A stretch of DNA of 64,000 nucleotides, taken from NCBI RefSeq assembly GCF_011745625.1, contig NW_027191490.1:62001-126000 (forward strand). The letters run 5' to 3'. The position numbers were made by a program, and so were the translations under genes. How positions within the stretch are numbered: position 1 is the first letter of the stretch; each line of letters begins with the position of its first letter. Below are positions 1 through 64,000 of this stretch, piece after piece. Under the pieces are notes generated by a model that was not told where the DNA came from, made no database searches, and saw only the letters and a program-made list of their open reading frames with translations. Source of the stretch: Cladosporium halotolerans (Eukaryota).

Positions 1-385
1 ATCGGTGCTGGATTTGAAGGCCCAAAAGTTGGCGGATGGCTTTACAGTGAATTTAGTATTGGAGGAACTGGTTGAGAAAAACGACACCACCTACAGGCTC
101 AGAGAGGCCAGCGCCAGGGCAGACTATGTCCAGGGCTCTGAATGTCTCGAGAGTGAATTGGAAGGCTGCGTCCAGTTGAGCCCAATCGGTGACATCGGTC
201 TTCTGAAAGATGGCTCTAGGCGAGTCGGTATACTTGTCTAGAGCTTGAGCTTCCTGGCTAAGGGCAATGTCCGCCACAACCACGTTGCATCCCGCTTCCA
301 GGAGACGGAGCGAAAAGGCGAGGGAGATGCCACTGCCGCCACCAGTGACTAGGGCAGTCTTGCCTTTGAGTTCGGGGAGAACCAT
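1..385 (-). CDS. Short-chain dehydrogenase/reductase, 5' part; runs off the window start
   Basis: ATG at 385; TALVTGGGSGIS Rossmann motif, DVTD and DIVCPGAG motifs; intron ~94-40 (GTAGGT...AAAG), then PSANFW in frame. Confidence 0.85.
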
Positions 386-1100
386 TGCTGTCAAGTTATT
401 TGCGAAATGATAGAACCGTGAAGTATGGAAAATGGAAACTTGCGAAACCGGAAGGTAATGCAAACCTTTGTATAGCAGATAAGGGGTACACAGTATATTC
501 CACGGACTCAGGGATGCGTATACATCGGAAGGATCAAGGCTTTACCTAGCTGGGGCAGAGCCAGTGACACGAGCGTTTGAAGGTGCGAGTGGAGCGCGCC
601 GTTGATGAGGTGAAGAAACGGAGGAACGGATTCGGAGCAGGCTCGCAAACGGGTAAGCGCGTGAGATCCATCGGCGGTGGACTAGCCTGGAAGGTGTAGC
701 ATGCGGAGGAGAGCCGCAAGCAGACGCCCCAGATGTGAAGTGAATGGAAGTCCTGTTAAGGTGCATCACGTGGCGCGTCTAATCGAGCGCACCACACGCC
801 GCGTCGCCGTTGCAACGTGCAGCATTCTCGCCTTCCCGCGCCACTCGTCGATCTCGTCATGTGACCGTGCGCCCCCCGCCGAATGTTTGGGGACGGCGCG
901 TCATAATGAAGCTGGCAGCGGCAAGCGGTGAGGTCACAGCTCCATGGAGCTTGCTGGGCCTGGAACCACCACGCTGCCCTCTTTTTCGAAAACATATATT
1001 TGTCGCTTATCCTCCGTCTTACACATCACGCTCACGCAAGCAATCCTATCAACAGAATCGCCTCCACTACCATCGCAATTGTCTAGTGCGCCCGTTAACG

Positions 1101-2573
1101 ATGAAGTTCAATCTGGCCTCGTTGGCCACCGTCGCCTTGGCGACACAGACTGTGACCGCCGACTGGCTGGGCAAGGCTGGTAAGTCTTCCAATGCATCAG
1201 TGTTGGCGGTGCGAGGGTGTCCTCAGTGATCACTCTCGCATCGCCAACCAACTGAGCCAAAACGCGTGACTGCAACACATCCTAACGAATCGTGAGGCCG
1301 CACAGCTTACAACAAGTGGCATGAGACTGAGCTTGAACGCTGGCTCTCCGACCACAACGTCCCCTACCCTACTCCCGCCGACCGCAAGGACCTTTCCGAC
1401 CTTGTTCAGAAGAACTGGGAGAATCACGTCATCAAACCCTACTCCAATTGGGACGCCTCGAAGCTCTCCAACTACCTGTCTTCGACTGGCAAGGAGATCA
1501 AGAAGGGTACCGAGAAGAACAAGGATAGCCTCGTCGTCCAGGTGCAGAATGCCTGGCATGAGACTGCCGATCAAGCCAACGAGGCTTACGGAAACACTCA
1601 AAGCTGGATCTTCAACAGGTAAGTCTCTCACGATATCCTCCGGAGCCAACTCCTGCACCAATGGCCAGCACTAACTTCTCGCAGCTGGACCGACTCTCAG
1701 CTCAAGGCGTTCCTCGACTACCACGGCATCCCCAACCCAAGCCCGCGCACCCGCGATTCGCTACTCCACACCGCCCGCTCCAACTACCAGTCTGCGGCGA
1801 ACAAGGCCGGTGAGACCGCCAGCTATCCTGGTGACTGGCTCTACGCCCAGTGGTCCGACTCTGACCTGAAGGCCTGGCTCGACGAGCGCGGCATTCCTGC
1901 CCCTCAGACCGGCAGCCGCGACAAGCTCATCGCCTCTATCCGCCGTAACTCTTACGTTGCCGCCCAGGAAGCCGACAAGCGTTACAACTCCGTCTCTTCT
2001 CAGGCCGCCGCTGCCCAGGAGAGCCTCTCCAACCAGCTCCTCGACAGCTGGTCTGACAGCCAGGTCAAGGAGTGGCTGGACAAGAACGGCATCCCCGTCC
2101 CCCAGGGTAGCAAGCGCAACGAGCTCGCCGCTCTCGCCCGCAAGCACTCTGCTCGCCTCGCGGGCACTGACGCCAAGAACCAGGCCAACAGCGCGTACGG
2201 CGCCGCGACCTCTTCTGCCGGCAACTACTACGCTCAGGCTACCAACGATGCATACAGCAGCTTCCGCTACTACTACGACTACGTCCTGAACCAGGTCGGT
2301 TTCGCGTCCGAGGAGGCCAAGGCTTCTCTTAGCTCCGCTTCCGTCCAGGCCAGCTCCAGCGCAGTCTCAGCCTCTTCTGCCGCTTCTTCCCTTGCCTCCG
2401 CCGCCTCCAAGTCTGCTGCCAGCGCTAGCACCTCTGCCAGCAAGGCTGGTAAGGACGGCGCCGCCGCTGCTTCCGAGGCTGCCAGGCAGGTCTCCGCCGA
2501 CGCTGCGGCTAGCGCCAAGTCTGCGTCCGCCGCTGCCTCTGCTAGCGCTCAGTCGGCCAAGCAGGAGTTGTAA
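1101..2573 (+). CDS. ish1: Ish1/Msc1-family stress-response nuclear envelope/ER protein
   Basis: Signal peptide MKFNLASLATVALA; introns 1180-1305 and 1619-1684; repeated W(H/T/S)(E/D)xxLxxWL units (WHETELERWLSDHNVPYP, WTDSQLKAFLDYHGIP, WSDSDLKAWLDERGIP, WSDSQVKEWLDKNGIP); C-terminal KQEL*. Confidence 0.85.
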
Positions 2574-2944
2574 GCTGTGATCGATCGGTCACTCGGACAT
2601 TCTACGATGGAAGGTGCCCGTAGAGAGTAGCTTGTCTACTTTCTGCCTACCCTTTCTGAATACCCATCCATAAGCGATGCGCCATCTTCATGTTGTCGAA
2701 GGCGTCTCGATCGAATTACCTCCTAGGGGAGAAAAACGAAGTCATTTACGGCCACGATTGTAATCCTAGTTTTGTTTTGCGTTCGGGCACTCTAGCCTAG
2801 CTTAGGTACGAAGCCTAATATCACGATGATATGCCATTCAAATCACTTCCTTCATTTCCACTTTCTATGCTTCTATCCATTACATTCGTCATCTACATAG
2901 TGACCCATTACCCATTGAACATTCCTTCTTGAAGTCAACATCGC

Positions 2945-3640
2945 TCAAACCAGCCTCACATCCGCAAAGTCCCTCACCTCACTTGTCCTCCCCTCCAGAC
3001 CCGACTGAACATTTCCCACTTGCCGAAGCTCCTCAAACCACGCTTCCAACCTCCCCTCCAACTCCCGCTCCTCAGCACACATCTCCTCAGCAGCCATCAT
3101 CAGCCCATCCGCCTCCGCTACTCCCAACGCAACCGGGACTGCCAACAACAGCTCAGGCGTGTTCGCCGGTCCAACCGGCCTCTCGTCCTGCACCAGCTGC
3201 CGCAGAGGTTTAAGATTCGGCGGCACGGCCGCCAGCGTTGCGCGCCGGAAGGCCGCTTGCTTGCTCGCCGCGTTGGCGCTGCTGCTGCCGGCGCTCTCGC
3301 TAGCTCGGCGGGATGCTTCGCGGTGCGAGCCCGTGTTGTCCATTGTATTGAGCTGGTTGAGCGTGAAGGCGTGCATGGTGCGGGAGTAGTTTGGCAAGGT
3401 CGGGGTCCTTAGGGCTGAGGCTGGTGAGGGGAGCTGGGAGGCTGTGTGCGCGTGGAGGGCGCGGGAGTAGGCTTCTTGGTCGATGGTGCATTGGGTTGGG
3501 TTAGAGGTTAGGCTGGCGGTTGGGGAGCCGGTTGCGGGAAAGCTTTTGTCTGTTGGAGAGGGAGATGGGGTAGGGATGAGATGCGAGAAGAGATGTGGGA
3601 GGCGGGCTTGTTGATTGCGAGGGGCTTGCTGCGATGCCAT
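2945..3640 (-). CDS. Hypothetical protein, low-complexity N-terminus and predicted helical C-terminus
   Basis: 231-aa ATG ORF; internal repeat YSRALHAHT/YSRTMHAFT; no family recognised. Confidence 0.5.
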   Translation of the reverse strand: MASQQAPRNQQARLPHLFSHLIPTPSPSPTDKSFPATGSPTASLTSNPTQCTIDQEAYSRALHAHTASQLPSPASALRTPTLPNYSRTMHAFTLNQLNTMDNTGSHREASRRASESAGSSSANAASKQAAFRRATLAAVPPNLKPLRQLVQDERPVGPANTPELLLAVPVALGVAEADGLMMAAEEMCAEERELEGRLEAWFEELRQVGNVQSGLEGRTSEVRDFADVRLV

Positions 3641-4266
3641 GGTGGAGGGACCTGAGTGGGGAAATTCGTGGCTTTCTGGCCGGTGAGGCAGGTGAAGGGC
3701 AGCGCGATCAGGGAGTCGCAGAGGAAGTAGAAGGCCGGATGCCTTTCTCGAAGAGTTTCGCGAGATGGCATGTCCAGGATGCTTCTCCGTCTGCGCCGTG
3801 CTTGCCTTCTCCTGACGTGGCGCGAGGTGATGGAGTCATCAGCGCCATGGCTGCCACTACAAGCATCTTTGACTTGTTTGCCTTTGTTCTGAGCTCCAGA
3901 CTGAGGGTGTGCTGCTGGCAAGTCACGATGCGGAGGGTCCGGGAACAATGGTCGCAAGCAGGAGATCTCTAACAATGGACGAACTCATGACGCCGCACTG
4001 GCCACATTCCTTTGTCGAGAGCAGCCGCATTCCACTCTTGACTGCATGCCAAGATCGCGTGTCCTTGCGATGCAAGCGGGTGGTGATGGTCGAGCACATT
4101 GATAAAAGACGTCCAGACTCGTAGCAGCAGTCTGCCGCAATGCTGCGGAATTGACGAAAGCGAACACTCGATAGAAATGTAATGATTTTTGCCCCCCAAA
4201 ACGTGCCAGATAGAGATTCAGATTGCAAGACAGATTTCCCTCTGCAGTGTTGACGAGTACGGCAAG

Positions 4267-5067
4267 ATGCCTTGTTGCCTCTGGTCTATCCTTATCTTAA
4301 CGGCTCCGGTGCTGTGTCAGATACCAGATGGCATCCCGCTGTGTGCCAAAGCACCCATCGAAAACGCCATCAAGGCATCAGGCTGCTCTCCAACCGACTA
4401 TGCCTGCCTTTGCGCGAGCCAGCCACTCATGTCGGCGGTTGCGAGCGCCTACACGTCGTGCGGCGAGGAAGCGCAGACGACGTTGACCTCCGCGATTGAG
4501 TCTATGTGTGTTTCATCCGATCACGAGGACTTATCCCAAGAACCTGCAGCGCCTGCAGCGCCTACAGATGACGAAAACGAGGAGCCTGATACGGCGTATG
4601 GCTCATTTGCCAATGCGAGTCCGGTCGAAGTCCAGCCCAGCGAGGAGGCTCCTCCGCCTGAGCCATCAGTCGCCATAGCGTCAGAACCCATCGGATATGA
4701 CCAAACGCACTCCACTTCCACCGTCGAAACGCCGCCCGCACCTACAGAGCTGCCTACCAATATCGCCGCCCCAGAGACTCCGATTACCACCGCTGCGGCT
4801 TCGCTTGCCACAGATACGAGCGAGGCACCCGAATCCAGCTCTTTTCCGGACAGCGTCGTGACCACGCAGCAGATCACCGAAGGAGACCCGACTGGGCTTG
4901 TTGCCGCACCGAGCGATTCTTGCGCTGCCACAGCACAGCAGTCCTGCAATGCTACCGGGACGGTGGCTGTTTTCACTGGGAAGGCGGCGGCTGAAGGAGT
5001 CGCCGCGAGCGCAGGATTATTGGTGTTGGCAGTCGCTGCGATGAGTTGGGCTTTTGCTGAGTTATAG
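4267..5067 (+). CDS. CFEM-domain, probably GPI-anchored cell-surface protein
   Basis: Signal peptide; IPLCA...GCSPTDYACLC...C...C CFEM pattern; S/T/P/E-rich stalk; hydrophobic C-terminal GPI-type signal. Confidence 0.8.
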   Translation: MPCCLWSILILTAPVLCQIPDGIPLCAKAPIENAIKASGCSPTDYACLCASQPLMSAVASAYTSCGEEAQTTLTSAIESMCVSSDHEDLSQEPAAPAAPTDDENEEPDTAYGSFANASPVEVQPSEEAPPPEPSVAIASEPIGYDQTHSTSTVETPPAPTELPTNIAAPETPITTAAASLATDTSEAPESSSFPDSVVTTQQITEGDPTGLVAAPSDSCAATAQQSCNATGTVAVFTGKAAAEGVAASAGLLVLAVAAMSWAFAEL

Positions 5068-5337
5068 GTGGTTGGGTTGAGCAGACCAACGATGGAACCA
5101 GTATCCCTGGGGAGACCTCGCAGGCTCCGGTCCCGATATCGCAGTAGCATGAGTGAAGAATTGATCGTGGAGAGACCAGTGCGAATGCACTAATCAGGAT
5201 TAGCAAAAGGGGTATCTTTATCATTCCAAAGTATCGCTTCAGTGCTCGCCGCTCTACCAATGCTGTTGTACAGACCCAGTACCATGTCCCAACCGTAGCG
5301 CCTAGCTAAACGACAATCAAATCGCCGACACGCCTCG

Positions 5338-6168
5338 TTATTTCTGATCGCCCAGCGCTCTGGCGGCGAGCACGTAGGCGAACAGAGCAGCAGCGACGAT
5401 GTACCACTTGTTCTTCGAAATCCAACTCTGCTCTACAGCGTTCACCGTCTCTCTGCCTCCACCAGCAACCGCTGTGTTCGACTTGTTCGCTGCAGCAGCA
5501 CCACTTTGGTTGGTGGTTTGCTGATGCAGGCCCAGGCTCTTCCCAGTCTGAGGGTTGATCCTCTCGCTTTCCATCCACTTCCAGTTCTCCTCGTCAACCT
5601 CAGGCCACTGCTCCTTGAATCGTTGCCCTCCGTCGCCCGCCTTGATTGCGCCGAAGCCGGTCTTGTTTCCACCCTGTTGTGCCTGAGTCTCCGCAGGCTG
5701 TCCAGAAAGTGTCCTCTTCGTGCTCCCACCGCCCGTGCTGTTCCACCATCTCGTCCTGCTAGCAAACAACTTCCTCTCCGCTTCACTAGCACTCACACTT
5801 CCCGTCGTCATCTCCTCGCTGGTCATGAAACTCAGCACGCCTAGCAGAATCGTGCTAACCTCCCATGCAGGGTTGAAGCTCTTCGGGTGGAAATCGCTAA
5901 TACTCAGACACAGGCGCTCGGAGCAGCGGAACCGACCGCTCGGAGTGTGCATGCGGATCGCGGGCGGAGCGAAAGGATAGTCTGGAGGGAAAACCAGTGT
6001 ACCCCAGTACTGGCCATTCTCGTAGGGTGTGCCGGGTGGGCCGGTCAGGATGTAGTGCCATTCGAGGATGTTGGACTCTGACGGGTGGGCGGTGATGTAT
6101 TCTGGCGGCGAGCGGGACAGCGCCGCGTATTCGCGCGTCAGGCGTTTATGCGCAGCACGAGTGGCCAT
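5338..6168 (-). CDS. UBC6: ER-anchored ubiquitin-conjugating enzyme E2 (Ubc6/UBE2J2)
   Basis: AAHKRLTREY, TPSGRF, RLCLSISDFHP active site, C-terminal TM anchor. Confidence 0.95.
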   Translation of the reverse strand: MATRAAHKRLTREYAALSRSPPEYITAHPSESNILEWHYILTGPPGTPYENGQYWGTLVFPPDYPFAPPAIRMHTPSGRFRCSERLCLSISDFHPKSFNPAWEVSTILLGVLSFMTSEEMTTGSVSASEAERKLFASRTRWWNSTGGGSTKRTLSGQPAETQAQQGGNKTGFGAIKAGDGGQRFKEQWPEVDEENWKWMESERINPQTGKSLGLHQQTTNQSGAAAANKSNTAVAGGGRETVNAVEQSWISKNKWYIVAAALFAYVLAARALGDQK

Positions 6169-6886
6169 GTTTGTGTGTAAAGGGGTTTTCCGAGTATGCG
6201 TGGTCGTAACAAACGCCAGAGCCGTACAGTGATAGGCGTCCGCTCTGGGCGTGTAATGAGATGTTCAGGTTAGGCCTGACGAGTGCCTGGAGCGACTGTG
6301 ATGAATGGCCGCAAATGCGCGGTAATGATCCAGAAATCCAGGGAATTTATGTGGAAATCTTGCAGAAGTTCTGTTGGGAGGGTCATGAAGGTGGCATGTT
6401 TCGGTTGCGAAAGTTGAGCACCACCCATGAGGTCAGCAAAGCCTTGGCGTCTCTGGCCATCCTCCATTCACTGCTGTGGCAGCATCGAGCAGTCAGCCTC
6501 GGTGAACGCAAATTGAAAACTACCTTGAAATGTTCGTTGTGACACAGCCAGATGGCTTTTCAGAGTTTTCGTAGCAATGACCAAGACCTCATCCATCGGC
6601 ATGCCGAGGGCACCTTTCGCTCCTCGTGACCGATCCATCACAGCGCTTAGGTTTGTGGCGGGGCAAAGGCCGAAGTGAAAGAAAGCTACATGCATTGCTC
6701 ACGCCCTTTGTGCATGTCTCAAGCAAATAGCAAAAAATCTGGCCCGATCTGGAAACTTCCCGACACCCCTTATCCTCCATAGCATCGTGATCCAGCATCT
6801 TGTACTACATCTTCTTGACCGCCCATCGCCCTCTCCAACGATCAAGCCTTGAATAGTCCACTACTCACAAACCACAACCGCGAAGA

Positions 6887-7374
6887 ATGTCGGACCTCCA
6901 ACACTACGCCTACGATGGCTTTGGGACCAAGCAGCGCAGAGATGTTTATTACAATCAAGCAGTCCGCATCCCCGCCGGAGCAGATAGGATTGAATGCTCA
7001 GGCCAAGGTGCGAAGTCATAATAACCCCAACCCTAACCCTAGCAACATCAAGCTCACATACGGCAGGCGGCTGGGACCCTAAAACGTTCAAAATTCCGGA
7101 CGACGTGAACGCGCAGATCGACCAGGCTTTCGCGAATGTGGAGCTCACCCTGAAAGATTCCGGTATCAAAGATGGCTGGAAGACGGTGTTTCGTGTCAAC
7201 AGCTATCATGTCGGGCTACAAGGCAACGAACAGGAGACGCTCGCTCGAATGGTGGAGAACATGAAGAAGTATATGCCTGATCACCAGCCGATCTGGACCT
7301 GCATCGGCGTGGCTGCTCTGGCGGAGCCGGAGATGAAGGTTGAAATTGAGGTTGTTGCTTTTGACGAGAAATGA
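6887..7374 (+). CDS. RidA/YjgF/YER057c/UK114-family protein
   Basis: ATG 6887, YYNQAVRIP...RIECSGQG; intron 7008-7066; QIDQAFANVE, WTCIGVAAL, VEIEVVA. Confidence 0.85.
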
Positions 7375-7745
7375 AGGGAATAATCGACGGCGGAAGAGGG
7401 AACCTTGCCGAGCTGAGTATTACGCAAATAGGCGCGATCGGAATTAATGGAGATCTTCCATGCGTTCACTGAAATATCGCAGAGTCACCAAGAACACTGT
7501 CCCATCCTCACAAAAATTGTACACTTCCATTGGTCGAGATGCTCAATTGAAACTTGGGTATATTTTGATTTTGAACGTTGATCGTCGTTGAAATAGTATC
7601 GACACTGCTTCTTACGTGACTATTCGGAGCCCATGGAGACCAGGCGAAGAGCCGTTCTCCTCGATAATGTCACAGCAAGCAAATGCCGCACCACCCCATC
7701 CGCGAAAGACATGGCTGCAGAAGCCAGCAAGCATAGCGAATATGC

Positions 7746-8462
7746 TCACAGACGGCGACCACGGCGACCACCCTTTCTGCGGGTGGAGTCGGAGGGAGTC
7801 GGGGTGACGTCCTCAATACGGCCGATCTTCATGCCGGAACGGGCGAGGGCACGGAGGGCGGACTGGGCACCAGGACCGGGGGTCTTGGTGGAGTTGCCTG
7901 AAAAGAGTCTTAGTATTCTGGAATTCCCTCGACACCATACGCTTTGGGTATACATACCACCAGTAGCCCTGATCTTGATGTGGAGGGCAGTGATGCCGAG
8001 CTCCTTGCAGCGGACGGCGACGTCCTGGGCAGCCAGCATAGCGGCGTAGGGCGAGGACTCGTCACGGTCGGCCTTGACCTTCATGCCACCGGTGACACGG
8101 GAGATGGTCTCACGGCCACTGGAATCACCCAGGTTAGCCTTTGTACCATTTCTTTATTTTTGCACCAAATCGCCAAATGTTCTCGAGTCGCGAAATTCGG
8201 CGGTTGGTGGAGGTTCAGACGTACGAAAGATCGGTGACGTGGACGAAGGTGTCGTTGAAGGAGGCGAAGATGCGGGCAACGCCAAAGACGAGCTCGCCTG
8301 AGAATCGTTCCGTCAGCAATTGTTTCTCGCGATTTTCGCGCCGACCGACGGTGGTCGTTTGTCGCGAATTGGGCGGTTGCAGCGATTCTTACCCTCGCGG
8401 ACCTGGGGGCCCAGGGAGATGTTCTCCTGAGGGGCGCGGGTGACCTGCTTCTTGGGGGCCAT
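7746..8462 (-). CDS. RPS14: 40S ribosomal protein S14 (uS11)
   Basis: MAPKKQ..., [55 protein letters not shown]; introns 8392-8298, 8224-8119, 7957-7898. Confidence 0.97.
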
Positions 8463-8812
8463 GGCGACGGTATTTGACGACTGGGGTGGTGGTATTCGGA
8501 GTCGCTGGAGTCGGCCGTGAAAAGAAGAAGTCTCGCTCGCTGGCGGTTAGCGGGCCGGTGGGGAGGAATTGGAGAGTGTGCGGTGCAGCCTCAGGCTAAA
8601 ATTTCGCCAAGGCCCGAAGCTCGCCGCGGGCAGTCCGAGCACCGCCGCTTTTCATTCGCGACTTCATTCAAAGCCGCGCAGCTTCCCGCCATTTCTTTAC
8701 CACCTGTTCATCTCACGTTTGCACTCGCACACTGCGCAGCGCATCCCAGCGACCGTCGGCCTTTGTTTGCGTAAGGCACGTATGGTGAGCGCGAGGCTCG
8801 CCAACCGCCAAA

Positions 8813-10629
8813 ATGGGCGACGCAGTCGTGGGAATCATCGGAATGGGTGATATGGGCAAGATGTACGCCCGCAGGATCGCCGACGCTGGATGGAGGTAGG
8901 TGCAAAGATCTCGCACGAGTCTGTTTGCACTGTCTCGAAGCACAAATGGTACGTTCGCCCTTTTCCCCGACACGCACCCTCTCCTTGCATCCTGATGACT
9001 TGAGTGCATTTGGCTCGAGTATGGCCGCCTGGCACCAGCCATGCCATCTCGGCGTGGTTGACTGGGCGGCTGTCAATGATGTAAAATCTCAGCTACCTTA
9101 TAATTTTTGTCTGAAAAGCAAAAGAAAAACACATCCGATCTTCACTACCAAACGAAGCGAAGAGTCTGTACTGACTGTGCATCAGATTTTCTATTATTTC
9201 TTAAACTCACTCTGTTCAGGGTACACGCCTGTGACATTCCGGAGAAGTATGATGCTCTTGTCCAAGAGTTCTCTGATCGCGTACGCAGTGCACCAATCCA
9301 ATGTTACATAGTTGTCATATATAGAAAGCATGCTGAGGCTTCAGCAGAAAAACATTACCATATTGCAAAACGGCCATCTTGTCTCCCGCAGCAGTGACTG
9401 GATCATGTACAGCGTCGAGGCCAAGAGCATTGACTCAGTCGTAGCGCGCTTTGGTCCCTCGACTAAGCAAGGCGCTATTGTCGGTGGCCAAACGTCCACC
9501 AAGGCTCCGGAGATCGCCGCTTTCGACAAACACCTTCCCAAGGACGTCGATGTTGTCTCGTGTCATTCACTCCATGGCCCTGGTGTTGATCCAAAGGGTC
9601 AGCCTCTTGTGATCATCAAGCACCGCGCCTCGCAAAAGTCTGTCGACCTGGTGGAGCAGATCCTCAGCTGCTTCCAATCCAAATATGTCCACCTTTCAGC
9701 CGAGATGCATGACCGCATTACCGCGGACACCCAAGCGGTCACACACGCTGCCTTTCTCTCCATGGGCTCCGCTTGGGAGGCCAACAAGCAGTTCCCCTGG
9801 GAAGTGCCGCGCTATATTGGTGGCATCGAGAACGTGAAAATGAACATTACTCTGCGCATCTATAGCAACAAGTGGCACGTGTACGCAGGTCTCGCGATCC
9901 TCAACCCAAGTGCCAAGCGCCAGATTGGGCAGTACGCTGAGAGTGTCACTGAGCTATTCAAGCTTATGCTGGGTGGGCATAGGAAGGAGCTCACGGAACG
10001 TATTCACGCCGCTAGAGCTGCAGTGTTCGGAACGCGCAAGGTAGAGGATGAATTGCTGCTGCACGACGAGCTTCTCGATCAATTCAGTCTGGGTGAGAAG
10101 CCGGCGCAGAAAGTCCGCAACAACCATCTCAGTCTTCTTGCCATGGTGGATTGCTGGTGGAAGTTGGGCATTGTGCCATATGATCATATGATCTGCTCCA
10201 CGCCAGTAAGTTCGCCATGTGGAGCTATAAATACGACAGTTATCTTGCTGACAAGGTCATAGCTCTTTCGTCTTTGGCTAGGCATTACCGAGTATCTTTA
10301 CCGCAACGAAGACCTGCTCAATGAAAGCATTGACAATGCCATCACCGACAGTACTTTCGTGGCGGATGATCTGGAGTTCACTTTCGCTGCCCGGGTATGC
10401 GCGCTTCAACAATTGCCAAAGCTTAACATCATCGCTAACCTTGCACGTGCAGGACTGGTCTAACCGCGTCTCTTTGGGTAACCTAGACGGGTATCGAGAG
10501 AAGTTCGAGAAGATCCAGCAGTACTTCAGCCCTCGCTTCGCAGAGGCCACCAAGGTCGGTAACGAGATGATTAAGACGATCGAGGAGAACCTCAGAGCGC
10601 GGAAGGCGGAGCAGGAGGCAAAGGAATGA
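8813..10629 (+). CDS. TYR1: Prephenate dehydrogenase (NADP+)
   Basis: GIIGMGDMG Rossmann motif in exon 1; GGQTSTK, CHSLHGP, HDRITADTQAVTH, YSNKWHVYAGLA; introns at 8896-9219, ~9281-9347, ~10206-10263, ~10395-10452. Confidence 0.93.
8988..9118 (+). ncRNA. snR13: Box C/D snoRNA, snR13-like (guide for LSU rRNA Am2280/Am2281 equivalent), intronic in TYR1
   Basis: C box TGATGA 8993-8998; guide GCATTTGGCT antisense to LSU AGCCAAATGC; internal GC-rich hairpin ~9024-9070; C'-like ATGATG ~9076; second element GCTACCTTA antisense to LSU TAAGGTAGC; D box CTGA 9111-9114; TGAGTGCATTTGGCTCGAGT matches yeast snR13 as recalled. Confidence 0.88.
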
Positions 10630-11242
10630 AATCACCGAGGAACGACCGCACTGAGCTTTTGCGGACGATGTTACAAACGAGCCAATGAGAAATCCAAAAC
10701 GAAGGTCCAGAACTGAAAGCCACGTGCAGGATCCGCTCGAGGCAATAGTTTCCATTGAATACATATACCTCGGCCGGGTACTCATGCCTCGTTCTCGTTC
10801 GTAAGTAAATCAACTGACATCAAGAGTGGATGCTGTGTACCTTTAAAGTTCGAAGTCGAGCGTTTGCGGACCGGCTCATTCAAATTAACCGTAATCCAGG
10901 AAAGCTCGGGATCTCCTCCACATGATCCCCGGCTTTTAACCCGCCTGCCCACATGTTTACCCCAGGCTCTTAGGGCTCGGTGCCGGCCCGGCACATAGCC
11001 AGGCGCTGCGAATGGTGGAAGATCCGTAGCGTCCTCGCTTCTGGCGCCTCGGCTTACTGCTAGTCATACCAAGACTTCGAACCCGTCCGGCATTGGCTTT
11101 TGAGGCGCTGTGTCAGGCGTCCGCTCGCGTGCAAGCGAGTATGCATCGAGGACGACCGTGCTCAACGGCCATTTTGTATATCATTGCTCGATCGCCAGTC
11201 TGAAGATGGAGTTTCAAGGCACTCGATCAGCCACTCTTCACC

Positions 11243-13043
11243 ATGGTGTTCCCTCCCAAGGTCTACCAAGTATGTTACCGAACGCACGACAGCTCTGTAT
11301 CTTGCAACATGTCTGACCAGACCTTGTAGTTTCTCGTCTCCGTTTTCGCCTCGGTCGGCTCCATCCTCTATGGATATGATCTCGGCGTCATCGCTGGAGT
11401 CGTGGCTTCGCCCGACTTCAAGGCGCGCTTCATGCCCACTACGTCGGAGGAGGGGGCTGTAGTGTCTGTCTTCACTGGCGGCGCTTTCTTCGGCGCCATG
11501 TTCGCCGGCCCTGCTGGAGACTATCTTGGCCGCCGTCTCACTATTCTTCTTGGAGCTATTGTCTTCTGTGTCGGCGGCGCTCTTCAGACTGCGGCACAGA
11601 ACCTGCACTACCTGTACGCCGGCCGCGTCATTGCTGGACTTGGAGTTGGCTTCTTGGTCATGATCATCCCGCTGTACCAGGCTGAGATCTCGCACCCGTC
11701 CATCCGTGGAAGTGTCACGGCCCTCCAACAATTTATGCTTGGTATTGGAGCGCTTGTTGCGGCTTGGACTACGTATGGATGCAACAGGAACTTCGCCGAT
11801 GACAGTGCGCTGCAATGGCGTGTCAGCCTTGGTATCCAGATCGTTCCGGCTGGGATTCTTGCACTGTTAATCATGCTCTTCCCGGAGTCACCTAGGTAAG
11901 CGAGGTTGTGAGATTGATTAACCATAGAGACTGACGGTCAAACAGATGGCTCATCGACCACGGCAAGCCCGATGCTGGCCTTCGCACTCTCGCCAAGCTC
12001 CACGCGCACGGCAACGAGGCGGACACCTGGGTGCAGGCGGAATACGAGCAGATCCGCGACTCGATCGTCCACGAGCACGAGAATGCCGCTCAGTCTTACA
12101 CTGAACTGTTCACCAACAAGAGCTCTTTCCGTCGCCTGTTGCTGGTCTGCGCTATCCAGGCTTCTGTCCAGATGACTGGTGTTTCCGCCATCCAATACTA
12201 CAGGTACGGAACCGCGCTCGAAACTCGAGTTCACTGACATCGCTAACCCTCGCGCAGCCCGACCATCTTCGGCCAGATCGGCATCGATACCAACAACACG
12301 CTCAAGTACCAGGGTATCTCTTCGGTGCTTGCCCTACTCGCCCAGATGGTCTGCATCGTCGTCATCGACAAAGTCGGCCGTCGCTGGTGGATGATCGGCG
12401 GCAACCTCACCAACTGTCTCTTCTTCATCATTGCGACCATCATGCTCGCCGTCTTCCCGCCGGGATCCACCAACAACAGCTCCGCCTCCTGGGCCTTTAT
12501 CGTCGTCACCTGGCTCTACAACGTCAGCTTCTCCGCGACGAACGGCCCGCTCTCTTGTAAGTTCCATCTTGCCTCGGCCCCATCCTCCCACATCCCACCC
12601 CCGTCTTCTCACAGCACAACAGGGATCGTCCCCGCCGAGGTCTTCGACACCCGCACGCGCGCCAAGGGCGTCTCCATCGGCGTCATGGTGTCCTTCGCCT
12701 TCAACACCATGATCGGCCAGGTCACGCCCATCGCCATGGGCCGCATCGGCTGGCGCTTCTACCTGCTCTTCGTCGTCTGCAACTTCACCAACGCGCTCTA
12801 CTTCTGGGCTTTCCAGCCCGAGACCAAGCGCCGCCCGCTCGAGGAGATGAACTACTTGTTCACTAATGCGCCGTATGTTCTTCTCTTTGTTTTGGTCTTG
12901 AAAGGCAAATTGTACTGATGTTCCGATGTTGCAGGCTGTTCGTCCCGACGATGGATATGAAAGACTTTGCGATCGATATCGAGAACCGTGTGCACGAGAT
13001 TGAGGAGAAGCAGGACGAGGTCGCGAGGCATGAGAGCATTTAA
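11243..13043 (+). CDS. MFS sugar porter (hexose-transporter-like)
   Basis: GYDLG, GDYLGRR, GRVIAGLGVG, PLYQAEIS, PESPR, QMTGVSAIQYY, IDKVGRR, PAEVF, PETK motifs; about 5 introns. Confidence 0.9.
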
Positions 13044-13257
13044 GTGGAGGGAGAAGTCTGGGTGGACAATGATCATCTGGCCCTCTCCGGGTCGCAAGCG
13101 TCGCTGTTCGGACTATAGAGTCGTACGTGAGGTGTGTAGCAGTGAACATACATTAAGACATTGACGGTTCTATCTTATCAGCAACCCATCATTCACCCCC
13201 GCTAATATACATCAAGAATACTATACGAAATAGGCGAGAAATTCCAGCATCCAGCCT

Positions 13258-15075
13258 CTAGCCCAGATTGTACGCGAACTTGCTCCAGCTGCGGATCTTC
13301 GCGCCGTACTTGTACAGGAAGAACGTGGCCGGCACGAGCGTCACGCACAGGAAGGCCAGCAGGCTCGTCGCCCACTGCGTGCCGAGGTCCTCGTACATGT
13401 AAGAGGCGAACAGCGGGAAGACGGCGGCGACCAGGCTGCGGATGAAGGTGTTGGCTGCCAGCGCGGAGTTGGCGTCAAAGAGATAGACGTCCACTAGGTA
13501 GACCACGGCCGGCATGAAAACCATGATGATCTGGAAATGGTTGGTTAGTATGTGTTTGATGAGCTGTAGGTGGGAATGGGGAGGACTTACACCACAGCCG
13601 ATGAAGATTCCGCTCACGATCTGCGGCCAGGGGTTGATGCTGGGCTGAGACGTCCAGGCGAACCAGAACAGGCCGATCACAAGGATGACGCCGCCGACCA
13701 TCATCGGAGGTAGGCGTTCTTCGGGAATGACTTTCTTGGCCTTGACCAATTTGGGCGTGAAGATGGCTTTGGTTTCCCACGTCAGGGCAGCGCAAGCGAT
13801 CAGTACACCGATGAAGATGGCGATGAAAGGCAGCGACGCGGTGCCAAAGGGAATCTGTCGGTCCAGCTCGAAACTGAACGGGTATGCGAAGAAGATGAGG
13901 TACAGGATGCCGTACACCAAGCTGATGTAGACGGTCATCACGATCAGGATGGGCTCTTTGATCATCATCTGGACGGGTTTCAGGCCGTACTTGCGTAGGA
14001 GGAAAGCAGCGTGGACGGGCTCCTCGTCCAGCTTCGTGTGCAGAGCCCAATTCCTAGGCTCATGGCGCAAGCGTGCGGCTTTCTGCCTGAGCAGGACGGG
14101 GGGGAAGGTCTCCTTCACGGTGAACAGAGCGATCGCCCAAAAGAATGCCCCCATGATCATTGTGAACCAGGCAGTCCAGTGCCAGCCTAGCGAAGTGTTC
14201 TTGACGGTGAACTCGCCGACGATAGGACCCACAGCAGGGCCGGCAAAGACGGCCGCGGCGTATGCCATAGTGGCGACGGCCCGGGCAACAGGATCGAACA
14301 TGTCGACCGCCAACCCAGGAACGATGGCGAGCGTTGCGCTTCCGAAGGCTCCACCGAAGAATCGACAGACAAAAATTGTTTGAAGGTTGTTGGCGACACC
14401 GACCGGAATTTGGAAGACCAGGAATCCGAGCATTCCAATCATGAGAGGCCAGTATCGACCGTAGAGTTCGGAAAGAGGACCGAAGACCAGAGGACCAAGC
14501 GCAAACCCTACGACATACAGGGTGACTCCCAAAATCATCACTTCCTGACTGACACCAAACTCCTCAGCTGTTACGGTGGTCGCAGTGGACCAGACGGAGC
14601 TTCCAAACGAGACGACAAAAGTCATGAAGGCCAGAATCATGATAGACTGCCATTTGTACACCGAGCTCCAATTCTGAGGGTTGTCTGGGTCCTGTGGTCC
14701 ATTCCAATCGACGAGGTCCGTTCTTTCCTCTTGCGCTCCAGGTTGCCCGGGTTGCGACGAAGGCTGGTCGGTATGGCTTGAGGCCGGGGCTGCGTTGTCT
14801 TCTTCTTCATTCTTCTCATCGAAGGGCCGAGAAGCGGATTGCTCCCTTTCGGTCTTGAACGACCCCGTGTCGCTGTTCCGACGAGTGAAGGCTGAGGGCA
14901 CAGGAGGGACGTCTGGTACCTCGGAGTCGAGTTTCTTGATGGAGCCTGCGGCCGAAGAAGTGCCGGAGATCCGGTTGTACTTGACGGAATTGACGATTGT
15001 AGGAGTTTCAGAGAAGCGATTGGTATTGATAGTATTGGCCTCCAGATCGCGCTGGCCTTCGGACGCTTGAGACAT
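13258..15075 (-). CDS. MFS DHA1 (drug:H+ antiporter) transporter
   Basis: VDWNGPQDPDNPQNW, GPLSELYGR, KETF, PEERLPP motifs; 60-nt in-frame intron 13590-13531. Confidence 0.92.
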   Translation of the reverse strand: MSQASEGQRDLEANTINTNRFSETPTIVNSVKYNRISGTSSAAGSIKKLDSEVPDVPPVPSAFTRRNSDTGSFKTEREQSASRPFDEKNEEEDNAAPASSHTDQPSSQPGQPGAQEERTDLVDWNGPQDPDNPQNWSSVYKWQSIMILAFMTFVVSFGSSVWSTATTVTAEEFGVSQEVMILGVTLYVVGFALGPLVFGPLSELYGRYWPLMIGMLGFLVFQIPVGVANNLQTIFVCRFFGGAFGSATLAIVPGLAVDMFDPVARAVATMAYAAAVFAGPAVGPIVGEFTVKNTSLGWHWTAWFTMIMGAFFWAIALFTVKETFPPVLLRQKAARLRHEPRNWALHTKLDEEPVHAAFLLRKYGLKPVQMMIKEPILIVMTVYISLVYGILYLIFFAYPFSFELDRQIPFGTASLPFIAIFIGVLIACAALTWETKAIFTPKLVKAKKVIPEERLPPMMVGGVILVIGLFWFAWTSQPSINPWPQIVSGIFIGCGVSPPHSHLQLIKHILTNHFQIIMVFMPAVVYLVDVYLFDANSALAANTFIRSLVAAVFPLFASYMYEDLGTQWATSLLAFLCVTLVPATFFLYKYGAKIRSWSKFAYNLG

Positions 15076-16203
15076 GTTGCCAATCCGATGGGCAGTGATC
15101 CTAAAATGGTTGAAGGGACAAGAAACGCAGACACACGTCGTGCAAGAGAAAAACGCAAACAAGGTGTGGCCTGTGCGGTTTCAAGCGGTCCGTATCTATG
15201 GTGAGATCGCAGGGAGTCGACGGATTAATATGAGACAGCGCTGATAGCACACAGACAGGGCATTGTCGTCAGAGACTCCACGAGCCGCATCTCGCATCGG
15301 CCAGGTGAGCACTACGGCGGCCGCGAGCTGAGAAGGTGTTGGGGAAAGGCCCACGACGGGTGATGCAATTGGCGAATCATGGTGCAAACGGCGCATTGCG
15401 AGCCATATGGCGCCCTACAACGGGGGTTCGGACGCGGGCGAGGTGCCTTGCACGAAGACGATCAGGGCGTCTTCTTTACCACACCGTGTCCCAGCGATCC
15501 GGCGGACGGATCGCCCCGTGCAGATCATTTTCGCGATCGAGCGCCGGCAGATCAGCGGACCCGATTCAGCGCGCGCTTTGTCCGATCGAGTGTCGTCTTC
15601 TTGCCCAAAGCAGAAGTCGCACTTTCTTCGACGCCTCAGCCGCATTGTCGGAATCGAACGTCATCTCCGCTGTCGTTGCTCCATGACAACGTCAACTTCG
15701 ATCACACTTCTTCGCCAATACATCTCACAGCATCGCAAGTTGTGTCCGCCGCTCTTTGCGACAGTACACAGCGGAATCACTTCGATTTCCACGCGCTCCT
15801 TGATGCACTCTGTTGCAATACAGGGCCATAATCCCTGACAAGATCGTCCTTCGCGCTTGTGCCGTCGACCGAATCATCACACCAGATACCTTGTTCATTG
15901 AGCAACACGGGACCTATTATTGAAGCCCACCGCAAAGACTACCGCGGTTGGCCATTTCTTTGCCGGTTGTCAATGTGCTTACATGTTCCATTCAAAAATC
16001 TGGTTCTTAGCTTCAGCGCATTCAATTCCACATACGGTAAGCTTTGCGATCTCTAAAGCTTTACAGAAGTTGCGGCACTCAACGCAAAATCAAAGCCACG
16101 CCCTTGCGATAGAACACCGTAATCCTGGACCTGCTCTATCCCAACGGCATCCAAATTCAAGGCCTGCCGAGTAAAGGCGGATGGGACGCAAGCAATCGTT
16201 TCG

Positions 16204-17577
16204 CTAGTTTCTGTCCACTTCTTCAGATATCGAAGGCGCCACACTTGATTTTGCATGCATCGCACTCAGCAAGTCTTCGATGATGTTTGTCTTTCTCAGA
16301 AATCCGCAGTATATGACTGGCAGAGACAGCTGCTGGGAATGTGCTTCGCAATTTAGTCCACTGAGAACAAAAGGGTGATTCCAAGCCAACGCCCTGTTAA
16401 AGACGCCTAGCTGAAGCAACGTCGAATGAGGATCACGGCTTTCGTAGAGGATATGCAACAGAACCTGTAGCCACAGGCATTCTCGCAGAAGCCATGGCTC
16501 GGTGTTTTGTGGTGCAGCGTGGCGGCTTCCTCTCGACGCTTTTCGAGAGCTGCTGGCCATTTCTCCCCGATCATTCTCTGGCTGTGATGTTGCATTAAAC
16601 TCTGATCTCCCAAGAAATTCGCTGCTGCTGTCCGGATAACGGCGGCTAGAGAAGCATTTATGGAATGAGATACTCCATGCTTGTGTCAGAGTATCAAGGC
16701 CTGCGAAGAAGCGCATGACATCTCTCACACCTCCTTCGTCGCACTCGTCGAGGGCGTCTATTATGAGCAACAAGCGCTCTCCTCGAAGCTGCAGCACCGC
16801 GTCTCGAATGAGATGCTTGAGTATGTCTACGGCCAGGAAGCGACTCTTTATCGGAGACGGCGGGAGATGAAGCAGTGACCGAAGCATTGGTATTTTATCC
16901 AGAAGCTGATGTAGCACGGCACGATACATCCCTTCGACCGAGCTTTTGAGGGACTCATGTGACTTTGAGAAGAAGAACGACAGAACCACGTAGTCCGGCA
17001 TGCACTTGGTCGCCGCGTCCGCAATCCGCTTTAGCAAGACCGACTTTCCAGAACCTGGATGACCTCTAATCCATAGGCTTCTCGACTGCGAGCCTCGAGC
17101 GTTCGAAAAGACCCATTCGAGATCGCTCGGCTTGCTGAGTAACCAATCGCCTGGACCGTCGTGGCGGGATTCGACACCGGCGATTTCCTTTTCCATATTC
17201 TGGTAGCCAAGCGCTTGGATGAAGGCCTTACACTTCAGCACCTGAGGCGAGTTGCCGATCTGAGGGGGCAATTGACGGTAGGAATAGTAGTTCACCGTTT
17301 CGGCGTACACGTTGCCCATATGTACTCTGGCCCAGCCGTTGACTGAAATACCGCGATACTGCTGTCTTGCATCGCTGTCAATCTCTGAGCCGGTAGTCTC
17401 GTTTTGCTTTGGGGCAAAGCGACCACGCCTTGCAGCCTCGTCTGGAACTGCGGTCAAGAACTGGAACGAGTGCGCTTTTGCGCCGACGGAGTGCTTGCGC
17501 TTGCGCGATATGTTTGCATCCATCATCAATGCCAACTCCAATTGCCTCGACATTCTAGGAAGGCCAATTATAGCCAT
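16204..17577 (-). CDS. Truncated/degenerate NACHT-domain (fungal NLR-like) protein with N-terminal HET-s-like motif
   Basis: LWIRGHPGSGKS Walker A, VLSFFF, LLLIIDALDEC Walker B, CFSSRRYP; no TPR/ANK/WD repeats follow. Confidence 0.7.
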   Translation of the reverse strand: MAIIGLPRMSRQLELALMMDANISRKRKHSVGAKAHSFQFLTAVPDEAARRGRFAPKQNETTGSEIDSDARQQYRGISVNGWARVHMGNVYAETVNYYSYRQLPPQIGNSPQVLKCKAFIQALGYQNMEKEIAGVESRHDGPGDWLLSKPSDLEWVFSNARGSQSRSLWIRGHPGSGKSVLLKRIADAATKCMPDYVVLSFFFSKSHESLKSSVEGMYRAVLHQLLDKIPMLRSLLHLPPSPIKSRFLAVDILKHLIRDAVLQLRGERLLLIIDALDECDEGGVRDVMRFFAGLDTLTQAWSISFHKCFSSRRYPDSSSEFLGRSEFNATSQPENDRGEMASSSRKASRGSRHAAPQNTEPWLLRECLWLQVLLHILYESRDPHSTLLQLGVFNRALAWNHPFVLSGLNCEAHSQQLSLPVIYCGFLRKTNIIEDLLSAMHAKSSVAPSISEEVDRN

Positions 17578-17916
17578 TTAAACACTTTGACTCAGGAATT
17601 GACCGAGGCCCATCAATGGGACTTCACCATGCTACCGTTACTCAGCCTTGCAGACCTGCTCGATTTGATTCGCTGAGGCTGCTCACCTGATGAGTGGCGC
17701 AGTTTGGAAGCACTGCATTGGGGCAAGAGGGTTGGCATCTACTGCTGTGGAACAAGGCGGTAAGCGGGAACGGAGATGGCCTTCAGAAAGACAGGATCAC
17801 AATGGTTCATCAGACACATCAATCACACATCAATCACGCGAGGGACATCGACACAGAAGATACAAAGTGGCCTTGATACATCAGTACCGAGGCAACTCGA
17901 CACTACATCCGCGCGT

Positions 17917-18217
17917 CTAATCCTCCTCCTCCTCCTCCCAGTGCGCATCCTCGACGTCCGGGATCTCGAAGTACTCGGCCGAGTCGACGTTGCGCACGCG
18001 AAGCTTGCCCGTGATGCACTTGCCGTTCTTCAAGCGTCCCTTCAGGCACTTCTTCTTGCCATGGCGAAGATCGGGGCTACGGGAGAAGTCAGCGGGGTGT
18101 TCTTGAGCGGTGGGGCCGCGGGAAGGAGAAGAATACTCACTCGGTCGGGGAAGGGCCGGCAACGGCCATGGCGGCGAAGATGGCCATGATGACCATGAGG
18201 AAGATGGCGGTTCTCAT
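17917..18217 (-). CDS. Small secreted peptide precursor (78 aa): cationic two-Cys core with acidic tail
   Basis: Exon 1 18217-18141 (signal peptide), canonical intron 18140-18077 (GTGAGT...GCTGAC...TAG), exon 2 18076-17917 in frame. Confidence 0.75.
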
Positions 18218-18753
18218 TTCGGCGGCTGAGATGCTTGCTTTGCTAGGGCGTAGCGAATGGAGGTAGTCGTGTGGAGAAGAGACATGGTTGCAGATTAAAG
18301 TTGCTTGTATACATAGGTGTGCGACAACAATACTAAGGTTGTTTCTTTGGTGGTGGAGGCATTTCACGGCGTTCTGGGAACAAAGAAAGCCGGCTTCGAC
18401 GCTTGGAATTCTGTTCGCGATCAAGGATTGAGACAATGTTTTGGCACACATGTCGTGGTATTGCGGGTAATTATGCGTAGACAATAGGGCGATACACCGT
18501 GATGGAGGCGATCGCAGTCATGATACTGGATTACTTGGGCTCAGGCGTGGACGAACAGCAAAGGTAGGCATCGAGACAAGGTAGGTAGCGATAGAACTTG
18601 TAGGAATGTACTGGATAGGAGCTCTTTGCATAGCTGAGAGTAGACGTGCGGTTAGTGAAAGAGCATCGTATTTGTGTGAGCAGAAAGCAAAACAACAAAT
18701 TCTCAACAGCGGCTGGCACTCAGATTTGCATTCGGAAAGTGAGGCTACAAATC

Positions 18754-19071
18754 TCAATCTCTGAAAGCACCCGAGTAGATATCCAGAAAATTGATCCCAT
18801 TACCTTCGGTGTCGAAGACAGCAATTTGGAACTTGTTGCCCTCATCTCTCTTGATGTGCATCGAGTCCCCGCGCTTGCACCTGATGCCAGCCTTGCGAAA
18901 ATGCTCGCTACATCGTATTTCACCAGGAAGTCGTTGACAATGGAATCAGTGTGCTACTAATTGAGATACTTTAGCTACTGGCCATCCGGCTGCTCACGCT
19001 GGATGGGAATTGGCGTCAATCATTGCCGCGAAAAGCGCGGCCGCGCCGGCAATCACAAATGTGGTCTTCAT
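18754..19071 (-). CDS. Candidate small secreted protein (~75 aa); second exon uncertain
   Basis: ACAATG start, signal peptide MKTTFVIAGAAALFAAMIDA, donor GTGAGC at 18997; a TAG acceptor at 18908 gives an open second exon. Confidence 0.4.
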
Positions 19072-19623
19072 TGTTACAAGTTGATATATCCAGTGGATAG
19101 AATATCACAAGAAATGATAGGCGTCATGTATATCTAATCATTCCTGAGCTGATCCGAACGGCATCCCAGGCAAGCGCCGATGCACCTTTGATGTGCTTTG
19201 TCAAGCCCAAGTCTTCGCGCGGAGGACAATAATCCTAAGTATCTACATTTCGTACGCGAACCGAACAAAGAAAACATAGCTGCCCTACCACATTACAGCC
19301 GGTCTCGTGATGTTTGCTTTTGGAACACCTTAATAGTGACCAAGCCTCCGCCAACCCGGGAGCGGCCGCGACCTGATGTCAAAGCAAGCAGTCGACAGCG
19401 CATGGCGGAACGAGTCACGCACAGTGCGGCAAGATGAAACTTTGAGCGTATTGAATTGTTTTGTGAGAGGTTTCGATAAGTAGGGTATTGCCAGCCGTGC
19501 GCCACTAAAATTTGATGGCGCGGCACGTAGCCCAATTTCCGGTTGCTTTCCTCCCTACTTGGCAAACACCAGTTTCACTGGCTGAATTGACTTTCCTTCC
19601 TAGTCATACCTCATCCAACGTGT

Positions 19624-22600
19624 TCAAAAACTGAGACATTCGAGCTCGTGCTTCAAGTCTGCAAGGACACTCTCTGCCTGTGACAAACCGACCATTTCGG
19701 CCGCGGAGAAAAGGCCGACATCGAGGGATCCGGATGGGGTGATCGTTGCTTCGAGGTCAAGAGAATTCTGTAACGCGACATGTTAGCCCAAGTTCCTTCC
19801 AGTTCGATCGTTGAAGGGGGACTTACCAGATATACGTCTTGGCTCTTGCCATTGACAGGTGTCTCCAGTTCTCGAGGAAGCTCAAATCCGGAGGCGTGCT
19901 CGCTAGCATCAACAACACGCGAACGAGCAGCAACACGATCGTCTTCCACAGCTCTGATCGCATGGTTTTTCTGACCGTCAACACCTTCGTCTACATCTGG
20001 AAGGCGAAGGAAATTGACGAATGTGTCTACTCGGACACCACTCCATGTAGCAATCTCCCAAAGGCCTACGCTACTGTTTTCTTGATTGCCTATGAGCTGC
20101 AGGTCTTGTTGTACTCGCTTTGCACTTTCTAGGAGTGGAGTGGAGCTTGCAGCGCGGATGAGCAGCGGGACGAGATTGAGAGTTGGGACCCTGAGGGATG
20201 GGAGATGCTCAGAATGGGAACGGTTGGCAAGATAGATGCCAAGAACGACATCGTCGTTGTCTGAGGTAGCCTCGCTCTGGTGAGCGAGTCGGGCGTAGAC
20301 TCGGGCGTAGGCTGCGAACAGAAGTGATTGAACGTTCAGATCTGATGTTCGAGCTAATGCTTCCAACGAATTAATAGCAGGAAGCAAGGTGGGTTTGAAG
20401 ACGTCCAAGCGAGCTTGCAGGGATTGAAAGCGTGGCTGTGGCAGCCGTAAAGGCTTGGTAGCGGCCAGATAGGTCGACCAAAAGTCCATTCGCGCAGTAC
20501 GAGCCGTAGGGGTAAGTGATGCCGAGATATAATCAGTCTGTGTCATGGTCGGCTCGAGCAGCGAAGATCCGGCCACAAGCTTTCGTAAATCATCCATCAA
20601 CAAGGGCAAGGAAACAGCGTCGTACAGGGCGTGGTGCAATGTGAGCTTTAGAGTCCAGTCCGCATCCGTTTTGATGGCCCTGAGGTATACCATAGGCTGG
20701 CTCGCAGGAAGTTGTTGCTCCTCTCCGCCAGTGGTGAATGAGTCGGGTACGTCTTTGAGGATCAGCTGTACCATCGGGACCTGAGCGTCGTCGGTAGTGC
20801 AGAACACCGTACGCAGAATGTCGTGACTTCTGACCAGAGTCTTCCATACCGCCCGGAGCTCGTCCTCGCTGGAATTATCCTCTAGGATGTAAGTGAATGT
20901 TGGGTAGAATAGCTGACCTCCAGTCACCTTCCAGACGTTGAGCATGTAGATCTGGCCTGGCAGTGCTGGTAAAACGGCTTTTACGTTGGCTGTGTCAAAT
21001 CCGTAGGTCGCCGGGATACCTTCAATGTTGTGCTCTGAATTGAACCGAGAGACAATGTCTTGGGAGGAGGTGGTGTTTGAATTAGAGGTTGGACTGCGGT
21101 CTTGGACAACCTTTGTGATGCCGCTCAAGGTCCTTGCGCGAACCATCTCACCCACCGAGAGCTTGACACCCTGTTTGCGCAGAATGGCGACAACTTTGAT
21201 TGCCGATATTGAGTCAATGCCAATACTCTCGATTGTTGAGTTGGCTGAGAGCTCTCCAGGAGGAGTTCTAGAGACTTCGCACAAGGCATCTTTGATTACG
21301 CTTGCTTCAGAGCTCTGGTCAACGTCATGATCATCTGAGTCGTTTTGATCGCGGACTTGCTCCGCCACAACGCTGTCAGCTTTGCATGTGATGAGAGGCA
21401 GGCCGCAAATTGACGCTTGAGCTCCTTGGAAGCTGATCGTAGGCTCGTCCTGGCTAGACAATATGGCGTTGAGAACGTGGTCCAGTCTCTCGAGCAAGGT
21501 GTGCGTTCCATCCAGATCAAGAACGTCATCCTTGCACGCGGCACGGATGACCATATTTTCGTTAGCAGCTTCCATTTCCACGGCAACCGGGTACTCAATG
21601 CTGGAACTTCCACCGACAGATTCGTACAAGGGATGGGAGGGTTGGTTTGCCGAGTTCGGCCGATGCTGGTAAATGAACAAGGTATCGAAGAGCCCATCAA
21701 TCGGATCGTCGGAAGTTGGCTGAACGACGCTGCTGGCTATGCGCTGAATAAATCGTAGGGGGGTTCTTTGGTGCATCAATACATCGGCATTGGTATCTTG
21801 CATGTACTTCAGCATCTCACGGCGGCTTCCGTGCAAGGTAGCCCTCATAGCGATCGTGTTCATCATGGGGAAAAGGATTTGCTCGGCTTCCTCGCTGTCC
21901 CGGCAAGCGAGGACTGCACCAAATACAGCCTCGAATTGACGGGTGTAGTGGGCGAGCGTGAGGGCCCAGCTCGTCTGGGCCAGAGACTGCAATGAAACTC
22001 CATTGGTTTGGCAGAAAGCTCGAGCCTTGTCCGCCGTGACAGAACTAGTACGCTCAGTACGGTGCAGTGCTCCAGAAATAGAGTCAGATCGTGAGGCAGG
22101 GAAGCTGCTGATTTGGGCACCTGTAAGAGTGTTGCGCCAGAATGATAATGCCTTTTCGTTCACTGCGGCCAAAGAAGCACCGATCACGCTGTCGGCATGT
22201 GGTCTTGGATCTACTGCGCCATGGTGGTATGCATATTCCACATCCTGGTGTACAAGCCCCAGACTGTGACCATCATACTGTGCATGTGCCAGAGTTAAGA
22301 CCAGATATTTGTCTGAAGCAATTTCAACCAATGTAAGCTCCATTGGTGGAGTTGGGGATGACTTGGCTTGGATGCGAATGTCTTCAAGCACGTCATCTAG
22401 TTCTGAGATATCCTTGAGATTGACATACGTGAACTGAACCTTTTCTGGAGCCAACACGACCTGAGCAAAGACTGCGTCAACGTTCGGAGAGTTGACTTCA
22501 ACGAACGTGGTTCGCAAGATAGGAGAGTTCCGAACGACAAGGTCCCAGGCATGCCGGAGACGCTCAACATCAACCTCCGGCGTAAGGTGTAGTACGTCAT

Positions 22601-25600
22601 GGTTGAAGTATTCACGGTAATCCGAGCGATGCATTTCCGCAACCAAAGCCTCTTGACTAGGTGTTGCCGGCAAAATGCGTTGGACTTGAGATTTCTCAAT
22701 CTGACTGGGGAGCTTGATAAGGCCAGAAAGCTCTTGCTCGATCTTTTGCAGATGGAAAGCTTCCGTATCCTCGGCGCTGCTTTGCCCAGACTGCACAAAT
22801 GACGAAATGATGCGAGGGATAGTCTGTGCTTTGAGAAGCTGGCTGACTGTGATAGGCATACCATCCCTCTTCAGCCTAGAGGCGAGCTTGACAGCGTCGA
22901 TGCTGTCAAGGCCCAAGGAGAAGACTGTGCTGTGTTCATCGACTTCATGCTCCTCCAACGAAGCAAGACGGGCAATCTCTCTGCGAAGATTTGTGGCTTG
23001 TGCGGTCCAATGGAAGTCGTGAACGCCGTTGATATTAGCGGTACCGTTTGTAGGTCCACTGTTCGTGCTCTGGGAAACGGTGGTGGTTGTGGATACGCGG
23101 AAATCTTGCTCAACACGCTGCGTAGGGTTCCCTGCGATCAAACAAAGCGCAGTGTTGAAAGATTGAAGCATCTCTCTCAGCTTCGGTGCATCGGCAATAT
23201 CACGTCGTGCAACCACTGTTGCGGCAAGTCCACTCTGGGCATCAAGCGTGATCTCGAAGGCAAGAGGGTATTCTGCCTTTGGCTTGTCTTCAAGAGGCTC
23301 TAAGTAGAGGGTTGCAGAGGGTAACGCTTCTTGCATATGCTGGAAAACGAAGAGGGCATCAAAGACCGGATCCGAGGGTGCACGATTTACCCATTTCTTG
23401 ATGTCGCGGAGTGGTGTATGCTGGTAGGGAAGAGCTGCGGCGTTGAATCGATGGCACCTTTGTACAAAAGACGTCCATGTGTCGCCAGGTTGTAGGTGTA
23501 GCGGACTGGGAATGGTATTAAACAAAGGTCCCAGTACCCGATCTGCGCCTTCGAACGCGATCGACCTCCCCGAGACGACCAATCCATAAGTTCCCACTTG
23601 TGGAGCAATCTGATGCAAGGCGATAGCAAAGCAAGCCTGGGCAATAGATTGATGCGACACCTCAAGGCGTTTACAAAGAGAGTCCATGTGGGATGCTTGG
23701 CAGAAAGTCAATGTCTCGACCGGGTCATCATCAAGCTGACCGCCCGGGAGCGCTGGCAGATGCCCGGCAGGCACGTTACCCAAGTATGCCGTCCAGAAAG
23801 ACTTTGCACCAGCCGGACTCGCCAGGGGACCGTAGGCAAGCACATCAGTGAACCTGGGACCACAATCGATGCTCTGACCATGATAAGCTTGGGCTACTCG
23901 GTCCATGAGCATGTCGAATGAGATGCCATCGTAGAGAGCATGGTGCAGGTGTACAGTAAGGTGCGTCGCCGCCGGCGACCGCGACACAGAGATCTCAAAC
24001 GGACTGGTGATCTCGTCTTTGTTGCGAGCGAGCCATGCATTGCGCTGTTCGCTGAGGTGAGCGCTTGCTCCGTCTTGCATCGTTTGCTCAAACCACGGCA
24101 AGTTTTGACGGCGCAGAACGATCTGTGCGTGCCCATCATCAGTCTGCACGAACCTCGTACGCAGAGGCTGTACTCTGTCAACGACTGATTGGAAGGCGCT
24201 CCGTAGGAGTGCGATGTCACATTTGTTTAACTTGTAGCTGAACTCGTTGAAGTACGGGTGGTTATCGCTGCGGACCGATTCAAGGATCAGACCTTGCTGT
24301 AGTGGCGTGCAAGGCGCGACGACCTCAATATCTTCAGCTTTGACGTCTAGTGCCGAAGCCACCGTAGCACGGTAGCGCTGATCGAATGCAGAAATACTCA
24401 ATTGCGCCTGGCGGATGGAATCTGATTCTTCTGAACGGCATGAAGTTTGTGCCAAAGCTTCGGAGAGTTTGCCAATCGTTGGGTTACGCATGACCAGAGC
24501 CACGCTAGCTGTGGAGAATCCAGCGCGTTTCAGCATCGTTGTGAAGGGAATGGCCGAAACAGATGACAGGCCTAGGGAGAAGATGTTGCTGCCGCTGTTC
24601 ACTTGACTGACATCAACTGATAGCATGCGCTCGAGGAGACTGCCAATGACCTTCTCTTTGTCACTCAAAGGTTTGTCAGATGAGGTGTGCCCTTTGACAT
24701 TGTGTAGTTCCGAGACTGAAAGGTGGTTGTAAAAAGACGACAGCCGCTTCGCATCGATCTTGTTGTTGACCGTCAAGGGGATGACATTGACTGGGAGGAT
24801 ATGCGTCGGTACCATGTATCCAGGCAATCGATCGCGACATGACTCAAGTGCCGCTTGTGCCGCAGTGCGAGCCTCGTCCGATGGATCAAGGGAAACCTCT
24901 CGTGTTTGCTTCCGTACTGCAGTGATGAAGAACGTCACCAAGGTCTCCTTGTTGCCTTCACTATTTTTGATCACCAGCGAGGCAACGTCGGCGATGCTTT
25001 CGGATGAAGATTTGATGACAGAATCGATCTCATCAATCTCAAGACGCTGGCCGCGCAGTTTCGCTTGGTTGTCCTGACGTCCGATGAAAAGGAAGGAGCC
25101 ATCGGCGGATTGCCTGACTAGGTCGCCGGTGCGGTAGATCTTCTCTCCGGTCTCTTTCAAGACCGGGAAACCCTTGGCAGTGAGCTCTGGTCTGTTGAGA
25201 TAGCCTTTGCCAACTAGCTTGCCAGACACGCACAGCTCTCCAACAGCACCGCGGAGGACCGGAGTCGTGGTCCCGGGCGCGAAGACGTACGAGCCCACGT
25301 TGAGAAAGGCTGGACCGATGTTTGAGGCCTTTGCATTTGGACCAATGAATGGGTTCATCGTAACACCGATGGTAGCTTCGGTAGGGCCGTATCCGTTGCA
25401 AATGGTCCGGTGAGCACCCCACTTCTCAATGATTTCCTGCTTCAGAGCTTCACCACCCGTGATGAAAACTCCATCCCAAAGACTGGGAACGTCTTCCGGC
25501 TCCAGGATCCGGGCGAGAGATGGCGTCAAATCAATGTGAGTGATGTGAGCATGCTGAATAAATAGAGAGATGTCATCAAGTACCAGGTCTCTCGGAGCGC

Positions 25601-28600
25601 CAACGAGTGTGATGCCGACACTCCAGCTCCAGAACTGCTCAAGAACTGATACGTCGAACCAGTAGCTAGCGAACTGAAGCCATCGTGACTTCTCGTTCCA
25701 TCGTCCCTCAAAGAGCTTCTGGAACGACATCATTGCCTGGACAGCGTTCTCATGGGATAGCTCACAGCCTTTGGGCGTGCCAGTTGTGCCACTGGTGTAA
25801 AGGCAATAACTCGTGCTTTGTGGATCGATGGGCCCTGTGCTTACTGGCGATGTCATGAATTCGCCAAGTTGGGCTGCCGTGAGCTTTACAATAGCGGTCT
25901 GGGTGTCAAAATCTGCGTAACCGCTAGTCTGATCCACAAACAAGACCTTCGCACTGGAGTCCTGCAGGATGAACTGTTTCCTGGCGGCCGGCAGTTCCGG
26001 GTCCATTGCGAGGAACGCACAGCCAGCTTTGAGGATACCAATGAAAGCGAATGTCGCTTCTGGGCATTTGTTCATGCAAACCGCAATGATGTCACCAGGA
26101 ACGGCTCCTCTAGATTGGAGTAAGTGAGCGACCTGATTTGCACGCTTGTCCAACTCTCTGTACGACCATGTCTGACGGCTCTTGGGTGTTGACTCCAGGT
26201 TCCAGACAAACTCGAGGGCCGGCCGATCAGGCATCGTTCGAGCGCCTTCCTCAACGAATTGATGGAGGAGTTGGACAGGAGATGGGAGCGTTGGAAACTT
26301 GGTGGGCGTCGCCGAATAAAGATCTTGAGATGTATAACCCGAGCTGGAAGTTCTTCGGAGAAGTTGAGCGAGCACGTGGTCGTACTGTTGTAGAAGCAAG
26401 CGGGCATGGTCATCAGGCACCACGCCTCTATTGACGGTCAAACCGAGGCTTACGGCTCCTGATGGCGTCGCCTCGAGCTCCATGGAGACATTGTAGTCGA
26501 CTGCTGCAGACTGTCTTAACAGAGGCCAGGAGAAGTCGCCTGAGGACTTGATTGCGGACTTTTGGTACACGAAAACGGAGTCAAACAGATTTTGGCCGGC
26601 GAGATTGGCGAAGCGTTGGATGTCCGAGAGTGGCGCGAACCTGTGTCGCTGGGCGCTGCCGTTGAAATTAGTCATGTCTGCAAGAATGTCGGAAGCTGCT
26701 ATCGATGTATTGCAGAACACCGGCACCGTGGCAATCGCTGGAAATACGACAGAGTCATCAGTGGAACCCATGCGACCAGAGAAGACCGTTCCGAATGTCA
26801 CGCCGCCCTCACCAACGTAAGCTGAAAGGAGCAAAGCCCAAGCGGTCTGACCAGCGGCTTGAATTGTGCAGCCTTGTATCCTACAAAGCTCCTCAAGCTT
26901 GGAGTACGAGAGATCAGACTGCTTGTTGAGACTAAATAAGTCCGATGCAGAGGTGACCACCGGGTTCAGGTTTGGAAAGTAAGTCGGCGCCGCCTTCTCT
27001 AGGCTCGTCCGCCAGAAGTGCTCCGCTTCAGCCTTTGTGTCGTTCGCGCCAGAGAGCATAGGTTGGAGAATGGCGTCGATATTCGATGGCGAGCCAATGG
27101 GGCTCTGTCGCAGAGCGGTCTCAAAATCGCAAAAGAGCAGTTGAAGACTCTCGGCGTCGTACAGCGCGTGATGTATAGAGAGCGTCATCTTGCGGTGCGG
27201 TTGTGCCTCATCAAATGTCACTTGCCAAGTAGGCTTGTCCAGACCCTTCACGATGGTAGCACTGATCTCCGTTTCATCTGGAACACCATCCACCCATGGA
27301 ACGACTACTGCATCAACGCGGTAAATGATCATGGCGAACGGACAGTGGCCTTCTTCAGTCTGACCGAATCCCATGCGAAGAGCTTGGTGCTTGCGTTGGA
27401 CTCGTTCCCATGCCGACATGAGATCCTCCGCATTGACATCATCAGGTACCTCGTAGGTGATGTGGTTGACGTACAAAGCACCATTCGATTGCAAAGACTG
27501 AGCAATCATACCGTTTTGAGCTGCAGTGCAGGGCCGTAGACTCTCTGCCACATTCCACGGGATATTGTGGGCGTCCATTAGACGTGAACGGCGGTCCGAG
27601 TCGTACTTTGCAAAATCGATGGCGGCAGTATTTCCATCAACATGATCGGGATCAGACTTCGCAGCCGCAGCAGCAAGAGCCGCGGGAGTACGGTATTCCA
27701 TGACGTCGGCTGCGCTAACTGGCAATCCCTTCGATCTCAGTCGAGAGGCTACCTGAACGGCGTTCAGACTGTCAAGACCAAGTCTGTAGAGTGATAAATG
27801 CTTGCCGATCTTGGATTCGTCGACCTTAGAGAAGTGGCTGAAGGTCTTGCGGATGAGACTTTCTGCTTCGTTCCAGGTTTGTGAGGATGCGTTGCCGTTC
27901 AATGCAATGCTTGCTTCCCGTGGGCGGGTATCGCTAGCAATGATGCCCTTGAGCTGAGGATTGACTGAAGGCAAGTCACGCACATCGCCTGATGGATAGT
28001 GCACACAATGCTTGAGTGATTCGATAAAAGCATTCGCAACGATGGCAGCACTGTCTGTGGAAAGGTAAAGAGTGTCATAGTGGACAACGAGCTTGCGACT
28101 CTCTCCATCCTGAACAAGCTCGAGGACTAGCGGCAGATCCATCAGGCCGTCGTCTTTGGTGATCTCCCAAATGGTGTTGTCGAGCTCCTGTGATGGGGGT
28201 TGAACGAGCATCAGGGAGTCAAAGAGGTGAAGATCCGGGGTATGCGACAGAGCTTGTATGCGCCTAAGGGGAGCCAACTGGTAAGGGTCGGCATTGAGCC
28301 TTTGCTTGTGCAACCTTTGAACAAGTCCGATGTTTTGCAGGGATGGACCAAGGCTGACTCGAACGGGGACCGTATTGAAACATGGGGCAATGATGCGATC
28401 CACACCAGGCACTGCGACTGACCTGCCGCTTACCACATCACCAAAGCAAACGTCGTCAGTGCCTTGTGCGGCAAGAAGAACTTTAGCCCATGACGCTTGG
28501 AAGAGACTGGAAGCGTTGACATCGTGTCTTTTCGAGAAGGCATCGATGTCGCTTGTGCTGGTCTTCAGAGGGAACACAGCGCAATTTTGCAGCCTTTGGC

Positions 28601-31600
28601 TGCCAGCATTGAGTCGACGAGGGAATGGCTTTGCACTAAAGCCGCGCATAGTTGATTCCCAGAAAGCGAGCGCACTAGGACCAGATTGCGACTGAACTTC
28701 ACCCAGGAAAGGCGCGAATGAAGGAGCCTTGGGAAGTGTCTCCTCTCTGTAAAGGCTTTGCGCTTCGTCCAAGAGGACGGAGATGGACGTGCCATCATAG
28801 ATGGCATGGTGCATAGAGAGAACGATCTCGGGGCTATTGCTCTGGTGGTTGGCCGATACATGGAATGGATGTCGCATATTGATATGCGCGAGATCGCCAT
28901 GTTCAGGAATGTCAGACCATGGCAGTTGAACACCATCGAGAATCACTTGTGCGTAGGGATGATCCGGGTCCGAAGTCTCACAGAATTGAGTGCGCAAAAT
29001 TGCGTGCCTATCCATGAGCGTCTGGAAACAATTTTTGAGCTTGGCCAGATCGCCGTGGATAGTGAAAGCGGTGCGGTTGGAGTACGAAGCGCCCGACGCA
29101 GAGGCACCAGCGGAAAGCATCGCTTCCTGCAAAGGTGTGCAAGGAAGGACTGCAGCTACGTGGAGCGAACCCTTTGCGAACTCACTTTCGATGTCTTTGA
29201 TCGTTTGTGGCGAAAAAACGTGACTCAGATCCGTGCTTTGCTTCTCGCTTTGCTGTGGCTCGTTTGCGATTGTTCGGGCCAGACGCGCAATACTTGCATT
29301 GCGGAGGATGGTGCTAACGGCAGTTTTTCGTCCGAGGCGCTTATCGATAGATTTGGCCAAGGCGATCGCGTTGATGGAGTTCAGGCCCAATGCAAAGAAA
29401 GAGGTGCTCCGGCCGATGCTGCCTGAGGGCAGATGGATGACCGTCTCCAGAGCAGATGCAAGCTCTCGTTCGATTGCCGTCCATTCGCCATCATCAGCCT
29501 CAGTGTGCCCTGACGCGCGGAAGTAAACATTATTGTTGCCCTCCTCGAGTTGTGAGACTGAACCTTCGAGACGGCGTTTGTCCAGCTTGCCTTGCGCGGT
29601 TCTTGGAAGATAGTTTACTGGGATGATCGCAGCTGGGATCATGTAAGGCGGCAAAGAGCCTTCAAGCTTCTCGTACAGTGCATTCACCTGATCCCTCAAC
29701 TGTTGTGTCGGCTGCAAAACTTCAAACCCCTTAGCGCCAACATCAGCTGGGATCCAAAATGAGGCGATCGACTGCGTGGCAGCATCCTTGCCAAGAACCA
29801 TCGTAGTGCAATCCTCAACCCAGGTCTGAGATAGCAAGCTTGCGTTGATCTCGCCTAGCTCGATGCGGTTACCACGGATTTTGACCTGATCATCAAGTCG
29901 CCCGCTGATGAGGATGGTGCCATTGGGAAGCATCCGTCCAATGTCTCCCGAACGATACACACGGCCGTACTTCGGATGCGCAATGATCTTCTCGGCATTC
30001 AATTCTTCTCGACCGATGTAGCCTCTGAATACTTGCTCACCACCAAAGGCAAGTTCGCCCACAGCACCGAAAGGCAAGATCTCGAAAGGACCGTCCACAC
30101 GGATGACGAAAGCAGAGGTGTTGGGAAAGGCAGGACCGATGTTTGAGATGATGTCCGTCACCGGCATTTGTGGGTTGACAGTACAAATGTTGGTCGTTTC
30201 AGACGGACCATAACCCTGATGAAGGCCTTTGCCAGCCCACCTCCGGTGCACGACGTCAGTCATTGCTTCACCTGCGGTGACCAAGAAGCGCACAGCCGGA
30301 ACATTTGCGGGATGGACGAGCGCGGCGACAGTTGGAGTAAGCGACAAGTGAGTGACCTCGAGAGCGCGAATGCCGTGTTCGATGTCCGAGAAGAGCTCAT
30401 CCTTGCGTGAAAAGCAAAGAGGCATGCCCTTATAGAACGCAAAAAAGATCTCGAAAACACTGACGTCGAAAGCCTGGGAGCATGCCTGAAGTAATCGGTC
30501 GCCCGGTTCAACTGAATAGATGTCTGCCAGTGCTGACAGATTGCCGAGCAAGTTGTCTTGAGTGACGATGAGCCCCTTAGGTGTGCCAGTGCTGCCACTC
30601 GTGAAGATGGAGTAAGCGGCATGTGACCCGTGATACGAAAGGTGTAAGTTATCGCTAGGATATTGCGATAGATCGATTGCGTCGACATCAACGAGGTCAT
30701 TATTGATGGCTGAGCGGGCTAGACTGGGTACAGTCCCATCGCAGAGGAATACCTTGACGTCGGTCTGTCCAAGTATCGAAGCAAACCTTTCTTGGGGAGT
30801 GTCTGGTAGCAAAGGCAAATATCCGGCGCCAGCCTTGAGGACTGCAAGGATTGAAACATAGAGCTGCAAGCTTTTGTCCATGCAGACACAGACAAGGTCA
30901 TCGGGCTTTACGCCCTGCGAGATAAGATGTCGTGCTAGTTGATTTGCTTGAGCGTGCAACTCGGCGTAGGTAAGCGAATGCATACGGGTGTCAGACGGTG
31001 TCAGCGACTCGCCGTATATGAGTGCTTGAGAAGACGGCATTCGCTCGGCGACACCCTCCAAAACCGCAACAAGCCCATTCGGATGCGGGTGACCCACTGG
31101 CTTTGGGTTATCGATTGAAAGAACATGATAGGGTAAAGAGTTCGAAATGCTGGTGACAAGAGCCTGGGGCGAATCCATGAACTGCTGAACGACGCTCCGC
31201 AGCTGCTCAGCAAGTAGATCAACTTGCCCGAGGCACATGCGATTGCGCTGGTATGTCACACGAATTGCCAAATCGTCCACTCGCGGTTCAACCTCCAGCA
31301 CAAGATTCAGCTCATGGTGATCCGCCGAGTCAATTTCGGAGACAAGGCTGGGTTTGTCGAACGTGGATTCTTGCCATATGAAGAGGGTATCGAACAAGGT
31401 CTCATTCGAACCATAGTCCCCGATCTTCTTCACATCCGACAGTGGAGTGTCTGAGTGCTTGAGCACAGTCCGATTCTGGTCGTGCACCAACCGAACCAGG
31501 TCTTGGCAAGTTCTGACTGCGTTGATTTCTGCACGTGCAGGAAGCGTGTTGAGACAAGGTCCGACAATGCGTTCCACGTCGGCGACAGGAATATGACGCC

Positions 31601-34338
31601 CGGAGAATACCGTGCCATAGATGACATCAGAAGCTCCTGTGTAGAGACTGAGAATATACGCGAACGCAGCTTGTACCATAGCTGGAGCACTGCAATTCAG
31701 CTCGCGGGCCTTGTGCTTGAGTGAGGCAGAAGGTATCTTTACCGGCAGCCACGCGGTCCTCTGCAACCCTCGCGATACTTTTTCTCCGTTGAGTTGCGGC
31801 AGAGGTGTTACGGCTGCGCCGCGAAGATGTGACTGCCAGTACTCATGGCTGGCTTCAAGGTCGTTGTCTTGGATGGGCTTGTTGTAGTATGCCACTATGT
31901 CGCTGTATGAAGGCCGAGCTAGCAAGCTCTGACCTTGTAGCAATGAGTCCAGATCCTGTTTGATGACGTCCATAGACCATTGATCGTAGAGGGAGTGATG
32001 CAGTTGAAGAAGGATTTTGACGCCTGTGTCAGATTGTCGAAGCTGTATCGGCCGAGGTCGAAACAGCTGAGCATCATCACTGGCTTCAAACTCATAGCTG
32101 AACTCTGCAACCTCTTGCACTGCGGGAGACTCGCCCTCCTTCCAAACGACGGCGGCGTATGGGTGCGTCGCATTGTGCAGAGCCATGAAGCCAGCCCTGA
32201 GCATTTCATGATGGGCCGTCAGTGCATGGATAGCTTTCTTGACATCATTTGACGTCCGCTCAATATCAATTTGCAGCTCGATCCAGTTGCAGTAAGCAAG
32301 CGGATCCTTTGCGGTCTCAGCCAGCATAGAGCTCTGGACAGCAGTGCATGCGACAACATCTTGGATCTTACTAATGTTTGCCGACAACCTTTCGTGCGCC
32401 TCAAGCACAGATTTGATGTCATCGGCATGTAGCAACGATGACTTCCTTTGGTCCGGCTGTTCTAGAACATTTGACTCCTGAAGGCGTTTCTGGAGATCGG
32501 CTAAAGTCCCTCCTTCGAGAACATCGGTGGCGCTGGAGCGAGGGAAGCCGTTTTTCTTTAGATGAGAAGCAATGCGGATGGATGAAAGCGAGTCAATGCC
32601 AGCGGCAGCAAGGCTTGGAAGGCGTAACACATCGACCTTCAATACGTCACTGATGAGCTTGGCAAGTTGCCTCTGTCCATCATCCACCTCCATTGCATGA
32701 GACATGTCCTGAGATTCCCGGTAATCTTGATGCAGCTTCTGCAATGACCTGCGATCAATCTTGCCCGATGCTAGGTAGGGCATGGTGTCCAAGAGCAAAA
32801 CGTCGGTTGGTACCATGTAAGGTGGTAGCCACTTCTTGCATGTTTCTTGAACGCTCGCTTCGTTCAGCTCGCCTGAGCTGGAAACACAGAAGACCACCAA
32901 TGTGTCAGAAATCACTTCGGCGACGACGTCACGGCACCCAGGAGTCCGAGATGCCGCATACTCAATCTCGCCAAGCTCAATACGCTGTGAAGATGTTAGC
33001 CGGAAACCCAAAGCTCGTCGAGGAATATCTCATTCTTACCTGACCGCGGAGTTTCACTTGGCCGCTGGATATACGTCCCAAGCACATCAGCCTTTGCTGC
33101 GAATCGAGCCTAGCTCGGTCACCTGTGCGGTATAACTGGCCGAAGTCAGGATGATATACGAAAGCAGCTTTCGTTTGCTCTTCGCGGTTGAGGTATCCGT
33201 CTGCTAGCTGGTAGCCACCAACGGCAAGTTCACCCTCTTCGCCTGCCGGCAAGATCTCCACGAGATGACTCGGATGTTCCGCAGAAGCTGGCCTGATAAC
33301 GAATGCAGAGACGGTGTCAAGTGGAATGCCGATGTTATTGACAGGCATTTCTTTCTCGAAATTAGGTTGCAGGGTACAATGAATGGTGGCCTCGGTAGGG
33401 CCGTACATGCCATGAAGCACAGCCGTCTCCTCAGGCGAACCGCCAAAGTCCTCTACCACTGATTGCTTCAACATCTCACCAATGGTGAGGAGGACCTTGA
33501 GATTGGGCACACTACTTCGGCCCATAAGTAGACTGTTTGCCACGGATGGTGTAAGCTCTGCAGCGTCCACTTCAAGCGCGTTGATCGTAGCGGGCAAGTC
33601 GTTCAACATAGTCTTTCGCTCGCACACGACAAGCGTGCAGCCCCGGAAGAGCGGGAAGAAGATCTCAAACACAGAGACATCGAAAGTTGGGCTTGCGAAT
33701 TGCAAAAAGCGTGAGAAAGCCGGAATGTGGCGATCGTGTGCCAATAAGGCTTGTGTAGCTGCAGAGTGAGACAAAAGGACGCCTTTCGGCTGACCCGTGC
33801 TCCCACTGGTGTACATGACATAGGCCGGCATGGTGGGCTCAATTTCCACATCAGGTGGTTGGCAAGCTCCGCGCTGGATGATCTCGTCCGCCGTCACTAC
33901 CGAAACACCTTCGAGATGCGGCAAGCGGTCCTTGAGCTCAGAAGTTGTGATGAGCACGCAGGCAGATGTGTCCTTCAGTATGAAGCGAAGACGCTCCTCG
34001 GGAACGTCCAAAGTGAGTGGGCAGAATGCCCCGCCGGCTTTCAAGATCGCCAGCTGAGTGAGGTATAATTCAGGACATTGTCCTATGAAGACAGGGACGA
34101 TGAACCGTCCGGATACAGGCAAGGCGCTACTTGTTCGGAGGTCATGCAAATGGTTGGCCAGAGTATCTGACTTTTCGTGAAGATCGCTGTATGTGATGGA
34201 GTGCCTTTTGCCAGTCTCATCCTGGTAATCCAGCGCGGGTATAGTGTCGGTCACATCGAACTTTACAAGTTGATGTAACAGCGCGGGCCCTGAACATCTC
34301 TGCGGATGGGGGTTTATGATGGACATCGGAGTTGTCAT
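19624..34338 (-). CDS. NPS2: Ferrichrome-type (ferricrocin) siderophore NRPS, A-T-C-A-T-C-T-C-A-T-C-T-C-T-C
   Basis: Three A domains (YTSGSTGQPKG, FTSGSTGTPKG, YTSGTTGTPKG); six T motifs (GIDS, GLNS, GLDS, GLSS, GLDS, GIDS); six C motifs (HHSLYD, HHAIYD, HHALYD x3, AHAQYD); introns 33039-32985 and ~19826-19768 join the two ORFs and give the real C-terminus; clustered with sidA. Confidence 0.93.
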
Positions 34339-34704
34339 GGCGTCAGAAGGCCTTGGATCCAGCAAGGCCGCTGTGAGTTCGTTTCTCGAGGTTAGGATCA
34401 ATGATGGGATGTTGTTTGACAAGTCCGGCAGGTTAGGTGTGGTGCAGGTGTTTCCTTTCGCGCGCTCTCATCGCAGTGGATAGACTAAGTGGCGAGGCAG
34501 CTGTAGAGGCACTGGCGACATCGTACGGTAGTCAGCATGGAGTGTCACGCGCAAAGCACTGACACTACGCCAGCGAACAACTGAGCCCGCCAGGCTACAG
34601 AGACCGATGTCGCTTAGGCTTCGTGGTCGTCAATAGTCTACAATGCCCTCCCTCCAGGTGCGCTTCCCGATGACGATGGCGGGTTTGATCTGATTAGGAT
34701 TTTC

Positions 34705-35482
34705 ATCTGATAATTTTCACGGAGCCGACAAAACGCCAACCAAGCTTGACGCGCCTCTAGGCCGTGCACTTCGGCACTCCGCGACCAGACAGGCATCACT
34801 CTGGTTCTCCAGCCATCAACGGAACTTACCACACCAGAAGCGCCTTCAACGACTGGCGACTCCCCGCAAAAAGCCGGCGCAGTCATCGGGCATCCTCGGC
34901 GACTGGGCACGGCGGGCGATGATGTTACTTCACACCACAAGCTGTTATGCGTGGGCCAACGCCAACGGCGACCTGCATCACGAGGCGCCCTGCAGCCGAC
35001 TCCTGCGGCGTCTAAGGAGCAGCCCCCCAACCCTACTGGGTTCGACCCAGAGCCATGCCGCTGAGGACCCGCGCGTGGAGCTACGTCGGCGGCGCGTTTT
35101 CTGGTCGCGAGCTAGGCACTGTTAGCGCGATTAGATTGATCTAATCGGCTAATAGAATTTTATCAGATGCATCGTTGCATCAGATTACAGAAGATCTTTT
35201 CTCAGTTGGGCCCAGCAGCCGCGTAGAGCTCCACCACGACCGGCACGCACTGCGGTTTGATCAAGCGAGGAGAAAACTCTTCATTACTTCGGCAGCCACT
35301 TACACAGGGAAGGCAGGAGCCAAGTGAGGCGCCCACCCGTGGCCTGGTACGGCCGCGTGGGCCTGAGATGTTGCTGTGTGTCATCTCAAAAAGCCTTTGC
35401 ACTATGGCACGAAGCTTTCGGGGTCAGTTGCATTGTCCACACCTCGGCATATTCGCAGAGGCTGGCGTGTCTTTTATCAGAT
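34705..35482. promoter_or_regulatory. SreA/Sre1-type iron-responsive GATA elements in the NRPS/ABC bidirectional promoter
   Basis: ATCTGATAA 34705-34713; TTATCAGAT 35160-35168 and 35474-35482; near matches ATCTGATTA ~34688 and ATCAGATTA ~35179. Confidence 0.75.
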
Positions 35483-35797
35483 CGTCACCGCCGGGCCATG
35501 CTGCAGTGTAAGTTCAGTAACATTGGTGGTTCCTTGTCCCGCCTTACTGACTTCGCCAATCATCATTTTGGCGGAGACGGGGCTAGCCATCCGACTTCCC
35601 GGCATTGGAAATTGTGGTGTGACAAGTTTCGACTCTCGCACACCATGACAGTTGTATGAGGAGCGTTGTCGGGGCCTATCTATTCTTCTAAGCGACTCTA
35701 GTCGTGCTCAGCCAGATTGGTATTCGTTTCTATCGTAATGCTGACATCCTTTGACATCCCACACCCGACATTCGCGACAGGTGACGCCTGTTGCAAA

Positions 35798-38700
35798 ATG
35801 ACTACAACCGCAGCGAGGCATGGGTCTGTTCGGGTATCCCAGGACCTAGCCGCCTCACGAGTCTCGATCGCTGGCGACAATGAGAGCCATCGTCAGTCTC
35901 TCGCAGACACAGACATTCGTCAGAATATCGCGGACACAACACTTGACCCAGCTCATCCCCGAGAGTGGAAACCTTCCAACGGAACTCTTTCGAAATCAGT
36001 ATACCAACAATTGCTCGGATTGAACCCCTTCAAGAGCTCTTTCTTGAGTCTGTACCGCAATCTGGAAACCAAAGCGGAATGTGGCACTGCGATCGCCGGC
36101 GCTGTGCTGGCTGCTGCCGCTGGTGTGCCACTGCCAATCATGTTTGTTATCTTTGGAAAGATTATCAACTCATTCCCACCTGAAGAGAATGAGCTGGAAA
36201 CGAGAATCGGCCAGCTGCTCGGAGTCGCTGCAGCGTACTTTGTAATCACGACGATTTACATGTCAGCTTTTGGTAGGGTGGGCGAGAAGATCGCAATCAA
36301 CTTACGCGAAAAGCTGCTGCGGTGCCTCTTGAGTCTTGATCAAGCCTACTACGACACTCATGATCTCGACGTGACCTCACTGTTGACGGCCAAGATCGAG
36401 ACAATCCAGGTCGGCACCTCCGAAAAGGTCGGCATCTTTATTCAGTCACTTGGATACTTCGTCGCTGCTTCCATCGTTGGCTTCATCCTCAATGCGAAGC
36501 TCACCGGTATCCTACTTGCTGCAGTCATCCCCGCAATGATAATAATTGTCGCCACTGGATCAGCATGGGTATCAAGGCTATCGAAGCGGCTTTCAGCTTG
36601 CACTGAACAAGCAAATGGCGTCTTGGAATCTGCGCTGAGATCAGTGAAGGTGGTCCAGGCGTTCGATTTCGAAGAAACGGTCAGCGAGCAACACTCGAAG
36701 CATCTTCAAGAATCCGCGGTGTCTGGTATCCGCAAAGCCATTGTTGCCGCTTCCGTTCTTGGCCTGATGTACTTCGTCGCCTACGCAGCAAACGGCCTAG
36801 CTTTCTATGTCGGAAGCAAAATGACCGAAGATGGCGGAGCAGGCACAGTCTATGCCGTCTGCCTTCTCATTCTGGACGCGTCTTTCGTGGTTGGGCAGTT
36901 TGCACCTTTCCTTGAGATGTTCGCACGTGCCGCGAGTGCTGGCGAGGAGATCAAGGATCTCATCGATCTTGCGAAGCAATCTAGCAGAGAGCGCAATGTA
37001 AATGGCGAACAAATCGACATTCACGGACAGGAGATCCAGTTCGCGGACGTTGAGTTCGCCTACCCTGCACGCGCTACCGTCAAGATCCTCCGTGGTCTCT
37101 CCCTTGGCTTCGCACCTGGGACCTTCAACGCTATTGTCGGCACTTCTGGAGGCGGCAAGTCCACCGTTGTGTCTCTATTGACAAAAATTTACGGCGATTA
37201 CCGTGGTCGGATTCGAATCGGCGACAATGAGCTCCGCGACCTGGACGTCGATCATCTGCGCTCACAAGTCTCTGTCGTAGAACAAGACTCGATTCTCTTT
37301 TCAGGCTCCATATACGAAAACATCTGCCACGGCTTAGGACGCCAAGATCTCTCGCCCGAAGAGCAACGGACTCGTTGCAAAGAAGCTGTCAGAGCTGCCG
37401 CCATTGACTTCATCGATGACCTGCCTCAAGGCCTTGACACAGTTATCGGAAACAGCTTGCAGCTGTCAGGTGGACAGAAGCAACGCATCTGCCTGGCTCG
37501 AGCTTTGATCAAGAATCCTGCGATCTTGATCTTGGATGAGCCCACCAGCGCTCTTGATGCGAGAAGCGAGACTTTGGTTGCGCAGACGGTGAAGAAGGTC
37601 GCCGGCAACGGCACGACTGTCATTATGATTGCACACCGTCTGTCAACGGTCTTAAACGCAGACCAGATCGTAGTCATCAGCGACGGCAAGGCCGTCGAAT
37701 CTGGCGCGCCTACTGCATTGGCGACACCTGGTACCATCTTCAACGGCTTGCTCGAGGCTCAGGGAATGTCCTCCGCCTGGACTGAAGACAAAAAGTCCGC
37801 TCTGATTGATGAGAAGCATGACATCCAGGAGAAAGAGACAACCTCCAGCATCATTTCAAGTGAATCCGTCGACGAGAGCCAACCGGAGGAGGTGTCTCCG
37901 ACAAATTTCGAGCTGGCACACAAAGTACTGCGCCTACTCAAACCAGATGCGCCTATCCTACTCCTGGGCTTTGCATTTTCCGTGGTGGGAGGTGCCATTA
38001 TCATTGGCGAAGCCATCGCCTTCGGTAATCTCATTCAACTCCTTAACGACAACGCACGCGGCGGAGCGGGTCTGCGCTCTCAGATTGAGTTCTACTGTTT
38101 GATCTTCTTCATCCTATCTTGCATCGCGCTTGTATGCTACACTGGAAGTGGAAGTTCTTTTGGCATTGCTTCCACCCGCTTGACTGGGCGGGTCCAGAGC
38201 GCTCTTCTTCGGAACACTTTGCGTCAGGACATGGCCTGGTTCTCAGCGCCCGGAAGGTCTCTCCACGAACTGATGGCTCGCATCAATTCCGACGCCGGCA
38301 ACCTTGCAGCACTTTCCGGTGTCGTTACCGGCACGCTTTTCGCAATTGCAACATCCATGATCGGAGGCCTGACTCTCGCCCTTGTGGTGGCTTGGCGTAT
38401 AGCCGTTGTCTTGATGAGCTGTGTCCCGGTTCTTGTCACAGCGGGATACTTGAGGCTTCGTGTCTTGACCAAATCAGAAGAACATCATCGTACATCCTAT
38501 AACAAAGCTGCGAGTCTTGCCGCCGAGAGCTGCAGGAACATGCGTACGATTTCGATCTTAGGTCTCGAGGACAACGTACTACGACGATACGAGAAGGCGC
38601 TCGAGGGTCCCTACAAGAGCGGGCTCCGCTTCACTTTCGCGTCGAATGCATTGCTTGCTTTTTCGTTCGCAATTACCTACTTCGTGTATGCGCTGGCCTA

Positions 38701-39724
38701 CTGGTGGGGCGCTAAGAACGTTCGCGAGGGCTACTACAACCCTGTCGACTTTTTCATCGTCCTGCCAGCCCTATTGTTCTCGGCGCAGGGCGCTGGCCAA
38801 GCGTTCAGCTTGACGCCCGAGATCACTCGCGCTCGATCTGCAGCCAAGAGCATTTGCATGATGCTTGACATGCGACCTACGATCCTGAAAGTGGAGGATG
38901 CGCAGAAGTCGGACGACGAATCTTCTACGCGATCGTCGGTCGACGAGTGCGTGGCTAGCAAGAGGCCTGCTGTCGCGACTCCGAAGATTCACCTCGACAA
39001 CGTCACATTGCAGTACAAGACTGATGGCAGCAAGCCCGCGCTGCGCAATGTGACATTCTCGGTCCAAGAAGGCGAGAACGTCGCTCTTGTGGGACCTTCA
39101 GGAGCGGGCAAGTCTTCCACTATTGCGTTGCTCGAGCGCTTCTATGATGCCGCTGAGGGACAAGTTGCCGTCGACGGCGTTAATGTGTGCAACATCGACG
39201 CCCGAAAGCTTCGCAGTCGCATCAGTCTGGTTCCGCAAGAGCCGGAACTATTCCCTGGCTCCATCGCATACAACGTCAAGCTTGGTGCTAGCCGCGGCCA
39301 GAACGTCACTCAAGAAGACGTGGAGGAGGTGTGCCGGCGGTGCGGCCTACACGACTTCATCGTCAGTCTTCCGGAGGGCTACACGACCGACTGCGCCTCG
39401 AACGGCGTGACCAAATTGTCTGGCGGTCAGAGGCAGCGTCTGGCGATCGCGCGAGCAATGATCAGAAACCCAGAGATCTTGCTACTCGATGAGCCCACGA
39501 GTGCGCTGGACGCACACAGCGAACGCATGGTGCAGGAATCATTGGCCACCGCATCGGCTGGCCGCACTACCATCACGGTCGCTCATCGGCTGGCGAGCAT
39601 CCAGCACATGGATCGTATTATCGTTTTTGAGATGGGCTCTATCGTTGAGATGGGCACCCACCGGGAGTTGATGGAGAACGGCGGGTTGTATGCCAGCATG
39701 GCGAAGGCGCAATCGGTTGCTTAG
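35798..39724 (+). CDS. Full-length ABCB (MDR/P-glycoprotein-like) transporter
   Basis: Two TMD-NBD halves; GTSGGGKS and GPSGAGKS Walker A; LSGGQKQR and LSGGQRQR signatures; ILILDEPTSALD and ILLLDEPTSALD; start codon uncertain (35738 or 35798). Confidence 0.93.
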   Translation: MTTTAARHGSVRVSQDLAASRVSIAGDNESHRQSLADTDIRQNIADTTLDPAHPREWKPSNGTLSKSVYQQLLGLNPFKSSFLSLYRNLETKAECGTAIAGAVLAAAAGVPLPIMFVIFGKIINSFPPEENELETRIGQLLGVAAAYFVITTIYMSAFGRVGEKIAINLREKLLRCLLSLDQAYYDTHDLDVTSLLTAKIETIQVGTSEKVGIFIQSLGYFVAASIVGFILNAKLTGILLAAVIPAMIIIVATGSAWVSRLSKRLSACTEQANGVLESALRSVKVVQAFDFEETVSEQHSKHLQESAVSGIRKAIVAASVLGLMYFVAYAANGLAFYVGSKMTEDGGAGTVYAVCLLILDASFVVGQFAPFLEMFARAASAGEEIKDLIDLAKQSSRERNVNGEQIDIHGQEIQFADVEFAYPARATVKILRGLSLGFAPGTFNAIVGTSGGGKSTVVSLLTKIYGDYRGRIRIGDNELRDLDVDHLRSQVSVVEQDSILFSGSIYENICHGLGRQDLSPEEQRTRCKEAVRAAAIDFIDDLPQGLDTVIGNSLQLSGGQKQRICLARALIKNPAILILDEPTSALDARSETLVAQTVKKVAGNGTTVIMIAHRLSTVLNADQIVVISDGKAVESGAPTALATPGTIFNGLLEAQGMSSAWTEDKKSALIDEKHDIQEKETTSSIISSESVDESQPEEVSPTNFELAHKVLRLLKPDAPILLLGFAFSVVGGAIIIGEAIAFGNLIQLLNDNARGGAGLRSQIEFYCLIFFILSCIALVCYTGSGSSFGIASTRLTGRVQSALLRNTLRQDMAWFSAPGRSLHELMARINSDAGNLAALSGVVTGTLFAIATSMIGGLTLALVVAWRIAVVLMSCVPVLVTAGYLRLRVLTKSEEHHRTSYNKAASLAAESCRNMRTISILGLEDNVLRRYEKALEGPYKSGLRFTFASNALLAFSFAITYFVYALAYWWGAKNVREGYYNPVDFFIVLPALLFSAQGAGQAFSLTPEITRARSAAKSICMMLDMRPTILKVEDAQKSDDESSTRSSVDECVASKRPAVATPKIHLDNVTLQYKTDGSKPALRNVTFSVQEGENVALVGPSGAGKSSTIALLERFYDAAEGQVAVDGVNVCNIDARKLRSRISLVPQEPELFPGSIAYNVKLGASRGQNVTQEDVEEVCRRCGLHDFIVSLPEGYTTDCASNGVTKLSGGQRQRLAIARAMIRNPEILLLDEPTSALDAHSERMVQESLATASAGRTTITVAHRLASIQHMDRIIVFEMGSIVEMGTHRELMENGGLYASMAKAQSVA

Positions 39725-40235
39725 CGTTCAGCACCTTCACAAAAGTCCGTCAATTTTCCCACGATCATCTATAGTTCTCCTTCGTCAACGACTCGTGTTG
39801 CCGCCGGCGCTCGTTTCCGTCGTATTCGAATAGGTCCTTCACATATTGTGATTTGAGCCCAACTCTCCGGTCGTCCGTAGCAGTCAGGCCGCTGATCCGT
39901 CCGTCTCGCCCGATCTTCAGCCATACAGCCAAACCCAAGCTTCCGAGGCTTCTTCTCGAGCCTGCCGCTGCAGGGTTCATCAACACGCCCCGCTAAAGGC
40001 ACCTGCGCCAATGTGGAGCTGACAGCTGTTCAAGATCGGCACGCTGGCCAGTAGTGCCTCCTGCGCCCGCAGCGCGTCCGCACCGCAGGAGATTCGGAGC
40101 ACACCAACACCAGCAGGGTGCTGCAGCGCTGCCAACGCCGCCGATCTGATTTCTTCGCAAGCGGTGCAACCGCCGAGGGAGTCCGTGTCGGCAGGGACCC
40201 CGTAACGCTGCTCGCCTAGCACGGCCTGGAAGCGG

Positions 40236-40935
40236 ATCTGATAACTTTTTCTCAACCTCAAGCGATTCCTGTTTCTCCCTAGGCGCGGGCCTGGCGCTCA
40301 ATCAGCGCCCCGTACCCTGGCGCACTGGGGCGCGACGCGTGCCATTGCAATGTCACACATCCCGCTGATCTGCCTTCACGTGCCCCCCATGCCTCGCAAC
40401 GGCCTGCCACGCTGCTCCAGGTACATTGCGTGGCAGTGTTTGGTCGCAAGAAATCGCTCCTTAGCCTGCGTCATCACTCTGCACCCGTCGACAGATTTTT
40501 CCGCGGCTCCCACCGTGGCTGGCGCCCTGCATGGACTGCGGGTCAGATAAGATTGCCAAGGGCGACGGTGGCTGCTCCTCCGACGTGTTCTGGGTCTGCG
40601 CCCGGGCTAGTTGGGCATGTTGTGCCTGAAGGTTTGATCGCGTTGCCTGGATCGCCTGCTTCGCTGACGACAGGACGGCCCTAGACAAACGGCGGGCCGA
40701 GCAAGGTACAGCAGCCTCGCTCACGAACACGCCATGAAACAATCGGTGCGCTGCGATGGGGTTTGCCCAACGTAAACATTCCCAGGGCTTGCTAGCTGAC
40801 GGAGTGGCTCGATTTTCTGCTCCTGCCCTTGCACGCCGAAATCGGATAGGCAGGCTCGTTAGTGGTGAAAGTCACTGTTGTATTCTCGCTATCAAAAAAT
40901 ACCTCCGCCACCTTCTCTCTCGATCTTTATCAGAT
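40236..40935. promoter_or_regulatory. SreA-type GATA elements in the sidA promoter
   Basis: ATCTGATAA 40236-40244, GTCAGATAA 40542-40550, TTATCAGAT 40927-40935. Confidence 0.75.
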
Positions 40936-41018
40936 CCGAGGCCGTACCCGCTTGACATACATCACGTCAACACCACCACCACCCCGGCCTTTGGTCTCTC
41001 GATTCACCAAGCGCAACG

Positions 41019-42560
41019 ATGTCACCACATGCCGTCCCGCTGACTCCCACACGTAGTAACGGCAGCGGAAACAACATGAACGGTCACGTTTCTCAGACAA
41101 ACGGGCATCGTGCCAGCCGCCAGGCCGTCCCAAGCTCGCACCTGCAGCGCTTCCCTGACAGTGAGGTGCAGGATCTCGTATGTGTTGGATTCGGACCCGC
41201 TTCGCTTGCCATCGCCGTCGCATTGCACGATGCGATTGACAAGGGAGATGCAGCTCTTGGTACATCCACGCCTAAGGTGCGGTTCTTGGAGCGTCAGCAA
41301 CAATTCGCGTGGCACGCCGGAATGCTTCTTCCTGGAGCAAAGATGCAGATCACTTTCATCAAAGACATGGCTACTTTCCGCGATCCGAGAAGCGAGTTTA
41401 CGTTCCTCAACTATCTGCATGAGAACGGAAGACTCGTCTCGTTCACCAACCTTGGCACCTTCCTCCCGCAACGTATCGAATATGAGGATTACATGCGCTG
41501 GTGTGCCGAGCACTTCGAGGAGGTTGTCGAATACGGCCAGGACGTTACCTCCGTTGATGTCAGCCGTACCAACCCTCAGACCGGTGCTGCCGAGGAGTTC
41601 AAGGTCACATCAACTGACCAAACCACCGGCCGCCAGACCACCACCCGCGCGAAGCACGTCGTGATCGCTGCTGGTGGACGTCCTAGCATCCCCAAACAAA
41701 TCCCCGCCAACCACCCTCGGGTCATCCATAGTTCGCAGTACGCTACCCACATCGATCAAATCTTCCCTCCCGGCCAGGGACCGAGATCCGTTGCTGTCAT
41801 CGGCGGCGGTCAGAGCGCAGCGGAATGCTTCCACAACATCCACTCGCGGTACCCCGGCTGCAAGTCAAACCTCATCATCCGTGGCGCTGCTTTGAAACCC
41901 AGCGACGACTCACCCTTCGTCAACGAGATCTTCGACCCCGAGCGTGTTGACGACATTTGGGCTCAGGACCCCGTCCTTCGCGCCGAGGCCATCGCCCGCG
42001 ACAAGGCCACCAACTACGGTGTTGTCCGCATCGAGCTGCTCGAGGAGATCTACACCGCTATGTACACGCAAAGAATCCTGTACGACTCGGAGGATGACTG
42101 GCCCCAGCGCATCCTCAACCACCGCACCATCGACAACGTAGAGGAGCTGCCCGGCTCAGGCAAGGCGCCTCTCCGTCTCCACATCCGCAACGAAACCTCC
42201 ACTTTCAGCGCTGCCAAGAAGCCCACCCATGAGACGCTCGATGTCGATCTCGTCGTCGTCGCCAGCGGATACGTTCGCAACGCTCACGAGGAGATGCTGA
42301 GGAACGTCCGCCATCTGATGCCTGGCGGCGATCAGGATTCCGAGAAGCGCTGGTCCGTCAACCGCAATTACAAGGTGCAGACTGCCGACGGTGCCGTTGC
42401 TCCTGACGCCGGTCTGTGGCTGCAAGGATGCAATGAGAAGACGCACGGTCTCAGCGATTCTCTGCTCTCCATCCTTGCTGTCCGTGGTGGCGAGATGGTG
42501 GAGAACATCTTTGGCTCGGAGCAGCAGGCCGACTACGGTGCGGTGGCTGAGGTTCAGTGA
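41019..42560 (+). CDS. sidA: L-ornithine N5-monooxygenase
   Basis: DLVCVGFGPASLAIA FAD motif, FAWHAGMLL, MQITFIKD, VIGGGQSAAE NADPH motif, DDSPFVNEIF, TNYGVV, THGLSDSLLS. Confidence 0.97.
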   Translation: MSPHAVPLTPTRSNGSGNNMNGHVSQTNGHRASRQAVPSSHLQRFPDSEVQDLVCVGFGPASLAIAVALHDAIDKGDAALGTSTPKVRFLERQQQFAWHAGMLLPGAKMQITFIKDMATFRDPRSEFTFLNYLHENGRLVSFTNLGTFLPQRIEYEDYMRWCAEHFEEVVEYGQDVTSVDVSRTNPQTGAAEEFKVTSTDQTTGRQTTTRAKHVVIAAGGRPSIPKQIPANHPRVIHSSQYATHIDQIFPPGQGPRSVAVIGGGQSAAECFHNIHSRYPGCKSNLIIRGAALKPSDDSPFVNEIFDPERVDDIWAQDPVLRAEAIARDKATNYGVVRIELLEEIYTAMYTQRILYDSEDDWPQRILNHRTIDNVEELPGSGKAPLRLHIRNETSTFSAAKKPTHETLDVDLVVVASGYVRNAHEEMLRNVRHLMPGGDQDSEKRWSVNRNYKVQTADGAVAPDAGLWLQGCNEKTHGLSDSLLSILAVRGGEMVENIFGSEQQADYGAVAEVQ

Positions 42561-43096
42561 GTGGCATATGAAGGATGTATTTAAAAGGAAGAGAGGGACG
42601 GGTCGGGCGGCGTATTCCCCAATCACCAAAATTTCATTTATCTCTGCAGATATACAGCGACGACAAAAGAAAAGTCCTAATGTTCATACGTTTGCCTTGC
42701 CTTTTAGGCGCAGGCCGAGCAGTTATTGTCCGTTCACTGATGTGCGTTACCTGTGTTATCTGAAGCAAAACGAATCCGAGTCACCAGCTCGTACTTGCCA
42801 TCTAGCTGCCCTGTTCCCATTACGAGGAAGGCGCCCGAAGCACGACAACGTCGAACCTGGCTTCCGTCACCATCCGCTCACTCAATCACCCATCACATGG
42901 CAGTCCCTCCACTCTTCTCTGCGCAACAACCCCAATCATCCCGCTACCGTATCTCATCACTCATTTCATCCCATCATTCGACGCCCATCAGCATCCCTTG
43001 CCACGGCCGACAGCCCGACCTGAAGACTCCATTTCCGGCTTTTCTTCTCTCTCACGGACCTCGCTTTCCGGCCGGCCCTCTCTCGTTGCCAACATA

Positions 43097-43438
43097 ATGG
43101 ATCCCTTCACCATCATGATCACCATCTCCAGCACGTCCATCGCCATCCTCATCGCGCAGTTTGTCCAGCGCCGCCTCGACTTGAGTCGAACAGACGATGG
43201 CAACAAGTATTTCCGCGGGAGGCAGAAGCTCAAGCAGAAACTCTCGACCAAGGGCAAGAGGCAGAGGCTGAGGGTTTGTCGATCTGGACATCAGTTGGAT
43301 GGGGTCAGGTGGAGTCAGGAAAATGGCGTTGTAGAAGGGGTGAGGACGGGTGGGAAGAAGGTTGGGAAGAGGAGGTGGAAGGTGAGGAAGGAGGCTGGGG
43401 ACCCGGTTATTGGGACTGCTGGGGCGACATCTTTTTGA
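43097..43438 (+). CDS. Hypothetical small basic protein with N-terminal hydrophobic anchor
   Basis: ATG ORF MDPFTIMITISSTSIAILIAQF followed by K/R-rich region. Confidence 0.4.
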   Translation: MDPFTIMITISSTSIAILIAQFVQRRLDLSRTDDGNKYFRGRQKLKQKLSTKGKRQRLRVCRSGHQLDGVRWSQENGVVEGVRTGGKKVGKRRWKVRKEAGDPVIGTAGATSF

Positions 43439-44160
43439 CCTGAGAAACTGGACGTGTTCCTAAGATCGATTGATCGGTGATGTGTCGTTTGCTCTCTCGA
43501 ATGAAGAGACATACGACACTGGCTCGGCGTGTTCGGCTTGTATGCGAAGCTATTGGTGGACAAACAATGCGCACCCATGATGATGATACTGTTCGACGAG
43601 GTGTCTTGCGACTCGTGGCGGTCTTACTCTCTCATCTTCTGCAACCACCAGCGATGTTTCCAGATTTCATTGGAAGCATTCGCGACTTGCCACTGGATTT
43701 TCTGAGAGCCGGACACGAATGGAACAGTGCGCTCGGAGTATCATGGTCCTTATGGAACGACACCAGCCAGTCAACGCCATCATTGATATGCGACGCTCGC
43801 CTGGTGCCTCCCAACGCGCAGGCTGATCAAAGAAGCTTCGTGGAAACTCGCTGAATTGGCGGCTCGGAAGATGTTACTCAGTGAGGTGGTCGTTGACGGA
43901 CGACTCGTGCCACTTCCTTCGCACGAGACGAATATGCAGTGGAATGTTGGTGGGTTATGGAGTCTGCGAACGACGGAACACCATCAGGATTGGCAATGGC
44001 GATGTGGTGGAGAGGCCGGGCGAGCTCTTCGCACGCTTTGAAAACCCTCATGTGGCGGTTAGGGAGGTGTGCCCGGTGTACACTTGAAAAGTAATTCTCA
44101 TTACTGCGAACTCATTTATCCGTCTCGTACACCCGCATGATTCCAATTGTCAACCGTCTC

Positions 44161-45243
44161 TTAGTATTCATAGAATCCCTTGCCCGACTTCTTTCCAAGC
44201 CAACCGGCGTCAACCATCTGCCGCAGCCTGACCGCAGGCCTGTACTTGGAATCTCCAAGCCCCGAGTGCAGCACCTCCATAATGCTCAAGCACGTGTCCA
44301 GCCCAATAAAGTCCGCCAGCTGCAGCGGGCCCATCGGCACGTTCGTCCCGTTCTTCATGATCGCGTCGATGCTGTCCCTGTCGCCGACGCCTGTCTCCAG
44401 CGCGATGATCGCCTCGTTGATGTACGGCATCAAAATGCGGTTCGCCAGGAAGCCCGGCGAGTCGGCCGACAACGAGGGGATCTTGCCCATGCGCTTGCAG
44501 AACTCGAGGGCTGTCGCGAGCGTCGCGGGCGAGGTCTGCAGGCCGGTGATGATCTCGACGCCTTTCTGGACGGGCACGGGGTTCATGAAGTGCGTGCTGA
44601 GCACGCGGCTGCTGGCGGAGAGGTCGGTGGGGTCTTTGCTCGTCGCGGCGGCGATGCGCGTGATGCTTATGGAGGAGGTGTTGGTTGCGAGGACGGCGTG
44701 AGAGGGGCAGATGTGGGCGAGGTCCGAGAAGATCTTAAGCTTGAGGTCGAGGATCTCGGGCACGGCTTCGATGACCATGTCGACGTCGTTCAAGTCGTCG
44801 GTCTTGGTGGTGGGAGTAAGACGGGCGCGGGCGGTGTCGGCGTCAGACTGGCTGATCTTTTCCTTGCTGACATCTTTGGCGAGGAGCTTGTCTGTTCTTT
44901 CATTAGATAGGCTGTTTTGGTGGTTTGGCTGCCGTTTAGGGCATACCGGCAAATGCAAGGCCCTTGTCCAGTGACTTTTGGCTGTTGTCTACTACTGTTA
45001 CGGGGACACCAGCTGCTCTAGCTGCGACGAGTGCTATTCCCAGGCCCTTTGCTAGCGTTAGCTCCCATTTTCTAAGCATCCATCTCGTGATTTCGAGCAC
45101 ACCATCTGTCCTGCACCGATCACACCAAGCTTCTTGATCTCAGCAGGTTGTGTCTCCGCCAGCCTCGGACGACTGGAGCTGAACTGGCGGCATGATGAGC
45201 GGACGGCATGCCTCGAGAGGCTTCTTGAGACAGTGCTGAACAT
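44161..45243 (-). CDS. Mitochondrial 3-hydroxybutyryl/3-hydroxyacyl-CoA dehydrogenase
   Basis: Presequence MFSTVSRSLSRH; GVIGAGQMG, VIEAVPE, TNTSSISI, HFMNPVP, PGFLANR, PMGPLQLADFIGLD, GKKSGKGFYEY; two introns. Confidence 0.92.
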
Positions 45244-45566
45244 TGTCGAATCCACTCGCACAGGAAAAAGGAGGTGAGAATGGTATTGGAAGGCACACAG
45301 TAGCAGCAGCGTGTCAATGTTGGCACTTCCAGCATCGGCTTAAGCCTCCCAGATTCGCGACAACTCGGCCTACTCACATGTGCCGAGGTCTGTCAAGCTC
45401 GCCGAGCGATGACATGGGGCCGGGCTGAGCTCTGCGCACGTCGGCGTTCCCCTCAGCCCGACACGCGCCGCGTCGCGTCTCCCCAGAATTGGCCGTAAAT
45501 TGATCTGCTGCCCCTCGTGTTGGAGGGCGAGACGAAGAGATCATACCGTCATTCGCGCTCGCAGTC

Positions 45567-48500
45567 ATGGAAGTGTGGGAGAAGAGCGAGACGATAGACC
45601 CTGAGATCAGGGCCTGGGTCTACAGTCTCGTCACCGCCCTCGGTGGCCGCTCCACGTACGACGATTCCTACGGTAAGATGCTCGTTCCTGCGACCTTCAT
45701 GCAAACACACGCTGATAAAATGCAGCAATCGGCGACGATGCGCATGCGGTCCTGAAAGATCTTCTGCGATGGCTCCGACTTCACGACCTGCGAAGAAAGA
45801 GGTTCGACGTCCGACGATGCCTCGCGGAAGCGAACCTGGTGAAGGGAGACCTGTTGGAGATTCTGGCACAATTTCCTCAGAATGGCACGGCGAGCAAACT
45901 CAAGAGCAAGACAGCAGTCGCATGTCTCCAAGTACTGGCATGTCTGACGACGCCGGTGGAGGAGGACATCAAGGACGACGACAAAACTCGCAACTTCCAC
46001 CGACATGTGCCGTATCTCCAGTTGGCTCAAGTTGGCTACAAGCGTGCGCTTCTGCATTTCGAGAATGCCGACATATTGAGGGCAATTGTGAGAGTCGTTC
46101 TTCCAGGCATGGCACAGCCGAGAGCTGAGCGATCGCCGAATGAGAAGGCGATCATTGGGCTGTCGCTCACAATTCTCAAAAACGTTGCCATGATCACACA
46201 GCCGCAACATCTCCCCAGCCAGGGAGATGAGAACGAGATTACGCGATCGACTACAATTGAGATATTCCAGAAGCAGGATATCTTCAACTTCCTACTCACC
46301 CTGGGATCCGGAGCTGGAGACGAGTTCCAGGACGAAGTTCTCCAGCAGCTCGAAATCTTGTTCCACCTCCTTAAGGGTGTGAGCCCAAAGAGATTGTTTA
46401 TGGAAAAGCAGCAGGTGGCCAAGAATAACACGAAGGAGTTCAAGGATCTGCTGTCGAAAGAGAAATCGATGCTGGACAGCTACAAGAAGCACGCGCCGAC
46501 ACGACACAATCGATTTGGCACCATGGTCTGGGTAAAGCGCGATGACACTAATTTCTCGACCGTGACCGGACAGCACAGCATCACCAACGATCAACAGACC
46601 CTCTATCAGATGGATAAGAGCAAAAAGTGGGACAAGCCCAAATTTCGGGGCAAGAACACACCTGACGTGAACGAGCAACTTGACATCGGCGGGAGATGCG
46701 ACATCACGGAGTCGGCAGAGACAATCCTGAAGTCCTTCGTCGAAGACTTTCTGGATTCCTCTTTCAACCCTCTCTTCCTCGCTCTGCGAAAGCTCATTGA
46801 GCGCGACACCCAGGACGAGCGCCACACCGACGAGCACACCAAACAGTACTTCTACCTCATATCGTGGTTCCTCAGCGCCGCCACCGCCCGACACGAAGCT
46901 GTCGCAAAGGCGAATGGCCGAAACGTAACGGAAGCAAATTTGCAAGACAACAGCTACGCTTACATCGCCGCTGTACTGGATCAGGAGACTTTCGTCCTCC
47001 TTAACCGCTCAATGCAACACTTCCTCGATGACAAGAAGTGGCAGGTGGTGCAGAGCACGATGCTGGCTTTCACGCAGATCCTGCTCACGGTGCAGTCGAT
47101 GGCTGAGAGCAAGGACGAGGAAGACCAGGAGATCGCGGAGAATATCCAGAACCGCATTTTCTACGAGGAGTCGACGCACGAACGCATCTTGCAGCTTCTA
47201 AGAGGCTACAATCGCCAGGGTTTCGCTTACCTCGATGCTGTCACGGAATGCACGCACGTCTTTGTGCGCATGCTGGAGAGGTACAGCAAAGTCAACGTCG
47301 ATTTGCAGATCCGATCGAAGAGGCGCGCGAGACGAAAGCAAAAGCAGAAGCCCGACGCGGCCACAGGCGAAACTGCCGACGCGAACGAGGCCGACGAGGA
47401 AGCCGAGGAGGAGGAACGCGAAATCCACTTGGCAGCGTCGGAACGCAAGTTCGACTTCGCCAGATTCAGTGCCAAGTTCATGAACCAGAAGTGCGTCGAT
47501 ACATTCCTGTCGTTTCTCCATTTTTACGCCGATCTGTCGCCGGAACAGCTCAAGCGATGTCACCGCTACTTTTACCGCCTGGCCTTCAAAAACGAGCTCG
47601 CCGTCCTGCTCTTCCGAGTGGACATCCTTCTCCTCTTCCAGCGTCTGATCAAAGGTCCGGAAGGTCTGAGCCCCGCAATCGAGGGGTTCAAAGACTGGGA
47701 GGAGCTGGTCCGACAGATTTTCCGACGCTGCATTAAATGGGTTTCCAAGGACACCGAAGGCGAGGGTTGGAAGGAGGTGTGCATGATCGAGATGCTTTTC
47801 AGCAAGATCGGCGGCACCGTCTTCTACTTGCAGAACGGCTTTGACCGCGTCGTCGAGAAAGCTGCTCCTCGCCCGCCTGCGGAGCTGGATTTCAAGGCTA
47901 CTATCACAGAGGACCAGAAGCTCGGCGTTGCCGTCGGCGTCATGCTCGAGCACAACAAGGCCGACAGCGTCAGCTGGGTGCGAGAGGAAGTGATGCATGC
48001 CGCGGAAGAGCGCGAAGCGTGGGAGCAGATCGAGACGACGTCGAATGGACAAAACGGGGGGAACGAAATCGAACATGTGAAGCCCACAGCACCCAGCATC
48101 TTCCTCCAGCCTGGCGATTCAAAGGAGCGTAGACTCGCTCTTTTCAAGGATAAGCACCTCCGCCTCCTCCTCGCGACGCTGGGCTACGAACGCCTGGGCG
48201 TCGCGGAGGACACTGAAGCTTCCTGGCTGATGCCGAGCGAGGTGCCATCGGCAAAACTGTACGATCTCGTCTCGCAAATCCAGAAGGCTGAATTCGACCC
48301 TCCGACTTTCGACGGGAAATCCGCGACCGACATGACGAAGACTAAAGGCTCTTTCGTTCGCAACGAAACCGCGGGGCTCTTCGATGACGGTTACGACTCG
48401 GGCGTACACGAAAGTGACGCTGAGGCGCAAATGTTCCCTCCGAACTTGCGCGAGAAGCGCAAGGAACGCGGCGAGGACGAGGAGGAGCCGAAGAAAAAGC

Positions 48501-49201
48501 GCCGCTTGCAGCGCCGGAACGCGGAGGACGATCCTACGGAGTCGGAGGTTGAGAGGCGCGCGGAAAGCAGGAGGGAGAAAGAGCGGGAGCGCAATGCGAA
48601 GATCAAGAGCGCGCTGTTTATCACGGCTAGTGATGACGAGAGCGATGCCGAAGGCGACGCGGAGTTCTTCAGGTTGGAAGAGGAGAGGAGGCAGAAGATG
48701 AGGGGTGTTATTCGGAATCAGTTGCTGAAGGAGATGGATGAGGCGAAGACTGGGGGCAAGGGGAAGAAGGCTAAGAAGTCGGAGGTCAGGGCTAAGGCGA
48801 GGGAGGTGGCGAGGGCGCTGGGTGAAGATGAGAATGCGTTGATTGAGGGCGTGGTTTCAGACATGGATGATGTTGTTATCGGGGCGTCTGAGAAGCGTGC
48901 GGATGGTGGGAGGAAGTCGAATGGTGAGGACACGTCAGAGATGGATGAGGACGAAGAGGATGCGGAGGGCTCATCTGAGGAAAACGAAGACATGCGCTCA
49001 GCTTCACGTTCAGCAAGAGAGCAGTCAATGCCCTTGGCGGAGGCCTCGGGCAATGCCAGTACCGCGACGAAGAACGATGCGCCCGACAAGGCTGGTGGGG
49101 ACGGAGAAGATGACGAGGAAGAAGCGCCGGTGAGCAAGAGACCGCCGGCTAGGAGGCTGAGGGCGGGTTTTGTGTTGGATGACAGCGATGAGGATGAATA
49201 G
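45567..49201 (+). CDS. TOF1: Replication fork protection complex subunit Tof1/Swi1/Timeless
   Basis: IRAWVYSLVTALGG, intron 45673-45725, LKDLLRWL..., TRHNRFGT, FLDSSFNPLF, AENIQNRIFYEE; acidic disordered C-terminus. Confidence 0.92.
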
Positions 49202-49792
49202 AACTCACCGCTGGATTGCTGATATACATACGTATGCATGAGGATATGCGCTGAACACCGAGCCACGTGCAGTGCCATATATGCTCACGGAGTCGTCTAT
49301 TCTCACTAATAAAATTGTAGGCTTGCTCGTCAGGCTGTTGCGGTCCTAAGCGGTCAGGCTGTCACTCTCGACAACCTGCTAGTCCGTCGCACGTCTCATA
49401 ACACCCGTATATCAATGGAACGCCTCACTCGCCGTCGTCCACGCAACGCGCCTCAGGCAGTACAGACGGGACTTGTCTTACAGTGCGGAGAAGCGTTGCC
49501 GTATGCAGCGCACGGACCGCCCGTTTTCCCCAGCCCCCAATTGGCGCACGGTATGACGAAGGCGCGCGCGACGCAGGGCAGGGCAGGCGCAAGCTCGACC
49601 CAGCTCCGCCAGACCTCACCTTCTCTTCCCGTTGCGCCTGCTCTCTTCCCACAACACACACCTCACTACACCTCACCTCACTTACCTTACTCGCTGCGCA
49701 CCGCACACGCGACTGCGATTGTTCGACTTTCCGCCTTATTCCTTGCGCTGCGATTTATAACCGAGCTCACGCGCGCCACGACCACTACCACA

Positions 49793-50756
49793 ATGGCTGA
49801 CACCGAGATCAAGGAGGGCGACAAGGGTATGCGAATCTTCCATCTTGCTTCTGACATGACTGAGGCGCGCAATTCTCGCGATTTCCCGGCGAATGCTGCG
49901 CGGTGAGGCGTTGGTCGCTTGCGATCACGCGTCGCCCGTCGAACGCCAAGCCATTTCCATGCGCGTCGTTACGATTCGCAACTGGCCAAACGCGCATCAA
50001 AGGGATCGTCGCTCATCGATTTCCATCGATTTCCGATCGATTCGCGTTTTATCGCGACTTGAATCGCGTTTTCCGGGCCAGTCAGCATCGCGCGCAACGA
50101 CGTCATCGCTCAATCGCTATCGCGACTCCGGTCGCATTTGCAAGGAACGCATCGCTGACGAACTAGCAGTCTCCTGGCAATGGGGCGGCGGCGCGCCCGG
50201 CGGCACCGCTAGCCAGGTCGCTACCGAGGGCGAGCTGAAGATGGAGACCAAGAGCGGCAACGAGGTCAAGAAGAACGCCGACCCGGAGAACCCGGCTGTG
50301 CGTGTCGAGCGTAGCGGCCATGACGTTGTGAAGCGCGCGAGCGAGCTGGACGTTGAGGAGGAGGGCCCTAAGCACAAGGATGGTGAGGACAAGAAGGATG
50401 AGGGCGAGAAGAACGGCGAGGAGAAGAATGGCGAGGAGAAGGATGAGGCCAAGTCGGACGAGAAAAAGGATGATGAGGAGAAGAAGGGTGACAAGCAGGA
50501 GAAGGCTACCAATGGCGACGCCTCGACTGGTGACAAGCGCAAGGCTGAGGACGAGAAGAAGGACGACAAGGCCGACGGCGAGAAAGGCGAGAAGGCCGAG
50601 GGGCCCAAAGAGAACGGCGACCAGCCTCCGCCCAAGAAGAAGGGCAGGCCTGCCAAGAACTCCAACGCCCCTAAGGCTGAGAAGCCTAAGAAGGAGCCCA
50701 AGAAGGCTGCCACTGAGACTGGCGAGCCCAGGCGCTCCGGCCGCAACAGGAGTTAA
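49793..50756 (+). CDS. DUF2945/HVA1-like (Tudor-like) protein with K/E/D-rich tail
   Basis: MADTEIKEGDK|VSWQWGGG...NADPENPAV...DVVKRASEL; intron 49827-50169; KKKGRPAK AT-hook/NLS-like motif. Confidence 0.75.
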
Positions 50757-51072
50757 GCATAGCTGTCGACATGAAAAACCGATCTTGACGCAAGCCTGAG
50801 AGTATGCTGGTAACAGCACATCAGACTCGCGCTATCGAACAGACAGCGGACGAATAGGCGGCAATGTGTTTCTGGGGCGCGTGGTACTGCCGAACAAGGC
50901 CGGATGGGAATTGGCGGGGAATGGAGAAAATTGTTTCTTGTCTTCTTGGATTCCCGGTGCGAGTGTAAATTAGTCTTTTCGAGGTGCCTCATTCTTGCGG
51001 GCACCAGGCGCACAAAAGTGTTCATCCCGTTGTGTCCTCTCGCTCTCCCTCTCATCTCACCTCTGGCCCGAC

Positions 51073-51609
51073 CTAAGAACCCAAAGGCGCAACAAAACAC
51101 ACAGCCTCCATCCTTGTCCTCATTCCGTCCCCACCCTCATACCCATACATGCTCCTCCCAAACTCCTCCCATCCCTCTCGCACATATAATCTCATAGCCG
51201 CCTGATCCTTCACCAACGCAAACAACACAGCCTTTAATCCCCTGTGCCCCGCCTCCGCAACGGCAACCCCCATCAACCGCCCCGCTAACCCCTCCCCTCG
51301 CGCGCTAGGATCAACAAACAGCCTCTCCAGCACAGCTATCGGCTCAGAGCGATTCTGAGCTTTCCACAGCGCGACGGCTGGATCGGAGGGCGAAGGAGAA
51401 GAGAGCGCCACATGCCCGATTATTTCCCCGGAAGGCCGGATGGCTACCCAGACGCAGAGCGTCGAGGGCGAAGAGAGAAAGGCTTCGGCGTGCTGCACGC
51501 CTTGTACTGGGTAGCTGTCACGGGCGTGGACTTTTGCGAGCAAGGTGGCGGTTTTGGGGAGGTCGGTGGGGTCGCGGGGGCGGATTGTGGTGGTGGATTT
51601 GGGCTGCAT
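51073..51609 (-). CDS. GNAT-family N-acetyltransferase
   Basis: IIGHVAL, LERLFVDPSARGEGLAGRLM acetyl-CoA motif A, AAMRLYVREGW. Confidence 0.85.
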   Translation of the reverse strand: MQPKSTTTIRPRDPTDLPKTATLLAKVHARDSYPVQGVQHAEAFLSSPSTLCVWVAIRPSGEIIGHVALSSPSPSDPAVALWKAQNRSEPIAVLERLFVDPSARGEGLAGRLMGVAVAEAGHRGLKAVLFALVKDQAAMRLYVREGWEEFGRSMYGYEGGDGMRTRMEAVCFVAPLGS

Positions 51610-52165
51610 GGTTTCTTTATTTGTTTTTCTTGTTTCCTGTTCTTTGCAGGTGGCTTTCAGGTTTGTTGCTGGAGTCGCGGATATGAGCTTGAGGCCGTTT
51701 GTAGAGAAACAAAAATTTTTCTGGACACGTCGCGCGATAACTTCCTTTCTGCGGAGGTTCGCTCTTCGGGTTATATTGACCCTGTTGTTTTTATTGGCAC
51801 TCGTCAGCGGTACATAATCGATGTGGTCAAACCGCAAGTCACGTATACTGGAGGTTGGTGGTGGTCTCGTGTAGCGGATTTGCTCCACGCAGTCATCGCC
51901 ACCGCACGCATGAACGCTAGTCGAGCAACGAAATTGCACAGACGCATATGAGAACTCCATGACCACGTGAAACCGGAACGTCTTGACTGTGTCGTACCCA
52001 GATTGCCGATCTAGGCTCTCCATGGGTGCAGTGATGTTTTATGCTGAGCATGAAAATACAAAGAACAGGGCTGGCTCTCGACAAGCCAGTGCTGTCATGG
52101 AATCCGACGGCCATGCATCATGATGTTTCAGAAGCCAATCTAAAAACCTATCAAATCTCACCAAC

Positions 52166-53972
52166 TCAGGCTTCTTCACTTCCCTCGTCCCCGACCCCAG
52201 CAACGTGCATCTTCGCTTTCCTCTCCCTTTCCAGGAAAGCCTCCTGCTCCACCCGACTCTTCCCCAAGTCCACGAAAAACAGCAAAAACAGGAAACTAGC
52301 CAAACTCAGCCCGAACAGGAAGTAAAACGGCATGCTGTTGTTGCCCGAGGGACTGGCGTCGATGATCGCGGACGACACCAGGGGCCCGATGAACGACGAC
52401 GCTTTGCCCACGATGCTGAACAGGCTGAAGAAGAGGAACTCTTTGCCGCGCGGGGTTACTTCGCTGATCATTGTTTGGCTGTAGCTGTACCAGGGGCAGA
52501 CTAGGAGGCCGTAGAAGGCTTGGTAGAGCCAGACTGTGGGTTAGAGTGTTAGCAGGGCATGGTTAGAATGACGAGAGATGGGGTGAGCCTTACCCTCCCA
52601 GACATTGTGGAAGCCGAACTTCTGCGTCCAGATCCCGACCATTCCCCAGGCGTCTAGCAGGATGATCGCCACGGCTACGGCGTTGAACATTGTCTTCGTC
52701 GACAGGCTGTAGCGTTTTTGGATGTGCCAGAAACTGAAGATTCCGACCGCTTGGGCCCCGATGCCGACGATGAGAAGGTATGTCAGGTCGAGGGTGTTGT
52801 AGGCTACGATGCTGTTCTGGAGGGTTCCGATCACGGTAACGGTGGTGTTGAGGGAGTCGCCCAGGAGGAAATAGCCTGATCTTCAATTAGCACAAAACAA
52901 GCAACAATTCTGCTCACCACCAAACTTACCAATGAGATAAAACAGACTCTGCTTCAGCTGCCAAATCTGCGTCACAGCCCTCCACAGCTGCCAGAATCCC
53001 GCAAGCACAATGTTCATCCCGGGATCCTGCCCCGGCCGCCTCTTCTCTAGCACAAACCACGGCACCGCCAGCAGCAGCCACACGCCCGTCGCGAACGCAA
53101 TCAACACGCTCAGACCCTCATTGTTCCTTGCCTCACTATCGTTGACTCTCAACCCGAACATGATCCCGACGATCACCGCCAAGATCACAATCTCACCCAG
53201 CGACTGGATATAAAACGCCGTATTCGCCAGCTCATTGCGCTTCATCGAGTCCGCAAAGTCGTACTCCTCCCTGCTCGCGTCGCCCGCCTCGTACGACTGC
53301 GCCTGCTCCCGCAACTCTTTCGTGTTCCTCGCCAGGCCCGGGAACGCCGCCGTCCAGTACGTCAGGCACAGCTGGTACGCCACCAGACCGACGATGTACA
53401 GCCCCAGCCCGGTCTGCCACTGCGACTCATCGTGCACGCCTAGCCAGCCGAAGCCGATTCCGAAGGCGACTATGCTCAGCGCGATGAGGATGTTGGGCCG
53501 GAAGGAGCCGAAGTCGGCGTACGCGCCGATGAGCAGGAGGACGGCGATCTGGATCGCGAAGGAGATGCCGTTGCAGAGGAGGATTATGCTGTTTGTTGTG
53601 CGGTTTGAGCCGGCGAAGAAGACGGTCGTGTTGTCTGGGCCGCCGATGGCGGTTGCGTGTTGGCTGAGGAGGTTTTGAGACGCGGTTGGGGCGAAGTTGA
53701 AGAGGTGGAGGCCCTGGGAGTCTGTCAGTTTGGTGCCGAGTCGTTGGTTGTGATTTTTTACTTACGTTGTTGCCAATGTAGTAGGAGTAATACGACCACA
53801 GCTCATACTTGCCCGTCTGGTATTTCTGGTCGAATTGGTCGGGCGCCACGGGTTTCTTGTCCGTCTCGACTATGGAGCCCTCCGAATCGCGTACTTGTAT
53901 GTCGTTCTTGATTGCGTCTTCTGCGTTTCCGCCAACCATTGTGGGCGCCGGGCCCACATCATTGGCGGCCAT
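52166..53972 (-). CDS. ATG22: Atg22-family vacuolar amino-acid efflux MFS protein
   Basis: ELWSYYSYYIGNN, YWTAAFPGLARN, EKRRPG, GDSLNTTVTVI, SEVTPRGKEFLFFSLFSIVGK; three introns. Confidence 0.85.
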
Positions 53973-55378
53973 TGCGAGCCGAGGATGGTCTCCAGAAGTA
54001 GACTTGCCCGGTCGGCATACGAGTGACGGGGATCGTGAGGAGAGGAATGTTGGATATCTTGGGTGTATCGTACTCAAATAATGTACCTCACAGTGAAGAG
54101 CACAAAGTTGAATGCGGCAGTAAAAACCGAGGCCAAGGACGATAAGATAGAAGAGATAGAGACAGACGGAGGTAATAATACCTTATGCGAGCAAGGAAAG
54201 GGAAACGGCTGAGAGACTTACGGTGTTAGCTGAGCACTAGCCCGCCTCACAAACGGGACCCCAATGCGCGAATTGCACTCTAGACCACGCGAGGGCGGGC
54301 GAGAAGTGGGTTGTGAGTTCGCGATAGCGCAGTGGTTACAGGCACGACAGGGACTTTTCGCGCGCTTGCGGAGGGCGCGAGTGGAGACTTTGCACTTGTC
54401 CCCGCGTCCCGCGTCCAAGCTTTGGCGTGGCGCGAGATAAGCTTTCCGTCGCATGGCCATTCACAACGTGAGCGTGAAGAAGGTCGGCACAAGGGTCCGG
54501 ATATGCGTGTGGACTTTGTTGCCCGTTAAGAATGCGAGCATGGGCTGCACTGAATGGCGATATCCAGACGTTTAGAGTCCCTCCGTATATTTAGCAGGAG
54601 ATGCTCACTGGCTAATGACGGATCGGAAGTTCGGCTTTCGGCGACCGATCAGAAGCCGCCTGCGGAGGTTCGTCCGTCAACATCCAAATCCGTTACCTTA
54701 CACCGCAGAGCAGACGACACCCGTGGCCGATCACAGCAAATCACTCCACAGAAAAAACACGTACGCCAAATCAGCTATCTTCCGACCTTGGAACCCTTAT
54801 CAAAACACTGCAAGGATTACCGCGCAGCCTTCAGCGTCGCACCTCACTTCTATGTGTTCCAAACAGCCCTTCCATCGCATCCCCAGCTCATGTCGTCCGC
54901 GTGGAAACTCGCAGTGCACAAGAGAGCATCGGTCTTCTGCCAAAAGCACCCTACGAGATGTTGGAAAAGACGTATTGCCGCTGTGGGAAAAGAGCTGATA
55001 TGGGGTGGGTGGTTGGCTGTCCGTGAGAGCAGATGAGCTACGTGTGGGCGTGCGCTTTGCAAGAGGGGAGAATTTCGCGTGCGCGCTCTACAAAAAATGG
55101 GTATCGGAAGCACCAATTGCAGTCAAATTGCGGAAGGAAAGGTAGGCTTTGCGCAACGCTAGCAACACTCCAAGATACAGGGCGAGCCGTTCGGGACGCA
55201 AGAGAAAGAGCAAGGTCTCCAAAAAGAAAAAGCGAGGGTATCCATTAACGTTATATCGAAGCGACTGGCTCGTAACAACAGCAGCGCTGCCAACAGAAAA
55301 GAGTAGCAAAAGATCTATGCACACATCCCGCCCACACCTCTGGACTCTCTACCTCCACCACACTCGGACACCAACAGT

Positions 55379-57305
55379 CTAGTAACCGGGAGCGTTGAGG
55401 GTGATGCCCATAAGAATACCACCGATGAGACCGGCGATGGGGATGGTCATGACCCAGGAGAAGAACAGGAGGCCGACACGCTGCCAGTTGACGGCTTTGA
55501 AGGTGCCGTTGCAGAGGCCCACGCCGACGGTCGCGCCGGTGATGCACATCGAGGTCGACACGGGCAGCTTGTACTGCGAGAAGATCAGGATGGTGATGGC
55601 CGCGCCCATTTCCATGGACGAGCCGCGGGAGGGGGAGTGGTAGGTGATCTTGTTGCCCATGACTAAAAGGAGTTAGTGGATTGCCTTGCAACGGGTGAGA
55701 CTGGTGGAGGAGCTTACCTCGCATGATGTTGTAACCGTAAGTGATGAAACCGAAGCAGATCGTCAGAGCGATGACGGCGATCTGCCACAGAGGGACAGGG
55801 GCCTTGGAACCGACAGTCTCGCCAGTCGACCAAGCGGAGTACATGGCAGCCCAGACACCGACGGCGTTTCCGACATCGTTGGCACCGTGCGCGAAGGAAG
55901 CAGTGCAGGCCGTGATGATCTGCACGAAGGAGTAGAGGTACTCGACTTCGTTGCTGTACTTGGGCGCGTGCGAGTACACGCGGTCCATACGGCGGCCTTC
56001 AGGAGTTCCGAGAACGCCGACCTGAGCACGGTGGATATCGTAAGACATGCCGTAGAGGGCGCCGACGACGATCTGAGCTGGGATGCGGACGAGGGTGGCC
56101 TTGAGGTTGTGGAGCTCGTAGATGGAACCGGCACCGAGCTGGTTGTTGTGCAGAGTGCGCATGGCCCAGCCGAGAGGTCCCTTCTTCTGCCTGAGTTCCT
56201 CGTGGTGCTGCTCACGGGCCTGAGCCAACAAGAGACGGTAGGCCTCGCGCGGGTTCTCGTGGAGGGGAGCGGGCCTCTCCTCAGAAGAAGTGTCGACGTC
56301 GACGACGGTGATCTCCTTGGTGTCGGCGTCGGACATGGCAGCCTCGGCCTTCGCGCCCGGACGCTTGATGTCACCGCTGTGCTGGACGACGGCGTAGTTG
56401 GGGACCTGAGCGAACTCGGCATCGGCGGGGGCAACCCTCTTTAAGAGGAGAGGACCCTGGAAGAAATCCCAGAGCTTGAGGGTGTAGTCCTTCTTGATCA
56501 CCTTGGCGTGAACGAAGGGAACGAAGAAGAAGGCGGACAGGACGAAGAGACCGAAGCCCACGCCGAGAGTGACCGAAGCAATGTACCAAGCAGGCTTGTC
56601 AGACAGGCCAAGCCTTGGCGAACCCTTGTAAACGACGGACAGGGTGCAGATCGTGCCGGCGATGAGGAAGAAGAAGGGCGAGGTCCAAACGGCCCAGGGC
56701 ACAGGGTCGCGACGGACGTGGACCACGAACTTGATCAGGGAGAAGATCACCGAGCCGAAGATACCGGACGCGATCGGGGCCATGCAGAGACCGGCAAAGA
56801 TGGCTCCAAGGCCGGAGCCACCGTTCCATCCCCACTCGACCTTGCTGGCGCCGACGGCAGCGACACCGACACCGGCGATGGAAGAAACCAGAGAGTAGGT
56901 CGAAGAAACGTGGGCGGAGTTGCGTGTACACCACATGACCCAGATGGCAGCACCAGCGGACGCGCAAGTGAATGCGAGGAGCTGGACACCGGCATTACCG
57001 TTGAAGGCGGCGATGGGGATGATACCGTTCTTGATGGTGGAGGCAGTCCTGGCACCGACAGTGAGGGCACCGGTCAACTCGAAGATCAGGCAGAGAACCA
57101 TGGCCTGCTGGTAGGTGACGGAGCGAGAGGAAACACTGGTGGCCCAGGCGTTGGCAACATCGTCTGTGAAGATTGGTCAGGATCGATGATCGATCGTACA
57201 ACGATTAGCGAGGGTCGAGGAGAACGTACTGGCACCATTGTTGTAGGCCTCAAGCAGGGCGAAGAAGGTGCCGATGGCGAAGACGTAGGTGTATTCGGTG
57301 AGCAT
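55379..57305 (-). CDS. PHO89: PiT-family Na+/phosphate symporter (Pho89/pho-4)
   Basis: MLTEYTYVFAIG..., two GANDV signatures (one split by intron ~57229-57164), HVSSTYS, PVSTS; second intron ~55718-55663. Confidence 0.93.
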
Positions 57306-57601
57306 CTTGGCTGCTGCGGTACAGGCGGTGCACTGCGAGAGCTGATGGGCCGATGGCTGTGGTCGGTGCTGGTCACAGAGAAACGAGCGAGGGAGACGAC
57401 GGCCGGGTGGTGAAGATATAGTGCCCAGGAAAGTCTGATACGGGCGGTGCAGAGTCGAGTCCTCAGGCCTAGCGCCAGTGAGGGACTTACCGGCTTTGGT
57501 CGTGTCCCTCTACGACCCAAGACGGCGGAGGTCTTGGAAGGGCATCTTGACTGGTATTGCTTGCGCCATGGGCAGCGAATGTGAGGCCCAACAAGCCGTG
57601 C

Positions 57602-58191
57602 CCTGGCGGCTTGGGACTTGGCTGCGCTGCATGCCAAGGACGTTCCAGAACGACGAGATTTGCTTGTCGCGAGGCGTGGCGAGCTTCGCGCTGGTCTTGT
57701 CTGCGGATGTCTTGGGAGCAGCGGAAGGACACGTGAGGTCGCAAGTGATGTTGCTCTTCTCTGTCTTCGACCACGTCGACTATACCACCGCGACACGCCC
57801 ACACTGCAGCAGGACACGCGCAACCCGCACGACGAGGCTTGCAGGCGGCCGGCGATGGGCGCTGGCGGTGCCTTGGGGCATTCGTTAGTCTTTCAGCCAG
57901 CCGATGTCAAAATGGCGTTGGCGGCCTCAGCCCGGCCTCTCCGCAAAACGCGCCCTCTGAGGCACCCCCCCACGTGTGGGATTGCCGCCCCGCCATTGGC
58001 CCGCTGTATAACAGATGAACTCGCGTGGTTGAACAGGGCTCGAGCACTCGAGCACGCGAGACAACGCTGCACTCGCCTCGACACACGCCTCGACACGCTG
58101 CCCTCCGAGCCCTCCCACGTTGCCATCCACGCCCTCCCACGTTGCCATCCACGCCCTCCCACGTTGCCATCCACGCCCTCCCTGTGCCAAG
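57602..58191. promoter_or_regulatory. Candidate PacC (GCCARG) and Pho4/NUC-1 (CACGTG/CACGTT) sites upstream of PHO89
   Basis: CCTGGC 57602, CTTGGC 57617, GCCAAG 57633 and 58186; CACGTG 57730 and 57971; CACGTT x3 in the tandem repeat. Confidence 0.6.
58109..58182. repeat. 22-bp minisatellite GCCCTCCCACGTTGCCATCCAC x3.4
   Basis: Three perfect copies at 58109, 58131 and 58153, plus an 8-bp partial. Confidence 0.95.
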
Positions 58192-58818
58192 CACATCGCT
58201 CGTTCTGGAAGGCCGCGCTGACTTTTCCAACGCCTCTCCCGCCTCGCCGTCGACCAAAGCGAAACTGACCTCCGGACCACAGGCGTTGCAGGATGCAGCC
58301 ATGTGCTTGACCATCGCCACGCCCAGCTTGTGTATCACCTCTGCAGGGTCTACCGGACCCCGCCGCCGACCTGGGGTGTAAGCAAGCGTTCTTGGGACCG
58401 AGGCTTACAACGTTTCTTATTCCCCGGAGGATTGTCTCCATTCATCTGGTGCTGCCGAGAATGTCTGGCCACTCACTTCGTGCAAAGTCATCCCGCCGGG
58501 CTATTGGGACGTATTGCTCGACAAAGACCATCCAATCGATAGTTAGATCGACTAAGAGCCTCTGGACAGCAAACCTGGACCAACATTCCAAATGGACCGC
58601 GGGTTTGCTGTGGCGCCTCTGCTAACGAACGCCTCAGGAGTTTGTCTGTTCAATTCGACGACGCCTCTTTGCTTTGACTTTTCATCCTGCAGCCGCATCA
58701 CATGAGCAACAAAATTTCTTTTGTCCTCCTTCCTAATACTGGAATGATTCAGACCTATGCCCGGCCCCAACGGCCCAAATTGCTCTCTCGCATAGTGCTC
58801 CAGCACACCCTCCGCATC

Positions 58819-59797
58819 TCACGAATACAGTTGATCCATCCTATACCCGGCCACCTTCTCCCTCCCGATGATCATCCTCGGATGCTGCACGCTGAACACA
58901 ACCATAACCAGCACCATCAACGCCGCGTCGAAAACGTACAAGTACGTCTCCGTACCCATCAACACACCTTCTTGTCCTCCCGCATACTCCGCAATGCGAA
59001 ACACGCACCGCACGACGATCAGCAGACTCCCGACATACAGCACCCACAGGTAGCGCGACCACGGTAAGGACGATGCTGTTGCGCAGAGCGTCAAGTCGCC
59101 CCGCATCCGCGCGTGGAAGATCGACGCCACGAGCACGAAGAGCCCGAAGAAGAGAACTTGGAGGATCAGGCCGCCGAGCACGATGTTGTTCGCTAGCGAG
59201 GCGGAGGAGGGCGTGCTGGCTTTGGCTAGCATGCCGCCACCTGTGGTTCGCGTCCGTGTCAATTTTGTGGATCGATGTTCGTTGACTGTAAGGTAGGTTT
59301 GGGTTGTACTCACCCCCAGATTGTACGAAGAACGACAACACGTCCCCCACGACGAAGATCTTCGTCAGCCACTTTGGCCGGATTATGGAATGCTTCTGCC
59401 CACCGACTAGCACTATCAAGCGTCCGAGGATCATGTAGATCGACGCCGCGAAGAACGAAGGACCCAACAGCAGCAGCAGACTCTGTACGATGTACGGCAT
59501 GAGAGTGTAGTCTGGCGCTTGCCTGGCGGAGATCGCGCGCGCGATGTAGCCGACGATTTCGACTGGGCGGGACGGCTTTCGTCAGCAAGATCGACGTTGA
59601 ATGAAAGGTAGGAAGAGGTAGGCCGTACAGATTCCGCCGATGATGAAGGCGGTCAGGAACCAGGTTTTGTGCTTGATCATTTGCCAGGTGTGCTGGGTGG
59701 TGATGGCTAGGAAGAGCAGGATGAAGATTACGGGGGCCGCTTTCGAGGGCGTGTAGTGGTAGAGTTTGAACTCGGAGGGAGAGTCGCCGTCGGCCAT
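58819..59797 (-). CDS. RTA1-like (lipid-translocating exporter family) membrane protein
   Basis: LYHYTPSKAA, PSFFAASIYMILGR, KIFVVGDVLSF, RCVFRIAEY, YVFDAALM; two introns. Confidence 0.9.
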
Positions 59798-62025
59798 GGT
59801 TGTTGGTTGACTCTGGGATGTCTGGAGAAATGGTTGGTGGTTGGACGTGGGGTGGTAGGCTTGATCGCTTTACGCGGTGCTGAGCTGATGTTCGGTAGTC
59901 GTGTCGGGTGATAACGATCGTGAGCAAGGTAAGGTAAGGTATTAGACACTGTTGAAGCTGCAAGAAAAGAGAAGCGATTGAGGGAGTGACAGAAATCGAT
60001 TATGGACATGTGCTCAGATCAACGCAGTTGTAAGCATCCAGTCTCCTTCAAATTTAGAGGCGAAATATCTCTTGAATCGTGAACCTCGCGTTAGACCCTC
60101 GCGTTCGAGACCGACTCGCGTTCGACCCTCGGTCTCGAACCCGAAGCCAAACCCATCGTCGCTGTAGATGCACCGCCACATTTGCCAGGCGAGTCAGCAC
60201 AAAGATTGGCTATTGCGCAAGCAAGCGCAAGCAAGGACATGGCCAGCAAGCACCATGTTGTGCCCAATGCTTGTGCGCTGTACCTATCTAGGGCTTTGCT
60301 TCGCTCTCGCTGCGAGCTTGATGAAGCCCGAGATCTGGGGCTTCCCATTGGACCTAGCACGGATCGGTCAACGGGCTATAAGGGTTAGGGTTGGGGTTGG
60401 CGGGACTCATCAATCTCTCAGTCACTGCTTCCTTTGAGGTCTTGGTGGTCTAAGAGCTTGTATGCGAATACGAACTAAGCTAAAGTATTTTGTTCTTCGA
60501 CTTTATTCCGGTATTGTCCCTTCATTTGGATGGCTGGGTACACGAGGCATGTTACCTATGTCCAAATCTCAGATCTCGCCGTTACACAGAGTACAATCCA
60601 ACCAGCAAGCGTCCGAGATGGGCTTTATGTGCGGTTCAACCCATACCAAGTAGTAAAAAAATCATGTGTGGCCTACATTGTTTTCTGTCGACATCATCAA
60701 TACATCTACAATAAACTTTTCCAAGGCCTTGCGAATAACGATACAATGGGGTCCGCTGGACACGGGACCGCTGTTCGCCAACACAACCGATAGCTCTGCC
60801 ACAAGCTTTCCAATCATCAAAAGAGTCCTTCCGCGAAGGGTTCCTCAATGAATCCTCAGCCATGCAGGGTCATGTAGCAGCCAACACACTGGCTCTGTGA
60901 CACCCAACTTCTAGGCATGTTCAAATCGAGATACTGCTGTAAATTTCCGGCCCAACACTGGATTTCCTGGCTTACGGATCGTGATGAGCCCTAAAGGAGG
61001 TTAGAAGTGCTGTGGCCAATGTAAGGGCGAATGCAGGCGACGTCGGTGATGGGTGGCTTGTTGTATGAGGGCTCTGTGGAAGAGCCCTAACTGAGCCCTA
61101 CGCGATCTATAAAAGCAGGTCGTGCTACTTCAACTTCAACTTCACCTCACCCATTCTTTGAAATCCCCTCGTCTACGCTTTTCTGCAGCGTTCCCGCCCT
61201 CTCCTTTGTCTGTTGGCAAGAAGATGATACTGGACGCCCAGACTCGACCGTGCGCTCTTCGGACTTGATCTGAATCGGGCTTGCGGAGTCACGTGCGAGT
61301 TCTCAACCCGCGCTCCAGTCCGCTGCCCGGCAATCTTGCACCTGCGCTTCCGACTCCGACTTCGCCTCCCTTTTCATCAAACGATGCCGTAACACATCCT
61401 TCGGCGGTCATTTCGTCGACCGCACAGATGTATCATCTCCACCAGCAGCCTTCGCGGACCATGACCGAGACCGCTGAAAACATATCCTGGCTCGTATCGA
61501 CTGCTCATCACCGCGCCTCGGCATACCGAGGCGTTCGTCGCTTACTGCACTTGAAACTCCCTTTCCAAAGCCAAGGCTGGGCACGTTTTATATAAGAGCT
61601 GTTGGCAACAATCTCGACCTCGCGCTTCATGCTTAGTGCCTTGGCCACCTCTCCCACTGCATCTTTCCTACGGTATGGATTACACAAGCGGACGTCCGCC
61701 GGTGGCGCGCGTCACCGATAGAGCAATATACTCCCCCATACCGCTGTCGCTTTGACTTCATATCCTCGTGGCCGAGCCGCCGGCCCGCCAAGTCAAACTA
61801 CGCCCCCAGCACAGTCCTGCTTGTACTTTGATTGCGCTTATAGGCAGACAAGCCTGCTAGACGGAGGCCATGTAGGTATATATGCTGGTGCCCTTCTGAG
61901 GGAGTTAGGGCTTGTTCTTCATCACTCACATTCGTTCGTTACCACACACGCGCTCAGGCAGCCGTCCGTTCCTTTTACCATCCCTGGTATCCTTTCCTAC
62001 ATCAACCCGCCAATCAGCTTCGACC

Positions 62026-63282
62026 ATGTTCGTCAAGCCTATGTACGCTCTCGCCGCGGCGCTGCTGGCAGCCCCCGTGGTCCAGGGTCACTACATCTTC
62101 TCTCAACTCATTGTCAACGACCAGGCTGTCGGTGGCGACTACGAGTACATCCGCAAGAACTCCAACGACTACCAGCCGTCGAGGTTCGAGCTCCTCAACA
62201 GCGAGGACCTTCGTTGCAACAAGGGCGCCCTTTCCTCCCCGGCCAGCACCTACGAGGCGAAGGCCGGTGACAGCATCGGCGCCAAGCTCTGGAACAATGA
62301 GTTCATCGAGCACCCTGGCCCCGGCATGATCTACATGTCCAAGGCCCCGGGCGCCGTCTCCGACTACATGGGTGACGGTGACTGGTTCAAGGTCTGGGAG
62401 AGCGGCCCTGAGAACGGCCCTGCCAACGTCGACACCTCTTGGGGCACCTGGCAGAAGGACCGCATGACTTTCACCATCCCGGAGGACATTCCGGAGGGAG
62501 AGTACCTCGTCCGCTTCGAGCACGTCGGTATCCACGAGAACCACGTGGGCAAGCCTCAGTTTTGTACGCATTACTCACACCTCACCTTTGATAATTGCAA
62601 TGGCTAATACTCGATCCCAGACATTGAGTGCGCCCAGCTCTCCATCGCTTCTTCGGGTACCGGCGAGCCTGGCCCCACTGTCAAGATTCCTGGCGTCTAC
62701 ACTGAGCAGGACCCGGCCTGGACCTACAGCATCTGGGATGGCGTGGACAACGGCTACACCATGCCCGGCCCCGCTGTCTGGAGCGGCGGTGGATCATCTG
62801 GTGGCGCTTCCACCTCGTCTGCTTCCTCTTCGTCCGGCAACTCCTCCAGCGAGGTTGCCACTGGTGGCTCGTCCTCGAGCGGCTCCTCGTCTGCCCCGAG
62901 CTCTGGCTCGTCCTCTGGCAGCTCTGGCTCGTCTTCCAGCACTGGTTCGTCCAGCGGTGCTTCCAACCCGTGGGGCGCTCCCTCGTCCGGCTCATCCAAC
63001 ACCGGCTCCAACCAGTGGGGCGCTCCGGCCTCTGGCTCCTCCACCGGCGGCGAGATGAGCGCCAGCGTCCCGACCACCGAGAACACCCAGGCCCAGGGCG
63101 GCGCTCCGGCCACCGGCGGCTGGGGAAGCTGGGGCGGCCAGTCCTCCGGCAACACCGGCGGCTGGGCTCCTCAGAACTCCGGCAACTGGAACGCTCAGGC
63201 CAACACTGCCGAGAAGCGCGAGTGCGATGTCGAGTACGTCGGTGGCTCGGCTGCGCGCGCGCGTCGCGCTGTTAGGGCTTAA
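62026..63282 (+). CDS. AA9 (GH61) lytic polysaccharide monooxygenase with long disordered C-terminal tail
   Basis: Signal peptide then His1 (G|HYIF), DLRCN, HPGP, GDGDWFKV, GEYLVRFEH, QFYIECAQ across intron 62564-62620, PGPAVW. Confidence 0.93.
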
Positions 63283-63796
63283 GTGCCTTCTGTGCGGAAA
63301 TGAGTAGCATTTGCTACTTTTCTTGGAGATGATGTTGAGAGGTTGTTGATTTGTGAGGGATGGGTTTCTGGGTGATGGCTTGTTGTATCATATCTCGGAA
63401 ATCGAATAAACACGTGAGTGGCCCGAGGCTTTCGACTGCTGCTTTTTGCTTCCTCTTCTTTTGCTGTGGTTTAAAACTTTCGCGCGCCTAGTTCTCGCGT
63501 GATACCATCGCGCGCATGCTTACCATTGTGTGAATACCATCACGGCATACTAAGCGATATGATTTTGCGAGCAAACTTCTCTAATCCGCGATAGCCGATC
63601 GTCTGACCACGCGAGCATAGCGGGTTGAAGCGAGTGCGCTAACAAGGGTGCTTGAGATCACCCGTGGGCGCCCCTTCTTGGATTCTCCTGCGAGACGACT
63701 GTTTGCCACATCGGAGCCCTTCGCCACACTTGAGACTGCGGGAGCTGGTGATTGACGTCTAACCTCGTCAAAATTGGCATTCAAGGACAAACAAGG

Positions 63797-64000
63797 ATGT
63801 GCTTCTCGCTTCCAACCACCGCCCATGGGCCATCGATCTCCGAACCGCCATACTCGTGCTCGCGACTCAATGGCAGCACCCACCTGGTCATTCAGAACGA
63901 CAAATATCTGGAATTCCCTTACGTCTATGTCAAGATCTATTCCTCTCTGGTCGTAGTCATTGACACAGGCTGCGGAGCGCACAATGGCAAGGATGGCATC
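63797..64000 (+). CDS. Probable metallo-beta-lactamase-fold protein, 5' fragment; runs off the window end
   Basis: Open frame not in the ORF track: ...RLNGSTHLVIQNDKYLEFPYVYVK...VVIDTGCG (MBL motif 1 Asp). Confidence 0.6.
   Translation, partial: MCFSLPTTAHGPSISEPPYSCSRLNGSTHLVIQNDKYLEFPYVYVKIYSSLVVVIDTGCGAHNGKDGI

Follow-up and report, generated by a model that had tools for sequence, protein, structure and literature searches.

The first intron of TYR1, the gene for prephenate dehydrogenase, contains both a box C/D snoRNA and a second complete set of splice signals in the stretch of Cladosporium halotolerans DNA that we analysed (the window; 64,000 nucleotides of contig NW_027191490.1). The features of this intron and of its flanking exons, all on the forward strand and in positions of the window, are as follows; X1, X6 and X9 denote sequencing runs whose assembled contigs are considered below.

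8813..8895, + strand: coding part of TYR1 exon 1, placed by translation and ending in phase 2 (…GCT GGA TGG AG/)
8896..9219, + strand: outer intron, 324 nt; its excision (8895^9220) restores the Tyr1 frame, and a joint skipping 324 nt is present in X6 and X9 contigs
8896..8901, + strand: outer donor GTAGGT, from the sequence
8896..8948, + strand: the first 53 nt of the outer intron (5' remainder), left in the RNA once the inner intron is spliced
8949..9185, + strand: snoRNA-bearing inner intron, 237 nt; a GT..AG joint skipping 237 nt is present in X1, X6 and X9
8949..8954, + strand: inner donor GTACGT, 44 nt upstream of the C box
8985..9121 (ends approximate), + strand: box C/D snoRNA, homologue of snR13 and N. 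crassa CD1 (RF01223 at 18 bits, guide, and the Nc CD1 sequence)
9169..9175, + strand: inner branch TACTGAC, with the branch A at 9174, 60 nt after the D box
9184..9185, + strand: inner acceptor AG, 11 nt after the inner branch A
9186..9219, + strand: the last 34 nt of the outer intron (3' remainder), including the candidate outer branch and the outer acceptor
9205..9210, + strand: candidate outer branch ACTCAC, with its A at 9209
9217..9219, + strand: outer acceptor CAG, from the sequence
9220..9280, + strand: TYR1 exon 2; the joint of intron 2 (9280^9348) is present in X6 and X9 contigs

A complete donor, branch and acceptor thus lie wholly within another intron: 47 nt separate the outer donor hexamer from the start of the inner intron and 19 nt lie between the end of the inner intron and the outer branch candidate, and removal of the inner intron from the outer one leaves a remainder of 87 nt (324 versus 237 nt). 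This architecture had been proposed in a preliminary description of the locus. We found each of the splice signals it placed here, from the donor at 8896 through the acceptor at 9219, and recomputation returned its sizes for both the inner intron (237 nt) and the leftover outer intron (87 nt), as well as its spacing of about 60 nt between the D box and the inner branch (60 nt from CTGA at 9111-9114 to the A at 9174). Its claim that the outer pair is required for the Tyr1 frame is also borne out by translation of the candidate splice forms: the sole junction that keeps the frame is 8895^9220 (…AGWR/VHACD…), and the forms with 8895^9186, with 8948^9220 or with 8948^9186 alone each reach stop codons.

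Retention of the 53-nt 5' remainder ends translation at an in-frame TAG (8897-8899), and retention of the remainder brings an in-frame stop in 65/65 nested orthologues. We do not take these stops as evidence of selection, because they follow mostly automatically from a GTAA, GTAG or GTGA donor in phase 2. A different reading of the region, with an 8-nt micro-exon (8941-8948) behind a 45-nt first intron, would together with 9186-9219 add 42 in-frame, stop-free nucleotides to the message; it was ruled out, since its joint is absent from the contig listing, the 45-nt piece has no branch and the orthologous proteins carry no insertion.

The snoRNA has a C box (TGATGA, 8993-8998) and a D box (CTGA, 9111-9114), as a box C/D snoRNA should, and a short terminal stem of 4 bp (TTGC at 8985-8988 with GCAA at 9118-9121); the base preceding the C box is a C and not a purine. 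Inside these elements are a D'-side guide (9001-9020) with a degenerate D' box (TCGA, 9015-9018), a C' box (TGATGT, 9077-9082) and a conserved element, GCTACCT (9092-9098); the snoRNA boxes are conserved in the orthologues. A permissive Rfam search of 411 nt scored RF01223 at 18.0 bits, below its gathering threshold of 47, and no match was returned at gathering level for the whole window; the score is low because the internal part of the snoRNA differs from the yeast sequences. The guide itself agrees with the RF01223 consensus at 20 of 20 positions, and GCATTTGGCT is identical to the D' guide of Nc CD1, GCAUUUGGCU, which was paired with 26S-Am2242 by Liu et al. 2009 (PMC2780460, supplements 1 and 4). 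By its guide and the Neurospora sequence, rather than by an Rfam threshold, the snoRNA is best regarded as a homologue of yeast snR13 (RF01223) and N. crassa CD1, with the same D'-side guide and a similar size (about 125 nt in N. crassa). CD1 is likewise intron-encoded in N. crassa and Trichophyton rubrum, according to the accessible portions of the papers on those snoRNAs, which leave the snR13/CD1 host gene unnamed and describe no nested signals; in PMC2780460, the word 'nested' is absent from the text and 'prephenate' from the text and supplements. Similarly, ‘The fungal snoRNAome’ (PMC5824354) gave no match for snR13, TYR1, nested, host gene or prephenate.

Splicing at the two layers can be followed in contigs assembled from four runs, in which depths are unreliable and from which rare junctions may be missing. 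No run is on record as RNA; we treated X1, X6 and X9 as RNA because their contigs start near 8735-8791 and bear intron joints, and we excluded as evidence any stretches that lack coverage in single runs. The inner junction, 8948^9186, is found in contigs of X1, X6 and X9, that is, in three of the four runs and in three studies, as a GT..AG joint with 1 nt of ambiguity, and the frame-restoring 8895^9220 joint is found in X6 and X9. The fourth run, X7, is DNA-like, covering the promoter and the introns, and has zero joints, which indicates that the joints are RNA events. X9 record 22 (144 nt) and X6 record 6 each run without a break from exon 1 through the 5' remainder, across the inner junction and through the 3' remainder into exon 2, and the inner junction therefore occurs on RNA in which both exons and both pieces of the outer intron are still present. 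TYR1 intron 1 truly consists of one intron within another. The mixed joints 8895^9186 and 8948^9220 are listed in the contigs of none of the four runs.

The contig depths of this intermediate and of the finished junction are about equal, with the reservation that such depths are unreliable (8.3 versus 6.9 in X6 and 6.0 versus 6.8 in X9). In X1, the inner joint has a contig depth of 497 and the unspliced inner intron one of 314; the outer intron and intron 2 are present only unspliced, and there is no finished outer junction among the contigs. An intermediate about as deep as the finished junction, and a run that has the one without the other, would fit a stable dead-end isoform and speak against splicing in two steps.

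To learn how widely the layout is kept, we used the snoRNA guide as the query in a metagenome scan, which gave 111 loci with the snR13 guide; 103 of the 111 lie within TYR1, with the Tyr1 N-terminus MGDAVVGIIGMGDMGKMYARR… retained. The comparison set drawn up for this intron comprises 66 unique orthologous introns in 34 sequence clusters. A consensus donor stands 33-58 nt upstream of the C box in 65 of the 66, and in these 65 introns a consensus branch also stands 51-68 nt downstream of the D box, with an AG after it that is distinct from the outer acceptor. The full set of inner signals at fixed spacing is present in 33/34 clusters, although the surrounding sequence carries only 0-0.3 bits. 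In 200 dinucleotide shuffles, a donor 30-60 nt before the C box was obtained in a mean of 1.4 of 66 introns and at most 5, versus 65 observed; a branch 45-75 nt after the D box with a non-terminal AG was obtained in a mean of 7.5 and at most 14, versus 62/66 observed under the same rule, a count that rises to 65/66 when the search is kept inside the 45-75 nt window. The antisense control had a strict donor in the same window in 7/66 introns. Inner introns of the orthologues measure 223-259 nt and the residual outer introns 77-175 nt. The one exception, lineage L037, has a simple intron of 243 nt, from which it follows that the outer layer is dispensable; in the Tyr1 tree, which is rooted only at the midpoint, L037 falls in a polytomy.

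These comparisons show that the nested layout is kept across many distantly related fungi and that the intron within an intron is genuine and under selection. With respect to the preliminary description, two of its proposed junctions (8948^9186 and 8895^9220) are present in the contigs and the third (8895^9186) is not listed in any run; the inner-spliced, outer-unspliced intermediate predicted by its two-step idea exists as a contig with both exons, and the inner signals that it expected to be conserved are kept in 65/66 unique orthologous introns. The results run contrary to all three outcomes that it had set against itself, namely 8895^9220 as the only joint, a missing intermediate and inner signals that are not conserved.

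Compared with the inner signals, those of the outer intron look unremarkable. A strict-consensus outer donor is found in 19/66 orthologues versus 7/32 ordinary TYR1 introns (a set collected by a rough script rather than by hand, with a median length of 57 nt), and on these counts we rejected the notion that the outer donors are unusually weak. A CTRAY branch is present in the 3' remainder of 56/65 nested orthologues; the window's clade has CTCAC at that place. Outer signals intact to this extent (CTRAY in 56/65, strict donor in 19/66) would also allow removal of the 324 nt in one step, which speaks against a two-step view. A hairpin that hides the outer donor was rejected as a general feature on the basis of z-scores: in the window's clade, a 5'-remainder hairpin overlaps the outer donor at -11 to -14 kcal/mol, but its z is only -0.5 to -1.3, and over 65 orthologues the folding z averages -0.11 in the 5' remainder and +0.31 in the residual intron. 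The striking feature is the perfection of the inner signals; the outer ones are roughly as loose as the signals that other, ordinary introns of TYR1 have. A loose, short outer intron fits an intron that is recognisable only once the inner one is gone.

The layout could have arisen, irrespective of how it is spliced, as a frozen accident, in which a complete snoRNA-bearing intron landed in a short intron that TYR1 already had; the layout would then have no regulatory role and would have persisted because loss of either layer needs two precise deletions. We hold this account of the origin to be evenly poised between right and wrong. The inner geometry resembles that of a free-standing snoRNA intron and the outer that of an ordinary short intron. 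Moreover, snR13 is found elsewhere in other lineages, in an intron of an E2 ubiquitin-conjugating gene (L023 and L041) and as a yeast-like independent gene (L045), and movement of snoRNA-associated introns between sites has been described, in the part of that paper available to us, by Luo et al. 2013 (PMC3596301). However, no TYR1 orthologue with an empty short intron was found among those compared, the lineage with a simple intron is unplaced within its polytomy, and persistence in 33/34 clusters fits a selected function too.

With regard to mechanism, we favour ordered splicing, in which the inner intron is probably removed first and the 87-nt remainder second, yielding the in-frame TYR1 mRNA. 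In the first step, the spliceosome would take out the 237-nt inner intron, whose signals are near-perfect and whose spacing is usual for a snoRNA-bearing intron (donor about 44 nt before the C box, branch 60 nt after the D box); the contigs establish that this intron can be removed from RNA still bearing both exons and both outer remainders. The inner lariat would then be debranched and trimmed to a snoRNP, as in the established pathway for intronic snoRNAs. Finally, the 87-nt remainder, which is of ordinary fungal size, would be spliced from the intermediate to give the in-frame mRNA; the outer intron is an otherwise ordinary short intron whose own donor, branch and acceptor are intact. In this order of the two steps, the intermediate would be the mRNA precursor. 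Molecules halted after the first step have a stop at the outer donor, and snoRNA output would thus be independent of productive TYR1 mRNA. The preliminary description had suggested that cross-pairing of donors and acceptors might uncouple the snoRNA from Tyr1, but any uncoupling would arise from retention of the 87-nt remainder and not from mixed pairing.

If instead the transcript had two exclusive fates, splicing at the inner pair would release the snoRNA and leave a degraded, stop-containing dead end that is never re-spliced, while splicing at the outer pair would make TYR1 mRNA in one step, with a long lariat that could also yield snoRNA. This alternative would account for an intermediate that is about as deep as the finished junction in the X6 and X9 contigs and stands alone in X1; the set of outer signals is complete, a retained remainder stops translation in 65/65 orthologues, and uncoupling through alternative splicing and nonsense-mediated decay is a known idea for human snoRNA hosts, as the accessible part of PMC11028025 presents it. 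We consider it unlikely, if a serious contender, because inner splicing leaves a remainder that is complete as an intron, has a size ordinary for fungi (77-175 nt) and contains nothing in its sequence to bar its own splicing, and because pairing of the outer donor with the outer branch would have to reach over at least 300 nt, past a stronger donor and a stronger branch, yet no mixed junctions are listed. Finally, that the inner GT…AG is cryptic, spliced at low level and unselected is improbable to the point of being negligible: hexamer-level motifs do arise randomly (a strict antisense donor in 7/66), but donor, branch and acceptor stand at fixed distances from the snoRNA boxes in 65/66 introns and 33/34 clusters amid unconserved flanks, and the inner junction occurs in three studies at a depth equal to or above that of the main junction.

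The sequence at the inner junction (AAATG/ATTTT) has no GT past the joint, which sets the locus apart from recursive splicing through a zero-length exon. Nested or multi-step splicing in vertebrates and recursive splicing in Drosophila take place in very long introns, and the recursive form regenerates the 5' splice site; the whole TYR1 unit, in contrast, is just 324 nt. In vertebrate cases such as dystrophin intron 7 and the ‘intrasplicing’ of protein 4.1, an inner stretch reportedly goes first and the rest is then joined through the original outer sites, as proposed here for TYR1.

Closer in phylogeny are the stwintrons of filamentous fungi described by Flipphi, Fekete and co-workers, U2-type introns inside U2-type introns that are removed by consecutive splicing reactions, in which, by the definition in the accessible parts of that work, one of the outer intron's own signals (donor, branch or acceptor) is split by the inner intron. 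TYR1 intron 1 is likewise a U2-type intron within a U2-type intron of a Pezizomycotina protein-coding gene, but its outer donor, ACTCAC and CAG are all uninterrupted. None of the openly accessible stwintron papers deals with a snoRNA host, and PMC8469720 has one passing mention of snoRNA. Polycistronic snoRNA host transcripts of yeasts are spliced stepwise, in nested and recursive patterns (Donovan et al. 2016, PMC5033589; Luo et al. 2013, PMC3596301), and they resemble TYR1 in the ordered removal of snoRNA-bearing introns and in that the sites used first decide snoRNA release. As the consulted sections of those papers describe them, however, these hosts are non-coding and carry several snoRNAs, each in its own intron, and their introns overlap or abut, with negative, zero or one-base exons between them, so that one splice makes or destroys the next site, whereas TYR1 is a protein-coding host with one snoRNA, its two introns share no nucleotides and the frame hangs on the outer pair. 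The nested intron of snR51 in Euascomycetes is also a conserved intron in a snoRNA-bearing intron for which stepwise splicing was proposed (Luo et al. 2013, PMC3596301), but there, in the passages at hand, ‘intron B’ interrupts the snoRNA itself between the guide and the D box, and the TYR1 snoRNA is intact within the inner intron. In the openly accessible literature, as distinct from subscription papers, we found no description of a snoRNA in an intron of TYR1 or prephenate dehydrogenase, or of a snoRNA-bearing intron nested intact in another intron. The layout, which is apparently undescribed, belongs with the nested or complex introns of fungi.

These features can be joined in a speculative reading, one that we think improbable as a whole, in which the outer mini-intron is a conserved gate and the layout is the record of a whole-intron transposition. 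As a gate, the strong inner signals may secure steady snR13 from every TYR1 transcript, and the ordinary-to-weak outer intron may decide, possibly under regulation, between Tyr1 mRNA and a discarded, stop-containing RNA. As for transposition, an early filamentous ascomycete may have acquired the layout when a complete snoRNA-bearing intron jumped into an intron that was already there; if true, this would be one of the clearest records in nature of an intron gained through the insertion of an entire intron. Since the host gene of snR13 differs from lineage to lineage, intron gain through insertion of whole snoRNA introns can be tested at this locus. For annotation, the frame of TYR1 would be lost in gene models built on the good splice signals closest to the snoRNA. 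A natural, deeply conserved pair of complete nested introns that share no signal, in only 324 nt, is a model for splicing order, and its setting in a housekeeping gene makes site competition and the fate of the intermediate accessible to study by simple mutations. The layout ties the supply of a snoRNA for ribosome biogenesis to a gene of amino-acid biosynthesis, yet lets the two outputs diverge, and it thereby bears on the question of why the levels of snoRNAs and of their host genes are often uncorrelated.

The snoRNA intron nested within intron 1 of TYR1 (prephenate dehydrogenase) has its own complete set of splice signals, and all of the donors, branches and acceptors named in the preliminary description are present in the window.

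Features of the TYR1 intron 1 region (all on the forward strand)
8813: start of TYR1
8895: end of TYR1 exon 1, phase 2
8896: outer donor, GTAGGT
8949: inner donor, GTACGT
8985-8988 with 9118-9121: terminal stem of the snoRNA, 4 bp
8993-8998: C box
9015-9018: D' box, degenerate
9077-9082: C' box
9111-9114: D box
9169-9175: inner branch, TACTGAC
9185: inner acceptor, AG
9205-9210: candidate outer branch, ACTCAC
9219: outer acceptor

Removal of the 237-nt inner intron leaves an outer intron of 87 nt, as had been proposed. The outer donor and acceptor are indeed needed for the reading frame: in translations of the alternatives, the conserved Tyr1 sequence (DAGWR joined to VHACD) is obtained solely with junction 8895^9220, and stop codons are met in the 8895^9186, 8948^9220 and inner-only spliced forms. 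Positions 8941-8948 plus the right remainder (9186-9219) would, if exonic, give 42 nt that are in frame and stop-free, but we reject this reading and regard the stretch as probably a coincidence, since such a joint is listed nowhere and the orthologues show no insertion here. By reading of the sequence, a minus-strand gene apparently starts near 8400-8462 (CAT at 8460-8462); if so, it and TYR1 would share a promoter region of ∼350 nt.

The window as a whole has no Rfam match at gathering level, and a permissive search of 8850-9260 gave a match to snR13 (RF01223) at 18 bits (E 1.4), with no mismatch to the model consensus over the 20 nt at 9001-9020. The snR13 homologue of Neurospora crassa, CD1, is an intron-encoded snoRNA of 125 nt with target 26S-Am2242 (Liu et al. 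2009, PMC2780460); its supplements 1 and 4 show a 5' sequence nearly identical to that of the window snoRNA and the same D'-side guide, GCAUUUGGCU. Based on the identity of the guide, the likeness to CD1, and the boxes and terminal stem, we assign the window snoRNA as an snR13/CD1 homologue, though it falls below the Rfam threshold.

RNA contigs contain both splice junctions that the nested arrangement predicts. We aligned Logan contigs from four runs (four studies) to 8650-9750; none of the runs is annotated as RNA, and whether each was RNA or DNA was judged from the contigs themselves. Contigs of runs X1, X6 and X9 start between 8735 and 8791 and have GT..AG joints, and thus behave as RNA, while run X7 covers the upstream region and introns evenly with no joint, and thus behaves as DNA.

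Splice joints in contigs of the RNA runs (depths are rough and contigs can miss rare forms, so figures show presence, not ratios)
8948^9186 (inner): skips 237 nt; depth 497 in X1, 8.3 in X6, 6.0 in X9
8895^9220 (outer): skips 324 nt; not listed in X1, depth 6.9 in X6, 6.8 in X9
9280^9348 (intron 2): skips 67 nt; not listed in X1, listed in X6 and X9

The inner-spliced, outer-unspliced intermediate predicted in the preliminary description was found as one X9 contig (record 22, 144 nt; 8867-8947 then 9185-9247), which runs from exon 1 into exon 2 across the inner junction, with the left (53 nt) and right (34 nt) remainders still in place; as both exons are present, inner splicing occurs on exon-bearing RNA. 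The mixed joint 8895^9186, one of the junctions to be checked in the preliminary description, and its counterpart 8948^9220 are listed in none of the contigs of the four runs across 8650-9750. In X1, the unspliced inner intron (depth 314) is found alongside the inner joint (depth 497), and the outer intron and intron 2 are seen solely in unspliced form. This run also has a 1340-nt unspliced contig (depth 223) that spans the right remainder, exon 2 and intron 2 (9281-9347) into exon 3; the sample may be nascent, nuclear or stress RNA. The two X7 variants, 90-99% identical to the window over 8650-9750, probably represent DNA from a pair of related strains or species, and the inner donor, branch and acceptor contain none of their 40 listed differences (of 47). 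Three X7 changes (9203 A>G, 9204 A>T and 9215 T>C) adjoin the outer branch.

The nested layout is conserved well beyond the window. An exact match to the 20-nt guide identified at least 111 metagenome loci, and 103 of the 111 listed have TYR1 exons on one or both sides in a tblastn search with Tyr1 of the window. Clean models of intron 1 were obtained with a spliced-alignment script for the window and 86 of the loci; in every case the intron follows GW(R/K) in phase 2, and the set contains 66 unique sequences. The other 25 listed loci were omitted, some being truncated at contig ends; eight full-length loci mis-modelled by the script have the same nested layout by eye, and six are unrelated to TYR1 (L023, L041, L045, and L051, L092 and L098, which lack a C box). 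A strict donor (GTRAGY or GTAYGT) lies 30-60 nt upstream of the C box in 65 of the 66 unique introns, compared to a mean of 1.4 (maximum 5) in 200 dinucleotide shuffles and 7 of 66 on the antisense strand. A CTRAY branch 45-75 nt downstream of the D box, followed within 6-30 nt by an AG other than the outer acceptor, occurs in 62 of 66 under the rule applied to shuffles (mean 7.5, maximum 14), and in 65 when the search is confined to the 45-75 nt interval.

The full inner set is found in 33 of 34 clusters (non-snoRNA parts clustered at 70% identity). Spacings in the orthologous introns are 33-58 nt from inner donor to C box, 51-68 nt from D box to inner branch and 6-18 nt from branch to AG, with inner introns of 223-259 nt and residual outer introns of 77-175 nt. 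The usual distance from snoRNA to 5' splice site in N. crassa, 41-60 nt in the portions consulted of Liu et al. 2009 (PMC2780460), fits the inner donor but not the outer donor. Motif positions are conserved by construction and hence uninformative in the position table; positions beyond them likewise resemble those of genuine splice sites (donor −1 is G in 22/33, G preceding CTRAC in 28/33, C preceding AG in 22/33), and the flanks carry 0-0.3 bits. This comparison shows the inner signals, at the level of sequence, to be under purifying selection at a spacing appropriate for a snoRNA.

Compared with a rough set of 32 ordinary TYR1 introns of these loci, the outer intron resembles a normal short intron of fungi: its donor is strict in 19 of 66 unique introns and the right remainder contains a CTRAY branch in 56 of 65 nested orthologues, against 7 and 13 of the 32 (median length 57 nt). 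The window's own clade has a non-consensus outer branch, CTCAC. It is the inner intron that, by its motifs, stands out through the perfection of its signals. A hairpin at 8899-8930 (GGTGCAAA… / …TTTGCAC; ∼−14 kcal/mol) overlaps outer donor positions +4 to +11; the window's close relatives retain it (L110 has one compensatory change), other lineages lack it, and it is not significant against shuffles.

The sole exception among the 66 unique introns, metagenome locus L037, shares the exon junction with the others and has a simple 243-nt intron there (∼1445-1687). The donor immediately follows the exon, 48 nt upstream of the C box, and a CCTAAC branch lies ∼57 nt downstream of the D box: the geometry of the nested inner intron without the outer layer. 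L037 falls in a polytomy in the midpoint-rooted Tyr1 tree, and its simple intron is either ancestral or the product of a later loss of both remainders. In L023 and L041 (∼1380-1900), another gene, read from its sequence as one for an E2 ubiquitin-conjugating enzyme (…GKICLSLLGTW…), carries the snR13 guide and boxes in an intron, so the snoRNA intron changed host between lineages; the donor there is GTACGT, ∼45 nt upstream of the C box, and nesting is not obvious. L045 (∼1480-1640) is an A+T-rich, yeast-like locus with an snR13 close to the Rfam consensus, which appears to be a free-standing gene without flanking splice signals or TYR1.

The inner intron is thus excised by itself from exon-bearing RNA, and the frame-restoring junction also exists. 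We infer that the inner intron would be removed first, because its donor and branch, both strong, lie nearest to each other and are fully transcribed ahead of the outer branch. Debranching and trimming of the lariat would then give the snoRNP, as in the established pathway for intronic snoRNAs (PMC5033589, in the part consulted), and a further splicing reaction would take out the 87-nt remainder, whose size fungal intron recognition could by then handle. The main rival holds that a transcript is spliced either at the inner or at the outer pair, and that the inner-spliced RNA, which has a premature stop, goes no further; the X1 pattern and the likeness in contig depth between intermediate and product would also be compatible with this. 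The absence of mixed junctions fits the inner-first order, since a one-step reaction from the outer donor would have to pass over a downstream donor and an upstream branch that are both stronger.

Recursive splicing was rejected, as the junction regenerates no splice site. Nested splicing is also known in vertebrates. Stwintrons, as defined in the abstracts on them, have an inner intron that interrupts an outer splice motif; TYR1 intron 1, tested for such an interruption, has none and is thus, on that definition, not a stwintron. From the parts of PMC5033589 and PMC3596301 consulted, non-coding polycistronic snoRNA hosts of Candida, Debaryomyces and Yarrowia undergo nested, recursive and stepwise splicing, and filamentous ascomycetes have an intron inside snR51. 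Such clusters, as described there, have one snoRNA per intron, in overlapping or abutting introns with no reading frame at stake, and are related to but different from the TYR1 nesting. Uncoupling through alternative splicing and decay is discussed for human host genes in the portion consulted of PMC11028025. Full-text searches of literature outside subscription journals found no description of the TYR1 architecture. The intron-within-intron observation is confirmed and its reading supported by RNA junctions and deep conservation.

Follow-up and report, generated by a model that had tools for sequence, protein, structure and literature searches.

An intronic snR13-type box C/D snoRNA predicted in the prephenate dehydrogenase gene of Cladosporium halotolerans

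The window, by which we mean the whole stretch of 64,000 nucleotides of Cladosporium halotolerans DNA that was analyzed, contains a prephenate dehydrogenase gene whose first intron is itself split by a smaller, nested intron, and a divergent ribosomal protein gene on the opposite strand. The protein-coding features and introns are as follows.

7746..8462, - strand: divergent neighbor, gene for ribosomal protein uS11 (RPS14 type; Pfam Ribosomal_S11, E 7.7e-34)
8813..8895, + strand: exon 1 of the host prephenate dehydrogenase gene, with ATG start (MGDAVVGIIGMGDMGKMYARRIADAGW...)
8896..9219, + strand: outer host intron 1, 324 nt, GT..AG
8949..9185, + strand: inner intron of 237 nt inside intron 1, enclosing the snoRNA (RNA contigs, conservation)
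9220..9280, + strand: host exon 2
9281-9347, + strand: host intron 2, with exon 3 starting at 9348

The ATG of the uS11 gene (8460-8462) lies 350 bp from that of the host, and exon 3 of the host gave a Pfam PDH_C match (E 5.5e-4) that falls slightly short of the curated cut-off. Splicing of the host was assessed in the contigs of four RNA-library runs (X15 to X18), from which ends, strand, and level are not readable. The joint removing the outer intron (8895/9220) was present in X15, X16, and X18, which come from three studies, and the joint of intron 2 (9280/9348) in X16 and X18; the intronic location proposed in the earlier note was thereby confirmed. A further joint, 8948/9186, was present in X15 and X18 (two studies) and corresponds to removal of the inner intron, which has a 5' site GTACGT, a branch-like TACTGAC (9169-9175) with A9174 as candidate branch point, and a terminal CAG. 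In one contig (X18 record 14), the inner intron had been removed with both outer sites unspliced, a form that would carry an immediate in-frame stop. Because the outer donor GTAGGT (8896-8901), the branch-like CTCAC (9206-9210) with its candidate branch A9209, and the terminal AG (9218-9219) all lie outside the inner intron and are intact, the outer intron could also be removed in one step, without prior removal of the inner one. The inner-only and outer joints were both present as contigs, which do not order precursor and product.

Nested introns in which one U2-type intron lies within another, with a form from which only the inner one has been removed, as here, occur among the stwintrons and nested introns of Pezizomycotina. 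The term stwintron was considered for this locus and rejected: in the stwintron literature, the term is used where a splice signal of the external intron is split by the internal one, and the inner intron here leaves the outer donor, branch, and acceptor signals whole. Complex, stepwise-spliced introns around snoRNAs have been described for fungal snoRNA clusters, as has nesting of another sort, with an intron located within snR51 (PMC3596301).

Within the inner intron lies a predicted box C/D snoRNA with the following parts.

8988..9118, + strand: predicted mature snoRNA, orthologue of snR13 and Nc CD1 (ends placed by analogy with Nc CD1, whose clone spans C box to D box)
8993..8998, + strand: box C (UGAUGA; DNA TGATGA)
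9006..9014, + strand: predicted D' methylation guide, complementary to LSU ...GCCAAAUGC and abutting D'
9015..9018, + strand: noncanonical box D' UCGA (extended form CUCGA, 9014-9018), identical to the yeast consensus
9021..9073, + strand: internal hairpin between D' and C', with 2-nt linkers on each side (folding, covariation)
9076..9082, + strand: box C' (AUGAUGU; DNA ATGATGT)
9092..9100, + strand: predicted accessory (extra base-pairing) element GCTACCTTA, complementary to LSU UAAGGUAGC
9111..9114, + strand: box D (CUGA; DNA CTGA)

The C and D boxes, the hairpin between D' and C', and the two LSU-complementary elements had been pointed out in the earlier note, and all were found in place on the + strand. 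Its reading of the D' box as CGAG following the guide-side 10-mer GCATTTGGCT (9006-9015, + strand) had to be corrected: D' is UCGA or CUCGA, as in yeast snR13, so the final one or two letters of the 10-mer are part of the box. The base before box C is a C where the consensus RUGAUGA wants a purine, box C' ends in U, and the span from C box to D box is 122 nt. The two elements are the reverse complements of positions 7-16 and 1-9 of a 16-nt LSU motif, with a 3-nt overlap. Each occurs once in the 64-kb window, and both together, 60-90 nt apart, occur once, compared to 0.00 expected (100 shuffles). Since the window holds no rRNA of the species (0 Rfam rRNA matches), complementarity was tested against the quoted LSU motif and the published Neurospora crassa 26S sequence; the target strand published for Nc CD1, 3'-CGUAAACCGA-5', is complementary to the guide found here.

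In box C/D snoRNAs, the methylated nucleotide faces the fifth nucleotide upstream of the D or D' box. With this rule as applied to yeast snR13 (PMC5389607), U9010 and U9009 would lie opposite the two target adenosines. A terminal stem candidate of 4 bp, TTGC (8984-8987) with GCAA (9118-9121), was absent from the minimum free energy (MFE) fold and is offset from the boxes by 3-5 nt (4-5 nt on the C side and 3 nt on the D side); no convincing terminal stem closing the C/D motif was found in the sequence or the MFE fold.

The hairpin at 9021-9073 comprises 22 bp (-36.6 kcal/mol, z -4.83), and none of 200 shuffled sequences folded as well. Among distinct homologous sequences, z was below -2 in 75 of 84. 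Hairpin cells were paired in 91.0% of cases, compared to 74.3% in shuffles and 18-48% when slid, and double-change cells numbered 111, compared to 36.5 in shuffles (0/500 as high), with compensatory changes at all 8 of 8 hairpin pairs. The hairpin thus covaries. A variant RNA contig (X15 record 5) had three differences in the hairpin, all of them pair preserving, with boxes and guides unchanged.

At curated thresholds, Rfam gave no match in the whole window. The refuting outcome named in the earlier note, no Rfam hit, was thus half realized at these thresholds. With permissive filters, snR13 (RF01223) aligned at 18.0 bits (E 1.7; gathering score, 47), with only the 5' part covered. It was the sole related family to align, with 20/20 nt identical over the guide and D' (UGAGUGCAUUUGGCUCGAGU). 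The permissive scan of the whole window gave nine subthreshold rows and no further credible snoRNA; the best of the rows, a snoU83B candidate at 13990-14071 (- strand; 26.4 bits versus 35), was dropped, since it falls in what reads as an open frame coding for protein.

An 18-base seed from the guide retrieved 111 metagenome loci, 105 of which had the complete architecture (box C, GCTACCT, and box D correctly placed) and gave 83 distinct sequences. The remaining loci, L021, L023, L044, L073, L088, and L108, were discarded as chance seed matches lacking the C box and other parts. In the 83 distinct homologues, the D' region was CTCGAG in 76 and CTAGAG in 7, an invariance of guide and D' that is in part built in, since these letters were prescribed by the search pattern. 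Likewise, GATGA of box C was present in 71/71 aligned sequences but had been a filter criterion; TGATG of box C', which had not, was also present in 71/71. A few loci, including L006, had an extra CTACCT inside the hairpin. When 20 of the homologous loci were tested with the Rfam snR13 model, 3 reached the threshold (170, 54, and 54 bits), which ties the long form to curated snR13. The other 17 were missed, including all 11 of the 11 long-form loci tested, so the subthreshold score obtained here reflects a limit of the model, not absent homology.

The order of parts is the same as in Saccharomyces cerevisiae snR13: C, guide, D', hairpin, C', accessory element, D. The yeast accessory core, GCUACCU, lies 10 nt past the C' core, as here, and recurs in the Rfam snR13 consensus and in the 105 of 111 loci. 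Yeast snR13 targets the LSU A2280/A2281 region, and the guide found here fits the equivalent region. It differs in the spacer between D' and C' (56 nt here versus 31 nt in the yeast-type locus L082), in C' (canonical AUGAUGU here versus GUGUGGA in the Rfam snR13 consensus), and in being intronic, whereas the yeast-type locus is without splice signals. Yeast snR13 is transcribed from a gene of its own. According to Liu 2009 (PMC2780460), the majority of yeast snoRNAs are encoded by independent genes. In yeast, the UCGA/CUCGA D' box and the accessory guide are both needed for methylation of L2280 and L2281, and mutation of the accessory element weakens L2280 and abolishes L2281 (PMC5389607), in agreement with the noncanonical form of D' and the additional pairing of bases given for yeast snR13 in the earlier note. 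snR13 has also been listed among the snoRNAs with extra pairing that overlaps the guide target.

A close described relative is Nc CD1 of N. crassa (EU780925), an snR13 homologue of 125 nt known from cDNA and Northern blotting, intronic, with a D' guide match of 10/0 and 26S-Am2242 as its target (PMC2780460). Aligned by eye, the element was identical to Nc CD1 at 29/30 nt in a 5' block and 38/41 nt in a 3' block, and the distance from C box to D box is 125 nt in Nc CD1 versus the 122 nt found here. The D' box is UAGA in Nc CD1 versus UCGA here, the Neurospora form being that of 7 of the 83 distinct metagenome homologues, and the two hairpins differ in sequence along their whole length. Neither the article itself nor its seven supplements (PMC2780460) say which gene hosts Nc CD1. 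In a study of Trichophyton rubrum (PMC3890542), TRnc_338 is given as an intronic 135-nt cDNA assigned to RF01223 (snR13), with 25S Am2267 as predicted target; its likeness to the present element was taken from that description.

The Rfam clan of snR13 is CL00045, to which we take the human U15 (SNORD15) to belong; U15 is among the human snoRNAs with conserved extra base pairing. Liu 2009 (PMC2780460) pairs it as homologue with snR75/Nc CD7 and not with Nc CD1.

The snR13-like identity proposed in the earlier note is supported by the Rfam alignment, by the two blocks shared with Nc CD1, and by the D' box and accessory element, and we conclude with high confidence that the element is a box C/D snoRNA of about 125-130 nt, orthologous to snR13 of yeast and Nc CD1 of N. 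crassa. By analogy with yeast and Neurospora, a stable RNA would be expected to accumulate, assemble into a snoRNP, and direct methylation of the two adenosines. It would be transcribed within the first intron of the prephenate dehydrogenase gene, a TYR1-type gene of tyrosine biosynthesis; splicing and debranching would free it, and exonucleases would trim it back to the assembled snoRNP. Upstream of D', the 9-nt guide would then pair with the conserved LSU sequence, and two overlapping D' registers (UCGA and CUCGA) would place two neighboring adenosines, corresponding to yeast Am2280 and Am2281, in the fibrillarin active site. The accessory element, GCUACCUUA when written as RNA (9 nt), may bind the rRNA just 5' of the target and stabilize the short duplex, the second methylation being the one that needs it in yeast. 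The long hairpin would join D' and C' so that the internal protein-binding motif can form.

We considered whether both complementary elements might be independent guides, with 9092-9100 directing a third methylation in UAAGGUAGC via box D. The 9-nt element does sit between C' and D, the usual place of a D guide. However, its end lies 10 nt before box D, where the rule wants the fifth upstream nucleotide, which argues that it is not a methylation guide; furthermore, its distance to C' is nearly fixed among homologues (TGATG to GCTACCT, 10 nt in 74/84, 9 nt in 9/84, and 11 nt in 1/84), whereas its distance to box D varies from 11 to 16 nt. The yeast mutant phenotype also marks the element as accessory, and a third methylation is accordingly judged very improbable. 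We hold it just as improbable that the element is a decaying or silent intronic relic, with the functional snR13 gene elsewhere in the genome. Contigs over the snoRNA, found in X15, X17, and X18, were longer than the snoRNA or crossed a splice site, could represent pre-mRNA, lariat, or contaminating DNA, and do not demonstrate a stable RNA; X16 had no cover over the snoRNA itself, and one contig (X18 record 16, 8957-9112) had a 1-nt deletion in the guide, a possible error at a depth of 2.1. Two snR13-type entries are, moreover, listed for T. rubrum (PMC3890542). Against decay, the four boxes are all intact, as are the guide and the accessory element; the element's place within the host intron of prephenate dehydrogenase is shared by 47/47 long-form loci with enough flank; and the hairpin evolves by compensatory change, also within the closest variant contig; these intact parts, constant position, and compensatory changes point to purifying selection on the RNA.

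Least probable, in our judgment, is a primary role in cis, in which intron structure controls splicing or nonsense-mediated decay and the likeness to a guide is secondary. The inner-spliced, outer-unspliced contigs of two studies, with their would-be in-frame stop, speak for such a role, but the same RNA architecture was found in introns of a ubiquitin-conjugating-enzyme (E2) gene (4/4 mid-length loci tested) and in the yeast-type locus, which scored 170 bits for snR13 and is without splice signals. Because the architecture recurs outside the prephenate dehydrogenase gene, it is the snoRNA that is conserved, not the host. A cis effect could exist as an added layer on the snR13-type guide RNA that we favor.

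The surroundings of that RNA were also conserved: the divergent uS11 neighbor was kept in 40/41 long-form loci, and the inner-intron signals were kept in 59/65 loci. L069 and L111 show a form with a single intron. Tentatively, and with somewhat more doubt than conviction, we suggest that in the long-form lineage snR13 resides in its own "snoRNA-competent" inner intron, nested in an older prephenate dehydrogenase intron. The geometry of such an intron would be fixed, with about 41 nt from the 5' splice site to box C and about 52 nt from box D to the branch point, a spacing typical of snoRNA-bearing introns. The inner intron would be removed before the outer one, releasing the snoRNA-bearing lariat and leaving a short intron of the usual kind, about 90-110 nt long, to be spliced afterwards. 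The arrangement may have originated through insertion of a mobile, snoRNA-bearing intron into one already present, and may have been kept since, along with the divergent uS11 gene 350 bp away; in another fungal lineage, the host would be a UBE2O-like E2 gene whose simple intron shares this geometry.

A literature search combining prephenate dehydrogenase, snoRNA, and intron found nothing. Among the matches listed for stwintrons, nested introns, and snoRNAs, as far as their excerpts go, none concerned snR13 or a prephenate dehydrogenase host. The conservation of host and uS11 neighbor and the nesting of the inner intron were thus in no paper found by these searches. An intronic snR13 is itself not new, having been published for Neurospora (Nc CD1) and Trichophyton (TRnc_338). 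Intronic placement of snoRNAs is ordinary for filamentous fungi.

As a snoRNA, the element is of small import, a well-understood guide RNA that fills an annotation gap. Annotation pipelines will miss snR13 of filamentous fungi, because the Rfam model passes 0 of the 11 long-form loci. With its conserved host and ribosomal protein neighbor, a host switch elsewhere, and a conserved intron within an intron, the locus offers a compact natural test bed for the coupling of snoRNP assembly to splicing in short-intron fungi and for the movement of snoRNA-bearing introns between genes.

The earlier note had described a snR13-like C/D snoRNA with boxes, a hairpin and two segments complementary to overlapping parts of a conserved large-subunit (LSU) rRNA motif. 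All of these were found where it had placed them, on the plus strand between positions 8988 and 9118 and in canonical C/D snoRNA order.

8993-8998, plus strand: box C, TGATGA (from sequence)
9006-9015, plus strand: guide, 10-mer GCATTTGGCT (from sequence)
9015-9018, plus strand: D' box, UCGA; extended form CUCGA at 9014-9018 (from sequence)
9021-9073, plus strand: long hairpin (from the fold)
9076-9082, plus strand: box C', ATGATGT (from sequence)
9092-9100, plus strand: accessory element, 9-mer GCTACCTTA (from sequence)
9111-9114, plus strand: box D, CTGA (from sequence)

The 10-mer is the reverse complement of positions 7-16 of the LSU motif as quoted in that note and the 9-mer of positions 1-9, giving a three-letter overlap. 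Each is single-copy in the window, and the pair, at a distance of 60 to 90 nt, occurs once (0.00 expected from 100 shuffles). The detail that required revision is the D' box, which is UCGA or CUCGA and so takes in the final base or two bases of the 10-mer. The minimum free energy (MFE) fold paired 8998-9005 (ACUUGAGU, directly after box C) with 9013-9020 (GCUCGAGU, which includes D'), placing the guide in a 7-nt loop. The letters of this pairing also occur in the yeast snR13 consensus; among the homologues they are fixed by the search pattern.

The Infernal search against Rfam proposed in the earlier note gave a divided result, with no match at curated thresholds in the whole 64 kb and, with permissive filters, snR13 (RF01223) as the sole related family (18.0 bits, E 1.7, gathering score 47). 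The alignment to the snR13 model was identical at 20/20 positions, UGAGUGCAUUUGGCUCGAGU. The gap in identity left by this sub-threshold match is closed by the literature. Yeast snR13 directs methylation of L2280 and L2281 via two D' boxes that overlap, UCGA (4 nt) and CUCGA (5 nt); an "accessory guide" and the C preceding UCGA are both required for the second site (van Nues and Watkins, PMC5389607), and snR13 is among the snoRNAs with conserved extra pairing to an rRNA target overlapping that of the guide (van Nues et al. 2011, PMC3116282). In Neurospora crassa, Nc CD1 is a cloned, Northern-positive, intronic snR13 homologue of 125 nt whose D' guide has a 10/0 match to 26S-Am2242 (Liu et al. 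2009, Table 1, PMC2780460). In a by-eye alignment with Nc CD1 as given in supplementary file 1 of that paper, 29/30 nt from box C to the first nucleotide past D' and 38/41 nt from C' through box D were identical to the window, the difference being confined to the hairpin. Another published intronic case is TRnc_338 of T. rubrum (135 nt, RF01223; PMC3890542). With the Rfam alignment and these published features of yeast snR13 and Nc CD1, the snR13-like reading proved right: judged by its sequence, the window element is an orthologue of the well-studied guide RNA snR13. As intronic snR13 is already known in filamentous ascomycetes, the finding itself is ordinary. Elsewhere in the window, an Rfam match to snoU83B at 13990-14071 (minus strand; 26.4 bits, threshold 35) is probably false, the sequence there reading as an open coding frame.

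The intronic placement was borne out by assembled contigs of four RNA-library runs (X15 to X18, four studies) aligned to 8600-9600.

8813, plus strand: start ATG of the host prephenate dehydrogenase gene, with the snoRNA in intron 1
7746-8462, minus strand: uS11 (RPS14-type) ribosomal protein gene, divergent from the host, the two ATGs 350 bp apart

The joint 8895|9220, which removes the GT..AG intron 8896-9219, was present in contigs of X15, X16, and X18 (three studies), and the joint of intron 2, 9280|9348, in contigs of X16 and X18; the host is thus transcribed and its intron removed. Host exon 3 matched Pfam PDH_C weakly, slightly below the curated cut-off. The snoRNA region was covered in X15, X17, and X18 by contigs that exceed the snoRNA in length or span the 3' splice site; these carry no RNA ends and may represent precursor or DNA.

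A search of metagenome contigs with an 18-base seed spanning guide and D', in which one position was left free, matched at least 111 stretches. Among the matches listed, 105 of 111 passed a full-architecture filter (a C box no further than 12 nt upstream, with GCTACCT on the downstream side and CTGA no more than 30 nt from it); the other 6, which failed it, are chance matches. With duplicates removed, the 105 loci among the matches listed gave 83 distinct snoRNA sequences, so they are not independent species. C-to-D length was 118 to 135 nt in 70 of these 83 sequences (122 in the window), the long form, and 79 to 103 or 145 nt in the other 13. The 70 were aligned with the window (n = 71), leaving out the 13 short or long forms. 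That the guide, the D' letters and the three filter motifs do not vary follows from how the loci were selected; neither seed nor filter fixed the C' core TGATG, which was unchanged in 71/71. When 20 of the at least 111 loci (11 long-form and 9 of other lengths, short or long) were tested against the Rfam gathering threshold, 3 passed as snR13: L082, which is essentially the yeast consensus (170 bits), and L110 and L009, both at 54 bits. All 11 long-form loci tested fell below the threshold. Shared architecture and these intermediates link the long form to curated snR13, and the Rfam snR13 model is too narrow for it.

Among the matches listed, GCTACCT follows the C' core at a nearly constant spacing: 10 nt in 74 of 84 sequences, 9 nt in nine, and 11 nt in one. 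The gap between the accessory element and box D is more variable, at 11 to 16 nt once three mis-parsed rows are excluded, so the element is placed relative to C' and not to D. In the window, 10 nt separate its end from box D, a position incompatible with the box+5 rule. The 9-mer GCTACCTTA thus fits an accessory element rather than a second methylation guide.

The window hairpin (-36.6 kcal/mol, z -4.83) was matched by 0/200 shuffles. Among the matches listed, the D'-C' spacers of 84 distinct sequences had a median z of -3.9 against 100 mononucleotide shuffles, with z < -2 in 75/84 and z < -3 in 61/84. RNAalifold on a plain MAFFT alignment kept eight hairpin pairs, in which 91.0% of 568 cells were standard pairs (74.3% when shuffled, and 18 to 48% when the partner was slid). 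All eight had changes on both sides, with 111 double-change cells versus 36.5 expected (0/500 shuffles as high). A variant RNA-library contig, X15 record 5 (8925-9187), differed from the window at 9042, 9053, and 9063 (U.G to C-G, G-C to G.U, and G.U to G-C) with all pairs kept and boxes and guides identical. The hairpin starts 2 nt past D' and ends 2 nt before C', and it may keep these boxes together so that the internal protein-binding motif can form.

The genomic context of the long form is conserved among the matches listed (L001-L080). A prephenate dehydrogenase frame lay downstream on the same strand in 47/47 long-form loci whose downstream flank reached 900 nt, versus 0/12 of the other forms, and the divergent uS11 gene was present in 40/41 whose upstream flank reached 1200 nt, versus 0/11. 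The mid-length homologues (87 to 103 nt; L008, L030, L043, and L050) have a host different from that in the window, a large gene for a UBE2O-like ubiquitin-conjugating enzyme, and occupy a simple intron that splits its UBC domain. An open frame with a ubiquitin-conjugating domain preceded the snoRNA on the same strand in 4/4 tested, the domain breaking off at about 110 of 140 profile positions, with a downstream branch site and a 5' splice site 40 to 48 nt upstream of box C. In each of these four loci the snoRNA is near position 1500. No splice signals were found at yeast-type L082 or at AT-rich L015 and L017.

Within the outer intron, a second joint, 8948|9186, which skips 8949-9185, was found in X15 (depth 12.3) and in X18 record 14 (144 nt), from two studies. 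X18 record 14 read through both outer sites unspliced, and such an inner-spliced, outer-unspliced RNA would hit a stop codon directly after exon 1. The inner intron starts with GTACGT, ends with CAG, and has TACTGAC at 9169-9175. Its signals were surveyed among the matches listed in 65 distinct long-form loci, window included, with both exon borders mappable. Between the outer donor and box C, 59/65 carried a strong donor motif (8.0 in shuffles), its median position being 41 nt upstream of box C (interquartile range [IQR], 38 to 46); the usual 5' splice site distance for N. crassa intronic snoRNAs is 41 to 60 nt (Liu et al., PMC2780460). Between box D and exon 2, 63/65 had a branch motif with YAG after it (17.8 in shuffles); the median offset of the first branch motif past box D was 52 nt (IQR, 49 to 56). 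Where both inner signals occur (59 loci), the outer intron has a median length of 344 nt and the inner one of 238 nt, and the part left after inner removal has a median of 108 nt. Since the inner intron interrupts no outer signal, it is not a stwintron as defined in published abstracts.

One possible reading, which we hold tentatively, is that the inner intron is a snoRNA-carrying unit, often removed first to leave an ordinary short intron. Alternatively, the inner sites may be conserved alternative sites yielding a non-productive isoform. Two long-form loci, L069 and L111, have one intron in the prephenate dehydrogenase gene, without a nested pair, and their sole sites (donor at -50/-54 relative to box C, acceptor at +69/+70 relative to box D) have the geometry of the inner intron. 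No publication on a nested-intron arrangement around snR13 was found in a literature search that extended to neither bioRxiv supplements nor figures.

Beyond the identification, the additions are modest: conservation of the host gene and its neighbour, a change of host in another lineage, and the candidate nested intron. The curated Rfam family of snR13 does not cover the filamentous-fungal form.
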